Part shown: positions 1 through 48,639 of the stretch, piece by piece
Layout of the letters: the number at the start of each line of letters is the position of its first letter
Numbering within the stretch: position 1 is the stretch's first letter
Virus record (IMG/VR): IMGVR_UViG_3300012943_000685
Coordinates: 1-48,639 of that record
Source: a virus
Taxonomy: Duplodnaviria > Caudoviricetes
Length of the DNA stretch: 48,639 bases
Direction: 5' to 3' (one strand)
Translations under genes and position numbers: made by a program
The notes under the pieces: generated by a model
Databases searched by the model: none
Told to the model about the DNA's origin: nothing
The model's input: only the letters and a program-made list of their open reading frames with translations

Positions 1-249
1 CTACGGCATCCCGCCCACAAACCCGCTGGTCTCTCCGCCATCAATAATGGTGATGCGCACGCCTGACCGGCGACAGCGCGGGCAGGCCAAATGCTTCGCG
101 ACCTCATCCATCCTCACGTCGCGGTGGACGACTTTGAGCAGCAGTTGGACCGGGCTCTGAAGCCATGTGTGGCGGCAAGCTATGCACGTCGCCTCCACGA
201 TCACCCCATCGTCCAGATCGCGCAGGGATGTATCTTCCAGCCAGGTCAT
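1..249 (-). CDS. Small zinc-finger protein (CxxC...CxxC), translationally coupled to the Y-family polymerase
   Basis: 82 aa from ATG at 249, overlapping the polymerase stop (TGATG); motifs CIAC and CPRC. Confidence 0.8.
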   Translation of the reverse strand: MTWLEDTSLRDLDDGVIVEATCIACRHTWLQSPVQLLLKVVHRDVRMDEVAKHLACPRCRRSGVRITIIDGGETSGFVGGMP

Positions 250-1502
250 CACCAGAAATCCTCCGCGCTGGGGATGCGATTGTACGCGATTTTGCCGCCT
301 GCATATCCGCCCGGTGGGGGTATCCATGGCCCTGTCGTGACCACGCGCTTGCCAAAGCGTCGATTGAGATCATCGATCGTGCGGGTGATGAGTTCGGCCT
401 TCTGGCGGCCCTTGTCATCATCCAGAAACAGATCGCATTGGCGCTCGCCTGCGGGCGAGAGATCGCCCAGCGTCACGCCCACCGATATAATTTTGACCCG
501 GAGTAGCAGGCCCTCCTCTGCCCGCTCCCATAGCTCGCCCAGCGCGCGCAGAATGGCTTGATCGTCCTGCACACCGTGCAGCCGGATATGCGAGCCCCAT
601 GATTGGTCGCGCATCATCAGCCAGAGGGAGAGGGATTTTGCGCGAAACCCTGCCCGCCGCATCCGGCGCGCGGCTTTGGTCAACAACATCCTAGAGCAGG
701 CGTGCGCGCGGGCCATGGTGCGCCACTCAGGAGGCAGCACGCGGCTATGGCCGAACATGCCACGCGAGGTAGGCATCGCGTGCAGCGCATAGCCATGGAG
801 CGCGTACCACATGCGCTCGCCAGTGACATTGCCCCACAGCGCCCGCATCTGCTTCGGCTGGGTCGCCAATAGACCTGCCATTGTGGTGATCCCGGCGCGC
901 GCAAGCCGCTCCTGCATTCGTGAGCCGATGCCCGGCACATCCGAGAGCGGGCGTGATTCCAGCGGGCCCGGCATATCGCGCGGAGCCCAGATCGTGACTC
1001 CGTTCGGTTTATCGACTTTGCACGCGATTTTCGCGAGGAGCCGGTTGGCTGCAAACCCAACCGAGCAGGTGATGAACGGCCCAATGTTGCGGGCGATCCG
1101 GCCTTTGATGCGCGCGGCCAGATCACGCGGCGCGGCAATCGCGCGGGCGTCGAGGCGGCACGTCAGTTCGTCGATGGATTTGACCACCTCGATAGGGATT
1201 TCGCAGGCGATCTCGTTTAGCAGGGCGTTGTGCGCGCGGCGGTAAAGGTCTGGCCGCTGGGGCACAAGCACAATGTCCGGGCACAGTGCCCTCGCCTCGC
1301 GCACCAGCATGACGTTTTTGACGCCGCGCGCCTTGGCCTCGCGGGAGCAGGCTATGACGCTGGTGGAATTGGCCGCATCGGTCGGGAACGGGATCACCCC
1401 CACAGGCCGACCCCGAAGCTCAGGCATGACCTGCTGCATGACGGATGCAAAAAATCCATCAAAATCAAGGTATAAGACCTCGACAGTCTCCGGTTTTCGC
1501 AT
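249..1502 (-). CDS. Y-family (DinB/UmuC-like) translesion DNA polymerase
   Basis: Catalytic motifs LYLDFDGFFASV and SIDE; LLAKIAC..KPNG; HhH VPGIG; clamp-binding-like QCDLF; C-terminal IDDLNRRFG. Confidence 0.95.
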   Translation of the reverse strand: MRKPETVEVLYLDFDGFFASVMQQVMPELRGRPVGVIPFPTDAANSTSVIACSREAKARGVKNVMLVREARALCPDIVLVPQRPDLYRRAHNALLNEIACEIPIEVVKSIDELTCRLDARAIAAPRDLAARIKGRIARNIGPFITCSVGFAANRLLAKIACKVDKPNGVTIWAPRDMPGPLESRPLSDVPGIGSRMQERLARAGITTMAGLLATQPKQMRALWGNVTGERMWYALHGYALHAMPTSRGMFGHSRVLPPEWRTMARAHACSRMLLTKAARRMRRAGFRAKSLSLWLMMRDQSWGSHIRLHGVQDDQAILRALGELWERAEEGLLLRVKIISVGVTLGDLSPAGERQCDLFLDDDKGRQKAELITRTIDDLNRRFGKRVVTTGPWIPPPGGYAGGKIAYNRIPSAEDFW

Positions 1503-1526
1503 CTGTTTCGGCCTAATTCAGAACCA

Positions 1527-1541
1527 GAACAGAGTGAGAAC
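1527..1541 (-). promoter_or_regulatory. Alphaproteobacterial LexA (SOS) box
   Basis: GTTC-TCACTCT-GTTC on - strand (GAAC-N7-GAAC on +), about 25 nt upstream of the polymerase ATG. Confidence 0.85.
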
Positions 1542-1686
1542 AAACAGGGGGCGAGTCCAGCCGCTAGATGTTGGGGGCATAGGAGGGCCCGGCGCCAAGG
1601 GGGGCAAGGCACCAGGCCAGCCACGAAGGGGCTTTGGGGGCTACCGCCGTGGGCGATTGTTGAACGGCGACCGGCGCAAGACGTTC

Positions 1687-1749
1687 CCGGAGGTCATCGG
1701 ATCGGTTAAAAACCAAGGGCCTGAATTGGTGGAGCCCATCACGCTATGA
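1687..1749 (+). pseudogene. C-terminal remnant of an SRAP/YedK (SOS-response-associated peptidase) gene
   Basis: Reads PEVIGSVKNQGPELVEPITL*, resembling the VGNVKNQGxELIxP C-terminus of YedK/SRAP proteins; rest of the gene is absent. Confidence 0.55.
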
Positions 1750-1907
1750 AGGTCAAAGTGGACGGAAATGGCCCCATTTTCATCCAATTTCGCTGCAGAA
1801 ACACGAATTTAACCGTTTGGGCTGACATTTTGGCACGCGGTAGTTGAAACCACACCCAGATTCATGGCACTTCGGGGCCAACTACTTCCGCGGGATCGGA
1901 GCAACCC

Positions 1908-2213
1908 ATGGACGACCAATATCTTATTGAACTGAACGGCGAGCGCAGAGACGACGGCACGGTGTTCATCGTCAGCCCTGATTTGCCTCTTTTCAGCGTC
2001 ATTGGCCATAATGAGCAGGCCGCCATCGATCATGCGATGAAGGTTTTGCCGGAATATCTGAAAGCAAACGTTCCTGATTTTGTTGAATTGCGCGAGCTTC
2101 ATCACGCTCAGCGTGCCCTCGGAATTCTCACCGAGAAAGCAGCCTCTCCTTTGCCTGCACACGTGATCGCAACCATTACCAAAGCGCGGGACCATGCCGC
2201 CAGACGTCCATAG
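1908..2213 (+). CDS. HicB-like antitoxin-domain protein
   Basis: VFIVSPDLPLFSVIGHNEQAAIDHA matches the HicB N-terminal partial RNase H pattern; RBS GGAG. Confidence 0.6.
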   Translation: MDDQYLIELNGERRDDGTVFIVSPDLPLFSVIGHNEQAAIDHAMKVLPEYLKANVPDFVELRELHHAQRALGILTEKAASPLPAHVIATITKARDHAARRP

Positions 2214-2427
2214 AGAAACCGCCGCGAGCGAATTACGTGCTCAAGGATGTAAGTTAGAAAAGACTGATAGCTGGGGGGAATGGTGGGTTGGCCCATGGGG
2301 TGGACCTACGTTTTTCATCCAGCTACGTGGCGAAAATCGCCAATTCGTAGATGAGCAACAGCTTCGATACACGCTCGCTCAAATAGCTCAGTACCGCCCC
2401 CTTAAAGTTCGCGGCAGCATTCAGTAA
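2194..2427 (+). CDS. Divergent HicA-like small protein
   Basis: 77 aa, overlaps the HicB-like gene; helix-LRAQGC-three strands-helix layout like the HicA dsRBD fold, but no GSH motif. Confidence 0.45.
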   Translation: MPPDVHRETAASELRAQGCKLEKTDSWGEWWVGPWGGPTFFIQLRGENRQFVDEQQLRYTLAQIAQYRPLKVRGSIQ

Positions 2428-2438
2428 ATCCGCCCTCT

Positions 2439-2480
2439 CCAGAAACAGAAAAGCCGCCCACCCGGAGGTGAGCGGCTTCT
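2439..2480 (-). terminator. Intrinsic terminator ending the late (- strand) transcript, between convergent genes
   Basis: - strand AAGCCGCTCACC-TCCG-GGTGGGCGGCTT followed by TTCTGTTTCT. Confidence 0.8.
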
Positions 2481-2486
2481 GAATGC

Positions 2487-2617
2487 TTGCTGCGGCACCC
2501 TAGTCGGCACCCTTTCGGGTCGGCGCTCTCACAAGGATTTTACGCACCTGGTTACCCAACGTCTCTTCGCGACAGTGGCTCTGCGAAGAGTGCTTGCCAC
2601 GTTAGCCGCCGCAGCAA
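2487..2617 (-). ncRNA. Candidate structured RNA of unknown family
   Basis: Perfect 10-bp closing stem (2487-2496/2608-2617), 8-bp hairpin CUCUUCGC/GCGAAGAG, GNRA-capped hairpins ACCC-GAAA-GGGU and UGG-GUAA-CCA. Confidence 0.55.
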
Positions 2618-2639
2618 TTCCTTATATCACGCCGCGATT

Positions 2640-2879
2640 CTACGACGCAATCGAACTATCCGGAACGTCGCCAGAAAGAGCCGCTTTCACATCGTCGATG
2701 TGGAGACATTCCGCCAAGTTTGGTGTCACGCCGCCGTTCGGAATGACCGCCAGACTTCCATTGCAAGTATCGTTGCCAGCAACGGCGTTAAAAAGAATGC
2801 CAACCACAGGCGCTTGATAGGCGCCAAGGAACAGAACCTTATCGCCATTCTTGGCTTCACGCCCATTCTTGTAGTGCAT
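2640..2879 (-). CDS. Small hypothetical protein (MHYKNGREAKNGD...)
   Basis: 79 aa, protein-like composition, same strand as the late operon. Confidence 0.75.
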   Translation of the reverse strand: MHYKNGREAKNGDKVLFLGAYQAPVVGILFNAVAGNDTCNGSLAVIPNGGVTPNLAECLHIDDVKAALSGDVPDSSIAS

Positions 2880-2945
2880 AGGAGGAGTGGTCCTTTAACG
2901 AGAGAGATTCCGGATTCCGTCCGGCGCGGGTTCTTTTGGCGGCGC

Positions 2946-5393
2946 TCACACCGCGAAGCTATATTTCCAATCCACCGTACTGCCATTGGCGCGCATGTCT
3001 TCGATCATCGCGGGCACCAGGGCGGAAAGTTTTTCGCTCACCGGCTGGTTCAGCGCCATCGCGCCAAAATAGACGCCGATATATTCGCCCGCCCACGTCT
3101 TCGCGAAAGTATTATTCGGCGCGAGTTCGGCCCATGTCGTCACTGGCGTGGCGGTGAGAGTCCATCCGTCACCCGCCTTCGGCGCACCGTTCAGCGTGAA
3201 CGAAAAGCCGTTACCCTTTCCGGGGTCCGGCTCACCATACTGCTTTGCCACAACGCCCTTGGTGAGGCGCCCACCAGGCGACGCGATGGAAAAATTCGTA
3301 TCATCCAACATCAACAATGTGTGCTCGCCAATCTCACTGCGATCACCCAGCAAGCCCGGCCAGCCGCAGAAGACGAGGTTCTCCACCACACCTGTTCCGG
3401 TATTGTCGACATATTCGCCGCAAGACGCATTGGCCCCCGCGATATAATACCAGACAGGTTTGTCGGTGCAGAAGCCGGAAGCCGGATCGCGCCGCGCAAT
3501 CAGTTGTTTCGCGCGCCACTCGAAAATCTCCTGCCAATCGGCAAAGCGCCCGCTGCCCACCATCATGCCGAACACCTGCGCGAGAAAGTCCTCCTGCCAT
3601 GAGCCGAAGCCGTTTTTATGCGGGCCGGATGAGAAGACGCTGGCCTTGATGGTGGTACCATGCACAAAATTCTCGATCAGAAAATCACGATTGCGATCAA
3701 GGACCATCTTCCAGAACGCTGTCGGCAACAGCGTCGGATCGTCGATGTGCAGCGATGCGAAATAGCAGAACACCACAGAGCGCAGCATCCACGCATAAGC
3801 GCGTTCTTGCCCGTAATCGAGCACAAAAGATTTGCCGCCGAATTTCTTTTGCCACGCGGCGCGCAACGGATCACCATCCCCATGCTCGGCGCCGAGATAG
3901 AAATTGGTTTGATACATCAGCTCCCGCACATGGTGCGGATCACCGGTCAACATGAACGGCACATAACCAAGGCAAGGATGATGCGCATCGTCCGGCATGA
4001 TAAATTCAGGATAAGCCCTGTCGGATTTCATCACATAGAGCGGCGGCTTTGAGTTCGCGCTGTCAAACAAATTCGCGGTCGGCACGGCGCTGAAATCGTA
4101 CATGCCGAGATTCGCATTATCCAAATGCCACGGCCCAGTGCCCGATGCTTCGGCCCACATCATCATGGACCGATAAGAAGCCGCATCGCGCTGGCCCAGG
4201 TAACGGCTGGTGCCTTCCGGGTTCACCCCGAAATCGCCGCGGCCGCCCGTTTGCCCCATGTAGGGCGTCAGATTGGAAATGCGCATCGGCGCATAATCAC
4301 TGGCCTGTGCGGCATTGATGGTGGTGAACGGATTGCGCGCATAGGCAGGAATGAACCCTTGCGCGACCAGTTCATCCACGCTGCGAGCCTGAGGCCGGTC
4401 AGATGTCGCGGCGCGCCATTCGGCCAGCCAGAAATGGCAAGGAATATCGAACCGGCCAAGAGATTCCTCACCCGCAAACATTTCCGCGGTATAAGCGCCC
4501 ATGGTGGCAGGCGCGTCATTGCTGGGGTCGCCATAACGCAGCGTGATTTCCACCCGGTCGCCATCGACACCAAAAAAAGCGCGCCACAACCCATCAGGCG
4601 AAACCGCGCACGCGCGCAATTGCGCGATACCGGCAAAACCGACCACGGACGAATGCACAACGCCAGTCTCAATACCGCGCAGGACCAACGGCTCCGCACC
4701 GTCACGCATGATGTGGACAGATAAATCGGCAATCTGCACATTCGCCCCAAGCGATGGCACCGCCAATTTCGGGATGATCTGCCCGGTCGAAATGGGCGCG
4801 GCGGGGTCATCAGATGCGGGCGGTGTTGGTGTCTTTGGCGCGGATGGCGCGGAGACGGCGGGCATTGTGCCTTCTGGCAACGGCACAGGCTGTTCAGGCC
4901 AGACTTGCGTGGCCGCCTTGGCATTCGCGATGTAGAGCGCGATGCAGCCGGTGAGATTGATGGCCTTCCCGGTGGCGTGTGTCTCTTGAAAGACCGGGGC
5001 GCCGGTCACTGGATCATCGGCCTTGCGCTTCCACCAATCGGCGCTGCTGCCGTTCTGGACGAGCACAATGGTGTTGCCGGTGCCGGGCTGTTCAGCGTTC
5101 TTGTCCGCAACTGTGATGCGCACGACATTGACCACGGGCGCAACGGGATCGAGTTCCGGTTCGGCCGGAACAGGATCAACAATGGGCGCCGGATCGTCGG
5201 TCACGGGCGTGGTGTCGGACGGCTGATCACCAGACGGATCGCCGTCATCGGTATTGCCGCCACCATCTGCCGGGAGCGGGTCAGCCTGTCCCGTATCCGC
5301 CGGTGCCGGGTCCGTTACGACCGCATCCACGAAAGCGACAAAGGCGTCGGCCAGCGCGCGCGCCAAATTCATTACTTCTTCGTGCGATTTCAT
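2946..5393 (-). CDS. Large post-lysis cargo protein with Pro/Asp linkers and a probable alpha/alpha-toroid (polysaccharide lyase-like) C-terminal domain
   Basis: 815 aa; motifs YMGQTGGRGD, DDAHHPCLGYVPFMLTGD, QERAYAWMLR, SWQEDF; fold is inferred. Confidence 0.7.
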   Translation of the reverse strand: MKSHEEVMNLARALADAFVAFVDAVVTDPAPADTGQADPLPADGGGNTDDGDPSGDQPSDTTPVTDDPAPIVDPVPAEPELDPVAPVVNVVRITVADKNAEQPGTGNTIVLVQNGSSADWWKRKADDPVTGAPVFQETHATGKAINLTGCIALYIANAKAATQVWPEQPVPLPEGTMPAVSAPSAPKTPTPPASDDPAAPISTGQIIPKLAVPSLGANVQIADLSVHIMRDGAEPLVLRGIETGVVHSSVVGFAGIAQLRACAVSPDGLWRAFFGVDGDRVEITLRYGDPSNDAPATMGAYTAEMFAGEESLGRFDIPCHFWLAEWRAATSDRPQARSVDELVAQGFIPAYARNPFTTINAAQASDYAPMRISNLTPYMGQTGGRGDFGVNPEGTSRYLGQRDAASYRSMMMWAEASGTGPWHLDNANLGMYDFSAVPTANLFDSANSKPPLYVMKSDRAYPEFIMPDDAHHPCLGYVPFMLTGDPHHVRELMYQTNFYLGAEHGDGDPLRAAWQKKFGGKSFVLDYGQERAYAWMLRSVVFCYFASLHIDDPTLLPTAFWKMVLDRNRDFLIENFVHGTTIKASVFSSGPHKNGFGSWQEDFLAQVFGMMVGSGRFADWQEIFEWRAKQLIARRDPASGFCTDKPVWYYIAGANASCGEYVDNTGTGVVENLVFCGWPGLLGDRSEIGEHTLLMLDDTNFSIASPGGRLTKGVVAKQYGEPDPGKGNGFSFTLNGAPKAGDGWTLTATPVTTWAELAPNNTFAKTWAGEYIGVYFGAMALNQPVSEKLSALVPAMIEDMRANGSTVDWKYSFAV

Positions 5394-5404
5394 GTCTGCC
5401 TCGA

Positions 5405-5716
5405 TTATTGGAGCCGCCGCGCTTCAATCGCGGTCAGTCGGTTTCCTTGGTCATTGAGTGATTTTCCTTGGTCGGCGAGAAGCTGCTCGACCTTGGACAG
5501 GCGAGAATCCCAGTCCTGATTTTTCTGAACGATGACCTGCACGCGGGCATCGACGGTATTCAGCGTCCGCCCCTGCTCTTTCTGGGCGTCGGAAATCGCG
5601 ACGGCATAGGCGAGGATCGCGCCTAGCAATGTCGGTACGGCCAAACGGAAAAAGGCGACGAGGTACCCCCCATCGCCGCCGATCTTCATGCGTTCCGAAG
5701 CGTCGCTATTTGCCAT
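5405..5716 (-). CDS. Lysis-cassette membrane protein (one TM plus coiled coil; holin/antiholin-like)
   Basis: TM LAVPTLLGAILAYAVAI followed by coiled coil ending RLTAIEAR; overlaps the o-spanin end. Confidence 0.65.
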   Translation of the reverse strand: MANSDASERMKIGGDGGYLVAFFRLAVPTLLGAILAYAVAISDAQKEQGRTLNTVDARVQVIVQKNQDWDSRLSKVEQLLADQGKSLNDQGNRLTAIEARRLQ

Positions 5717-5963
5717 TGGCTTTCTTCCCCCAGTCACAAAGCCGCTTTCCCACAGCGTTGTGTGCCTTGACCTCAACAATCGTTTGATCGGTGTCGAGCA
5801 CCGCCCAGCCAATGGGCTTTGCAACGTCACAAAACGTGGCGCGCTGGGGCGGTGGCGCATCACTAGCCCCGCCTAAACCCGTCGTCGTCGCGCAGGCTGT
5901 CAGGATGAGCGTCAAGCTCGCTACGCAGATCGTCGCGAACAGCCTGTGCCTGTTTGATGTCAT
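5706..5963 (-). CDS. o-spanin (Rz1-like lipoprotein)
   Basis: Lipobox LTAC; FCDVAKPIGW..DT..HNAV..LCDW; overlaps the i-spanin out of frame. Confidence 0.8.
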   Translation of the reverse strand: MTSNRHRLFATICVASLTLILTACATTTGLGGASDAPPPQRATFCDVAKPIGWAVLDTDQTIVEVKAHNAVGKRLCDWGKKANGK

Positions 5964-6120
5964 CCACTGCTTGACTGGCTGCATCTCTTTGCGCCTCCGT
6001 GTAACCGAGTTGCTTTTTGATCTGGTCGTTGCGCCAATCCTGAAATGCGTCTCTGGCCAGCCCCGCGAAGCTGTCCAGAAACGGTTTCAGAAAGGCGAAG
6101 AGGGCTTGGAGCCAACTCAT
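5863..6120 (-). CDS. i-spanin (Rz-like)
   Basis: N-terminal hydrophobic segment then coiled coil; overlapped by the lipoprotein gene. Confidence 0.7.
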   Translation of the reverse strand: MSWLQALFAFLKPFLDSFAGLARDAFQDWRNDQIKKQLGYTEAQRDAASQAVDDIKQAQAVRDDLRSELDAHPDSLRDDDGFRRG

Positions 6121-6629
6121 TACGAGGTGAGCCCAATGTCCGCCGCAATGTCCTTGAAGTTCGGCGCTGACGCGCCTTCATCGAGCGGGAGGCGTGCCCA
6201 AATCTTCTCGGCCACCTTGTCGGGACCGCCCAGCCAGTCGATCAGCCACGATGCGCCGTGGTCGATGGCGTATTGCAGGGCCTTCGCCGTGACTTCGAGC
6301 CCAACATCGATGGTGAGGGTTTTGCCCGCCACTGCTCCGCTCACCGCATTGATGCCAAATCCCACCGCCCGATTGAGCAATTGCTCAACGCGCAGGGAGG
6401 CGAGGATCGCATAAAGCTGGGCGGGCAACTTGCGCAGCGCAGCCATGATGATCGCGGCCAGAAGCAGGCCCACATACTGGGCCGCCTCAACAACGGCAGA
6501 GCCCCACGCGACATGAACCTGGGTGGCTTCCGACGCCATGGCGGGGGAAAACAGGATGGGCGACAGCCCAATGACGAAGAATAGCGCGAGCACGACTAGG
6601 CCCGCGCCGGTGGCGAGTTTTCTCAACAT
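6120..6629 (-). CDS. Holin-like membrane protein
   Basis: Two or more TM segments, directly after the endolysin; RBS GGAG before ATG 6629. Confidence 0.6.
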   Translation of the reverse strand: MLRKLATGAGLVVLALFFVIGLSPILFSPAMASEATQVHVAWGSAVVEAAQYVGLLLAAIIMAALRKLPAQLYAILASLRVEQLLNRAVGFGINAVSGAVAGKTLTIDVGLEVTAKALQYAIDHGASWLIDWLGGPDKVAEKIWARLPLDEGASAPNFKDIAADIGLTS

Positions 6630-6672
6630 ATCAATCTCCAATGGATACCCGGATGCCGCCGGGCGCGGGGTC

Positions 6673-7257
6673 TCAGGCTTCGTTGGTGGTGACGGCGCCG
6701 GTTGCGGCCAGATGGATGGGCCGGACATTCAAGGGCTGCACGCGATAGATGGGGCGGCGCGCGGCAACGAGTTGAGCCTTCGCTTTGCGCATGATGGTCA
6801 CGGCGTTGGACTGGTTGCCGCCGAGGATGTGGAAACAATCAGCGTCCTCGCCCACATACAGCGCGACGTGGCCGCCGACCGTTTGGCCCTTCGCATTGGC
6901 CCGTTTGAACACCAGAACGTCGCCCAGTGCAGGCTCTGGCGATTTGGCGCCAAACCCGGCCCAGTTCATCGCCCACAGCGGATAGTCGGGGAATTCCTTG
7001 CCTCCAAGGTGCGCGCAATAGGCCATGAACAGGCCGCACCATGCGATGTCATCGTCTGAAAAGGCGCGGACCCCGGCAGCCTTGATTGGCGAGATCGCGG
7101 AGATGGCCGTGCGCATCCGCATGATCGTCGGATTGCTGCCCGGCCCCTGCACCTCATGAGTGCCGTAGAGAGTTAGCGCCGCCGAAATCAACTTCGGGCT
7201 GCCATTATTGGCGGCCAGCGTTTCGAGCAACCATTTGTAGCGGGGGTCAAGCGTCAT
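6673..7257 (-). CDS. Endolysin, NlpC/P60 (TIGR02594-like) cysteine peptidase
   Basis: DDIAWCGLF, GDVLVF, GGHVALY, ILGGNQSNAV motifs. Confidence 0.92.
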   Translation of the reverse strand: MTLDPRYKWLLETLAANNGSPKLISAALTLYGTHEVQGPGSNPTIMRMRTAISAISPIKAAGVRAFSDDDIAWCGLFMAYCAHLGGKEFPDYPLWAMNWAGFGAKSPEPALGDVLVFKRANAKGQTVGGHVALYVGEDADCFHILGGNQSNAVTIMRKAKAQLVAARRPIYRVQPLNVRPIHLAATGAVTTNEA

Positions 7258-7834
7258 CGTCTTTGCCCTCGCCTGTCAGTTGCTGCCAAACCTTGCCGGT
7301 CCGCGCGCTGTGAGCAGGGCGCTTGCCCTTGAGGCATGTGTGCTTTAGGCCTTCGCTCCCGGCGCAACTCCAATCCGTGATGTCCACGTCGGCGGGAATT
7401 TGGGACAGGACTCGCGGATGGCTGAGGAAGCCTTTGGCGTTGGGATGATCGGCCCTGATGATGCCGAGCAGGATTTTCATGGCGTCCGGCGCGATGCCCT
7501 GCATCACTTCGGAATGGAGCAGCAGTTCCAGCGGTTGCCGAACCTTTTCAAACGGGTATTGCGTGAGTTGCCACGCGTAGGCGGTCTGGAAATTGGCGGC
7601 CAATTCCGGCGGGTGGTGCGTTCCGGCCGAGGCGATCACATCGACGATATAGGGCACGGCATAATCGCGGTGCCCGAATATCCATCGCTCGAAATCATCG
7701 ACCGACCATACGTCCCGCTTCTCGACCAGTTTTTTCACGATGGGGCAGAACGCGCGACCCTGCCGTTCCATCGTGTCGGAAAACTCAACGATCAGATCGT
7801 CGATGGTGAAATCGCGACCGCTAACAATTGGCAT
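7247..7834 (-). CDS. Hypothetical protein between tail tip and endolysin
   Basis: 195 aa, RBS GGAGG, overlaps the endolysin start. Confidence 0.75.
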   Translation of the reverse strand: MPIVSGRDFTIDDLIVEFSDTMERQGRAFCPIVKKLVEKRDVWSVDDFERWIFGHRDYAVPYIVDVIASAGTHHPPELAANFQTAYAWQLTQYPFEKVRQPLELLLHSEVMQGIAPDAMKILLGIIRADHPNAKGFLSHPRVLSQIPADVDITDWSCAGSEGLKHTCLKGKRPAHSARTGKVWQQLTGEGKDDDA

Positions 7835-7846
7835 CGCTGCCTCCGT

Positions 7847-10426
7847 CTATGTGTCTGAGGATGTGATCTTGATCCGGCCAACCGCGCCGCTTGTGCCCGC
7901 CGTGGTCGTTGAGCCCGCACCGCCGCCGCCCGGCGCTGTACCGGCCATGCCTGCCGTGGTTTGATCGCCGCCGCCTTCCGGCGCGCCGCCGCCGTCCCAA
8001 GTGTTGGTGAGCCCGCCGTCGCGGCCTGACGTGTTGGTGTCGTTGCCGCCGGATGCCGTGCCGCCGGTCCCAGCAATCAGGTTCCCGCCCGCGCCGCCAC
8101 CGTTTGCGGCCAGACTGAGCGCCGCCAATGTCGTGTCTCCGCCCACGCCACCAAACACGCCGCCATTGCCGACTGATCCGCTGAGGACCGTGCCAAACAC
8201 AGGCGTTGCGATCTTGTGTTTGACGTAGCCGCCAGCACCGGCGCCGCGACCAAGCGTTGAGCCTTTGCCGCCCGTCGTGGCCCCGCCACCGGCACCACCC
8301 GCGCCCCACATCTCAATGATGAGGAATTTGACCGACGCTGGATCGGGCGTGGAGAAATCAAACGCCCCGGATGTGGTCTGATCGAGCAACACGGTGCCGG
8401 GTGCCGTGGGCTGCGGATAATAGAACTTGCCGTCGCTATCGAGCATGACCGAATAGGCGGTGACCATGCTGAGGTCTTGGTGTCCACCGCCGTAAATATT
8501 GAACGACGGCAGCTTCACATAGATGGTCTTGCCCTTCTGGGCCGAGGTGTAAGAAAAGCGGAAAATGCTGTCGTCGAGACGGACGAAAGATGCCCCCGCC
8601 AAATGACCCGCGATGGTCGTACCAAACGCACCGCGCCGCAAATAACTGAGCGTCCGCTCATAGGTAGAGACCAGTGTCGCATCGCGATAGGCAATGACCT
8701 CGCCGTCGATCATGGCAAGGGTGCCGAACCCGTCCACATCGTCTTGCGACCCGCCGTTGAGTTCGCCCTTGGACATGCCGAGATCGACATTGACGCTGTT
8801 TGTGGTGTCTGGGTCGCTGCCCGAAGCCAGATCAGTGGTGAGCACGCCATAGCGCGCGCCGCCGATGATCTCCCCCACCCTGGAATAGCTGCTGCCGTCG
8901 AGGCTGATATGCACCTCGCAACCGCCCCAGTTGGCCCCAATTCCCGACACTGCAATCCAGAGTTCGAGCGCGCCACCGGTCAATAGCGAGGGTGGGTTGA
9001 GCAATATCGGGTCTGAAACGTCACCCGGATCAACCGATGTGTTGGCGGTGTAGCCCTGCCCCGCTTCAGAGCCATAGACCGGCGCGGAACCGGTGCCATA
9101 GAGATACTCCTCGACATGGAAGACAAAGGACTTATCGGCGTTGCGTGTGATCTCCTTGATGCGTATCCACTGGTTATCCATTTCCAGTGCTACGTTCGTC
9201 GCCTCGATGATGTCCATCGGGTCGAGCAGGAGGTATTCCGGTCCGACCGTAATCACGAATTCGTTGCGATACGATTCCCTGCCGAGCAGGATTTGCGACA
9301 CCTTCTCGGCCACAGAACGAATGCAAATGTGATCGTAGGTCTTGAGATCGGCGGGCCGCTCGCCCGTCATCGCTATGTCGCCGTCGTCTTTCGCATCGAC
9401 GACCTGCGCATTGTAATTGCTGATCCGCTCGTTGAACTGGACCTTGATGATGTTTTTGTAGTCGTTGGGCTTCTTGCGGGTGCCAACGATGGGGTCGGCA
9501 TTTTCCGACGACGATGTAGAGGCCGAGCCGACGCCCTGGTTTGGCATCAGGTCGTCATTCCATAGGCTGTAGAGCGCGGCTTGCGGCGGCGTGTAGGTGG
9601 CGCCGTTACCACTCAGGGGCTGGTCCCAGTAGGGAACCACATTCAGCACCCCGTTTGACCAGACGATCTCGCTATTGGTCATCTCCATCAGTTCTTGAAT
9701 GAACTGGCTGGCTTCTTGTGCCGATGTCAGGGCCGGGCTGAAAAACAGACCGGCTGCGGTGCAAGCATTCTGCCAGAGCGTGAGATCACCGATCCGCGCA
9801 GCGGGAAAGTCGGCGCCGTAATTCACATTGGTCAGAAAATCGACGAGGATGTCTTTGGCGTGCGCGTCGATGACACCGGGCACAGCGTCATGAATGCCGA
9901 ACGTGACCTCGAAACTGATGTTTGGCAGAGCGGGCGAAGACCCCAATTGCATCGGGCCAGCCGCGCAATAGGCGAGCCCGCGATAGGCGTCAGCCTCGGA
10001 CGGATGTTTCGACGTGAGATAGGACCACGCCGCCTGCGAATAGCCGCCGTTGAATGCGGTGAGATTCTGCGATGAAAGCTGAAACTGTGACCCGCTGGAA
10101 TCCCAGCATGTGCCGATATAGTGGACCGGACCCTCGCACAGTCCGCCTGCAACAGCAGCACTATAGGTATAAGAGACGCCGCCGCCTTTGCCGCCCTTCC
10201 CACCTTTGCCACCCGCACCGCCAAGAATGCCGCCCTTGCCGCCGCCCTGCTGGTGCGCGGTGGCAAGAAAATCGCCATACCAGATCAAATTCCACGAGAT
10301 GCGCCGCTGGCCCCATCCGATGATGCGGACCTGGCCGTAGACAGAACTGTTGATGCGCAGCGCGGTCTCTGGCCCTTGGGGTTTGTTGACCCGCGAGCCA
10401 GAGCCGCCGCCGAATAGCATGGACAT
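7847..10426 (-). CDS. Tail tip / host-specificity (J-like, Phage-tail_3) protein with Gly-rich C-terminal domain
   Basis: GGKGG N-terminus, AYRGLAY, LPNISFEV, WGGCEV, LRRGAFGT, C-terminal WGAGGAGG Gly-rich domain. Confidence 0.88.
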   Translation of the reverse strand: MSMLFGGGSGSRVNKPQGPETALRINSSVYGQVRIIGWGQRRISWNLIWYGDFLATAHQQGGGKGGILGGAGGKGGKGGKGGGVSYTYSAAVAGGLCEGPVHYIGTCWDSSGSQFQLSSQNLTAFNGGYSQAAWSYLTSKHPSEADAYRGLAYCAAGPMQLGSSPALPNISFEVTFGIHDAVPGVIDAHAKDILVDFLTNVNYGADFPAARIGDLTLWQNACTAAGLFFSPALTSAQEASQFIQELMEMTNSEIVWSNGVLNVVPYWDQPLSGNGATYTPPQAALYSLWNDDLMPNQGVGSASTSSSENADPIVGTRKKPNDYKNIIKVQFNERISNYNAQVVDAKDDGDIAMTGERPADLKTYDHICIRSVAEKVSQILLGRESYRNEFVITVGPEYLLLDPMDIIEATNVALEMDNQWIRIKEITRNADKSFVFHVEEYLYGTGSAPVYGSEAGQGYTANTSVDPGDVSDPILLNPPSLLTGGALELWIAVSGIGANWGGCEVHISLDGSSYSRVGEIIGGARYGVLTTDLASGSDPDTTNSVNVDLGMSKGELNGGSQDDVDGFGTLAMIDGEVIAYRDATLVSTYERTLSYLRRGAFGTTIAGHLAGASFVRLDDSIFRFSYTSAQKGKTIYVKLPSFNIYGGGHQDLSMVTAYSVMLDSDGKFYYPQPTAPGTVLLDQTTSGAFDFSTPDPASVKFLIIEMWGAGGAGGGATTGGKGSTLGRGAGAGGYVKHKIATPVFGTVLSGSVGNGGVFGGVGGDTTLAALSLAANGGGAGGNLIAGTGGTASGGNDTNTSGRDGGLTNTWDGGGAPEGGGDQTTAGMAGTAPGGGGAGSTTTAGTSGAVGRIKITSSDT

Positions 10427-10867
10427 TCACCACCTCGTGAAAAACTTGGGCGTCCTGTCCGCGAGCCGCCCGCCATTGCCATAGGCGGGCAGAACTGATC
10501 CGGCTTCGACATCGGCATGAATGAGATCGGGCCAGCCTGTAATGATGGCGGCGTGGCTATAAGTCCGGCCAAAGCGCCAAAGGGCTACATCGCCGGGCTT
10601 GGGTGTCTCCGTCTCGCTTAGGAAGCGGGAGACGATGGCAAGCAGCTTGTCCTCGTCCCGGTGCATGAACCAATCGCGTGGATACCATTCGACCTTGGGG
10701 TATTCGCTGAGTGCGATAAGCCCCGCCTCAACATGCGCCATGAACACGAATTGCGCGCAGTCCACGCCGCCATTCGGCCCTTTGACCCGGCCCATGTGTG
10801 ACCATGGTGTGCCGATCCACCCTTCCGCGGCCCGGATGACCGCCGCCCTGCCCTCGGCCTCGGTCAT
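10427..10867 (-). CDS. Tail-associated NlpC/P60 peptidase
   Basis: WIGTPWSH, GVDCAQF, PGDVAL, SHAAI; ATGA-coupled to the hub gene. Confidence 0.9.
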   Translation of the reverse strand: MTEAEGRAAVIRAAEGWIGTPWSHMGRVKGPNGGVDCAQFVFMAHVEAGLIALSEYPKVEWYPRDWFMHRDEDKLLAIVSRFLSETETPKPGDVALWRFGRTYSHAAIITGWPDLIHADVEAGSVLPAYGNGGRLADRTPKFFTRW

Positions 10868-11808
10868 ATCGCGGTCTCCGGGGACGGCACGAACCGCTCG
10901 CCGCCAAAATTGAGCGTGTTGCCGAATGCGGCGCAGGTCGTGCGGGCCTTGTTGCACCCGGCATAGGCTTCGAACGTGTCGCCCTCGGCCAACGGGAAGA
11001 AGAACGGCGTCATCAACTGATAGGTGCCGGGGCTTCCCACCGTTGCGACCCTCACCGTGCGGCTAAACCCTGCGTTCTTTCCGCTCGTCATGACGATGCG
11101 GCCCAACGCGACTGTCCCGCTGCCCGGAGGGGCTGAGATACTGGAACGAATGATCGAGCGCGTGCTGCCCGCCTCCACAGTTCCGAGGCATTTGAAATTG
11201 TCTTTGCTGAGCGTGCAGCCCGGATCGTAGAGCGTCTTGCGGCACCCGGCCTGATACACATTGCGCGGCATCTGGCGGCTGAGCCGGGCCATGTAGCTGT
11301 CGATCGAGAACGCGGCCATCGTCTCGCTGAATTCGATCTCGGCCATCTCACCGGCGAACAACGTCACCACGCCGGTCGGGTACATGGCGTCGGGGTATTG
11401 AGATTGGGTCGGCCATTCTGGGAAGATCGCGACATCTACCTGCACGTCGCATTGATCGAACAGCCCAGCCCGGATCGCATGCAGGATCGGGATATCTCCA
11501 ACCCTGTCCGGCCATTCCTCATCGGTCAGCGGGTCTACACTGCGAACCCCGATGGCTAGCTGCCAAGTGTCAACGTCGGTCCCGACGCCCCAATGGCCCT
11601 GTTCCTCCTCACCGTCTTGACCGAGGAAGATTGGGCCTTTCGCGCTCCATGTCGTGTCAGGGATCACGACGGGAAATTCATTGACCGCCCACATCATGGG
11701 CGGCCCCACCTTCGGCGTGAAAGTGTAGAGATCGCACTGGACGAACTTTTTGGTCAGCAGCAAAGCCGCTGTCGCTCCGGGCGCAATCTCGTAGCGCGGG
11801 ATTTTCAC
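10864..11808 (-). CDS. Baseplate hub protein (DUF2163 / BR0599 family)
   Basis: YQAGC..LYDPGC; AGCNKARTTC..FGN..NFGGERFVP. Confidence 0.9.
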   Translation of the reverse strand: MKIPRYEIAPGATAALLLTKKFVQCDLYTFTPKVGPPMMWAVNEFPVVIPDTTWSAKGPIFLGQDGEEEQGHWGVGTDVDTWQLAIGVRSVDPLTDEEWPDRVGDIPILHAIRAGLFDQCDVQVDVAIFPEWPTQSQYPDAMYPTGVVTLFAGEMAEIEFSETMAAFSIDSYMARLSRQMPRNVYQAGCRKTLYDPGCTLSKDNFKCLGTVEAGSTRSIIRSSISAPPGSGTVALGRIVMTSGKNAGFSRTVRVATVGSPGTYQLMTPFFFPLAEGDTFEAYAGCNKARTTCAAFGNTLNFGGERFVPSPETAI

Positions 11809-12206
11809 TGGTCGTCCGCAGCCACTTCAAGCGCCCAGTCGATGGCGAGCAGGATCACCGGCTCGATCTCGACGCCTTTGAAGATCGACCACGGCAGCGG
11901 CTTGAACTGGATGTCTGCATCCATGTCCTGAAGGCGTTTCAGTTCCGCGTCGTAGTCGGTGCGAGATGCGCCCTCCTTCAACACGGGGCGCCCGTTTTCG
12001 AAGCGGAATGCCCCCGCCTCGTCATCGAACGCGACGAACTTCTCGGAGATCGCCCGTTCCGCCGCGATATAGGCGTCGGCCACTGGATTATATTTCTGCG
12101 CGAACCGGATCAGCGGGTATTGAGACGATCCGTCCGGCAGCTTCATATTGAACAGAGCGTTGAGCGCGGCGTGCGCGGTCGCAATCTGTCGATTGGTGAC
12201 AGTCAT
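11805..12206 (-). CDS. Hypothetical tail-region protein (possible fibre chaperone)
   Basis: 133 aa, coupled to the hub gene. Confidence 0.7.
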   Translation of the reverse strand: MTVTNRQIATAHAALNALFNMKLPDGSSQYPLIRFAQKYNPVADAYIAAERAISEKFVAFDDEAGAFRFENGRPVLKEGASRTDYDAELKRLQDMDADIQFKPLPWSIFKGVEIEPVILLAIDWALEVAADDQ

Positions 12207-12256
12207 ATCGGCCTCGATTGTGTTGGAGTGAGGAGGCTAAGGAGCCTCAGTGAGGA

Positions 12257-13489
12257 TTAGGCAGGTTCGAGCGCAGCTATACGAGAACGCAACGCGCGCA
12301 CCTCAGCCCAGAGATAGGGAACAAGTTGGGAGTTATCGACTTGCCACGGTACAAACCCTTCATCGCCGGGGCCAAGGTCGTCATCCGAGCCTTGCGAAAC
12401 TGCCGTTGGCACCGCCGCATGCAGTTCTTGCGCAAAGAAACCAAAGTTCTCAGCCACAATATCCGTGCGGCGATAATGGTGCGGCTCAACCGCGTCGATC
12501 ACCGCGCCATAATCGTAATCGTCCGCTATTAGTTCTTTGATGCGCTGATCCGAAGTCGTGTTGTAGGCAACTACGCCGCCAGTTCGGTTGTAATTGATTG
12601 AGCCGCGCAGAACAGCGGTTGGGTTCTCAGTGTAAAAATTGACAAAGACATTGTTTCCGGTTGTGTCGAGATTACAAACTACGACGGTTCCCGTTGCTGC
12701 TGATTGATTATCGCACCTCAACGCCCCCAAACCTGTTGACGATTGGCGAACATACGCCTTGTACGTCTGCGGGTCTGTCACGCCGATGCCAACCGCACCC
12801 GCAAAATAATTATTCGCTCCGGTGTTGCCGCCGTAGAAATCGTATCTGGAAGTGTATGTTCCGGTCATCGAATATGGAGCAACACACACGCCAGCAAACG
12901 TGCTTCCGTTCCCGGCGATAGTGGATGGGGAGACGTAAACACCATAGAGACCAATGATGGTAGCTCCAGCCACATCATTACGTGGCTCGGCACGCAACGC
13001 AGTCGCAATGGTAATCGTCCCCGTGCTGGCCGATGACAATATTCCCGCTCGCGTCCATATCGCATACTGACTGTTTAAAGTCCCCGCAAACGTCAGAGTG
13101 TTGACGAACGCGTCTAAGCGTATCGCGCTCATTGAGCCTGTCATCGTTTTGCCAAGCGGGACGGTCACTGTTGACGAGTTGATGGCGAGTGTCACCTGGG
13201 CATTCGAGTTGTCGCCAGTCAGCCCAAGCGACGAAGTCAATGTCACCAGATTGATCGTCGCTGACGGGTCATACTGACCTTGAGACACTTGCAACGGGCA
13301 GTTTGGGGCTATCCCAATTCCAACCCATCCCTGCGCGTTTAGTGATGGCAGCGGAAACCCGCCAAGCTGCGAGCCATTGCCAAGGACCAACGCATTACGC
13401 GTGGTGTCCATAAGCAGTTCGCCCGCTGCCGGAGTCATCGCATTGATTTGCGAAGTGGTGCCGCGCCGAAGCTGTCGTTGAATACTCAT
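12257..13489 (-). CDS. Tail fibre/spike with C-terminal intramolecular chaperone (peptidase S74)
   Basis: N-terminal QLRRGTT..GEL; TTSDQRIKE, GFFAQEL..VP.AV, terminal coiled coil LRSRIAALE. Confidence 0.9.
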   Translation of the reverse strand: MSIQRQLRRGTTSQINAMTPAAGELLMDTTRNALVLGNGSQLGGFPLPSLNAQGWVGIGIAPNCPLQVSQGQYDPSATINLVTLTSSLGLTGDNSNAQVTLAINSSTVTVPLGKTMTGSMSAIRLDAFVNTLTFAGTLNSQYAIWTRAGILSSASTGTITIATALRAEPRNDVAGATIIGLYGVYVSPSTIAGNGSTFAGVCVAPYSMTGTYTSRYDFYGGNTGANNYFAGAVGIGVTDPQTYKAYVRQSSTGLGALRCDNQSAATGTVVVCNLDTTGNNVFVNFYTENPTAVLRGSINYNRTGGVVAYNTTSDQRIKELIADDYDYGAVIDAVEPHHYRRTDIVAENFGFFAQELHAAVPTAVSQGSDDDLGPGDEGFVPWQVDNSQLVPYLWAEVRALRSRIAALEPA

Positions 13490-14208
13490 GCGTTTGGCCT
13501 CGCCGTGGTGAACGTAAATTTGGAGACGCTGTAGAGACCGGACATGAACTCTTCGAGTTCTGCGGTGTCCTCATCGGGCTGGCACAGCCACCCATAAATG
13601 CCCGACCATGTGATGGCGGAACCGAGCGGCGGCGGATCGGTGAAACGCAGCGCGCCACCGGCAAAGATCGTCACATCGACTTCGGCCCCGTTCACAAAGA
13701 AATGCGTGAGCGTGAGCCCGCCGTAATCGACGATCTGGGTAACGGCGCTTGGAACGGTCCCGTCATCAAAGGTCTGGGTCACAGAGTCGGCGACAAGCCC
13801 GGCATCTTCGATTGAGGTCACCGCTTCGTCATTCTGAAGCACCGCCGTCACCGGCTCCACAAAACCGCCCAGCGTGCGCATGGCCTGCCAGAGGGTCCGG
13901 GTGCCGTCGCCCGTGCCGATCAGTTGGTCTACCGCCGTGCCATCATCGTGATTGACCCAGATGAACAACTGGCCGGGCGTCGTCATCACCCGCTTCCAGA
14001 ACCCCTCGAAGGTTTGGAATTCCTGATAGGCAGAAGCCGAGCGCAGAAGGCTGATGTCGATTTCGAAGCTGTATAGCGGGTATGGCCACGACGGCTGGGC
14101 AAAGCGCCGACCGTTCTTCGCCTGCCCGCGCGACGTGGCAACGGTCAGCGTTTTCGTCACAGGGAAAGTGATTCCCGGGAATGCCGGGAATTGCGGGATG
14201 GTGGGCAT
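13486..14208 (-). CDS. Distal tail protein (DUF2460 family)
   Basis: GRRF...WPYPLYSF, IGTGDG, FTDPPPLG..ITWSG; follows the tape measure. Confidence 0.88.
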   Translation of the reverse strand: MPTIPQFPAFPGITFPVTKTLTVATSRGQAKNGRRFAQPSWPYPLYSFEIDISLLRSASAYQEFQTFEGFWKRVMTTPGQLFIWVNHDDGTAVDQLIGTGDGTRTLWQAMRTLGGFVEPVTAVLQNDEAVTSIEDAGLVADSVTQTFDDGTVPSAVTQIVDYGGLTLTHFFVNGAEVDVTIFAGGALRFTDPPPLGSAITWSGIYGWLCQPDEDTAELEEFMSGLYSVSKFTFTTARPNA

Positions 14209-14275
14209 GGAGGCCTCCATTTGCGGGGAACAAGGTCGCCGGATAAGCTGCCCGCCTTCAAAATCGGAGGGGGAA

Positions 14276-14596
14276 ATGCTTCATCGTCTCATCGTTGCGG
14301 GTGCCGTCGCCTTGGCGCTGTTAGGCTGTATGTCGACTGGAACTAAAGTTACCGAGGGTGATCTCGCGCAATTCTCGAAGGGCGTAACAACTGAGGATCA
14401 GGTCGTGGCCCGGCTCGGCAAGCCAAATGGCAGATCGGTTACGTCCAACGGGATGAGGGTCATCATTTATAGCTATGCACACGGCTCAGCGTTCGGCGCG
14501 AACGGAAATGCGGTCAGTCTGATTTTCGATGCCAATGGTGTTTTACAGTCATACAGCGCAAGCGAGTCGAACACGTCAGTCCGCCCAGCCCTGTAA
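14276..14596 (+). CDS. Antisense moron: SmpA/OmlA/BamE-like outer-membrane lipoprotein
   Basis: RBS GGAGGGGG; lipobox LLGC; KGVTTEDQVVARLGKP and FDANGVL motifs. Confidence 0.8.
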   Translation: MLHRLIVAGAVALALLGCMSTGTKVTEGDLAQFSKGVTTEDQVVARLGKPNGRSVTSNGMRVIIYSYAHGSAFGANGNAVSLIFDANGVLQSYSASESNTSVRPAL

Positions 14597-14602
14597 ATCA
14601 CA

Positions 14603-17600
14603 TCAGTAAGCCGGGCGCGCGCCGGGGTTACCAGCCATGTAGCGGGCAAGAGTGCGGGCGTTCTTTCGCATCAAGGTGCGGTCGTTCATCATCCGAACCG
14701 CGCTCTTAGGCGCGAGGCTTGTTGCATTGTTGTTCAGGTGAATATGTGTGTCCCCACCCCGCTTGGCACCGGAATTTCCGCCTTCAAAGAACTCGCGCAT
14801 TGGATTCGCAATATGGGCTGGGATCACCGATTCCTGCTCATGCAGCTTCCAAAGACCGCCATTGACCTCCCAAGCCCCGCCTTCGGCGGCACCCACAACA
14901 AGCCCCGCCTGCATGGCCATCACAGCGGCGTACGCCGTCGCCGCCGCTGCTGGAGCGATCACGGGGCCGACATACGGGATAGCCGCGGTTGCAGCGTATG
15001 CCCCAGCAGCAGCCACCGCTGCATCGACACCGATCTGGCCCGCCCCAGCCGCCACCATAAGTGCTTGCCCGGTGGCAGTTGTTACGGCTGTTGACGCGGC
15101 CCTTGTGGTGTCGCCAGCCACAACAGCCGTCGTCTTGGCAGTCTCAAGCCCCAACCACCGCATCAAGGTTTCGCCTATGTCGGCGAGAAACCCCGCATGC
15201 GATGTTGCATTGGCTGCGTTCCGGGCGGCGTTCCCCTGAACAGTTGCGGCAGTCATCCCTCTTTGCGTGAGAAGGTGCGCGAGCAAGCCACCCTGTTCCA
15301 TAGAGCGGGACGCGGCCATCTCGGCTTGGGTGTAAAACATCTTCTGCGTGAAATACTTGAGATCGTTCGCAATCTCTTCCTGCAATAAACGCCCACTCAA
15401 TTGCAGCAGGCTCATCGTAAGGCCTTGCTGGCTGGTGAATATGCTACGGACGAACTGATCTTCGGCGCTCAACAATCCACGGACCTGCGATTGTTTAGCT
15501 TGAACCTGTGTGTTCAGTTCCTTTTGATAGTCAGATGTCTCTTGGCGTCTGATTGTCGCGAGGTCTATCTGGTTCTGCTTTTCAAGGGTCTTAATCTGAC
15601 CAAGAATCTTCTCCTTTAGAACGACATCCTCTCCGGCCGCCACGAACTTACTCTGGAGCACGTCCATGTCGGCGGAGTATTCATCCATGACATATTGCTG
15701 AAGAAGTGCCGCTTTCTGAGCCGCAGTCACGGCGTGGTTCGCGAAATCGGTTTCCAGATCCTTCTTTTTGGCTTCAATTGACATACGCGAAAGCCGAAGG
15801 TCCGTATTCGTCATCTCCTCCCTAACGGCATTGAGCTGATCGCCGACCTCTTTGTTTTCGGCTGCGATGGCGCGGTTCATTTCGATGTTGACCTGAGCGC
15901 GCTGTTTGGCGGTCAGGCTTTCGCCGCGCAATAGGTCATTCCACACCACTTGGATTTTCTGAAGCCGTTCCTGCGCACCCAACCCTTCAATCGCGTTGAT
16001 CTCAGATACCGTCTCGCGGGCGCTCATGATCGCCTCTTCGCCCGCCATCTTTAGACCGAACATATCCTTGTTAGATTGGCCAGTCTGGAGCTTGGTAAGG
16101 TTCTCTTGAGCGGCCTTAAGACCAGCTTCCAACTGGTCAACTTTAACCTGGTCACCAGCCTGCTTTGCAGCTTCCAACCCTTGCTGGAGGATGTCGATGT
16201 CGGCCTTTGTTTGGCGGATGCGAACACCAAAAGTGTCTTCAGCGTCAGCCGCTTTGGTGGCCTTTTCGATTATTTCGTTTGTGCTCTGGCCCAAATTTTC
16301 GAGCGCAAGAATATACCCGCGCACTGCGAATTCATCGTTTTTCCAGTCTTCGGTTTGCTCTTCGATGATCCTGTTGTGCATGCGCTGGACACCAGCGGCC
16401 GTTGCAGTGTTTGTGGCATAGCGCAGTGTTGTGCTGGCGCTGGCAAACATCGAGGCATTGTGTTCGTGGAAGCCTTCAATGCTCGTGCTCACTTCTTGGT
16501 TCAGCACCTTCAGCATTTCAGCGTTACGCTGATGTGTGTCGCCCATGCGCTGTGATTGAAGAATACCGTCGATCTGCGCCTGGGTGATTTGCGGAAATAA
16601 CTTCGTCAGTTCTTTGCCCGACAGTTCTTCTGCGCTGAAGGCCGCAGCAAGAGCTTTTGCGGCGTCAGGGGCTTCCTGCTTTGTCTGGAACGCCCATTGA
16701 GCGGTGAGCGCCATCAAGGCACGCATTTGCGGCTCGCTCTGCCCCCGCATGTCGGCATAGGCACCGATTATTTCTCGGGCTGCATCCTTCGTGACCGTTG
16801 GAAAGCGGGAAAGGGTCGCAACATATTCTTCGATCTTCTGTTTCTGAATGTCGAAGTTGCCAGCGTTTCTAGCCGACGCCTCCAGTTCGGTATTCGCTTC
16901 CGCGGCTTCGTGGACGCGATAGATATAATAAGCGAGCCCGCCAGTTAGCGCAGCAACACCAGCCAAGGCGGCGAGCGCGGCCGGTCCCAATCCAAAGACC
17001 TGCGTAGCGATGATCGCTAGCGTGCCGGGCGTCTGTCGTGTCCGGCCCGAACTCAGTTCGTCAAATAGGGCGCGAAATTCACGAGTCGCCGTTGACACGC
17101 TTCCGTGCATGGCTCGCGTCGTGCCCTCGGCTGCCGCAGAAAGCACGCCATACTCTGCCAATGCCTCGCCTACCGCAGCAGCGGCCATGGCTTCATCAGC
17201 GAAGGCATTTCGCAATTCGACCGCGAGGGCCGCTTGCGTCGCCTGCGGTGCCAGGGCTGCTTCGAAAATGGCCGCACTGGCTGCGGCTGATTTAAACTCC
17301 GCCGTCACCCCGGCATACGAATTCGCGATAGCTTGGCCGAGCGTGGCATTCTTTGCGGCCAGCATTTCTTTGGCCGTTAGGGCATCAATTTCAGTCTGGA
17401 TCGACTTGAGGTCACGTTTGGCCGCATCGAACCCAGCATTGGAGCTGAGCGCGCTACTGAAAACCTTCGCGCTATTGGCGGCTGAGATAAGGGATCTATC
17501 AAGACCGAGGGAGGCGTCAACCCCCTGTTGCAGGCTCGAAAAACTGACAGCCCCAACCGATTCGGCGACTTCGGTTGCACTTCCAGCAACTTCCGTCAGC

Positions 17601-17827
17601 GCTGGAGGGAGCGCCCCCACGGCGGCGGCGGCAGCAAGGGCCTTCGGACTGATGCTATCAAAATTTGTGCCCAACGCCGCCAGTAACGCTCGCCCCTCCG
17701 CGTTGCTGAGCTTCAAGTTGGTGTTGAGGCCCTCGACCTGCGCACTGGCGGACGCCGTCGCCGCCTGGAGTGACGGATCGGCCTTCCCGACAATGGCAAC
17801 TTCGACGGTTGAATCGCGATCAGCCAT
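14603..17827 (-). CDS. Tail tape measure protein
   Basis: 1074 aa, Ala-rich helical, AIPYVGP..APAAA and AEGG..LHEQE motifs; canonical position. Confidence 0.92.
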   Translation of the reverse strand: MADRDSTVEVAIVGKADPSLQAATASASAQVEGLNTNLKLSNAEGRALLAALGTNFDSISPKALAAAAAVGALPPALTEVAGSATEVAESVGAVSFSSLQQGVDASLGLDRSLISAANSAKVFSSALSSNAGFDAAKRDLKSIQTEIDALTAKEMLAAKNATLGQAIANSYAGVTAEFKSAAASAAIFEAALAPQATQAALAVELRNAFADEAMAAAAVGEALAEYGVLSAAAEGTTRAMHGSVSTATREFRALFDELSSGRTRQTPGTLAIIATQVFGLGPAALAALAGVAALTGGLAYYIYRVHEAAEANTELEASARNAGNFDIQKQKIEEYVATLSRFPTVTKDAAREIIGAYADMRGQSEPQMRALMALTAQWAFQTKQEAPDAAKALAAAFSAEELSGKELTKLFPQITQAQIDGILQSQRMGDTHQRNAEMLKVLNQEVSTSIEGFHEHNASMFASASTTLRYATNTATAAGVQRMHNRIIEEQTEDWKNDEFAVRGYILALENLGQSTNEIIEKATKAADAEDTFGVRIRQTKADIDILQQGLEAAKQAGDQVKVDQLEAGLKAAQENLTKLQTGQSNKDMFGLKMAGEEAIMSARETVSEINAIEGLGAQERLQKIQVVWNDLLRGESLTAKQRAQVNIEMNRAIAAENKEVGDQLNAVREEMTNTDLRLSRMSIEAKKKDLETDFANHAVTAAQKAALLQQYVMDEYSADMDVLQSKFVAAGEDVVLKEKILGQIKTLEKQNQIDLATIRRQETSDYQKELNTQVQAKQSQVRGLLSAEDQFVRSIFTSQQGLTMSLLQLSGRLLQEEIANDLKYFTQKMFYTQAEMAASRSMEQGGLLAHLLTQRGMTAATVQGNAARNAANATSHAGFLADIGETLMRWLGLETAKTTAVVAGDTTRAASTAVTTATGQALMVAAGAGQIGVDAAVAAAGAYAATAAIPYVGPVIAPAAAATAYAAVMAMQAGLVVGAAEGGAWEVNGGLWKLHEQESVIPAHIANPMREFFEGGNSGAKRGGDTHIHLNNNATSLAPKSAVRMMNDRTLMRKNARTLARYMAGNPGARPAY

Positions 17828-17865
17828 TGATTACTTATCCATATGCCGAGTGTGGGAACTTCTTC

Positions 17866-18213
17866 ATGATCTGCGCCTTCTGCCTGGAACCGATCAATGA
17901 AGGGGCGCGTGTATGCAAAGCCTGCACCCGCAAGCAGCCTATGTGTGATGCTCAGCGGTCATTGATGCGAAGGATGGCCCTCCGCCTTGGCATCGCGGCG
18001 TTGGTTGTGGGTGCGTTAGCGCTTTGGCTTACGAATGCCATAGCGAGAACTGGCGCCGTCGATGGCACGTTCGCCTATTTAAGTTATCGTTGCCCCGCGC
18101 TGAAAATGCCGAAGGAAACCGTTGAGATTGAGATCGCCCGCCAGCATACGGTCGGCACGAGTTGGAAATCCGCCACCGAAGCGGTGATTAAGCAGTATTG
18201 CCCACGCCCCTAA
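17866..18213 (+). CDS. Antisense moron: Zn-ribbon plus single-TM membrane protein
   Basis: CAFC-x10-CKAC, TM LGIAALVVGALALWL; paralog of 46131-46553. Confidence 0.75.
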   Translation: MICAFCLEPINEGARVCKACTRKQPMCDAQRSLMRRMALRLGIAALVVGALALWLTNAIARTGAVDGTFAYLSYRCPALKMPKETVEIEIARQHTVGTSWKSATEAVIKQYCPRP

Positions 18214-18515
18214 ACAAACTGGCTCATCCCTTCGATCTTCCCCCCGGTCAGCGCCATGAACTGTTCCATTTCTTCTGGCGTCGTTATGGCGGCGGATCGG
18301 CTCGGGTCTTCGACTGGCGGAGCACTTGGCATTGCCGGGTTGATTGACCGGGCGATGCGCTCATGCACCGGCGGATAGTCTTTCCAGTATCGCCACAGCC
18401 GGTTCACATCCAACCAAGTCATTTCACGCATCTGCGGGAACGTGTAGCCGCACGCCGTAGCCATGCGGCCATAGATCAGGTCGAAATCTATTTCGTTCCC
18501 GCCGCGGCTTCCCCC
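18210..18515 (-). CDS. Tail assembly chaperone C-terminal part (gpT-like), probably reached by -1 frameshift
   Basis: The -1 frame is open from GGGGGAA and reads GSRGGNEIDFDLIYGRMATACGYT...YWKDYPPVH. Confidence 0.75.
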   Translation of the reverse strand, partial: GGSRGGNEIDFDLIYGRMATACGYTFPQMREMTWLDVNRLWRYWKDYPPVHERIARSINPAMPSAPPVEDPSRSAAITTPEEMEQFMALTGGKIEGMSQFV

Positions 18516-18838
18516 GGCTCGTCCGATGCTCCCTCGGGTTTGGCGTCTTTCGGAATCAACCCGGCATATTCGAGGATCGCGTTGTGCGCATCGGTCAGTT
18601 CGTTGCCGAGCGCCTGGGACGCTGCCAAACCATCAGGCGTCATCTCGGGATAATCAGCCACGAGCGCCGAGGAGATGACCTCGCGCCGGACACGCCATAC
18701 GACGCGGGTACGTTCCTGCGGCGTGACTGCGGTTTCGAGCAGTCCGGCATTGAGCGCGCTGATCTCTTCGACCTGCCCGACCAGGAGGGGGCGGATCGTG
18801 AAGACCCGCCCGCCCAGTGTGATTTCACAATTCTTCAT
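18488..18838 (-). CDS. Tail assembly chaperone (gpG-like)
   Basis: ITLGGRVFTIRPL; ends PGE-AAAGTK over a slippery site; between tail tube and tape measure. Confidence 0.8.
   Translation of the reverse strand: MKNCEITLGGRVFTIRPLLVGQVEEISALNAGLLETAVTPQERTRVVWRVRREVISSALVADYPEMTPDGLAASQALGNELTDAHNAILEYAGLIPKDAKPEGASDEPGEAAAGTK
18509..18515 (-). other. Programmed -1 ribosomal frameshift site G GGG GAA
   Basis: Slippery sequence just before the gpG-like stop; the -1 frame joins the downstream ORF. Confidence 0.7.
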
Positions 18839-18841
18839 CGG

Positions 18842-19594
18842 TTAGCCCACGTTCCCATAGCCGAACTCAAGCACTTCACCAGCGTCGTCTTGGCTGGCGT
18901 TGAAGTCGATTTCCGGCATGTCGAAATCGGAGATTTTGAACGAGTGCTGCAATTTGGAGGAAATACAGCGGCGGAATCCGACATAGAACCCGTTGCCCTG
19001 TGTCTGTATCCAATAGCTCAAACGGAAATATGGCGTCGTACCAATTGGCTGGGCCTTGATGATCTGGGTCTGACCGTTGGTCGCGTCTTTGTACCGATAG
19101 GAAATGCCGACCTTTCGGTTCGCATCAGCCGCGGCGAAGGTATAGACACCCGTCGCTTTCACGTATGAATACTGTCCAGTCGCAGGCGCGGAGGCGACCA
19201 ATTGGAGCGGGAGCCCGGTTGTACCGTCGACGACTTCTTCATTCTCGATGAAGCTCGCCGCATTGGCGACTGTGACGGTCCACGGGGTCGAAGCGGGGAC
19301 CGCTGCGGATTCGCGCACAGCCATTTTTGTGGTGCCCGTCGTGAAGGTGCCCCCGAACATCGCGGCATTTAGAGCAATGCCCGAGATTGTTGCGGCTTTG
19401 ACTTTGCCGGTAAGCTTGCGCGTACCAATCGCTGTCATAAGAGCAAAATCAGTTTCGCCGTAAAGATCCTTCTGCTCTGCGGAGATGCCGAATTCGAAGC
19501 TGTTCGCCTTGCCGATATTGACCGGCGTGGAGTTTGCAATGTCCATGCGCTGAATGAACAGCACACCCGGACCAAATTGTCCCATAAGGGCCAT
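18842..19594 (-). CDS. Major tail (tube) protein
   Basis: QFGPGVLF, KDLYGET, APATGQYS..GVYTFAAAD, KISDFDMPEIDF. Confidence 0.85.
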   Translation of the reverse strand: MALMGQFGPGVLFIQRMDIANSTPVNIGKANSFEFGISAEQKDLYGETDFALMTAIGTRKLTGKVKAATISGIALNAAMFGGTFTTGTTKMAVRESAAVPASTPWTVTVANAASFIENEEVVDGTTGLPLQLVASAPATGQYSYVKATGVYTFAAADANRKVGISYRYKDATNGQTQIIKAQPIGTTPYFRLSYWIQTQGNGFYVGFRRCISSKLQHSFKISDFDMPEIDFNASQDDAGEVLEFGYGNVG

Positions 19595-19597
19595 GAC

Positions 19598-19783
19598 TTA
19601 ATTCTCCTCTTGGATGCGCCGCTTCAGATCGTCTTTAGCAGCAATGGTGTGGTTCCAGGCGTCGGTGTCTCGGGCGACTGGACTGTTGGGGAAGTGATCG
19701 AGAAACCACCGATCAATGATCGCGTTGACACGCGATTCCGTGGGCTCCGGCGTTTCCGCCGGTGCGCTGTCTTCTTTCGTCAT
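19598..19783 (-). CDS. Small hypothetical protein
   Basis: 61 aa, RBS GGAG, in operon. Confidence 0.7.
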   Translation of the reverse strand: MTKEDSAPAETPEPTESRVNAIIDRWFLDHFPNSPVARDTDAWNHTIAAKDDLKRRIQEEN

Positions 19784-19795
19784 GTGAGTGCTCCG

Positions 19796-20245
19796 TCAGG
19801 AAACCAGCGAGAGAATTTCAAGCTGGATGGATGCGAGGTGTTGGCGCTGCACCTCGGTTGTGTGATCGCCAAAGTCCTTTCGGACATGCTTGACCCGGCA
19901 AGCCAGAACGAGACCGTCGAGCGTGTTCCATGGCCCATCAGGATCGGATGGGAACAACGCTTCGACGCGATCACAGAGCGGGTTCAATCGCTGCGCGCCC
20001 GAAACGCCTTTGTTCTTTGTGGTTTGGGCGCCGATTATCAGCCAGAACTCAGTTGATCGCTTTACCGGCGTTTCTGAGAGATCGTTGCTCGCGTCCATTT
20101 CGTATTGCATCAGGACCGGCTGCTGAGGCGTCGGAAACTGTGAGATGTCTTTGACTTCGTCCGTCACCGTTACGAACGTGCCCTCACCCTTGAGGACATG
20201 TAATTGTGCGAGCAGCGCAGCCGCGATTTCGGTGTGCGTGCTCAT
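19796..20245 (-). CDS. Tail terminator/completion protein (putative)
   Basis: 149 aa, NTLDGLV motif, just upstream of the tail tube gene. Confidence 0.65.
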   Translation of the reverse strand: MSTHTEIAAALLAQLHVLKGEGTFVTVTDEVKDISQFPTPQQPVLMQYEMDASNDLSETPVKRSTEFWLIIGAQTTKNKGVSGAQRLNPLCDRVEALFPSDPDGPWNTLDGLVLACRVKHVRKDFGDHTTEVQRQHLASIQLEILSLVS

Positions 20246-20709
20246 GTGGTGAATTCCTCGATCATGGCGCCGCGCACGCCCCCTACAATGGCAAGCCTCT
20301 GATCGGCCAAAGTCGATCGCGCGTAAGAGCGTTCGGGCAAGGTGATTGTGTGCGGCTTCGTAAATTGGGTGAAGATGCGCTTGCCATCACGACCGACGAA
20401 TGATTGCGGCTTGCTGGAACCTGGATGGGTGAAGGTTACGCCCCATTCTTGTGCAGCAGCATATGGCACGCCCTGCGTAAAGACCCGTCCCATGACCTGG
20501 TTCGCGGTGGAACGGGTATCGTTGCGCAGACTTCCCGCAAGCCGTCCTGTGCCCGGTTTGAAGGTAATGCCTATCTTCGATATCTCACCCTCGTTCAACG
20601 TCTGCGTGAGTTGCGGAATGACGATGGCCAGACGCTTCATCACCCGCTCAGGGATGGCGTTGATGTTAGCTATTGTGGTGGGGACACCAGCGACGACAAT
20701 ATCGTACAT
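20242..20709 (-). CDS. Neck/tail completion protein (HK97 gp10-like)
   Basis: TGRLAGSL, VPYAAAQEWG, LPERSYAR. Confidence 0.8.
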   Translation of the reverse strand: MYDIVVAGVPTTIANINAIPERVMKRLAIVIPQLTQTLNEGEISKIGITFKPGTGRLAGSLRNDTRSTANQVMGRVFTQGVPYAAAQEWGVTFTHPGSSKPQSFVGRDGKRIFTQFTKPHTITLPERSYARSTLADQRLAIVGGVRGAMIEEFTT

Positions 20710-20718
20710 GGCCAGGCC

Positions 20719-21399
20719 TCAAATGAATTGGCGCAGGAGCCCCGCGATAGGCACGACTGCGAATTGCGCCTGCGCTTTGTCTTCAAATGCCTTCACAAGG
20801 GACCGGTAGGCGCTGGATCGCTGCGAATACGATTCCCGCATGTCGCGGCTGGAGCTATCGGCGTCGCGCGCATATTTGGCGGCCAGTGATCGGCACACCT
20901 CTGCGGCGGCTCCATATGGGCTGCCGCGCATGTCGAGGGAAAAGGTTATCTCTTCATCAGAGACCAACCCGTCATCGCTGTTCGTATCCCCAATCAGGAA
21001 CCGAACCGCATCCTTGGGCGACGTTTTGGGGTTGCCGGAATAGGTCCAGTGATTGACGCCGACCAGCAGGCGGCCGGAAATGACGGTGACGACATTGCCG
21101 TCAGGATCGGTGACGCGGGCCTCATGGATGAGGTTGGCCGGGAGCCCCGCGCTATCGGCGGCGGCGATATGGACCAGACAAATCCCGTCCGTTCCATCGG
21201 TGGCGAGGTCTATCCCGCCCGATCCTGATTTGGTTTTGGTGATGGCCGGTGGCGACGTGAGATCGACCCGCGCCGTCCACACGATGTCCTGCACGCCGGA
21301 GAGATCGAATACGGTGCTGGCGTCCGCCATGATGGCGAGACGGAGCACCGCGTCGTTTCCGGCATACAGTTCAAAATTGGGCGGCTCCAGCTGGGGCAT
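20719..21399 (-). CDS. Fusion of a BppU-like beta domain and a head-tail adaptor domain
   Basis: N-half AGND...FDLSG...TKT...G; C-half WTYSGNP..SPKDAVRFLIGDT...SDEEI. Confidence 0.65.
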   Translation of the reverse strand: MPQLEPPNFELYAGNDAVLRLAIMADASTVFDLSGVQDIVWTARVDLTSPPAITKTKSGSGGIDLATDGTDGICLVHIAAADSAGLPANLIHEARVTDPDGNVVTVISGRLLVGVNHWTYSGNPKTSPKDAVRFLIGDTNSDDGLVSDEEITFSLDMRGSPYGAAAEVCRSLAAKYARDADSSSRDMRESYSQRSSAYRSLVKAFEDKAQAQFAVVPIAGLLRQFI

Positions 21400-21404
21400 G
21401 GCGG

Positions 21405-21914
21405 TCAGGCCGAGGCAGAGGTGAGCGTGATCGTGACGGTCAGCGTGTCGCCGCTGATAAGGCTGCGAGACGTGCCGAAGTCTGCGGCGCCGTAGAGAAC
21501 GCCGGATGTGCCGGTCGCCACGGTGGCGAGGAACGCGCCTGTCACTGTGACCGTGGCATTGATCGCAAACGACGCTTTGCTGGCCGAATTATCGACGGAC
21601 TGGCCGGAGACCGAGCCCAGCGTGAGTGCTTGCCGGTTGCCGGTATAGCCGGTCACCTCGGACCATGCTCCATGGGATGCCAGCGTATCCCCAGCGGCTG
21701 GCGTGCCCGTTCCTTTCAGCCCGACATAGAACGCGGCGGTGTAGCCGCTGCCCTTGAAATATTTCGACAGCAGATCGTCCAGCCCACCATTGGCGACGAG
21801 GTTATGAATTTCCTCGGTCCATTTGATGTTGCCGTCTTTGTCCCGCGCCTCGAAGTGATAGAGCGAACTCATCTTCACGGCGCCCAAGAGATGGGCTGCG
21901 CTCACATGTTCCAT
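21405..21914 (-). CDS. Virion structural protein (fibre/collar-like)
   Basis: HNLVANGG..LL, YVGL, SEVTGY..RQ, GVLY, GDTLTVT. Confidence 0.7.
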   Translation of the reverse strand: MEHVSAAHLLGAVKMSSLYHFEARDKDGNIKWTEEIHNLVANGGLDDLLSKYFKGSGYTAAFYVGLKGTGTPAAGDTLASHGAWSEVTGYTGNRQALTLGSVSGQSVDNSASKASFAINATVTVTGAFLATVATGTSGVLYGAADFGTSRSLISGDTLTVTITLTSASA

Positions 21915-21916
21915 GT

Positions 21917-22861
21917 TCAGTTGACCTTGCCTTTGAGGTTGAAGGAGAGCGTCACGGTGCCGGTTAGGTCGACGCTGGAAGGTGATTTGCCGGTGAGATC
22001 GGTGACGGGGTGCGCCATGCCGCTGAGGTCGATGACGCGGGGCGGCAGGCCCCCTGTGGATGCGAAAGAGGCCATCGCAATGCGCGTGGCCAAGGTGATT
22101 GCTTCGAGCGCTGACAGTTGTGCCGAGGCCCGCGTATCGAATGTCGCGGTAAAGCCAACCTGTCCCAGAACTGCTGCGGAGGCGCTGTCCGTAATGCCCA
22201 TCAGCGCGGGCAATGCGATGGAGCCGTTCACGGTGATCTGACCGGCGGCGGACTGTGTGACCCTTACGTCAAGGCTGACAGAGGCATTGGCGCTGAGATT
22301 GGCCGCTGCGTTTTCGCCGACGCTGACCGCAAAACTGGATTGGCCCTGTGCCTGCATCTGCGCGATGGCTGACGCCACAGCGATGACGCCAAGCGTGATG
22401 GCCTCATCGTATGTGGTCCCGCCCCCGGTCGCCCCGCCGTCCGCTGCCAGCCCCACAGTGACGGCCAGCGCCGCTGCGGCTTGAGCCAGAAGTGATCCGG
22501 TTGGTGCTATGCCTGCCCCGACAGCGAGCGCGATGGCTTGGCTCGTTGTGAGCGCCGCCCCTGCACTGGCCCCAGCCGACACAGCAAATGTGACGACAGA
22601 ATTGAGCGTCGCGGCACCCGCCGCACCGATCCCTAATTGTGCTCCAAGCGTGATGGCGGCGTTCTGTGCCGCGTTGTTCGTGGTCCCCGCCCCTACTGCG
22701 GTCGAGAAAACGGCTGTTGCCGAAGCCGAAAGAGATGCCGAGTTTGAGACACCCGCTGAAATTCCAAAGGTCAGGCTCTCGTTGTACGTCGTGCCGCTCG
22801 AACCAGCGGGAGGCACTTCCGAAATGGCAAATTCTGAGATCGCACCAAAGCCAAGGCTCAT
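21917..22861 (-). CDS. Ala/Gly/Ser-rich fibrous structural protein
   Basis: N-terminal LGFGAISEFAISE; repeated GTTY(N/D)E motif; low complexity. Confidence 0.65.
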   Translation of the reverse strand: MSLGFGAISEFAISEVPPAGSSGTTYNESLTFGISAGVSNSASLSASATAVFSTAVGAGTTNNAAQNAAITLGAQLGIGAAGAATLNSVVTFAVSAGASAGAALTTSQAIALAVGAGIAPTGSLLAQAAAALAVTVGLAADGGATGGGTTYDEAITLGVIAVASAIAQMQAQGQSSFAVSVGENAAANLSANASVSLDVRVTQSAAGQITVNGSIALPALMGITDSASAAVLGQVGFTATFDTRASAQLSALEAITLATRIAMASFASTGGLPPRVIDLSGMAHPVTDLTGKSPSSVDLTGTVTLSFNLKGKVN

Positions 22862-22873
22862 AGGATCGCCTCG

Positions 22874-23314
22874 CTAGTTGGTGGGCCAGCCCTCGGTCAC
22901 GACAAAAGCGTCACATGCTTCGTTGGTCAGAAGGGCGGCGATCAGGTCTTTGAGCGCCCGGTTGCTAACCACGAGCGCGGTGTAATAGGCGCCGACATCC
23001 ATACCGAAGGCGATCATGTCCGCAGCACTCATTGCCGTGTGGCTGTTGTCACTCGCGATCCAGTAAAATCCTTCGGGCCACGCCCCGTCAGAGGCTTGTA
23101 CGGCGAGCGCCATGGCGGATGCGCCGGAGATATTGGCGCGGGATACATCGTCAACCTGATAATTAGCCCCACCATAGTTGCGCCCAGCATCAACACGCGC
23201 GACGAACTCAAAAGCCAAACGACTGATCGCATCGGCGCGAGCATCTTCAATGTCGCGCGTGTCGACCGTTTCAGAGCCGCCGCCCGTCAGATGCGTGGTG
23301 ACCTTGCTGCCCAT
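22874..23314 (-). CDS. DUF4376-like fibre-associated protein
   Basis: YQVDDVSRANI, WIASDNS...MSAADM, C-terminal GWP. Confidence 0.8.
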   Translation of the reverse strand: MGSKVTTHLTGGGSETVDTRDIEDARADAISRLAFEFVARVDAGRNYGGANYQVDDVSRANISGASAMALAVQASDGAWPEGFYWIASDNSHTAMSAADMIAFGMDVGAYYTALVVSNRALKDLIAALLTNEACDAFVVTEGWPTN

Positions 23315-24180
23315 TACAGAGATACCTCAACACCGATAAACGGGGTGTTGTTCGCTTCAGACCCGTATCCTGTTGCCGGATTTGGCAAAGAGAATTGAGA
23401 GGTGAGAAGAAAGCCAGAAACGGACCCCGTATCCGTTGTGCTGGTGATACCAAACACCGTTTTGCTCGATGGCGTGGTGCCCGAAGACACCATTCCGACT
23501 GTGGCAGCAGCAACCGACGACAAATACCCAACCCAATAGAGCCCAGGCATTTGCGTGCGCGGCATCGAAATGGATGAGGTCGCATTGTCACCCGTCACCC
23601 CGCCTACCGAGCCCACATCCAAACCGGTTTGCGAACCGAGCAACACGCTTGGGCCCGCATCATTCGCATACAGCCCTAGCGATGCTACGGCCCCTGCGTT
23701 GGCGGAGACTGTCGCTAAATTGAAGTGCAGCTTGACGAAGTTGAACGGTTCACGAATCCAGACGGGTGAAAAATGAAGCTGGTTCAGACCGGCTCCACCC
23801 GTGCCAATCTGGCGACCCTCGATAAAGGCATTGCTGTAGAGCCTGCCAGACGCGAGCCCCCAATCCATGCCAGCGATGTGCGCCGCTGGGTCTGCGAGGA
23901 AAACGGAAACTGTGCCGGTGAATGACGAAACCTGCGCACCGGAATTCGACGATGCAATTGGTGTGGAGGAACGTGCCAGCGTCTTTGCGGAATGCGTGTA
24001 GACCCCGCAATTTACCTCCCAGTTAGTTCCGTCCGTGATGAGATAGACGCAGGCATTGCCATCCCCGATCCCTGCGTTGAAAGACTGAAACCCGGTCGGC
24101 GCGGTGCCAGATAGCGTGATGGTCGATGAGCTTTGGCTCGTCGATGTGTCTTTTGTTCTGTCAGCAAATCGCAGCGCCAT
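23314..24180 (-). CDS. Fibre/receptor-binding-like structural protein
   Basis: N-terminal ADRTKDTSTS..ITLSG.APTGFQSF...WEV..G module plus a beta-rich C-terminal domain with PGLYWVG. Confidence 0.72.
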   Translation of the reverse strand: MALRFADRTKDTSTSQSSSTITLSGTAPTGFQSFNAGIGDGNACVYLITDGTNWEVNCGVYTHSAKTLARSSTPIASSNSGAQVSSFTGTVSVFLADPAAHIAGMDWGLASGRLYSNAFIEGRQIGTGGAGLNQLHFSPVWIREPFNFVKLHFNLATVSANAGAVASLGLYANDAGPSVLLGSQTGLDVGSVGGVTGDNATSSISMPRTQMPGLYWVGYLSSVAAATVGMVSSGTTPSSKTVFGITSTTDTGSVSGFLLTSQFSLPNPATGYGSEANNTPFIGVEVSL

Positions 24181-24188
24181 CGCCTACC

Positions 24189-25025
24189 TCAAATCCTGAC
24201 GCGGCGAAGCGCGAAAGCGTCTTGAATGTCTTTGACGACCTGGGCGGATTGGGCCGTGCCAGAACCGGCAAGGATCAGTTGTGCGCAGGCCAGTTTGATC
24301 GCGGCGGGCAGGCCCTCAGCGCTGAACCCGGCGACATAGTGGAGCTTCACATCGCAATAGAGCCCGCACGGTACGCAGACTTGGCCGATGCTGGCGTCGA
24401 TCTCGATCTGGGCGATGTCGATGGTCTGCCACGCGCCGGTAGGCTCAGGGATGGCGCGCTCGCCCCAGCCGAGCCCCTGTCCGTAGTCATCGAACGCAGC
24501 GGAGAGCCCGGTCGGGCCACCACGCGACCGCCATTTCGCTGATATGACCCCCGCAACCGGCTTGGCATCGACAAAGACGCGAGACGGCGTGCCGACGGTC
24601 TGGCCTGTGTGCTCAAGGAATAGGCCAGCCTCGATTGAGACGCCTGCGTCATGAGCGTGGCGCACAACGTCGAGCGTGACCGTCACGCCATCGACGGCAA
24701 CAACGGTGCATGCCTCAACCGCATCATCAGCGGCGCGGTTAAACACGATGGGCTGGCCGACCAGCGTGGCCGGTGCCCGCTTGGTCAGTGTGACGACGAC
24801 ATTCTCGCCCGCATCCACAGCGCCAACCGTCACCCATGCCATCGAAGCCGGAGCCCCGACCATGTAGCAGGGGTTGCCGTCCGCATCCGGTGCCCAGATC
24901 AGCCCCTTCTTGCGCTCAAGCGCGGCGTCGATCAGCAGCGAGGCTTGGCGCACCTGTCCAACGGTCGTGCCGGTGGGCAGTCCGTATGCCGCGTATTCGT
25001 CGGGGGACAGGTATTCGCTGGGCAT
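24189..25025 (-). CDS. Head-tail connector/adaptor protein
   Basis: YLSPDEY...ASLLIDA; YVAGF...LPAAIKLACAQL. Confidence 0.75.
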   Translation of the reverse strand: MPSEYLSPDEYAAYGLPTGTTVGQVRQASLLIDAALERKKGLIWAPDADGNPCYMVGAPASMAWVTVGAVDAGENVVVTLTKRAPATLVGQPIVFNRAADDAVEACTVVAVDGVTVTLDVVRHAHDAGVSIEAGLFLEHTGQTVGTPSRVFVDAKPVAGVISAKWRSRGGPTGLSAAFDDYGQGLGWGERAIPEPTGAWQTIDIAQIEIDASIGQVCVPCGLYCDVKLHYVAGFSAEGLPAAIKLACAQLILAGSGTAQSAQVVKDIQDAFALRRVRI

Positions 25026-25028
25026 GGA

Positions 25029-25382
25029 TTAGACCGGGGTGATTTCGCTGGTCAGCGCCTTGGCGGCGAGCAATTCACGGATCGCATCGCGGCACTCGGC
25101 CTTGTTTTTGTAGGCTTTGATGTCGAGACCAAGTTCTGTTGCGGCGGCCTGCAATTCCTTGCCGCTCAGCTTTTCTTCGGCGTCGAAGAGCCCTTCGCTG
25201 GTCAGCGCCGGGTCGTTATCGAACGGTGTGTCGTGCTGATCGCCCTCGACCGCGGAACCGGTCTCAATGAACACGTCGGCGAGATCGTCCGACATCTCAT
25301 AGACCTGGCCGGTCATGTAATTGACGACGGTGTGGCCATGCGGCGCGCCACGGTCGTCACGCAGCATCGTGACAGTTTTCAT
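25029..25382 (-). CDS. Small head-associated protein with a C-terminal HeH/Rho-N-like helical motif
   Basis: GQVYEM..DLA..FI..G.A plus ELQAAATELGLDI...KAE. Confidence 0.7.
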   Translation of the reverse strand: MKTVTMLRDDRGAPHGHTVVNYMTGQVYEMSDDLADVFIETGSAVEGDQHDTPFDNDPALTSEGLFDAEEKLSGKELQAAATELGLDIKAYKNKAECRDAIRELLAAKALTSEITPV

Positions 25383-25413
25383 GTCGAATTCCTTGGGTAT
25401 GGGGAAGAAATGG

Positions 25414-25448
25414 GAGACCGGCACTGACATGCCGACAGCGCCGGTCTC
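25414..25448 (-). terminator. Hairpin after the capsid/decoration genes (partial terminator or mRNA stabiliser)
   Basis: 13-bp stem GAGACCGGCGCTG/CAGTGCCGGTCTC with one G-U on the - strand, followed by CCATTTCTT. Confidence 0.5.
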
Positions 25449-25456
25449 TGATCGCG

Positions 25457-25906
25457 TTACGCCGGAGCGTTGCGCGGATCACCCTTGACCAGGAGCGCAG
25501 CGATGGGCGTTCCAGTGCCGTGCGTGCCGCTGAAGTCAGCCAGCAGCTTGAGGAAGCGCTTGCCGCCCTTGTAGCCGACCTCGGTCACGTCGGCGGCGGC
25601 GTGCGCCGCGATCAGCGACTTCACAATGCCACCGGTGACAGTGGTCGGTGCATCGGCGCCATAGATGTCGGCGGCGGTGACCGGCGTGAATATGCCGGGC
25701 GAACCGGCGCCATTGTCGTCGGCATGGGTCAACACGAACTCAATCTTGTTCGAGCCGTCGAAGGTGATGCCACCGATGCCGACCGCCAAGAGAATGGCGG
25801 CGGAATCGAAGCCCTGAAGATCGAACGGGGCGGGCGTGTTGTCGGCGGCGAGAGTGATAGGACCGAACATGGTAACGGCCGCGACATAGGATGCGAGGTC
25901 TCGCAT
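25457..25906 (-). CDS. Capsid decoration/cement-like protein
   Basis: DLQGFDSA, VGYKGGKRFLK; directly after the major capsid gene. Confidence 0.75.
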   Translation of the reverse strand: MRDLASYVAAVTMFGPITLAADNTPAPFDLQGFDSAAILLAVGIGGITFDGSNKIEFVLTHADDNGAGSPGIFTPVTAADIYGADAPTTVTGGIVKSLIAAHAAADVTEVGYKGGKRFLKLLADFSGTHGTGTPIAALLVKGDPRNAPA

Positions 25907-25973
25907 GGGGAGTGTCCTTTCGGAGAGGGGAGGAATGTGGGCCGGAGACGAGCCCCGGCCCGATTGGCGTCCG

Positions 25974-27311
25974 TTACGACGCGGCGAACTTCATCAGCTT
26001 GATGGCTTCGAAGTTCTGGATGCCGCCGCCGACGCGCTTGGTCGTGTAGAACAGCACATAGGGCTTGTTGGTGTAGGGATCGCGCAACGTGCGGATGCCG
26101 ACACGGTCCACGATCAGATAGGCCCGCTTGAAGTCCGCGAACGCCATCGAGAACGTGTTCGCCGCAGGGTCCGGCATATCGGGCACTTCAGTCACGGGTT
26201 TGCCCAAGAGGCGCTCAACAATGCCGTCATTGGCGAAGCTGGTGTTGATGAGGTAGTTGCCCTGCCCGTCTTTCAGCTTGCGAGCCTTGGCCAACGTCGA
26301 ATTGTTCATGGCCCAGCTCGCGTTCTTGCGATAGGCGGGCTTCAAGGCGTGGAACAGATCGACGATGGGGTCGGCACCAGCAGGCGGTGTGTCGGTGGTT
26401 TTGAAATCACCGGAGGCACCGGTCGCGACATAGCCAACCTTGCCCCATGCATAGCTGGCGTTGGCCACCGAGGGATAGGCGAGAAAGCCGAATGGCATTT
26501 TGACGCCGTTACCCGAAACAAAGGCATTGCCTTCCTGGCTGGCGAATTCGAGCGACACTTCATCGGCGATCCATTGATCGACGTTGAAGAACGCATCGTC
26601 GAGCATCGCCTGCGTCGCTGCGGGCATGGCATAAAGCTCCATGGCCGGGAACGACAATTCAAGCAGCTTGGAACCTTCGGTCTGGGGGCGGTCACCGGTT
26701 TCACCCACCCAGCCCGAATTGGTGCCGTGCGTGTTGACCAGCTTCTTGTAGACCGCAGTGCCGATCTGGCGAACCGACGCCATATCGCGGATCGGGGAAA
26801 CTTCCTTCACCGTTGCGTCGATGCTGGTTTCCATTTCAGGACGGACGGCAAACCCGCCATCGGTCGCGACCTGGGTGTTGAGCGCCTTCTGTTCGAGCGC
26901 GCGGAATTCGTCATAGCCCTCGCGGCCGGACTCGGCGTATTTGCCCTTGCGGAAATAGTCCTCGAATTTCTTCGAATATTCCGCCACTTCGGGGTCGATT
27001 TCCTTGCCCTTAGAGTCGAGCTTAGGCCGGTTCATCTTGGCGATGGCGGTGTTGACCTCTGACTTGATCTCGTTGAGCGCCGCGTTGAGCTTGTCGAGTT
27101 CTTCCTTGGTCACGACATCGGGACTGCCCTTCTCCTCGATCTGTTTGAGGCGGGCATCGTTCTTCGTCTTGAACGTCTCGAAGCCCGTCATGAACTCTTC
27201 GACGCTCTTCTTAATCTCGACGAGGGAGCCGGTGTCGTCTTTGCGTTCCAGGCCATGGGGGATGCGGCGCGCGGCCGAAAGCATCGCGCGGGTGCGAGTG
27301 TGCATGGTCAT
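25974..27311 (-). CDS. Major capsid protein, HK97 family (with delta domain)
   Basis: Coiled-coil N-terminus, DGGFAV, TQAMLDD, LKDGQGNYL, LRDPYTNKPYV, KRVGGG. Confidence 0.97.
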   Translation of the reverse strand: MTMHTRTRAMLSAARRIPHGLERKDDTGSLVEIKKSVEEFMTGFETFKTKNDARLKQIEEKGSPDVVTKEELDKLNAALNEIKSEVNTAIAKMNRPKLDSKGKEIDPEVAEYSKKFEDYFRKGKYAESGREGYDEFRALEQKALNTQVATDGGFAVRPEMETSIDATVKEVSPIRDMASVRQIGTAVYKKLVNTHGTNSGWVGETGDRPQTEGSKLLELSFPAMELYAMPAATQAMLDDAFFNVDQWIADEVSLEFASQEGNAFVSGNGVKMPFGFLAYPSVANASYAWGKVGYVATGASGDFKTTDTPPAGADPIVDLFHALKPAYRKNASWAMNNSTLAKARKLKDGQGNYLINTSFANDGIVERLLGKPVTEVPDMPDPAANTFSMAFADFKRAYLIVDRVGIRTLRDPYTNKPYVLFYTTKRVGGGIQNFEAIKLMKFAAS

Positions 27312-27322
27312 TTTGGGGTCTT

Positions 27323-28090
27323 TCAGGTGAGCAGGGACTTGGCCCTGCGTAGGGACAAGAGCAATTCGCCCGCACCTTCCCGGTGCGTTTGCTCGACCGT
27401 CTCGCCGTCCCGGGAGACCAACTTCTTCGTCACAGCAACAGCAGCCTTCGCGGCGCTTTGTGACAACCCACCGTCTCGGTAGGCCTTCTCAAGCTCACGG
27501 TCGCCCGGGAGCAGAAACTCATTCTTGATCGCGGTGACCCCGGCCTTTTGGTTCATCGGGAATGTCACCAGCGAAAATTCATAGATGACCGCTTCCTTGA
27601 TGGAGCGAACAAAGGTCTTGGAATTGATGTCGGCATCGATCGTGCGATAGCCGATGGACAGGCCCTTGATCGCCTTGCGCTTGAGCAGAGCCGTTGCGAC
27701 CTGGGCCTGGGGCAACTCGCCAAATAGCGTGCCGGACAGTTTCAGCCCGCGGTCATCCTCTGCCATCTCATCCCACAGCCCGATGGGCTCGGAACTCATG
27801 TGCTGCCAGAGGATCGGCGGCATGGCCTTGCGCTTCTGCCACTCTGCAATCGATTTCTTGAACGCGCCGGGCAGGATGATGTCGCCGCCGCTGTCCACGT
27901 TGTTGAACACAGCCCCGTACCCCGTGATGTGGCAATCGTTCGGGTTCGCATTGGGATCGACGGCGGGATCAGCCGCGGGGTCGGCCAGCTTCCATTCAAG
28001 ATCGCCTTCACAGGTTAGGTGCTCGGAATCCGGCGCAACGTCTTTTTGCTCAAGCGGAAGGAACAAGCGGTTGATGCGCATGGGCGTCAC
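27323..28090 (-). CDS. Prohead protease, HK97 family
   Basis: GYGAVFNNVD, ILWQH, PIGLW, GLSIGY, EFSLVTFPMN. Confidence 0.96.
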   Translation of the reverse strand: MTPMRINRLFLPLEQKDVAPDSEHLTCEGDLEWKLADPAADPAVDPNANPNDCHITGYGAVFNNVDSGGDIILPGAFKKSIAEWQKRKAMPPILWQHMSSEPIGLWDEMAEDDRGLKLSGTLFGELPQAQVATALLKRKAIKGLSIGYRTIDADINSKTFVRSIKEAVIYEFSLVTFPMNQKAGVTAIKNEFLLPGDRELEKAYRDGGLSQSAAKAAVAVTKKLVSRDGETVEQTHREGAGELLLSLRRAKSLLT

Positions 28091-28181
28091 CTCTGGTCAG
28101 GCGGTTGAATTAGGCGATCCCATCAGCGGGATGGCGGCGTCTCACGACGGCGCGGGCCGCGCTCGCCGCGCGCGGGATGCG

Positions 28182-29000
28182 TTATCTGTTTTGGGCGTTG
28201 CGCCCGATCAGGCGGTTCGGAATAGGTTCGGTCCGGGTCAGCGCGGCACGTTTGTGAAGGGCGACACAGCGGCAACCCATGATCTCTCTGGCCGGGCCGA
28301 GCGGATCACCAGGAAAGCGCAGGTAATAGCCGCCGACCGTGAATGGGTGATCGAGGTCGACAATCTGTCCATCGGCAATCGCGTGGGTGGGCCGGACCTT
28401 TGTGTCTTCCATCGAAACCCAGATACGGACGATGGGAAGGTTGGTGAAGCGGGCCGCGTTGTCACTGGCTTGGCCCGCTGTGGCATGGCTCAGCGTGGCG
28501 GCGATGATGCGGGATCGGACCACGGCGCGGTCACCGCCCAGGGCGTCGGCCAGGCGCTGTCCGATCTCGATTTCGTCAACACCTTCCGCAACCGCCGCAT
28601 CCACGACCTTCGCGATGACCTTGGCAGTCGTGTTGCCTACCTTGCGCATCTGATCGGCCACAAATGGCGCAACCCAGTCCTGTGTGGCGCGCACCGCGGC
28701 GTCTGTGACGGTCGGTGATGTGACGCCGAGGCTGACTGCGGTCCGATCCGCGAAGGCGTGGGCCACGGCATGGAGCCTGCCGGTGAGCAGCGCGACCAGC
28801 GTGGTCGTGTAAAACATGGGCAGGATCAGCGCGATAATCTCGTCTCGCTCCCGCTTCTCGCGGGCAAGGCGGGCAGCTTCCTCGGCTATGCGATCAAGTT
28901 CCTCTGCCAGTTGTTGGGCAATGACCCGTTCCAACGCCGCTTGCAGGCGAGCCCGGTCCTCAGCTTCCCGCTGGCGCCGGGTTTCCTCACTTGTCGGCAT
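28182..29000 (-). CDS. MuF / SPP1 gp7-like head morphogenesis protein
   Basis: WVSMEDTKVRPTH..ADGQ, FPGDP, GCRC; short form with no C-terminal toxin. Confidence 0.88.
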   Translation of the reverse strand: MPTSEETRRQREAEDRARLQAALERVIAQQLAEELDRIAEEAARLAREKRERDEIIALILPMFYTTTLVALLTGRLHAVAHAFADRTAVSLGVTSPTVTDAAVRATQDWVAPFVADQMRKVGNTTAKVIAKVVDAAVAEGVDEIEIGQRLADALGGDRAVVRSRIIAATLSHATAGQASDNAARFTNLPIVRIWVSMEDTKVRPTHAIADGQIVDLDHPFTVGGYYLRFPGDPLGPAREIMGCRCVALHKRAALTRTEPIPNRLIGRNAQNR

Positions 29001-30300
29001 TGTCTTTTGGCTTGGGCTTCGGCTTGGGTTTGGTGTCGTCGGTCGTGTCGTCGGTTTCGTCGTCGGTCGGTGCCGGCCCGCCGCTGATCGTGGCGCCCGC
29101 ATCTTCGAGCGGGATCATGGAGGACGAGACCAGCACCACGTCGCCGCCCTCGATCCGCGTGTAGCCCTTGGCGATCCGCTTCTCGTTGATGGTGAGCGTG
29201 GTGTCTTTTTCGATGCGGTCCCATTGGATCTGGCGTTCCTCGGCCAGTGCGTCGAGGTCGTCGAGGTTGGGCCGCAGCGAGAGCCCTTTGCCGTAGCGTG
29301 GGCCGAGCCAGTTTGAGAGGGCGCGCCCGCCGCGTTGCGCGAACGGAATGATGGTCTGCCGCCACAGCGTGCGGTTTGCCTCTTGGTAATTGGCGAATGT
29401 GTTGTCGCCGGGGATGCCCAGCAGCATCGGGGGAACGCCAAAGGCCATGGCGATTTCGCGAGCGGCGTCACGCTTGGTCTCGATGAATTGCATCTGCTCC
29501 ATGGAGAGACCGAACTGTTTCCAGTCGAGCCCGCCATCGAACAGCATTGGGCGACCCGCGTTCTCGCGGCCCTGATGGGCTGCCTCAAGCTCTGCCTTCA
29601 GACGATTGTACTGGTCGTCGGAAAGGCTCCCCCCATCCTTTGGGTTATAGATCAATGCGCCGGATGGCGTCGCACTGTTGCGCAACAATGCCGTTGTGAA
29701 TGAGCCCGCGCCCGTGTGGGTGTCGATAGACCATGCCGCCGGATCAAGCGGTGACATGCCATACCAGTCGTCCAGCGGGTGGAAGGCGCGGACATGCAAG
29801 ATCGGGTTGTCGGTCCGGTCGAAATCAACGGGGAACCGCTTGGTCAGTCCACCAACCGTGTAATCGTAGGCCATAGGCCAGCCATTGGCGCCGGGCACCA
29901 CCTTCATGCGCTCCGGGCGATGCGAATAGAGTTCAACGGCGCGGTCGCCCAGCCCATCGACAGCTTCGAGATAGCCGTTGCCGCTCAACATGACGTGCGA
30001 GTAGAACGATTCAAGCAGAGCCGCACCGTCGCTCAGCGGGTTCGGCGCCGCCAGCAGGTCGAGAATCGGGTGGCTCGTGATTTCCTTCTCGCCGCTATAC
30101 AGCGTCCACGGGATCGAGGCCGCACCCTCCGCCACCATCTTCGTGCAGCGGTACGAGATGACGTTGCGCTGATAGCCTTCGACGGCTTGTTGCACCATGT
30201 TACGGCCCGGCCATTGGCCCTGCGCCACCATGGTACGAACCATCATCGGCCCGACCTGGCTCGCCTTGCGCTCAAAGAGCCGGGAGAAAATATTCGCCAT
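28987..30300 (-). CDS. Portal protein, HK97 family
   Basis: PNPL, LSGNGY, HPLDDWYGMSPL, AFGVPPMLLG, TINEKR. Confidence 0.96.
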   Translation of the reverse strand: MANIFSRLFERKASQVGPMMVRTMVAQGQWPGRNMVQQAVEGYQRNVISYRCTKMVAEGAASIPWTLYSGEKEITSHPILDLLAAPNPLSDGAALLESFYSHVMLSGNGYLEAVDGLGDRAVELYSHRPERMKVVPGANGWPMAYDYTVGGLTKRFPVDFDRTDNPILHVRAFHPLDDWYGMSPLDPAAWSIDTHTGAGSFTTALLRNSATPSGALIYNPKDGGSLSDDQYNRLKAELEAAHQGRENAGRPMLFDGGLDWKQFGLSMEQMQFIETKRDAAREIAMAFGVPPMLLGIPGDNTFANYQEANRTLWRQTIIPFAQRGGRALSNWLGPRYGKGLSLRPNLDDLDALAEERQIQWDRIEKDTTLTINEKRIAKGYTRIEGGDVVLVSSSMIPLEDAGATISGGPAPTDDETDDTTDDTKPKPKPKPKDNADK

Positions 30301-31838
30301 CAGAGCGTCCGTATCCTGGGTTGCCGGGCAGGCTTGACGGCCAATGCGTTGAAAGCTCCGGCGGCAGCGTCGACCTGATCGTCAAATTGGCCTGCCGGGA
30401 AGTTCGAGAGTTCGTCGATAAATGCTTCGTTCCATGCGCCGCGCAGCAGGAGCACGTTTCCGGCCTCGGCTTGGATCGCAAAAGATTCCGCGCGGGTCTC
30501 TTTCGAGCCTGTCTCGCGCTCGGCCTGCACCGCAAAGCCGGTCAATGAATTGATGATGATCTGGGCCTGATCTTTTCCGGCTTGACCGGGGTCTTGAGGG
30601 ATGCGGATGCGCACGCCCGGCCCGTCTTGTTCCGCCGTTGTCTCGATCATGGAGCGGATGACGTGCCCGACATCGCGAGTGCGCTTCACATCGAGCACGA
30701 CAAATCGCTTGTCGTCGGTCACGCCCATCAGCACGCCAGCGGTCCAGTCTGGCTCTTTGCCTTTGGCCGGGAGCGTTGCCGCCAAATCCCAACGGCGGAG
30801 CCGCGATGTGATCCCCACGGGCTCGTCGTCAATGACCTTGAACCAGCCCCGTTTGAATAGCCCGCCCTCGCGCGGGGCCGGGCGCTGCTGGAACTGACCG
30901 GCGACGGCATAGCCGCCCATCGTCGCCTTATCGCGATCCACCGTGGAGCGGGGGAACCGTTCAGGGAACAGCAATTCGCCGTCTGCTGTGCGCGGATCTT
31001 CAAACAGTGGCGTCACGCATCGGCGTTCCGGCTCGAACTCCATCGGCAGCATCAAATGGGTGTAGCCCAGCTTGAGCGCGAGGATTTGGCCCGACACGTC
31101 CTTTTCGTGGAGCCGCTGCATCACAACGATGATCGCGGATTTCACCGGGTCGTTGAGGCGGGAGGTGATGGACTCCCGAAATATCCGGGTGGTCGTGTCG
31201 CGTTCGCTCTCGGATTCCGCCGTCTCGGTCGAATGCGGATCGTCGATGATGACCCGATCCCCACGGCCGCCGGTCAGAGACACAAACGGCTTGGCCTCGC
31301 GCCCGCCCCGGTCCTTGGTCTCGAATGAGGTCTCGCCCGCCCGGATCAATTCGATGGGCCAAAGCGCCTGATACCATTCCGAGGTCACCAGATCGCGCAT
31401 CTTGCGCGCGTCACGCTTGGCGTAACCCTCATTGTACGAGGCAGTGAGGTAGCGCATCGAGGGCAACCCTCGTGGCCCCCATTCCCACGCGGGCCAGAAC
31501 ACGCTGACGATCAGGGACTTCATCGTGCCAGGCGGCACATTGATAAGCAGCCGGTTGTCCCGGCCCATCGCGAGGAATTCGCCGTTGGTTATGGCCTCAA
31601 GGTGCAGGCAGATCGCCCGGATGTGCCAACCATCCAGAAACACGGAGGCAGGCTCCAAGATGGACCACGCCTCACGAATGAACCCGTGCAGCGATTGGCA
31701 CCGCGCCCGCACCAGATCGGAATTCTTGCGGACATGCTCAAGATGCCTGTCCCGCTCCCGCCTAGCCTTCTCCGCCTGAAGCTGGGTCAGCGTCGGCAAG
31801 TTTAGTCCGGATAGCGGTGAGCTGTTCGAGTTCGGCAT
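30300..31838 (-). CDS. terL: Terminase large subunit
   Basis: Walker A NVPPGTMKS, Walker B IIDDPH, MQRLH, QQRP, PQDPGQAGK, FDDQVDA; exact start uncertain. Confidence 0.96.
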   Translation of the reverse strand: MPNSNSSPLSGLNLPTLTQLQAEKARRERDRHLEHVRKNSDLVRARCQSLHGFIREAWSILEPASVFLDGWHIRAICLHLEAITNGEFLAMGRDNRLLINVPPGTMKSLIVSVFWPAWEWGPRGLPSMRYLTASYNEGYAKRDARKMRDLVTSEWYQALWPIELIRAGETSFETKDRGGREAKPFVSLTGGRGDRVIIDDPHSTETAESESERDTTTRIFRESITSRLNDPVKSAIIVVMQRLHEKDVSGQILALKLGYTHLMLPMEFEPERRCVTPLFEDPRTADGELLFPERFPRSTVDRDKATMGGYAVAGQFQQRPAPREGGLFKRGWFKVIDDEPVGITSRLRRWDLAATLPAKGKEPDWTAGVLMGVTDDKRFVVLDVKRTRDVGHVIRSMIETTAEQDGPGVRIRIPQDPGQAGKDQAQIIINSLTGFAVQAERETGSKETRAESFAIQAEAGNVLLLRGAWNEAFIDELSNFPAGQFDDQVDAAAGAFNALAVKPARQPRIRTL

Positions 31839-32205
31839 CACTAAGCTTTGCAAGTGCGGCCTCGTCCACGGTTCTGATCGCGCCACCGTCAGCGCCCGTC
31901 AGTTCATGATGTTGTCGGTCGCGCCATTCTTCGGGGGCGGCGTTCTTCAGGGCGAATATCCGTGCCGTGATCCGTGGGCCGCAGTCGCCTTCGAGCAACC
32001 CCCTTTCGAGGAACGCCGTGCGTTTTGCCTGCCCTATTTTTATAGCTTCCGAAAATTCAGGGTTGGTGCGCATCCATTCGTTGATCGTGGACCGCGCTAC
32101 GCTGATATTTCCGGCAAAGGCTGTCATGCTAAAGCCTTGACCCATATAGTCGATCACCTCGGCGCAGAACCTTGGTTCGTATTTTGTCGGTCGTCCGACG
32201 TCCAT
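31762..32205 (-). CDS. terS: Terminase small subunit
   Basis: GRPTKY, HTH (VARSTINEW..PEF), FALKN, ELTGADGGAI. Confidence 0.9.
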   Translation of the reverse strand: MDVGRPTKYEPRFCAEVIDYMGQGFSMTAFAGNISVARSTINEWMRTNPEFSEAIKIGQAKRTAFLERGLLEGDCGPRITARIFALKNAAPEEWRDRQHHELTGADGGAIRTVDEAALAKLSDAELEQLTAIRTKLADADPASGGEG

Positions 32206-32207
32206 AA

Positions 32208-32762
32208 TTAACCCCTATCGCCGGGCCTGCTGCCAGCATTGGCCCAATCGGCGAAATGCTCAGGCTCTGCGGCCGCGTACTTTCTCATTTTTGAGGCGAC
32301 ATCAACGAACCCACGTATGCTGCCAGCGCGGGCAACAACCTTGAGCGCCCATTCGTGGACGTCCCGCACCAAAGATTCTCGTGTCAATTTTTCGGGAGGA
32401 TATGGGTCGAGGCCCGTCAGCCGCCGGAGATGTTTTCTTCCGTTTGCCCTTCGTGTCTCTATCGGGCAGTGGGGCTCGTTCCCGCCGATGGCAACATTTA
32501 GGATACCATCTCCACGTGCGCGGGCTTCGGATATGTGCCTGCGCTCCGCCTCGATCCAATCATCTGTGATTTCGAGAACGCGCAGGTGCGGCACTCGACC
32601 TATGCGTCGGAGCCCATTTATCCAGCCGTAGAGCGGCGTTGTCCGGCGGCGTGCGTCGCGGAGGTGGCTCTGTAGACGTTTGGTGGAACAATTCGCTTTG
32701 CCGATATAGCGGAGAGAGCCATCCAGAGGATCATATAGCCCGTAGATTTCGGCCATGGTCAT
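32208..32762 (-). CDS. GIY-YIG-family endonuclease (free-standing, homing-like)
   Basis: IYGLYDP....RYIGK...RL..H, EAER..I, LN...GG. Confidence 0.82.
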   Translation of the reverse strand: MTMAEIYGLYDPLDGSLRYIGKANCSTKRLQSHLRDARRRTTPLYGWINGLRRIGRVPHLRVLEITDDWIEAERRHISEARARGDGILNVAIGGNEPHCPIETRRANGRKHLRRLTGLDPYPPEKLTRESLVRDVHEWALKVVARAGSIRGFVDVASKMRKYAAAEPEHFADWANAGSRPGDRG

Positions 32763-32937
32763 ATTGATCCTCAATCTGGTGAGCCGTCTCGCACGGCCCG
32801 CCTGCCCTACAGTGCAGATACCGCTTTGGCCCGGCCGTGTGGTGTGTCGCAGCCCGCATAGCGGGGTCTGGCGGTGCCGGGCGCGGGCGAAGCGAATTCA
32901 GTTGAAGCGGCGATGTTGCCGACGGTATGTTTCGGCC

Positions 32938-33129
32938 ATGACCAACTGTGTGTTCAAATATTCCGCGACGCCTAACTGCCCTTGCTGGGGCGAGGAAATC
33001 TATTACGCGGAAACCGACCAAGGCGATGTATTCTACACCTGCGAGGGACACATGACTTGGCTGATGCTCGATTCATATGCCGAGAATGAGCCTCGCTATA
33101 ATCCGAAGCCCGCGGTCAATCAGCGATAA
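32938..33129 (+). CDS. Possible small antisense Cys/His-containing protein
   Basis: 63 aa MTNCVFKY...CPCWG...CEGH; convergent overlap with the 33120 gene; no clear RBS. Confidence 0.4.
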   Translation: MTNCVFKYSATPNCPCWGEEIYYAETDQGDVFYTCEGHMTWLMLDSYAENEPRYNPKPAVNQR

Positions 33130-33326
33130 CCGGCACAGTTGGGGCAGTAATCTTCGCCCTCACCCAGCCCCACTGTTTTCCGGTGATCGGTCTTCCAGCC
33201 AATCGAGCGCGCGTATTCGCGGATTTCTCGCCCGCCATCATACGAGGTGAACAATGGTTGATGCGGCCCCGGCTTACGATCAAGGACTGCGCCGCACCCG
33301 TTGCATTTGAGATATTGGCTGGGCAT
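33120..33326 (-). CDS. Small Zn-finger protein
   Basis: CNGC...GW...DYCPNC; TAATG coupling. Confidence 0.75.
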   Translation of the reverse strand: MPSQYLKCNGCGAVLDRKPGPHQPLFTSYDGGREIREYARSIGWKTDHRKTVGLGEGEDYCPNCAGYR

Positions 33327-33508
33327 TACCGCCGCCGCATTAGGTTACGCCAACACCCGATGGCAAATCCCAGAGCGCCTATGGAACCAATGATGATCCC
33401 GGCCACCTGAACATCTGGATTGCTGGTGGCGAAATAGATCACCGCGCCGACACCCATAAACCCAAGATCGAGCATCACGCGATATGCCTGTGATTTTGTG
33501 GTCTTCAC
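33326..33508 (-). CDS. Small two-TM membrane protein
   Basis: Two hydrophobic stretches and a basic tail; GTG start after GGGAG (start uncertain). Confidence 0.55.
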   Translation of the reverse strand: MKTTKSQAYRVMLDLGFMGVGAVIYFATSNPDVQVAGIIIGSIGALGFAIGCWRNLMRRR

Positions 33509-33653
33509 CACGGCTCCCGCTGGGGGCCATCTGAGCCACCCGGAGCGAATCATCGCTAATGTGCAATAGGGATGGGGTTATTTGAGATTCGCTGTCAAGG
33601 AGTTTCATCGCGTGCCTGCATCTCGGTGTCCCTCGCGGAGGGACAAAGCATCA

Positions 33654-33902
33654 TCACCAGTCGATGTCGTCCCACATATTTTCTTCCGAAAGCTCGGCTT
33701 GGATCGCCTTGAGCATCTTTATTTGCTCGTCGATTAATTCTTTAAGTTCCGGTTTTAGGGCGGGCGGCACGTTACTCACCCCTGCTCCATACCGCTTCAC
33801 CGTTTTCAATGATCGGTCCAGTTTGTCCGCAATGATGCGCGCCCAGGCCCGCCCGTATAGCGCTTTGCCGATGCGTTGAAATTCCAGCCCGGTCAGGATC
33901 AT
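33654..33902 (-). CDS. Small HTH DNA-binding protein
   Basis: GKALYGRAW...ADKLDRSLKTVKRY..G...VP; ATGA-coupled to the methyltransferase. Confidence 0.75.
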   Translation of the reverse strand: MILTGLEFQRIGKALYGRAWARIIADKLDRSLKTVKRYGAGVSNVPPALKPELKELIDEQIKMLKAIQAELSEENMWDDIDW

Positions 33903-35335
33903 CCCCAAATTTTCCTTCCGTCCTTCCACACCCGAAGAATGATGGTGTTGCAGTTTGTGCCAGATGCCGAGAAAGAACCGGGTGGCAGGTCGCGCCAGTT
34001 CGCCTGCATCTTCTCCATGAGCGCTCGGAACGCGATGGATTTCCGCGTCTCGCGAAATTCAGTTCCAGCCGACATGATCGCGCAGAGAAACCCATCCGGC
34101 GCCAAGAATTTCAATGCATGGATCACATGGTCTATGTCCCGCTCGCGGTCGAACGGCGGGTTCATCACGATGCGGTCATAGAGCCCGGTCGGAGACGGAA
34201 CGAGATGGAGAAAATCGACATTCCAGACCTTGCCATACACGCGGGCCGACATGAGCATCGCCGCCAAGGCGGGCTGTATCTCGACGCAATCGACTTGAAC
34301 CCTCGGCGCAAGGCATCGGCGCGCCAGATTTCCGGTCCCCGCGCTTGGCTCAAGAACGCGGAGCGGTGGGCCTCTGTCAGGAGCATCTAACTTGGCGTCT
34401 TCGATCAGCCGGTCGGCCGCCGCATCCGGCGTCGGAAAGAACCCGTACCGCTTGGCGGGCGTCAGCTTTGGATCGTAGAGCCCACCGTCGTCTTCCGGCG
34501 GCTTCTGGTCGGAAATGGGCGCGCCATAATATTCGCCCAGCAGAAGGTTTACTCGATCCACGAGGTCATCGCGCTTGAACCAGAGGTGAACATTGCCGTT
34601 TTTGTAGGCGCGGATCAGGAAATAGTCTGTGTCGATTTCAGTCTGGCGTGCACCCCATGTGCGGCCACGCGCCTGCTCGATGGCGTGAACTGCGGTAAGG
34701 TTTATGGCCCGCCCCCCGTCAAGCACGCGGAAGACCCGCTCCACATCCGAAATCGTGTCCCGATGGTTGGAATAATGGTTCCAAAATCCATGGTCATCGA
34801 AAACGCGGGTGAGCACCACGCGGCTGCCAATCTTCCAGCCGTCATGCGAGCGAAAGCGCCGGTCCAGGTTGGAGAAGCACTCGGCCATGCCCCGTTTGAA
34901 GATCGTGCCCACATCGGCGGCGAACTGCTGAAGCGTGGCGCACACATTCTCAACCGTGACCTCCGGCGGGTCGTCGATAAGCTGCTGGTTGAATTGATCC
35001 TTGGCCTTTTTGTCCATCAACCGTTCGAGTTCGGTCAACTGCACGATGTGAGACCACACATCGGTATCGACGATGCGCCGCGCCGTTTGGACATAAGTGT
35101 CGCGCGCAGGCAGTTCGAGCGCCGTGTGAAACTCTGCCTTGTCAAGGTGCCGGTTGTAGCGGTTGACGCCCGGCGACGCTGCGCGCGATGCCTTCCCTGC
35201 CTCCTCAATGGCTTCGACTGCGCGCGACAGAGCGGTGTGCGCCTCGCCGAAAAGGGACAGCGCGCGGTTTCGGCGCGTCACCAGTTCCTCAACGGTGGCA
35301 CGCGGCATCAATTCCGTTCCGGGCGAACTGGTCAC
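33899..35335 (-). CDS. DUF4942-domain N6-adenine DNA methyltransferase
   Basis: YKNGNVHLWF, FFPTP, VLEPSAGTG, MNPPF, FSASGT; GTG start overlaps the upstream stop. Confidence 0.9.
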   Translation of the reverse strand: MTSSPGTELMPRATVEELVTRRNRALSLFGEAHTALSRAVEAIEEAGKASRAASPGVNRYNRHLDKAEFHTALELPARDTYVQTARRIVDTDVWSHIVQLTELERLMDKKAKDQFNQQLIDDPPEVTVENVCATLQQFAADVGTIFKRGMAECFSNLDRRFRSHDGWKIGSRVVLTRVFDDHGFWNHYSNHRDTISDVERVFRVLDGGRAINLTAVHAIEQARGRTWGARQTEIDTDYFLIRAYKNGNVHLWFKRDDLVDRVNLLLGEYYGAPISDQKPPEDDGGLYDPKLTPAKRYGFFPTPDAAADRLIEDAKLDAPDRGPPLRVLEPSAGTGNLARRCLAPRVQVDCVEIQPALAAMLMSARVYGKVWNVDFLHLVPSPTGLYDRIVMNPPFDRERDIDHVIHALKFLAPDGFLCAIMSAGTEFRETRKSIAFRALMEKMQANWRDLPPGSFSASGTNCNTIILRVWKDGRKIWG

Positions 35336-35862
35336 GCGCGCCTCTTTGCCTTCTCGACCACGCTCAAATCGCATTCCGGCAGCCGGATCATGACAGTGCC
35401 CTCGGTCGCGACGAGGGCCTCGCCCTTCACGCTGGAGATCAGCATCCCTACATAGCCGCGGAACAGGTCGTGCCGGTCAATCCGAACTTCGGTGCCGGGC
35501 GCGATGCCCTGCGTCACCAATCTGACCCGGCGGGACGCGGCCTCGACCTCATCGTCTTCGATCCGGCGCAGCGAAGGCACGACCGAGGCAGGCACGGCGC
35601 GGGGCCTGCCGTCCCGATTGCAGAACAGTTCCTGCACGCCGCGGGTGTTGCTGATCGGTCCGTGCTGCTGCTTCGCCACGTCAAACGCGACAAAGGCATA
35701 GGGCGCGAGCCGAAGCTCGGTCACGATGAAGCTGCGCTTGCCCAGCGTCTCCCGCCGATAGGATTTCGGCACATAGACCCGGAAGCCTTGCTCGGTCAGT
35801 CCGCGCCGGGCCAACAGATCGAGCCCCGGTTTGCTCCGGTACAGATGCCAGTTCTCAGCCAT
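35332..35862 (-). CDS. NusG/RfaH-like transcription antiterminator (late-gene regulator)
   Basis: NGN domain (WHLYRSKP, GFRVYVP, PYAFV, NTRGV) plus KOW (PGTEVRI....FRGYVG). Confidence 0.85.
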   Translation of the reverse strand: MAENWHLYRSKPGLDLLARRGLTEQGFRVYVPKSYRRETLGKRSFIVTELRLAPYAFVAFDVAKQQHGPISNTRGVQELFCNRDGRPRAVPASVVPSLRRIEDDEVEAASRRVRLVTQGIAPGTEVRIDRHDLFRGYVGMLISSVKGEALVATEGTVMIRLPECDLSVVEKAKRRA

Positions 35863-36451
35863 TTTGCCCCTCGACTTCCCGGTCGGCCCGGAACATTTCG
35901 TTCAATTTTTTGAACCGGTCCCGCAGATCATCGGCCGGGATTACCGCTTCGCCCTGAGCGTCAGATTTCACAATGTCGAGTGCGCGCCGGTAAGCTTTCA
36001 ACTTCGCGGCCCGGTGCGCCGCATCGTCCCTGCACATCGCGAATAGCTGGCCGGGATCGGGGAAAAACTTCTTCCCGTCCTTGGTAGGGGCCATGACATA
36101 AGCTTCACACGCCGCGACAAGAATCCGCTGAGTGACGCCACGCTTGGCCAGCAGGGCGTGATACAGGTCCAGCATCCGGGTGACATCATCGCCGCTCATC
36201 TGGCCGCGCGGCAGCATCAGCGCCAGATCACGCAAGCATTGGTCGCACTCCTCGCGCGTGACCGGCTTACCGAGGGTCTGGGCTTGGCGACAGATCGAGG
36301 AGTGGGCCTCGTATCTCGGCATCAATGAAATCGCCTTCGCCTCCGTCATCGAACAAACTGCCGCGAGCACGCGCGTCAACTCGTTCCGAGACCGCTGAGG
36401 CAAAGGATTTGTTGGGAGATTGGGCCCCTCCCGCTGTACCACGTCCGCCAT
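35855..36451 (-). CDS. Replication accessory protein (helicase loader/inhibitor-like)
   Basis: Follows and overlaps the initiator; KFFPDPGQL motif; start uncertain. Confidence 0.6.
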   Translation of the reverse strand: MADVVQREGPNLPTNPLPQRSRNELTRVLAAVCSMTEAKAISLMPRYEAHSSICRQAQTLGKPVTREECDQCLRDLALMLPRGQMSGDDVTRMLDLYHALLAKRGVTQRILVAACEAYVMAPTKDGKKFFPDPGQLFAMCRDDAAHRAAKLKAYRRALDIVKSDAQGEAVIPADDLRDRFKKLNEMFRADREVEGQNG

Positions 36452-37403
36452 TGCTTTGTGCCTTGTTTTGTTTGTCTTCGAGCCACGAATTTACGAACCG
36501 CATCATGCCTTTGGCGGTTTTTCGCTTGTCGGTGTTGGAGATCAACCACCCCCGCATGTTCCGCAGATGCACTCGCACGTCGACCGCTGGGTAAAGCTTT
36601 TCGAACTCAACCACTTGGCTTTCGAACAACGGGAATTCTTCGGCTGCGGTGTTGAACCGATTGGTTGGCAATCGGATGATTTCAGGGCCACGGGCTTCGT
36701 CCCGCATTCGGGCTTGAGCGGCGGCGCACGCCGCTGCGATAGCGGCTCCGAGCGAAGCGAGGTTTAGAGATTCCCTATCCCTTACCTCTCCCTTTCCCTC
36801 TCCCTTAAGAGGGATTTCCGCCGGACTTCCACCGTCTGTCCGGTGGACATCATCAGGCTTTCCACTGGACATCACCAACTTGTCCGGCGGAAACATGGCG
36901 GACACAAACTGGACTGCACCCGGAAAGTGCTGACCGATGTATTCTTCCAATGTCGGCGTTATCGGGGCACCCTCGCGACCGGCCCGCTTCCATTCCTTGC
37001 GTTGGCGGTCGCGTTCCTTCTCCCAGCGGTATGCGATTTTCTTGCTCCACGCCTCAAGCGCCTTTTCAGCGATGACCGGATGATAGAGACGACCATCAGC
37101 GCAGCTTACCCATCCGCGCAGCACATCCTCCCGAATTTCTGGCCAGTCCCTGGGGTGGGCTCCAGCGGCGTCCGCGAGAACATCGTCATCATTCTCGATA
37201 GATGCGCAGGGTCGTTCATGCCAGGCGCGCATCCACAGATTGAGCATAAAGAAAGCCAACTCCGGCCTGCGCTTTGCGATGAGCCATGACTTGGATTTCC
37301 GAAGCTGTTCAACCTCAAGAGGCATATTCTTGAAATCGGTCAGGTCACACTCAGCAGGAACAAGCGGTGCCGGTAACTCATCGTTCATATTGCTATCCGC
37401 CAT
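36267..37403 (-). CDS. Replication initiator, DUF1376/YdaU family
   Basis: PAPLVPAECDL..MPL, LWMRAWH..P.AS, DGRLYHPVIAEKA; C-terminal YPAVD...KRKT..GM.RF..SWL. Confidence 0.88.
   Translation of the reverse strand: MADSNMNDELPAPLVPAECDLTDFKNMPLEVEQLRKSKSWLIAKRRPELAFFMLNLWMRAWHERPCASIENDDDVLADAAGAHPRDWPEIREDVLRGWVSCADGRLYHPVIAEKALEAWSKKIAYRWEKERDRQRKEWKRAGREGAPITPTLEEYIGQHFPGAVQFVSAMFPPDKLVMSSGKPDDVHRTDGGSPAEIPLKGEGKGEVRDRESLNLASLGAAIAAACAAAQARMRDEARGPEIIRLPTNRFNTAAEEFPLFESQVVEFEKLYPAVDVRVHLRNMRGWLISNTDKRKTAKGMMRFVNSWLEDKQNKAQSNGGRGTAGGAQSPNKSFASAVSERVDARARGSLFDDGGEGDFIDAEIRGPLLDLSPSPDPR
36771..36924. repeat. Putative phage replication origin: iterons plus a pyrimidine/purine tract
   Basis: TCC-N3-GGA at 36817, 36839, 36861 and 36883 (exact 22-bp period); further in-register GGA half-sites in the 9-mers starting 36894, 36905 and 36916; polypyrimidine run 36771-36806. 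Confidence 0.75.
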
Positions 37404-37873
37404 TCTTCTAGCGTCCTATCGCCTTTTGAGAGGTTGCAATGTTCGCAGGCCGCGACGAGGTTGCTTTCCACATCCAGGCCGCCACGAGATCGAGGGAAAA
37501 CGTGATCGACGTGAGAGGCACGTCCGCCACAATAGGCGCAACAAAATAGATCACGCGCTAAAACCCTAAGCCGCAGCGAACGCCACGATTGGCCGCTGAT
37601 AAACTCTGTATGGGGCTGAGCCAGTTCCAACGAAACGCCATAAAGGTACCCACCGTTTTCAATGAACAGCCCTCGTGCGCGCATCTTGCGGACAAATTCC
37701 AAAACTCTTTGTCGCGGCCACTTCCAAGCCGCTGACAATATGCGCGGATGGTTTCTGACAAATCCCTCCCCAATCAACCACATCCAGGCTTCGCGCTCGG
37801 TGAATTGCTCGTCGGCAAAATCTGGATCGGCCCAAATACTTCGGGCGACAGCGAACACCCCATTCTCGCTCAT
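37385..37873 (-). CDS. HNH endonuclease with an initiator-like N-terminus
   Basis: CAYCGG..HVDHVFPRSRGG....NLVAACEHCNLSKG. Confidence 0.9.
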   Translation of the reverse strand: MSENGVFAVARSIWADPDFADEQFTEREAWMWLIGEGFVRNHPRILSAAWKWPRQRVLEFVRKMRARGLFIENGGYLYGVSLELAQPHTEFISGQSWRSLRLRVLARDLFCCAYCGGRASHVDHVFPRSRGGLDVESNLVAACEHCNLSKGDRTLEEWRIAI

Positions 37874-38067
37874 GCAGTGCCCTTCCTGTTCCGGCGTTGC
37901 ACGAGTTCACCCTTCTTGGGGCAGGAGCGGGAGTTGGCAATTTTGCCAACCGTGCGCTTCACCGGCTCAGGTTTCAGTTTCGCCATCACGATCTCCGGCA
38001 CGCCGCCGCACAAATGGCGCCATTCTTCAACCCCACACGTCCGGCATTTGGGCGGCTTAACGGGCAT
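37870..38067 (-). CDS. Small hypothetical protein (CxxC..HxC)
   Basis: Coupled on both sides; CRTCG...HLC. Confidence 0.55.
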   Translation of the reverse strand: MPVKPPKCRTCGVEEWRHLCGGVPEIVMAKLKPEPVKRTVGKIANSRSCPKKGELVQRRNRKGTA

Positions 38068-38749
38068 GGGATGGGGCTCCCACGGCCGGATCGGCGCGCC
38101 ACATGGCTTCACGGGCTCGAAGCTGTTTGCAGATCAAGGTTTGAAGCTCTGCCGGGCTAGCGAGGTCGAGCAGCGCTTTGAGTGCCGCGGTTCGCGTCGT
38201 CTTTGCGCCTACCGGTGACCCGGCATCGGTCAGAGCTTTGCGCACCTCGTCGGCCCAAAGGATTCGCGCTGCCATCTCTGGCACCACGGCACGCGGAACA
38301 GCTTCGGCAATTACGGTCAGTTCAAGAGGCTTTTCTGATTTACGACCGTAATCTCGATCCATGCCGGACCCGACCAGTAGCCCAACACTTGGCAAAAGGT
38401 GGCGAACCAGCTTCGCGTCATCGCAATGGTTCTCTGCCACCACCATCCAGACTTCGGGCACGCATAGTTGGAACATGCCGATCTGGTGGATCAGTCGTGT
38501 CGTGTCGTCATAGGCGCCCTTCACCTCGAACGCTGCGATATGTGCGAGTCCAATCGCGGCGACATCGGCGCGAACCTTACCCTCGCCCATCACAATTTCG
38601 TGGACGATACGCGCATCGTGCCAGCGGTTACGGCAGAACGCTTCAAGCGCCTCACGCAAGGCGAGTTCGGATCGCGCGGCATAGCCACGGCGCCGTGCCG
38701 CGTCATCCGCTGTCATTGCCCACCGCTCGCTTGGTTTGAGAAGTGTCAC
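38057..38749 (-). CDS. PD-(D/E)XK nuclease-like protein (sce7726/MmcB-like)
   Basis: HE......RADVA......FEVKG..D..RL..Q. Confidence 0.75.
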   Translation of the reverse strand: MTLLKPSERWAMTADDAARRRGYAARSELALREALEAFCRNRWHDARIVHEIVMGEGKVRADVAAIGLAHIAAFEVKGAYDDTTRLIHQIGMFQLCVPEVWMVVAENHCDDAKLVRHLLPSVGLLVGSGMDRDYGRKSEKPLELTVIAEAVPRAVVPEMAARILWADEVRKALTDAGSPVGAKTTRTAALKALLDLASPAELQTLICKQLRAREAMWRADPAVGAPSHAR

Positions 38750-38752
38750 ATC

Positions 38753-39004
38753 TCAGCCCTCCCCGTCCAAGGCTTCGACGTGAAGCATCACAGGTGGGTG
38801 GGCGCCGACCACGGTAAGCACCACCGATCCACCAGCGTTCAGGGCGGCGAGTTCGGCGGGCGTCGGCTCCCATGCCGTCGCGTATGTGTAGCGGTCTGCA
38901 TCAAAGCGGGCCGGAAGGCTCCCGCATGTGCCGTCCTTTTCTGGATTCCAGTTCCGTGGCGCTCCCAATATGACATTGGTGCCGAATATCCTGCGCGGGA
39001 TCAT
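38753..39004 (-). CDS. Small phage hypothetical protein
   Basis: LGAPRNW....CGSLP....WEPTPAELAALNAGG......HPPV. Confidence 0.8.
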   Translation of the reverse strand: MIPRRIFGTNVILGAPRNWNPEKDGTCGSLPARFDADRYTYATAWEPTPAELAALNAGGSVVLTVVGAHPPVMLHVEALDGEG

Positions 39005-39291
39005 GGGGTGGCCCTATTGTGTGACTGTGATCTGGGCGCGATCCGCCGCATGAACACCGGCATTTCTGGATCACCGAACGTGTCCACCGGCTCCACCCTG
39101 CCCTGCGCATAGGCCACCGCATCACGCAGGCGCCGAAAGCGCTGGGCGAAGAACCCGTTGCGCGGCCAATCCGGCGGCTGCACCCACCACCTGGTCGGCG
39201 CGTCTTTGTCGATCGCCAACGTGCCATTCGGCCCAGTTACGAGGTATCTGCGGAAGCTGTAGCGCTTCAGGCCTTTGCGGGAGGATCTCAT
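39001..39291 (-). CDS. Small hypothetical protein
   Basis: ATGA-coupled at both ends. Confidence 0.6.
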   Translation of the reverse strand: MRSSRKGLKRYSFRRYLVTGPNGTLAIDKDAPTRWWVQPPDWPRNGFFAQRFRRLRDAVAYAQGRVEPVDTFGDPEMPVFMRRIAPRSQSHNRATP

Positions 39292-39785
39292 TCGACTTCC
39301 CCGCAGCCACGGCCAACTGTGGCCCCGCCGTCTTCAGGGTTTGTGAAGTCCAGCCAATGAACCCAGCCGAAATTTTGGCAATGGAATCCCCAATGCGCGC
39401 CGCGTGCATCGTTGATGTACGAAGCCCACAAGAACAGCGTCCAGCATGGCTGCTCGATCTCCACACGATGCGGAGACGGTCCTAACCGAACGATCACATC
39501 CCCGGCCTTACGAACGGTTCGCCGGTTGATGCCGCCACGATCTATCGTGTGCTCGACATAGCACCCTGACAAAACGATAGAGACGTTGATCCGGTAAGGG
39601 TGGTCATGCAGCGCGCGGTCGTCATCGCTGCGCATAAATTGGTGGAGATAGGCCCCGACAAGGGGCTTCCGCCGAATAATGAACCAACGGCGCAGATAGG
39701 GATTCGCCAGTGTGCCAATCGTATAGTCTGGCTCTACGCGCCCATAGCGGTTGAACAGCCAATTGAATAGCGCAGTGGTCTTCAT
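39288..39785 (-). CDS. Phage cupin-fold protein
   Basis: YLRRW, LHQF..SD.DRALHDHP, GCYVEH, HRVE, WTLF. Confidence 0.8.
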   Translation of the reverse strand: MKTTALFNWLFNRYGRVEPDYTIGTLANPYLRRWFIIRRKPLVGAYLHQFMRSDDDRALHDHPYRINVSIVLSGCYVEHTIDRGGINRRTVRKAGDVIVRLGPSPHRVEIEQPCWTLFLWASYINDARGAHWGFHCQNFGWVHWLDFTNPEDGGATVGRGCGEVE

Positions 39786-40462
39786 GCGGCCACCTCGGCA
39801 AACATTTCGCTCTGCCGGGCGTCGGCACGGTCCAGCATTTTCAGGACGGTGTCGCCGCGATGGGCTTTGTCCCAGACAAACCAGCCATTCAGCATGGGCG
39901 GCGCGCCCTGCCCCGTGAAGTCGATCTTCCAGCGCATGAGATAGACGCGGGCCGGGGGATGCTTCGCCCAGAACGGCGCGAGACCGCCAGCACCGGGGAA
40001 GGACCAATTGAGCAGCAGCGCCATATATTCGACGCCCAATGTGTCCAGCGCGTGATAAAGCCAGCGGGCGCGTCCGTTACCCCAGCCACATTCCGCGAAT
40101 GGTGGATTGGTCAGGATCGCCCGGCTCGGCGCGGCGTCGTACTCATAGAAGGATTTGATCTGCGCACCGCAGCCGCGATCAATAAGATCGGATGCGGCTA
40201 CGTCCAGACCAAGGGCCTGCATCTCGCGCACCATCGCGCCATCGCCCGCCGCAGGCTCCCAGATGGATTGGAATTGGCGCAGGCGTGGCAACTCGGCAGA
40301 GAGAATCGCGCGCGTCGGTTCCGGCGGCGTCGGGTAAAATTCGTCCGGCTCACGCTCCAGTGCATCCGCCTTCACGATCTCGCCCATGAGATTGCGAACG
40401 GCTACTGGCTTGGATTTCTTGCCGGTGGCCCGGAACAGGCCGCGTGCCGATGCTGCGCTCAT
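39782..40462 (-). CDS. Small DNA adenine methyltransferase
   Basis: FYPTP, IWEPAAGDG, ASDL, TNPPF, WFVWD. Confidence 0.9.
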   Translation of the reverse strand: MSAASARGLFRATGKKSKPVAVRNLMGEIVKADALEREPDEFYPTPPEPTRAILSAELPRLRQFQSIWEPAAGDGAMVREMQALGLDVAASDLIDRGCGAQIKSFYEYDAAPSRAILTNPPFAECGWGNGRARWLYHALDTLGVEYMALLLNWSFPGAGGLAPFWAKHPPARVYLMRWKIDFTGQGAPPMLNGWFVWDKAHRGDTVLKMLDRADARQSEMFAEVAA

Positions 40463-40740
40463 GCGCGCCCACCCCTGATCTTAGAGAGAACTGATGGGAT
40501 CGCGTTCGGCACGGGATGTTCTTTCTTCGCGGGTTTTGGCGCGATGGGCATGAATGCGCGCGGTTCGCGCTTCACTTTGCGAGGGGCTCGTCCAGCAAAT
40601 GCGGCGATCCTCGACTGCGCTATTCGGACAGAAATGTTGAAATGCGCCGCAATGACTTTCGCGTTATAGCCAGCAACCATCATACGGTTCAGTTCGGCCA
40701 CTTCATCGTCGGTCAGGTGATCGGCTTGGGTGCGTTTCAT
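40459..40740 (-). CDS. Small HTH protein
   Basis: GYNAKVIAAHFNISVR; coupled. Confidence 0.7.
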   Translation of the reverse strand: MKRTQADHLTDDEVAELNRMMVAGYNAKVIAAHFNISVRIAQSRIAAFAGRAPRKVKREPRAFMPIAPKPAKKEHPVPNAIPSVLSKIRGGRA

Positions 40741-41267
40741 GCCGCCCCCCTATCTGCGAATAGCGGTGTTCCGCGCGGTGCCCATTCCGGGTAATATTTC
40801 GCCATACCCCACGCCCAAACCGCCTTTGCGTCCGCGTCGTTGTCATCTTCAAATGCCCAGCCAAGCTGGCGGCAGCGATCCTGCACCGCACGCTTCGCTT
40901 GAGCCCCAGGCAATCGGCCATGGCCGATGAAATGCTTTCGCACCGTGGACACTGCAACCAGCGACACGCGGCACCCTGCCCGCGTAGCAGCCGCCCGCAT
41001 CGCGCCCGTCAGTTGGATCAGCGCCATGGCGGTATGGGCAGCGTGCTGGCTGTCATTGAGCAAAAGCGGCGCCTCGATCACGACATGCGTAGCCCGGATC
41101 ATGCGGATCAGCATCGACATGGAATCGCCGACGCTGGCCAGCGTGCGGTCGAACACAAGTTCGTCCGCGCCCGGCAGTTTCCACACGCCGCCCCTTGGGG
41201 AGCCGTCATTTGGCCCCCCAAATGAAAAGCCTGTCTTCGTCGTCGATCCGTCGATGCCAATTAGCAC
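40737..41267 (-). CDS. RuvC-like Holliday junction resolvase
   Basis: IGIDG...TG, VVIEAP, VRKHFIG.G, DDNDADA. Confidence 0.88.
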   Translation of the reverse strand: MLIGIDGSTTKTGFSFGGPNDGSPRGGVWKLPGADELVFDRTLASVGDSMSMLIRMIRATHVVIEAPLLLNDSQHAAHTAMALIQLTGAMRAAATRAGCRVSLVAVSTVRKHFIGHGRLPGAQAKRAVQDRCRQLGWAFEDDNDADAKAVWAWGMAKYYPEWAPRGTPLFADRGAA

Positions 41268-41282
41268 GCCCCGGCCCTCGTC

Positions 41283-41954
41283 TTAGTGATGAATGGCTTC
41301 GGCAACCGGCGCGTCTGCCTGCGCGGGCGGGAAGACATCGTCGACATTCACGTCATCGGGCCACAGTTGTTCGCCCTCGCCTTGTTCTGTCGCCGCTGCC
41401 AATTCTTCCTTCGTCACGCCCAGACGCTCAGCCGTCAGTTCCATATAGCCGCGTTCGTATTGAGCGGCTGGCGTGGAGCCTTCGGGATAGGGGTTCTCGG
41501 CGGCGCGGCCCATCTCGCAATGGCGACGACCAACGCGATAGGCTTCTTCGTCCACATTGCCGTTCTTGGCTTCGAACAGCGCGATCTGGACCGGGTGGCC
41601 CTGAATCTCCATGTGCTTCGAGAGTTGGGCCAGTTCGGCGCGGACCTCGTGTTCGTCCATCCGCTCATATTTGAACATCCGGTCGAGCGCGGCGAGATCA
41701 ACACCCGCTTCCTTCGCGGTCTTGCGCGCCGTGCGGAGGTGACTGTTCGCCGTGGCAGCTTTCTCGGCAAAGCCCTTCACAGAGCGGTAGTGATGTTCCA
41801 GGTCTTTCGGCTGCGGCATGTTCATGGTCGCCTGCGCCACATGCTCCTTCACCGCCTGTTTGGCTTCTGTTCGAAGCTCAGTTTTATCTTTGGCTTTCGC
41901 GCGCGTGCCCTTGGGCTTCGCTACTTTCGGCGCGCCTGTCGATTTCTTCGCCAT
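41283..41954 (-). CDS. GapR/DUF2312-like coiled-coil DNA-binding protein with an RMF-like C-terminal motif
   Basis: AKEAGVDLAAL...ERMD; G......NPYP.GS......ERGY. Confidence 0.6.
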   Translation of the reverse strand: MAKKSTGAPKVAKPKGTRAKAKDKTELRTEAKQAVKEHVAQATMNMPQPKDLEHHYRSVKGFAEKAATANSHLRTARKTAKEAGVDLAALDRMFKYERMDEHEVRAELAQLSKHMEIQGHPVQIALFEAKNGNVDEEAYRVGRRHCEMGRAAENPYPEGSTPAAQYERGYMELTAERLGVTKEELAAATEQGEGEQLWPDDVNVDDVFPPAQADAPVAEAIHH

Positions 41955-42077
41955 TACAATTTCCTTCTGTCGTAAGCGTGAAACGCCTCACGCAGGCATT
42001 GGATTGGGTGGAGGAACGCGATCAACCATGTCGGCGGATACGGGTCGCTAACCAAACTGGGATCGCGCAAATAAAAA

Positions 42078-42392
42078 TCACGCCGCCACATCGAGATCAT
42101 CCTTCGGTGGCGTGATGAAATAGAGCTTGTCCGTGCCGCGTTGGTCGGTCTCGATGCGGTGGATCGAGATCAGCTTTTCCAGCCACCAGATGATTGAACA
42201 GACCCGGTTCCAGTTTTCTGGCGCGTCGGGATCGAAGCCCATGGCCTTGTAGATTTCACGGCTTGTCAGCTTTGCCCCGTTGGCCTGCCGCAACACCCGC
42301 ATGATCGCCCGCTCGAAAGCAGCGTCGCGCTTTTCAAGCTCGATCACCTCGGACATGCGCGCGGGATCAGTGGCGTTTGCGGTGCGGCTCAT
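42078..42392 (-). CDS. Winged-helix DNA-binding protein
   Basis: IMRVL....LTSREIY..MG; start at 42392 by ATGA coupling. Confidence 0.65.
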   Translation of the reverse strand: MSRTANATDPARMSEVIELEKRDAAFERAIMRVLRQANGAKLTSREIYKAMGFDPDAPENWNRVCSIIWWLEKLISIHRIETDQRGTDKLYFITPPKDDLDVAA

Positions 42393-42562
42393 CCGAAGAA
42401 CCCGCCCCAATAGAGCAGTCCGCATATCAAGGCCGGAGAAATCGCAACATCAACCAGGTCGTAGCGGTCGCGCTTTTGCTCGCCGTAACGGGCGATGCTG
42501 AGGCCGATCCCCATCATCATCAAACCCAGATATATGGCTTGAGGCCAGCCGAGGTGAATCAT
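42389..42562 (-). CDS. Small two-TM phage membrane protein (57 aa, below the ORF-track cut-off)
   Basis: MIHLGWPQAIYLGLMMMGIGLSIARYGEQKRDRYDLVDVAISPALICGLLYWGGFFG; ATGA-coupled at both ends. Confidence 0.8.
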   Translation of the reverse strand: MIHLGWPQAIYLGLMMMGIGLSIARYGEQKRDRYDLVDVAISPALICGLLYWGGFFG

Positions 42563-43107
42563 GCCATGCCCCCGTGGGCTTGTGCGAAAGCGTAGTCCGC
42601 CAGGACGAATGCTTGTTCATGCCGGTGCCAGTCGAAATGCGAAAGCATCTCGGGCTGCCCCCGCGTCAGCTCAAAGGCATCATCTTCTGAAAGATTGTAC
42701 CTCGGCATGAAGTGATCGACGGCCAGCCGCGCCTTCCGATACCAACGAGGTATTTCCGCGATTGGCATTTGCTGCGGAAAGCGGAGCGCAAATCGGACAT
42801 GGCGAAGCACATCCTCATGCGGCTGAAACCATTCGCCATGCGCCCGGTGTGCTGCTAGTTGGCTATGAAGCCACGCCTCTTCCTCTTCGTCGCCCGGACG
42901 GTGCGCGAGGATAGTCAACGGAACAGGTGAGCCAGTTTTGAGGGCCGACAACCGCTGTTTCAGATTGGAGGCAAACCCAATTTTTATGAGCCCTGAGCCC
43001 GCGCCTTGAATAAAGTAAACGCGCGGCTGCCCGGCGATACTGCGGCGCCGATGCTCCGACTTAATCCAGTCGCAAATCGCCCAATGCTGGGAAAGATCAT
43101 GTTCCAT
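42559..43107 (-). CDS. T5orf172/MUG113-type GIY-YIG domain protein
   Basis: VYFIQ....IKIGF...QRL..LKTGSP, E..LH.......GEWF. Confidence 0.88.
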   Translation of the reverse strand: MEHDLSQHWAICDWIKSEHRRRSIAGQPRVYFIQGAGSGLIKIGFASNLKQRLSALKTGSPVPLTILAHRPGDEEEEAWLHSQLAAHRAHGEWFQPHEDVLRHVRFALRFPQQMPIAEIPRWYRKARLAVDHFMPRYNLSEDDAFELTRGQPEMLSHFDWHRHEQAFVLADYAFAQAHGGMA

Positions 43108-43496
43108 TATTCACCTCTCGCTATGGCGAGCATGTCATTGAGGCGGGCGCGCGCAATTGCGCCTTCCTCTCCTGGTAAACGCGCCTCCTGCTGTAGGATC
43201 GCGAGCTGCGCGTTAAGTGTTTTGCTGGGATCAATCTGGCCTGCTACCCATTCCTGTACAGGGCCCAAGCTCCGGGCGAGCCTGAATAGCTTTGCTGCGC
43301 TGGGAATGGCGCGCCCGGCCTTCCATGCCTTTGCCGTGTCTTTCGAACATTGAGCGGCGCGCGCCAACTGACCGACGCTGAACTGCAACACGACACCTTT
43401 GAACTGTTCGGCGAGCGTGCTGTCGTCGGCGGGTGTGAGTTTTTGGCTATGCCAAAGTTTTTGACCCTCTAAGGCAATGGCTGCGGAATTCAGCAT
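43107..43496 (-). CDS. HTH regulator, CII-like position
   Basis: QLARAAQCSKDTAKAWKAGRAIPS..LFRL; RBS GAGGAG. Confidence 0.7.
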   Translation of the reverse strand: MLNSAAIALEGQKLWHSQKLTPADDSTLAEQFKGVVLQFSVGQLARAAQCSKDTAKAWKAGRAIPSAAKLFRLARSLGPVQEWVAGQIDPSKTLNAQLAILQQEARLPGEEGAIARARLNDMLAIARGE

Positions 43497-43596
43497 CAGT
43501 AATTCTCCTCGCGCTGTCGATGTGCCTGGCAGCGAATGACTGGCCGTCCGGCAGCGTTCTTCGCCGGGCGGTCTTTTTCCCAAGATGCGAGGACTT

Positions 43597-43914
43597 TCAT
43601 GTCGCCCTCAGATGTTCGGATTTCTTCGGCCAGATCATTACGGGCTGGACGGTCTCATTCAGATCGTGCCCACAATGCTGGCAGCAACGGGGACGCAGCA
43701 CATGGCGTATGATCTCAATCGAGCGCGCGCGCTTATGCAGCTTTCTCAAATAGCCGCGCTCAACCAATTCGCCGATTATGCGAAAGACGCCGGATTTGGC
43801 GGCGAGGCCCAGCGCGTGGCGAATCTCTTCATAGCTGGGGCTGAACCCGAACTGCTCCGCATAGATCTCGATGAACGCCTGCGTTCGAAATTGCTCTTTC
43901 GTCAGACCGCTCAA
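43597..43914 (-). CDS. LexA DNA-binding-domain-only protein with a C-terminal CxxC
   Basis: LT.EQ...FI......SPSYEEI..ALGL..KSGV.RI...L.ERG.L......RSIEI; TTG start with AGGAG; no S24 domain. Confidence 0.85.
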   Translation of the reverse strand: MSGLTKEQFRTQAFIEIYAEQFGFSPSYEEIRHALGLAAKSGVFRIIGELVERGYLRKLHKRARSIEIIRHVLRPRCCQHCGHDLNETVQPVMIWPKKSEHLRAT

Positions 43915-44213
43915 GCGCCGTTCTCCTGTTCGATGAGGGAGACCAGCGCGGATGTCGCCACATATTCGACGCGCAGTTGCAGTGGATCGGGGCCAGACCG
44001 CAGTGTGACGCGCAGCGCCTTCGATGGATCGGCAAATAGCCGCTTGATCCGTGTCGTGGTTTTGGATGCCGAGGCGTCGCCAGATTCGGCGCGGGCCATT
44101 ATGTCTTTGATGCATGTCAGGACATCGCCAATGCGCGACGTGTCGCTGACGATTGAAAGGCTGGTGCTCGATGTCGGCTTCGGCGCTGTCGCCACTCCCC
44201 CCGTGGCGCTCAT
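43911..44213 (-). CDS. Hypothetical protein
   Basis: 100 aa, coupled at both ends. Confidence 0.6.
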   Translation of the reverse strand: MSATGGVATAPKPTSSTSLSIVSDTSRIGDVLTCIKDIMARAESGDASASKTTTRIKRLFADPSKALRVTLRSGPDPLQLRVEYVATSALVSLIEQENGA

Positions 44214-44434
44214 TACATCACCATCAATTCAGAGCAGGGGCGAGCGTTGACCGCCCGCCCCGACTCGTCATCGCCTACCGGTAGGGGGGCTACCGGAGGC
44301 AAGGGTAGTTTCATGGAATTGAATGTTGAACGCTGGGCCGAAGCGGAGGCCCGGCTGCTCGGCCTGTCCGTCTGCCTTAGCGCGGTGGCCAAAGCCATCG
44401 CAGATGAAAAGCCTGAGTTCGGGCGCGCCATCAT
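44213..44434 (-). CDS. Coupled ORF partly antisense to 44313-44585
   Basis: ATGA start overlap and TAATG end overlap; low-complexity product. Confidence 0.4.
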   Translation of the reverse strand: MMARPNSGFSSAMALATALRQTDRPSSRASASAQRSTFNSMKLPLPPVAPLPVGDDESGRAVNARPCSELMVM

Positions 44435-44585
44435 TTCGCGCCTCGACGAACTGCTCGACCGCGCGCGCGTGGAGAACTGGCCTTCCGGGGCGATTTCTGA
44501 ACTGCGGGAGCAGAAGCAGGTTTTGCATCCTCAGCCGCACGGCGAAGAACCCTCACGGAAACCATCGCCGCAAAGTCAGAGCTAG
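44313..44585 (+). CDS. Antisense helical hypothetical protein
   Basis: 90 aa amphipathic helices; GGAGG/AAGGG upstream. Confidence 0.65.
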   Translation: MELNVERWAEAEARLLGLSVCLSAVAKAIADEKPEFGRAIISRLDELLDRARVENWPSGAISELREQKQVLHPQPHGEEPSRKPSPQSQS

Positions 44586-44685
44586 GCGACCTATGCGCGT
44601 CCGCCCACCACTCTTTGCGCCGCCGCTCCGCTTCATATTCCTCGCGGTAGATGCGCCGGACATCGGATTCGGTGAGGCCGATCAT
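44431..44685 (-). CDS. Coupled ORF (MIGLTESDVRRIYREE...) partly antisense to 44313-44585
   Basis: ATGA overlaps at both ends. Confidence 0.5.
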   Translation of the reverse strand: MIGLTESDVRRIYREEYEAERRRKEWWADAHRSPSSDFAAMVSVRVLRRAAEDAKPASAPAVQKSPRKASSPRARGRAVRRGAK

Positions 44686-45413
44686 GCCGCGGACCGGGGT
44701 TGTATGAGCGTGAAAACCCGACCACATGCGGCTACAATCCGGGCGACTGAAGCCAACAAGGGAGTGCGAAACCATGCGAAATGGGCAACGCGTAACGCCG
44801 ATGAAATGCGAATATGTGGACGCAGCGCTGGGGCAGACCGGTGGCGAAGCGCTGATCCTTCTGAGCCCCAAAGTGAAAGGCTCTTCCGCGAACCCATCCC
44901 CGTTCGCGATAGATTTGGCCTGCGCGCGGTTTCTGGCCTCGAAGCTTCAAGACCTAATCCGGGAAGCCGAACAGATGGAATGAGTGTCGTCGCCCTGCCC
45001 GCCTCGCGTAAATTTGGGCAGTCAAGCGAATGATGGCGAACGGGTTGCCTGTTTACAAAGATTTGAACTGCGCGAGGCCGATGCTCAAAGAGCACGCTAC
45101 GGTTCCCGACATCCACACACATGGAGGGGGAACCAATGAGAATTACAGTGGACCGAGCCGCAATAGAACGGCGCGCAATGAGAATGTTGATTTTAGGCTC
45201 GTTCGCGGCAGCGCGCAAAAGACATTCGCCGCGTTGGTGTCGCGAGCGATTGGTTGGACCAATCGTCGAATATCTGCGCACCCACCCGGCTCCTGTGTCC
45301 GGCAAGATAGAGACACTTCCCGTGGTCCGACTTGGCCGGGAGGAAGCAACGCACATCCTTGCCGACCATTGCCGAGCATGTGCGGGGTGCGATTTTGCTC
45401 CGAGCTGAATCAT
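44682..45413 (-). CDS. Cro-coupled 243-codon ORF antisense to two + strand genes
   Basis: ATG overlaps the cro stop; its stop overlaps the next ATG; Arg/Ser-rich product. Confidence 0.35.
   Translation of the reverse strand: MIQLGAKSHPAHARQWSARMCVASSRPSRTTGSVSILPDTGAGWVRRYSTIGPTNRSRHQRGECLLRAAANEPKINILIARRSIAARSTVILIGSPSMCVDVGNRSVLFEHRPRAVQIFVNRQPVRHHSLDCPNLREAGRATTLIPSVRLPGLGLEASRPETARRPNLSRTGMGSRKSLSLWGSEGSALRHRSAPALRPHIRISSALRVAHFAWFRTPLLASVARIVAACGRVFTLIQPRSAA
44774..44983 (+). CDS. Antisense small hypothetical protein
   Basis: RBS GGGAG; beta-beta-beta-helix pattern FAIDLACARFLASKLQDLI. Confidence 0.6.
   Translation: MRNGQRVTPMKCEYVDAALGQTGGEALILLSPKVKGSSANPSPFAIDLACARFLASKLQDLIREAEQME
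45136..45408 (+). CDS. Antisense small protein with a C-terminal Cys cluster
   Basis: RBS GGAGGGGG; HCRACAGC; stop 1 nt from the cro stop. Confidence 0.6.
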   Translation: MRITVDRAAIERRAMRMLILGSFAAARKRHSPRWCRERLVGPIVEYLRTHPAPVSGKIETLPVVRLGREEATHILADHCRACAGCDFAPS

Positions 45414-45667
45414 GCGGCAGCCGAATTGGAGTGGATGCGGCGCAGAACGGGGATATCGGAATTGTTGGCTTCGGCCAGCGGGCCGACCTTCACACCGGTT
45501 GCGTCGAAGATTCGAAGCGCCAACCCTATTGAGACACGCGGTGAGCCATCCACGATCCGACCAATATGGACCTTCGTGCAGCCAACAAGGCGGCCAAGAT
45601 CTTCATGGGTTTTGTCGTGGACCTTCAGCCAGTCACGAAGGTTGGTAATTTCGGCCGGTTCGCTCAT
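45410..45667 (-). CDS. cro: Cro-like HTH repressor
   Basis: LRDWLK....THEDLGRLVGCT..HI.RI..G; divergent from cI. Confidence 0.85.
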   Translation of the reverse strand: MSEPAEITNLRDWLKVHDKTHEDLGRLVGCTKVHIGRIVDGSPRVSIGLALRIFDATGVKVGPLAEANNSDIPVLRRIHSNSAAA

Positions 45668-45675
45668 GGCCGACA

Positions 45676-45729
45676 CTAGTAACATGGGGTGTACTATCAG
45701 CGCAATATCAAAAAACACCCCATGTTACG
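45676..45729. promoter_or_regulatory. OR operators and putative PR promoter
   Basis: GTAACATGGGGTGT at 45679-45692 and inverted at 45715-45728; - strand TTGCGC-N18-TACTAG. Confidence 0.8.
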
Positions 45730-45762
45730 ACGCCCGACATACGCTGCTTTAAAGTGTTGACC

Positions 45763-46107
45763 ATGGGCAAAAAACAGAAAAATCAGGAAAAGCTTCAGTT
45801 TGAGCCAATCGCCTTGCGGTTGGACGAGTGGCGTGAGCGCGCTGGGCTGAGCCGGGAAGAGTTGGGGGCACGCATCAACATGACCAAGGTGTCTGTCGGG
45901 CGCATGGTCAACGGCAAGCAGAATTGGAACCAAGAAGCGCTCCAACTCGCGGCTCAAGTCCTTGGCGTCGACTGGGCAGACCTTTTAACCGGGACGGGGA
46001 ATGGGGGCATTTTGGATGTTTGGGCGAAAATCCCGCCCGAGGATCGCGAGCGGGCGCTCGGCCATCTCAAACTCTACATTCGCGAAGCCGAAGAAAGCGT
46101 GGCGTAG
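45763..46107 (+). CDS. cI: CI-like XRE repressor without an S24 autoprotease domain
   Basis: LDEWRERAGLSREELGARI......VGRM.NG......L..AA.VLGV...DLL. Confidence 0.88.
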   Translation: MGKKQKNQEKLQFEPIALRLDEWRERAGLSREELGARINMTKVSVGRMVNGKQNWNQEALQLAAQVLGVDWADLLTGTGNGGILDVWAKIPPEDRERALGHLKLYIREAEESVA

Positions 46108-46130
46108 CGTCTAAAAATTGAGGGGGCTTT

Positions 46131-46553
46131 ATGAAGTGCGCTTTTTGCCTTGAGGAAATGAACGATGGCGCCAGCGTTTGTAAGGTGTGCGCGCGGACGC
46201 AGCCGGTCATCGGAGAGGTTACAGAAAAACGTCGAAATGACCTGATATTCTATGGTTTAGGCGCCACCATAATCGGGATTGTCGTCGTGGGCGCGATTTG
46301 GTTGATCTCCGATTCATGGGCCAGAGAGCATACCGTCAACAAGATCGTAGATTGTTTGCATAGCAAAGGGGACCGCGACGCCTCTGCGAGTTTCGTGAAT
46401 TTTGAAATCGACGATGCGATGAAACAAACGGGTAAGGGATGGCGTGCCAGCCTCGTCATGGCGGCAATGTTTACCACGAAATACTTCAGCCCGCAGTTGG
46501 GGCTTTGCTACCTCAGGCCTGACAATATTATCAGCGAGATGAAAGGGAACTGA
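46131..46553 (+). CDS. Zn-ribbon plus single-TM membrane protein, co-oriented behind cI
   Basis: RBS GAGGGGG; CAFC-x10-CKVC; TM LGATIIGIVVVGAIWLI. Confidence 0.85.
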   Translation: MKCAFCLEEMNDGASVCKVCARTQPVIGEVTEKRRNDLIFYGLGATIIGIVVVGAIWLISDSWAREHTVNKIVDCLHSKGDRDASASFVNFEIDDAMKQTGKGWRASLVMAAMFTTKYFSPQLGLCYLRPDNIISEMKGN

Positions 46554-46708
46554 TCAAAGCGCGGATATACTATCTCGGATCTAAGCGTCCCCTGCCGTAA
46601 CCATCACCGGTAACAGTTGATTGGTAGTAAGGGGGGGCGCGCTGATAATCACTTTGCAACTTTTGATATTTTAAGTATCCCCTGTGCAGACATGTAGAGG
46701 GGGCCGAT

Positions 46709-47563
46709 CTGAGCGAAATTGGAATAGAGCCAACAAAGTGGCCGCACGCCCCAAGAGGTCCGTGGATAAGCAATTTCCCCGACCTGATTGCCCAGTGCCA
46801 TTACAATCGGATGTTTCACCACCCGGCTTATCGGGCGGCTAAATCTGGCGCCAGCGCCGAGTCGGCCCACACTTTGGTGTCAGACTGCATCGCTGACGCC
46901 CAGATGGACCGGATCACAACCTTTTTGAATGGGCGGCGGCCCAGGGTTGTAGGCGTCCACTCGGAGGAATCTGGTGGCCGCAATAAAATCCCCACCATGT
47001 ATGCTGAAGTTTTGGCTGGAGTCCTGAATCTGGACACAGACCCGGGTATCGTTCAATCGACAGTGGCAAACCACTCCGAAGCGCCGTCTATTTATCATCG
47101 CTTTGTTTCTCCACCACTTTTTGATGGCTACGTTGAACCTGGGGCGGATTATCTGATCGTTGATGACACCTGCACGGCAGGCGGAACCTTGGCAAATCTG
47201 AAAGGATTTATTGAAGCTAGCGGGGGTAGGGTTGCAGGAATGTCGGTGCTGGCACTCCCAAATGTCGCGCTCCGGTACGAGATTTCGCTGGCCCAACCGA
47301 CACTCAAGCGTCTAATGATGAGGCACCCCAGTCTGGGTGCATACTGGATGGAGGAATTTGGTCATGACCTCGAAGGTCTCACAGAAGGGGAAGCGGGACA
47401 CCTTCTCAGCGCCCCGTCTTTTGACACCATCCGAAATCGGCTCACTGAGGCGCGACGCGATTGCGACCTCGCAAGAAGCGAAGCGGCTCATAGCCGAGCG
47501 GTCGAAACGTCAGAAGAACTCGATCAATGCGTTGATGAATATCCCGGTTCAGATGGCGGCTGA
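46709..47563 (+). CDS. Type I phosphoribosyltransferase-fold protein (probable CTG start at 46709; first ATG at 46811)
   Basis: PRPP-binding loop LIVDDTCTAGGTL; HPAYRAAKSG, GRNKIP; frame open from 46667. Confidence 0.85.
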   Translation: MSEIGIEPTKWPHAPRGPWISNFPDLIAQCHYNRMFHHPAYRAAKSGASAESAHTLVSDCIADAQMDRITTFLNGRRPRVVGVHSEESGGRNKIPTMYAEVLAGVLNLDTDPGIVQSTVANHSEAPSIYHRFVSPPLFDGYVEPGADYLIVDDTCTAGGTLANLKGFIEASGGRVAGMSVLALPNVALRYEISLAQPTLKRLMMRHPSLGAYWMEEFGHDLEGLTEGEAGHLLSAPSFDTIRNRLTEARRDCDLARSEAAHSRAVETSEELDQCVDEYPGSDGG

Positions 47564-47567
47564 GTAG
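47364..47567 (+). CDS. Nested +1-frame small basic helical protein overlapping the PRTase 3' end
   Basis: GGAGGA at 47350-47355, 8 nt before the ATG; 67 aa containing RLLTPSEIGSLRRD. Confidence 0.55.
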   Translation: MTSKVSQKGKRDTFSAPRLLTPSEIGSLRRDAIATSQEAKRLIAERSKRQKNSINALMNIPVQMAAE

Positions 47568-47592
47568 GCTTCCTGAGTAGTTTTTTGTAACC

Positions 47593-47622
47593 AAGGCCCC
47601 GCTCCGGCGGGGCTTTGTGTTT
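47593..47622 (+). terminator. Intrinsic terminator of the cI-accessory transcript
   Basis: AAGGCCCCGC-TCCG-GCGGGGCTTT followed by GTGTTT. Confidence 0.8.
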
Positions 47623-47800
47623 GTGGCCCCTGCAATCGTTTGCAACGGCCTGCCCGGGTGCCGGTAGCGGTGCCGCCACGCCCTGGTGGTCACCGCCCCC
47701 CTTCCTAAGACTGGGATCAGACGAAAGCCGCGGCCTAGCTTGCCTCACACCCTGCCGATTCCCGGTCTTGGAAGTGTTTACAGATCTGACTTAGAAAAAA

Positions 47801-47853
47801 GTAACATGTGGTGTTCTTTTGGCTTGCGCGCCAAGTAACATGTGGTGTACCTT
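47801..47853 (+). promoter_or_regulatory. OL operators and putative PL promoter
   Basis: GTAACATGTGGTGT at 47801-47814 and 47835-47848; TTGCGC-N18-TACCTT. Confidence 0.8.
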
Positions 47854-47882
47854 CCCCTCGACGCTATTCGTCAGAGGGACCA

Positions 47883-48077
47883 ATGCCCAAATCCTCCGCC
47901 TTCCCCAAAACTGCCCCCAAGGGCCGGTTAGACGCCGCCCTGACGCCTTCCACCATTGCCCGCCTGCGTGACCGCGCGGCTCGCCGGGGCCGGGCTGGCT
48001 ACCGGAACGCCAATGTCACGGTCTCCCACCTCGAACAGCTTTTGGAACTGGCTGAGAAGCGGGCGGTGCGGAAATGA
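47883..48077 (+). CDS. First early-left (PL) small basic protein
   Basis: RBS GAGGGA before ATG 47883; ATGA-coupled to the next gene. Confidence 0.65.
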   Translation: MPKSSAFPKTAPKGRLDAALTPSTIARLRDRAARRGRAGYRNANVTVSHLEQLLELAEKRAVRK

Positions 48078-48346
48078 ACCTCGCACTCGATATCGCCGAG
48101 GCCGTGCGCCCGGTGTTCCCCGCCTATTGCGACTTCATAGCTGACCGAATCCACCGGGCGCTTCAGAGCAGCGTGGCTACGGCAGAACACGGCGCGCTGC
48201 TCACGGCGACAACCCGCGTCCGGTCCGATCTGCATCCGCAAGGCGGATACCTGCTCACCACCAAGAAAACCATTCTGGTCGCTGATCGGAATGGTCGTGC
48301 CTACCGGGTGACTGTTGAAGAAGTCCCTGCTTCGGAGGGCGTGTGA
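48074..48346 (+). CDS. Small hypothetical protein
   Basis: 90 aa, ends GRAYRVTVEE; coupled. Confidence 0.7.
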   Translation: MNLALDIAEAVRPVFPAYCDFIADRIHRALQSSVATAEHGALLTATTRVRSDLHPQGGYLLTTKKTILVADRNGRAYRVTVEEVPASEGV

Positions 48347-48639
48347 TGGCCGATCATATAACTAAGACCTTCATGCACCGCTTCCGCTCTTGGCTGCCGG
48401 AGGTTGAATGCAAACGCTGGACGAATCCTGACGGATCAGAGGGCGCAATCGTTGCGCTGACCGCGCGGATTTCGGCCGGTATCACGCTCAAAGCAAGCGT
48501 TGAAGTGATGGCGGATGCGTCCATCGGCTCCCGCGCGTCCATCGGCGACGGCGCGTCCATCGGCGACGGCGCGTCCATCGGCGACGGCGCGTCCATCGGC
48601 GACGGCGCGTCCATCGGCGACGGCGCGTCCATCGGCGAC
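48346..48639 (+). CDS. Hexapeptide-repeat (left-handed beta-helix) protein, truncated by the window edge
   Basis: TGATG-coupled start; MADHITK...WTNPDGSEGAIVA...ASIGSR-(ASIGDG)n; absent from the ORF track because there is no stop. Confidence 0.85.
   Translation, partial: MADHITKTFMHRFRSWLPEVECKRWTNPDGSEGAIVALTARISAGITLKASVEVMADASIGSRASIGDGASIGDGASIGDGASIGDGASIGDGASIGD
48517..48639 (+). repeat. 18-bp tandem repeat GCGTCCATCGGCGACGGC
   Basis: One degenerate, five perfect and one partial copy running into the sequence end. Confidence 0.97.

Follow-up and report, generated by a model that had tools for sequence, protein, structure and literature searches.

Several phage systems are known in which a small gene lies on the strand opposite to an early lytic operon. 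In the TERi system of the Listeria prophage phi10403S (terI / anti-terI2), a small opposite-strand gene sits in the early lytic module beneath a lytic-strand ORF, and passages of the preprint report that a promoter of its own drives terI expression during lysogeny (bioRxiv 10.1101/2025.02.27.640495). Similarly, in Pseudomonas phage Fc02 the lytic-strand ORF directly after the cro analogue ner (gene 10) is described, in the sections of the report consulted, as overlapping olg1, an antisense gene transcribed in lysogens (PMC9936078). The noncontiguous operons tha/ith and Tab/anti-Tab, as portrayed in excerpts of their reports, also carry an antisense gene nested in a phage operon, and these are switched by the life cycle (PMC11087260, PMC10884400). 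A second body of work that bears on the locus considered here concerns termination-reinitiation coupling. According to the cited passages, ATGA and 1-nt overlaps of stop and start codons hand ribosomes on from one ORF to the next, and translation shields RNA from Rho (PMC6728339, PMC12548453, PMC12360218), as with orf45-anrP of Gifsy-1 (PMC4825925); Rho itself loads on untranslated RNA (PMC12360218, PMC12548453).

The window that we analyzed, a stretch of 48,639 nt that makes up a 48.6-kb tailed-phage record from a soil metagenome, encodes terminase, portal, head, and tail genes. A CI-like repressor (45754..46107, + strand; Pfam HTH_3, E 4e-10, and PHROG repressor families) is divergent from a Cro-like gene (45410..45667, - strand; HTH_31, E 5e-5, below the Pfam cut-off), the first gene of a lytic, PR-type row. 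The switch region (45679..45728) contains a perfect 14-bp inverted repeat (45679-45692 / 45715-45728) whose arms are likely operators. From this CI/Cro switch and from the nearest annotated matches, which belong to phages of Rhizobium and Sinorhizobium and are about 30% identical, we infer that the phage is temperate and that its host is an alphaproteobacterium. No DNA relative of the window was found among annotated phages, and the sole match in a metagenome scan was the window's own contig. Elsewhere in the window we noted a 250-aa gene behind cI (46811-47563, +; phrog_22413, E 4e-45) with weak phosphoribosyltransferase similarity and a possible accessory role in lysogeny, an ORF that begins with about six copies of the six-residue unit MDAPSP (48354-48632, +), a match to a PHROG transcription antiterminator family (35335-35862, -; E 5e-7), and, at the left end, a 417-aa gene with a match to a PHROG DNA polymerase family (252-1502, -; E 2e-50).

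On the minus strand, cro is followed by the ORFs m1 (243 aa; 44682..45413), m2 (84 aa; 44431..44685), m3 (73 aa; 44213..44434), and m4 (100 aa; 43911..44213), by a gene for a LexA-like DNA-binding domain (105 aa; 43597..43914), and by a weakly CII-like gene. Nested between cro and the co-oriented m4/LexA-like gene are three plus-strand ORFs: p1 (90 aa; 44313..44585), p2 (69 aa; 44774..44983), and p3 (90 aa; 45136..45408). A sequence-only reading of this DNA had proposed that each minus-strand ORF starts on the stop codon of its predecessor, and all five junctions indeed read this way, with 4-nt or 1-nt overlaps (ATGA at 45413-45410, 44685-44682, and 44434-44431; TAATG at 44215-44211; TTGA at 43914-43911). 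The complete cover of the three plus-strand ORFs that it described is likewise correct, as p1, p2, and p3 lie wholly within the minus-strand chain.

This block consists of antisense ORFs in an early lytic row that are crossed by a coupled chain, and on balance we lean towards the view that the chain relays ribosomes from cro to the LexA-like gene. In a lysogen, p1 and p2 would be read as accessory genes from their own predicted promoters. Upon induction, the lytic transcript would cross about 1.2 kb that is antisense to these accessory genes; ribosomes stopping at cro would restart on m1, m2, m3, and m4 and cover Rho-accessible RNA, and the relay would thereby protect some 1.2 kb of the message against Rho-dependent termination or decay. 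Under this proposal, selection would act on m1, and on those halves of m2 and m3 that overlap antisense ORFs, for openness and not for the encoded protein. Once the phage is induced, the antisense genes would be damped by lytic transcription. The cassettes probably entered the junction one after another.

The three antisense ORFs had been taken as genes with ribosome-binding sites. Strong sites are present at all of them: among 700 antisense ATGs, an equal or better Shine-Dalgarno sequence was found in 1.1% of cases for p1, 1.7% for p2, and 0% for p3. As to gene status, p1 has a codon score of +11 and an AlphaFold model of three helices (pLDDT 73), and p2 has a codon score of +7 and an Atlas model (pLDDT 0.76) with TM values of 0.76-0.84 to unnamed clusters. 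In contrast, p3 combines the strongest ribosome site with a negative codon score (-21), a pLDDT of 64, and no synonymous change among three in a relative; it is a doubtful or young gene, and the claim fails to hold for it to this extent. For p1, neither a pattern scan nor a word search returned a homologue, and nothing passed E 0.001 in a fold search. In the Atlas, feature hits of p1 and p2 reach at most 0.85 and serve as leads only. None of p1-p3 had a hit in PADLOC (2023), Pfam, PHROG, or NCBIfam, a comparison made through these collections and not by direct alignment to TerI, Tha, or Tab. A predicted sigma-70 promoter for p2, perhaps for p2-p3, lies at 44710..44738 (+), with 1 of 300 shuffles as good (P 0.003), and no separate promoter was predicted for p3. 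The predicted promoter of p1 (+; -35 at 44247-44252, -10 at 44269-44274; P 0.19) is placed as in locus L020 of the phages described below. Promoter scores exceeded those of shuffles in five of 16 tested cases (p2, L053, L020, L044, and L054).

On the lytic strand, m1 spans p3 and p2 and has a filler-like codon score of -54; it ends in Ala-Ala-stop, like true gene junctions. In the fetched viral loci, Ala-Ala precedes the stop in 79 of 322 gene-gene 4-nt overlaps, compared to 141 of 7898 background sites (1.8%). The 3' half of m2 (codon score -3) lies over p1, and its start, MIGLT, is a copy of the start of the LexA-like gene; m3 (codon score -5) lies over the 5' part of p1 and over a double hairpin. 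With a codon score of +12, m4 is probably a real gene of no assigned family: searches of m1-m4 against PADLOC, Pfam, PHROG, and NCBIfam gave only a weak PHROG hit, for m4 (E 0.046). The sequence-only reading had treated m1, m2, and m3 as largely antisense shadows. This does not apply in the ordinary sense; all three are out of register with p1-p3, and none lies in the same-register antisense frame that is the usual source of long shadows. Over p2, m1 uses the stop-richest frame, which was open in 0.9-2.5% of codon-usage recodings and in 36% of cases when p2's own codons were permuted. The plus-strand ORF at 43585-44250 was also considered as a gene; its 5' half was rejected as an in-register shadow of the LexA-like gene, and in its 3' half substitutions do not separate it from m4.

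The chain ends at the LexA-like gene (PF01726, E 2e-7), whose product carries a CxxC tail and whose TTG start is borne out by homologues, since their alignments begin at residue 1; a pattern scan and a word search found no relatives of this protein. The ribosome sites of m1-m4 (-1.7, -2.4, -5.9, and -3.1 kcal/mol) are weak, as expected if these ORFs depend on re-initiation. Against a relay counts the LexA-like gene's own good ribosome site (-7.4), since with it the gene needs no relay for its start, and so does the mildness of the block's excess of C over G (466 C, 436 G). At the stop codon of cro, a predicted hairpin did not reach significance (z +0.5).

Substitutions could be read from run X2, whose contigs represent a relative with about 90% identity over parts of the block; at their depth of 3-9, single differences may be errors. 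The 45410-45413 junction is unchanged in the full table, and no change fell at 44211-44215 or 43911-43914 among the 40 of 161 differences listed; the contigs do not cover the m1/m2 (44685-44682) and m2/m3 (44434-44431) junctions. The body of p1 is too diverged to be aligned, while its flanks are kept. Within m4, third positions account for 21 of 31 changes, and the change is synonymous in 19 of the 29 codons affected (P 8e-5). Because the plus-strand frame that shares these third positions gives 14 of 24, the strand of m4 was assigned from codon scores; taken together, m4 is probably a true gene under protein-type constraint. The free parts of m2 and m3 have four synonymous changes out of five (P 0.03; m2 alone, 2/2), and the p3/m1 overlap has none out of three in either frame. 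As judged from the sequence, the chain is a mixture, in which m4 appears to be constrained, the start of m2 to be copied, and m3 to carry a conserved double hairpin. The idea that filler ORFs are selected to keep ribosomes on the transcript thus survives in part. Coverage over product fits the codon score of m1 and the comparative data presented below, and m4, with its constraint and gene-like codon score, looks like a gene and not like filler.

Other phages were then compared at the same boundary. The alignment of LexA-like homologues led to 50 viral loci, of which 43 were viewed, and cro-based searches added further ones; in some loci, the cro label reflects position and look, with no profile hit. 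Genome searches matched 2 of 401 and 48 of 401 genomes; of the 30 loci that came from the second search, 12 were viewed, and L098 and L099 were used from these. Since an automatic caller of nested antisense genes was too noisy, the cargo was chosen by eye, and 13 loci were judged to possess an antisense gene after cro or before the LexA-like gene, a hand-picking that may inflate the figures. The proteins of 13 cargo ORFs showed no significant pairwise homology (best E 0.013; alignments 11-20% identical). An empty junction, with the cro-like gene overlapping the LexA-like start, is present in L007, L017, L018, L045, and L046. Around the m1/m2 overlap, a stretch of 17 nt recurs without a mismatch at the LexA-like gene start of five loci. 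Searched as a word, it gave 21 viral-contig matches (13 LexA-like starts, 2 other coupled starts, and 6 gene-internal); 10 of these 13 LexA-like starts lie directly after a cro-like gene, and 5 of the 13 are on contigs already seen. The start of m2 may therefore be a relic of an old cro/LexA-like boundary around which the cassettes entered. In L137 (2503-2676), cro is followed by a 57-aa ORF with a LexA-like start that is then divergent, a second relic of this boundary. In L048 (4322-5167), cro and a CII-like gene are linked by an exactly coupled, junk-like ORF of 281 aa, beneath which no antisense gene is clearly present. Lytic-strand cover was absent in L098 (30% GC) and L002, at the homologues of the L099 cargo in HK446, VW-6B, and Kp4882-1, and at gp11 and gp19 of 80alpha, both of which have stops in all three lytic frames.

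Homologues of the L099 cargo occurred in 60 phage records, nine of which were fetched. In five of five D3112-like alleles (D3112, LPB1, DMS3, Forsyth, and PfII40a; L120, L121, and L126-L128), a lytic frame of 173-206 codons is open across the antisense orf25, between the small terminase gene and the large one. Between D3112 and LPB1, 90 third positions differ; the changed codons divide into synonymous and non-synonymous as 48:60 for the cargo frame and as 10:98 for the lytic frame. The frame over orf25 has remained open, although the protein that it would encode drifts freely. The chance of no stop is 0.001-0.015 per D3112-like allele by a rough model that may overstate the rarity. An ATGA-coupled start was found in only two of the five frames (LPB1 and Forsyth). 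The ninth fetched record has an ORF on the opposite strand over the match. In HK446, the copy of the L099 cargo lies behind the N gene, and a bridge may be needless there owing to antitermination by N. With respect to annotation, four records list only orf25, and Forsyth lists only the lytic-strand ORF. The tab/anti-tab pair of JBD26 has been described between these two terminase genes.

These data bear on a different explanation, namely that the lytic-strand ORFs, with m2 and m4 as the best candidates, are self-immunity proteins that neutralize antisense defence proteins at induction, the coupling being ordinary operon design. Such proteins, which the sequence-only reading did not take into account, have precedents in the two closest published cases, namely in the cited passages on Listeria, where anti-TerI2, encoded opposite to terI and overlapping it, is a TerI-binding protein (bioRxiv 2025.02.27.640495), and on Fc02, where gene 10, overlapping olg1 after ner, yields an active protein (PMC9936078). 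The constraint on m4 and the synonymous changes in the free parts of m2 and m3 fit this explanation as well, although the changes in m3 also lie in the RNA hairpin. It does not fit the codon score and the three non-synonymous changes of m1, the free drift of the D3112-like lytic frame, or the lack of database matches for p1-p3 and m1-m4 beyond the weak one of m4. We consider it unlikely as an account of the block. It is nevertheless compatible with the relay, and both can hold if the bridging falls to m1 and a protein is made from m2 or m4.

The chain might also be mostly chance, a product of long open frames in GC-rich DNA and of junctions left over from insertions, without current selection. 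The five consecutive couplings had been thought unlikely by chance, a judgement that we simulated; all chance tests on the chain were made after the fact. In the window, 50-56% of stop triplets overlap an ATG, GTG, or TTG (19-26% an ATG), and five couplings with any start arise in about 2% of Markov nulls. Since about half of the stops overlap a start codon, the couplings by themselves come cheaply and are weak evidence. A chain of at least 1490 nt was reached from 0.05-0.09% of Markov starts. The fairest null kept the p1-p3 proteins, the first junction, m4, and the hairpin stretch all fixed (81,686-87,107 runs per model). Under it, an exact chain to m4 occurred in 1.1-2.5% and an ATG-only chain in 0.4-1.0%, whereas a loose chain (gap -10 to +10) occurred in 22-26%; when m4 was shuffled as well, the LexA-like start was reached exactly in about 0.2%. 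As an empirical control, we counted the stops that begin a chain of at least 1197 nt: 1 of 1054 on the non-coding strand of the window, and 24 of 3782 in the fetched loci. Taken alone, the chain in the window is moderately unusual, which is suggestive but short of decisive.

The main weight of the argument lies in the comparison with other loci. A loosely coupled chain to the next lytic gene is present in 11 of the 13 antisense-cargo loci, compared to an expectation of 3.3 (codon-usage recoding, P 3e-7) or 5.4 (codon permutation, P 4e-5). Exact chains occur in four of the 13, with 1.0 expected (P 0.004) or 2.1 under the stricter null (P 0.08). The sequence-only reading had proposed to check whether relatives keep the coupling while the cargo varies; in these hand-picked loci, loose chains are in excess, but exact counts are weak under the stricter null. 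Chance draws further support from five of the 13 loci, which were covered in every codon permutation, and from the MIGLT start of m2, which may be an insertion scar. The rarity of the exact chain, the pooled excess at the other loci, and the survival of D3112-like open frames through about 90 third-position changes all speak against it, and we regard chance as improbable.

The double hairpin on the lytic strand (44219..44312; z -5 to -7) includes the predicted p1 promoter and the p1 ribosome site and is, with z -7.1, the strongest fold within 43.5-45.7 kb. In the relative, one of its 87 positions is changed, compared to 21 of 149 in m4. Similar hairpins with a predicted antisense promoter were seen in L020 (5915-6001), L044 (5744-5836), and L054 (1296-1385), where they adjoin the ribosome site of the next lytic gene. 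Tandem-hairpin antiterminators exist, e.g., put of HK022. We nevertheless think it very unlikely that the selected feature is the RNA structure itself, with the double hairpin acting as an attenuator, pause, or antiterminator to which the chain delivers ribosomes, because, despite its strength, its conservation beyond that of m4, and the two-sided changes at 5 of 13 pairs of the hairpin in L020, L044, and L054, it has no U-tract, terminator call, or Rfam match (the one Rfam hit was at chance level and outside the block), z is weaker than -2 in 8 of the 13 other loci, and the pair changes come from four sequences only, a repeat that promoter or operator symmetry could explain.

We tentatively extend the relay proposal to a general rule, which may apply but which we would not yet favor: in temperate phages of Proteobacteria, a coupled, sequence-free lytic ORF would bridge each antisense accessory gene, the cro/LexA-like boundary would be a hotspot at which cassettes enter and its junction word is used again, and new genes, for example m4 or anti-defence inhibitors, would originate from bridges. 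If this is true, many of the ORFs called "hypothetical proteins" behind cro serve as bridges and not as proteins, and gene callers choose the wrong strand or miss the antisense gene that is real. Coupled, junk-like ORFs could then be used to search for hidden lysogeny genes, the published members of the class being anti-phage defences. Such bridges would also offer a natural test of selection holding a frame open solely for ribosome carriage, and a way in which overprinted genes could arise.

Publications already describe antisense genes within lytic operons as well as fully overlapped pairs, as the cited excerpts attest. A full-text literature search that covered few subscription journals showed, among the hits listed, no paper on coupled bridge ORFs across antisense genes. 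The block differs from TERi in having three antisense ORFs instead of one, and the overlapping ORF of TERi is described as a conserved inhibitor protein; the passages of the TERi account (bioRxiv 10.1101/2025.02.27.640495) mention no coupled chain or polarity role. Fc02, as its cited sections present it, is Mu-like, with olg1 on the repressor transcript and exclusion proteins from both strands (PMC9936078), and in the excerpts on tha/ith and Tab/anti-Tab these operons are without the full lytic-strand ORF cover present here (PMC11087260, PMC10884400). The published cases of coupling and polarity, so far as the cited passages describe them, are real gene pairs or short leader ORFs and none runs across antisense genes, whereas the chain between cro and the LexA-like gene crosses three antisense ORFs.

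Follow-up and report, generated by a model that had tools for sequence, protein, structure and literature searches.

The immunity region of a lambdoid phage genome

The DNA analyzed here (the window, 48,639 nt) is a complete record and represents the genome of a lambdoid temperate phage, with matches to terminase, portal, capsid, and tail proteins. Its immunity region encodes a PRTase of the KfrC/polyvalent-protein type on the cI strand, with a 140-aa ORF 5′ of it, a terminator-like hairpin 3′ of it, and an operator-like cluster on each side. A second ORF, in the +1 frame, overlaps the PRTase gene at its 3′ end. The features of the region are as follows:

45410..45718, minus strand: cro-like HTH gene, divergent
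45677..45728, no strand: operator-like inverted repeat between cro and cI
45754..46107, plus strand: cI-like HTH repressor, upstream of the PRTase on the same strand
46131..46553, plus strand: 140-aa ORF between cI and the PRTase, with CxxC pairs and a hydrophobic stretch
46697..46703, plus strand: Shine-Dalgarno (SD)-like GAGGGGG before the CTG start (from sequence; -11.1 kcal/mol)
46709..47563, plus strand: KfrC/polyvalent-protein-type PRTase, 284 aa from the inferred CTG start
47162..47170, plus strand: DDT motif (D152-D153-T154), the motif that was also mutated in RA3 KfrC
47350..47355, plus strand: SD GGAGGA of the +1 gene, within PRTase codons M214-E215-E216
47364..47567, plus strand: +1-frame overlapping gene, 67 aa; likely antitoxin or inhibitor
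47421..47501, plus strand: conserved core of the +1 product (residues 20-46), LTPSEI.SLR motif and amphipathic helix
47592..47617, plus strand: terminator-like hairpin closing the cassette (consensus match only)
47799..47853, no strand: two more operator-like copies beyond the hairpin, so that the cI-orf-PRTase cassette is bracketed

In phage lambda, the slot between cI and the left operator, which the PRTase takes here, is occupied by the accessory genes rexAB. The 140-aa ORF (46131..46553) matched no family above threshold; with its CxxC pairs and membrane-like stretch, it could be a trigger for the cassette or an unrelated accessory gene. The hairpin lies where the earlier note on this DNA had placed a terminator shortly after the +1 ORF, although terminator-like sites are at chance frequency in the surrounding region; a promoter-like site (46621-46649) is also at chance level. 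Elsewhere in the window, a 491-aa protein (33899-35374, minus strand) has DNA-methyltransferase-like PHROG matches, and an ORF at 48530-48639 ends in tandem 18-nt DGASIG repeats and runs off the window end.

The PRTase

The PRTase consists of a type I PRTase core (approximately residues 24-195) followed by a family-specific helical extension that carries the overlap, with the stop codon at 47561-47563. The predicted structure has a confident type I PRTase fold (pLDDT 89.6) with the DD motif at D152-D153, and its best structural match is ComF (7p0h_A; Z 11.8, rmsd 3.0, 155 aligned). R131 is invariant in the alignment of relatives; for the PRTases of polyvalent proteins, a conserved Arg common to ComFC has been described in the loop after strand 2 (PMC5512222). 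The window protein is homologous to MuF-fused and polyprotein forms as well as to KfrC, and it is 38% identical over 238 aa to KfrC of RA3 (E 3e-44). It shares the DD motif with the polyvalent-protein PRTases, which likewise occur in solo and MuF-fused forms on proteobacterial prophages and conjugative elements, and whose role has been called enigmatic (Iyer et al., 2017; PMC5512222); the main text of that paper contains neither “overlap” nor “frameshift” (0 occurrences of each), and the passages concerned describe no partner. The KfrC proteins of RA3 (IncU) and RK2 (IncP-1alpha) (PMC8124265) have in common with the window locus a 38% identical N-terminal PRTase, the DDT motif, and a +1 ORF, whereas the tails through which KfrC binds KorB and VirD4 are absent from the window protein.

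The gene plausibly starts at CTG 46709, because a conserved R.PW..FP motif sits upstream of the first ATG; relatives start with ATG (44), TTG (12), or GTG (10) (n = 66). The earlier note had contrasted a weak CTG start with a strong internal ribosome-binding site and read this as antitoxin-like stoichiometry. The codon is indeed weak, but its SD is strong (-11.1 kcal/mol, compared with -9.3 for the +1 ATG), and the stoichiometry argument is modest, with the SD of the +1 gene better than that of the PRTase in 42 of 66 solo genes. In four of 13 loci scanned (L002, L005, L083, and L084), a close relative of the window PRTase has an IS1595-family transposase as its neighbor, which suggests transposon cargo; a locus search for the distant homolog P0077 found none.

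An overlapping gene in the +1 frame

The ORF begins as the earlier note described, with GGAGGA (47350-47355), an 8-nt spacer, and ATG at 47364, and after an overlap of 200 nt its stop codon (47565-47567) ends 4 nt beyond the PRTase. The window sequence alone gives weak evidence for a gene: the open +1 frame has p = 0.034 under synonymous recoding, and 11 GGAGG-N5-10-ATG sites occur in the phage genome. Searching with the single 67-aa sequence recovered nothing but the query, and no named family was identified for the peptide in Pfam, PADLOC, PHROGs, NCBIfam, or the ESM Atlas (Atlas hits under 0.9); no RNA holder was among the results listed.

Among relatives, the openness of the frame greatly exceeds chance expectation. 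A total of 241 loci were collected (the best 80 kept from each alignment scan), which with the window gave 132 sequences below 80% identity. Against a synonymous null drawn from each gene's own codon usage, these sequences have 0 stops in the +1 frame at PRTase codons 219-250, compared with 161.5 expected, whereas control codons 10-200 have 981, compared with 993.7 expected; the +2 frame is not open in the same 132-sequence test. The pair L224-T225 alone accounts for 0 stops compared with 87.8 expected, and the same L-T pair at 181-182 gives 108 compared with 80.7. Codons that are otherwise rare are fixed in the overlap (GCT, 1.0 vs. 0.16; CGA, 0.79 vs. 0.13), and wobble entropy falls to 0.74 bits across codons 235-250 (12 columns), compared with 1.81 bits (125 columns; p 1e-8), with wobble positions frozen in the LTPSEI.L core. 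Constraint is divided between the frames, such that frame 0 dominates at codons 224-232, which encode the variable N-terminus of the peptide, and the +1 frame dominates at 238-248; L20 of the peptide is invariant, whereas the frame-0 residue at that position has an entropy of 1.9 bits.

A start codon for the +1 ORF is present in 131 of 131 scorable sequences (median product 63 aa), and its SD is better than at control out-of-frame ATGs. Two start sites are used nearly exclusively of each other: 91 sequences have the family-type site at codon 206/207, 21 have the window-type site at codon 219, eight have both, and 11 have neither. The window's clade, whose members are not independent of one another, is without the ATG at codon 206/207 and uses codon 219 with a stronger SD. 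An internal ATG just upstream of the core (62 sequences) was considered as a start and rejected because its SD is worse than that of controls.

The +1 ORF is intact in 239 of the 241 loci (238 by script, with L012 found intact on inspection). In L012 it is intact even though the PRTase has a premature stop; of the two exceptions, one is cut by the contig end (L089) and the other has a single indel that breaks both genes (L007). The row of L007 is misframed by this indel and was kept as one of 124-132 rows in the stop, start, model, profile, and covariation analyses. Conservation extends down to approximately 29% enzyme identity, across elements from alpha-, beta-, gamma-, and deltaproteobacteria. 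A scan of viral sequences with the motif only gave 13 matches, comprising eight in the +1 frame of a PRTase, one orphan (stand-alone) copy, and four judged to be chance, and a profile search with the peptide found 1201 representatives at E<=0.001; this profile was built from 123 of the 241 loci, so that matches there are partly circular, which the stop counts are not. The conserved LTPSEI.L motif and the suppressed synonymous variation that the earlier note had predicted for PRTase homologs were thus both found, and the interruption of the frame in close homologs, which it had named as grounds for dismissal, was not. With a frame open beyond the synonymous null, constrained wobble positions, and a conserved start with an SD, the comparative sequence data indicate that the +1 ORF is a real gene under purifying selection on its core and not a chance ORF.

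At their C-termini, 14 of 124 +1 products end in -AA, compared with 3.2 expected; this ending may act as a ClpXP degron. The window product itself ends in AAE (47553-47567), as do 11 of 124 products, most of them in the window's clade.

KfrC plasmids and polyprotein forms

The +1 ORF accompanies the PRTase across contexts, including solo genes, IS cargo, kfrC, and virion polyproteins. Polyproteins make up 36 of 131 loci, 47 of 129 have the +1 ORF contained entirely within frame 0, and the ORF is also intact inside giant phage polyproteins. Three loci depart from the usual arrangement: in L248 (2421-2601), a MuF_C polyprotein matches the PRTase only at the C-terminal overlap stretch, and its +1 ORF is intact; in L136 (558-1751), the +1 ORF extends into a GmrSD_N domain (398 aa); and in L041 (5602-6672), it extends into a PNP_UDP_1 domain (357 aa). 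The core occurs twice in tandem in nine of 150 listed representatives (P0083, P0090, P0105, P0124, P0153, P0178, P0198, P0199, and P0208).

The plasmid homologs of the PRTase are annotated as kfrC. RA3 kfrC contains a 53-aa +1 ORF with a GGAGGT SD and an ATG at the equivalent codon, at RA3 position 4311, and an IncP kfrC contains a 56-aa +1 ORF, which is identical over the RP4-sized record CP152306. The kfrC of IncP-1beta (L251:677-1330) has neither the PRTase domain nor the +1 ORF.

Published experiments on RA3 kfrC, which is treated as a single ORF in the parts of the paper concerned, where neither an antitoxin nor a reading frame is mentioned, bear on the function of the pair (PMC8124265). 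Overproduction of KfrC inhibits growth, and changing DDT to AAA abolishes the inhibition (PMC8124265, section 2.3); overproduced full-length KfrC remains toxic even though its +1 ORF is intact. The truncation kfrC1-249 could not be cloned under tacp, and this cut removes the last 11 of the 53 residues of the RA3 +1 product. The cloning failure is suggestive only as a sign of antidote loss, because 42 of these residues are retained, the truncated gene was obtained in pBGS18 and in CyaA fusions, and no +1 prey was reported from the two-hybrid screen (22 clones; PMC8124265); three “KfrC” clones of that screen start at 4307, which by arithmetic is frame 0. Deletion of kfrC worsened filamentation in Escherichia coli and improved retention in C. 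necator (PMC8124265); these phenotypes are host-dependent and do not all fit addiction.

Stand-alone copies

A plasmid search with the IncP +1 product yielded one stand-alone copy, and a search with that copy yielded 139 records, from which seven further records were chosen for the absence of a PRTase annotation. In all eight of the plasmid loci fetched, the ORF is intact, there is no PRTase match, and stops occur in the would-be PRTase frame. The cores of these orphans are located as follows:

L252: 1259-1432
L255: 1668-1916
L256: 1103-1348
L257: 1207-1395
L258: 303-551
L259: 665-913
L260: 2151-2300
L261: 2483-2668

Seven of the carriers are whole plasmids of 2.6-4.1 kb, and the eighth was examined over 5 kb of 352 kb. 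The ORF starts three to four codons before the core in the seven small plasmids and nine codons before it in L261. Neighbors on the small plasmids are mobV, mobC, or rep genes, and the orphans are unannotated in seven of the eight records. The start of the L252 orphan overlaps the stop of a DUF4160-DUF2442 pair. A further orphan (L264:2462-2632, on the same contig as L275) is part of a 10.8-kb element with a P4-alpha-like primase, and its nearest relatives (82-83%) are the +1 ORFs of phage polyproteins.

Since stand-alone copies without a PRTase exist, the peptide likely acts in trans. Residues 20-46 comprise most of the predicted interface residues (see below) and are the portion retained by the orphans; as these copies keep only the core, the core alone would likely be the functional unit. 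The claim of the earlier note that overprinting makes the two genes hard to separate therefore requires qualification, in that the peptide has escaped as a stand-alone gene, while IncP-1beta plasmids have lost both genes together.

Predicted structure and complex with the PRTase

The +1 peptide is predicted to have a flexible N-terminus and one helix (residues 22-58), with hydrophobic peaks at residues 20, 25, 28, 35, 39, and 42. A DNA-binding domain for autoregulation is common, not universal, among type II antitoxins; the +1 product has one long helix, and no Pfam family recurs among its 124 members.

The model of the PRTase/peptide complex scored 0.93, compared with 0.00 for the best of three controls; the mark used is reached by 116 of 157 solved complexes and two of 215 mismatched pairs, a calibration that is rough here, with our own alignments. 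Runs agree in >=87% of contacts, and the partner pLDDT is >=68. Peptide residues 15-46 are predicted to pack on PRTase residues ~84-140, near the invariant E87, N92, Q116, R131, and G140, in an interface that avoids the DD loop; most of these contact residues are encoded well upstream of the overlap.

Complex prediction had been proposed in the earlier note as a check, and its outcome is divided: the model is favorable, but covariation in the alignments used is confounded by shared DNA. In a first pass, 17 of the top 25 inter-chain pairs were at the interface, compared with 4.3 expected, yet the controls gave 13 of 25 for frame-0 residues and a mean of 9.3 (maximum 14) for near-neighbor swaps. 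In 45 rows where frame 0 had ended, 4 of 15 pairs were at the interface, compared with 2.6 expected. The strongest pair is explained equally well or better by the residues that the same DNA encodes in frame 0 (Z 8.2 vs. 6.7), and the +1-specific excess is modest (p 0.016). Because the last helix of the PRTase, encoded by the same DNA, adjoins the predicted surface, and because frame 0 explains the top pair, we consider binding of the peptide to the PRTase to be supported by the model, not established.

Inferred function and alternative explanations

We infer that the +1 product is probably an out-of-frame intragenic antitoxin, which is predicted to bind the PRTase and would likely neutralize it. 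The gene at the 3′ end of the PRTase would have its own ribosome-binding site for translation, and its helical product would bind and neutralize the enzyme, so that one stretch of DNA would encode both a toxin and its protein antidote. The window enzyme would be toxic via PRPP-dependent chemistry, by analogy with the 38%-identical KfrC, the homolog for which toxicity is published. The lysogen would express the pair from the slot flanked by cI and the left operator, and decay of the small partner would release the enzyme, leading to prophage maintenance or abortive defense. The antitoxin interpretation gained support from the complex model, the orphan copies, and the published catalytic toxicity of KfrC (PMC8124265).

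The peptide could instead bind the PRTase as an adaptor, chaperone, or activator that localizes or loads it, which we regard as unlikely. An interface that spares the DD loop and the toxicity of full-length kfrC with its ORF (PMC8124265) are consistent with such a role, for which there is an example in E. coli, where an out-of-frame microprotein (GndA) relocalizes its host-gene product (10.64898/2026.10.22.760973); however, protection more readily explains orphans on enzyme-free elements, and the truncated kfrC with its clipped peptide proved harder to clone rather than easier. Slightly less probable still is a real peptide that merely travels with the enzyme and has another target, such as a host factor or the transfer or packaging machinery. 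The position of orphans beside mobV/mobC or rep genes and the confounded covariation would fit this, but 239 of 241 PRTase loci carry the peptide regardless of context, it was lost together with the enzyme in IncP-1beta, and the complex score far exceeds that of the controls.

If ribosomes entered the +1 frame by frameshifting to make an alternative C-terminus, or if translation of the frame acted only in cis, the opening of the frame shortly before the core would be accounted for, and in 36 of 131 loci the shift would cut a polyprotein short; a dedicated ATG with an SD better than at control ATGs, a start that relocates where the first ATG is missing, and the existence of stand-alone genes make this very improbable. 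That the ORF is a mere shadow of conserved PRTase residues, as the single-window p-value and the part of the N-terminus that shadows an LTExEA motif might suggest, we count as refuted by the invariant L20, the fixed rare codons, and the orphans.

A broader interpretation concerns transfer between cells, and we offer it tentatively, as possible but rather doubtful. PRTases fused to head proteins or tethered to the conjugative coupling protein might be delivered as protein and poison the recipient unless the incoming DNA brings the antidote; the overlap would let the domain shuffle into any polyprotein with immunity attached, and hitch-hikers such as tiny mobilizable plasmids and P4-like satellites would have captured the antidote against the poison of their helper. 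This is based on the MuF fusions, the binding of VirD4 by KfrC (PMC8124265), the orphans on 2.6-4.1 kb MOB plasmids, and the satellite-like orphan. The solo copy in the window would be the resident version of such a system.

Comparison with known systems

The arrangement resembles the Rpn intragenic antitoxins, in which one gene lies within another and is read from an internal start, the short helical product binds the longer one, and additional stand-alone copies occur (10.1101/2023.05.02.539157; PMC10400984). However, RpnS is in frame and shares its sequence with the C-terminus of a PD-(D/E)XK nuclease, whereas the product described here is read out of frame and has no sequence relationship to its host protein, which has a PRTase fold; because the product is out of frame, the pair is not a member of the Rpn family. 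The nearest out-of-frame precedent is GndA within gnd, to judge from the parts of the source concerned: it is likewise a microprotein with an amphipathic helix that acts on the host-gene product, but the host gene encodes a housekeeping enzyme and the role is one of localization, not that of a toxin-antidote pair on mobile elements (10.64898/2026.10.22.760973). PRTase folds also serve as toxins or effectors in ShosTA and related defense systems (PMC11961720; 10.1101/2025.09.30.679545), and ShosT is a weak Foldseek match to the window PRTase (E 2.2e-4, TM 0.32). ShosT differs in having added pyrophosphatase activity, and its type IV antitoxin, ShosA, is a separate protein that binds DNA (PMC11961720). 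The partner here is a 67-aa helix, and no PADLOC model matches. As far as the sources cover them, ShosTA and Ophion have only the fold in common with the window PRTase.

Phage Rz/Rz1 are nested lysis subunits in which the product of a +1 gene binds that of its host gene; neither these nor rexAB are homologous to the window genes. No overlapping ORF in kfrC or in polyvalent PRTases was found in the openly accessible literature searched, and none is described in the parts concerned of PMC7414963 and a Synechocystis preprint.

The +1 ORF is a real and widespread overlapping gene, apparently undescribed, and likely a nested antitoxin. If so, it would represent a naturally occurring antitoxin encoded out of frame within the toxin gene, of which no case was found in the literature searched, and it would give a testable function to the enigmatic PRTase domain of phages and plasmids. 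Experiments on kfrC of RA3 and RK2-type plasmids handled two genes as one, and the phenotypes of overexpression, truncation, and deletion therefore need rereading. The orphans point to an unrecognized conflict between helper elements and hitch-hikers; given these copies, either frame may have overprinted the other in the last helix. Even if it is not an antitoxin, this is an unusually well-supported bacterial overlapping gene, which is incompletely listed in the annotated records examined: in some cases the peptide has been called as a gene and labeled a hypothetical protein, and in one phage record the annotation covers its tail alone.
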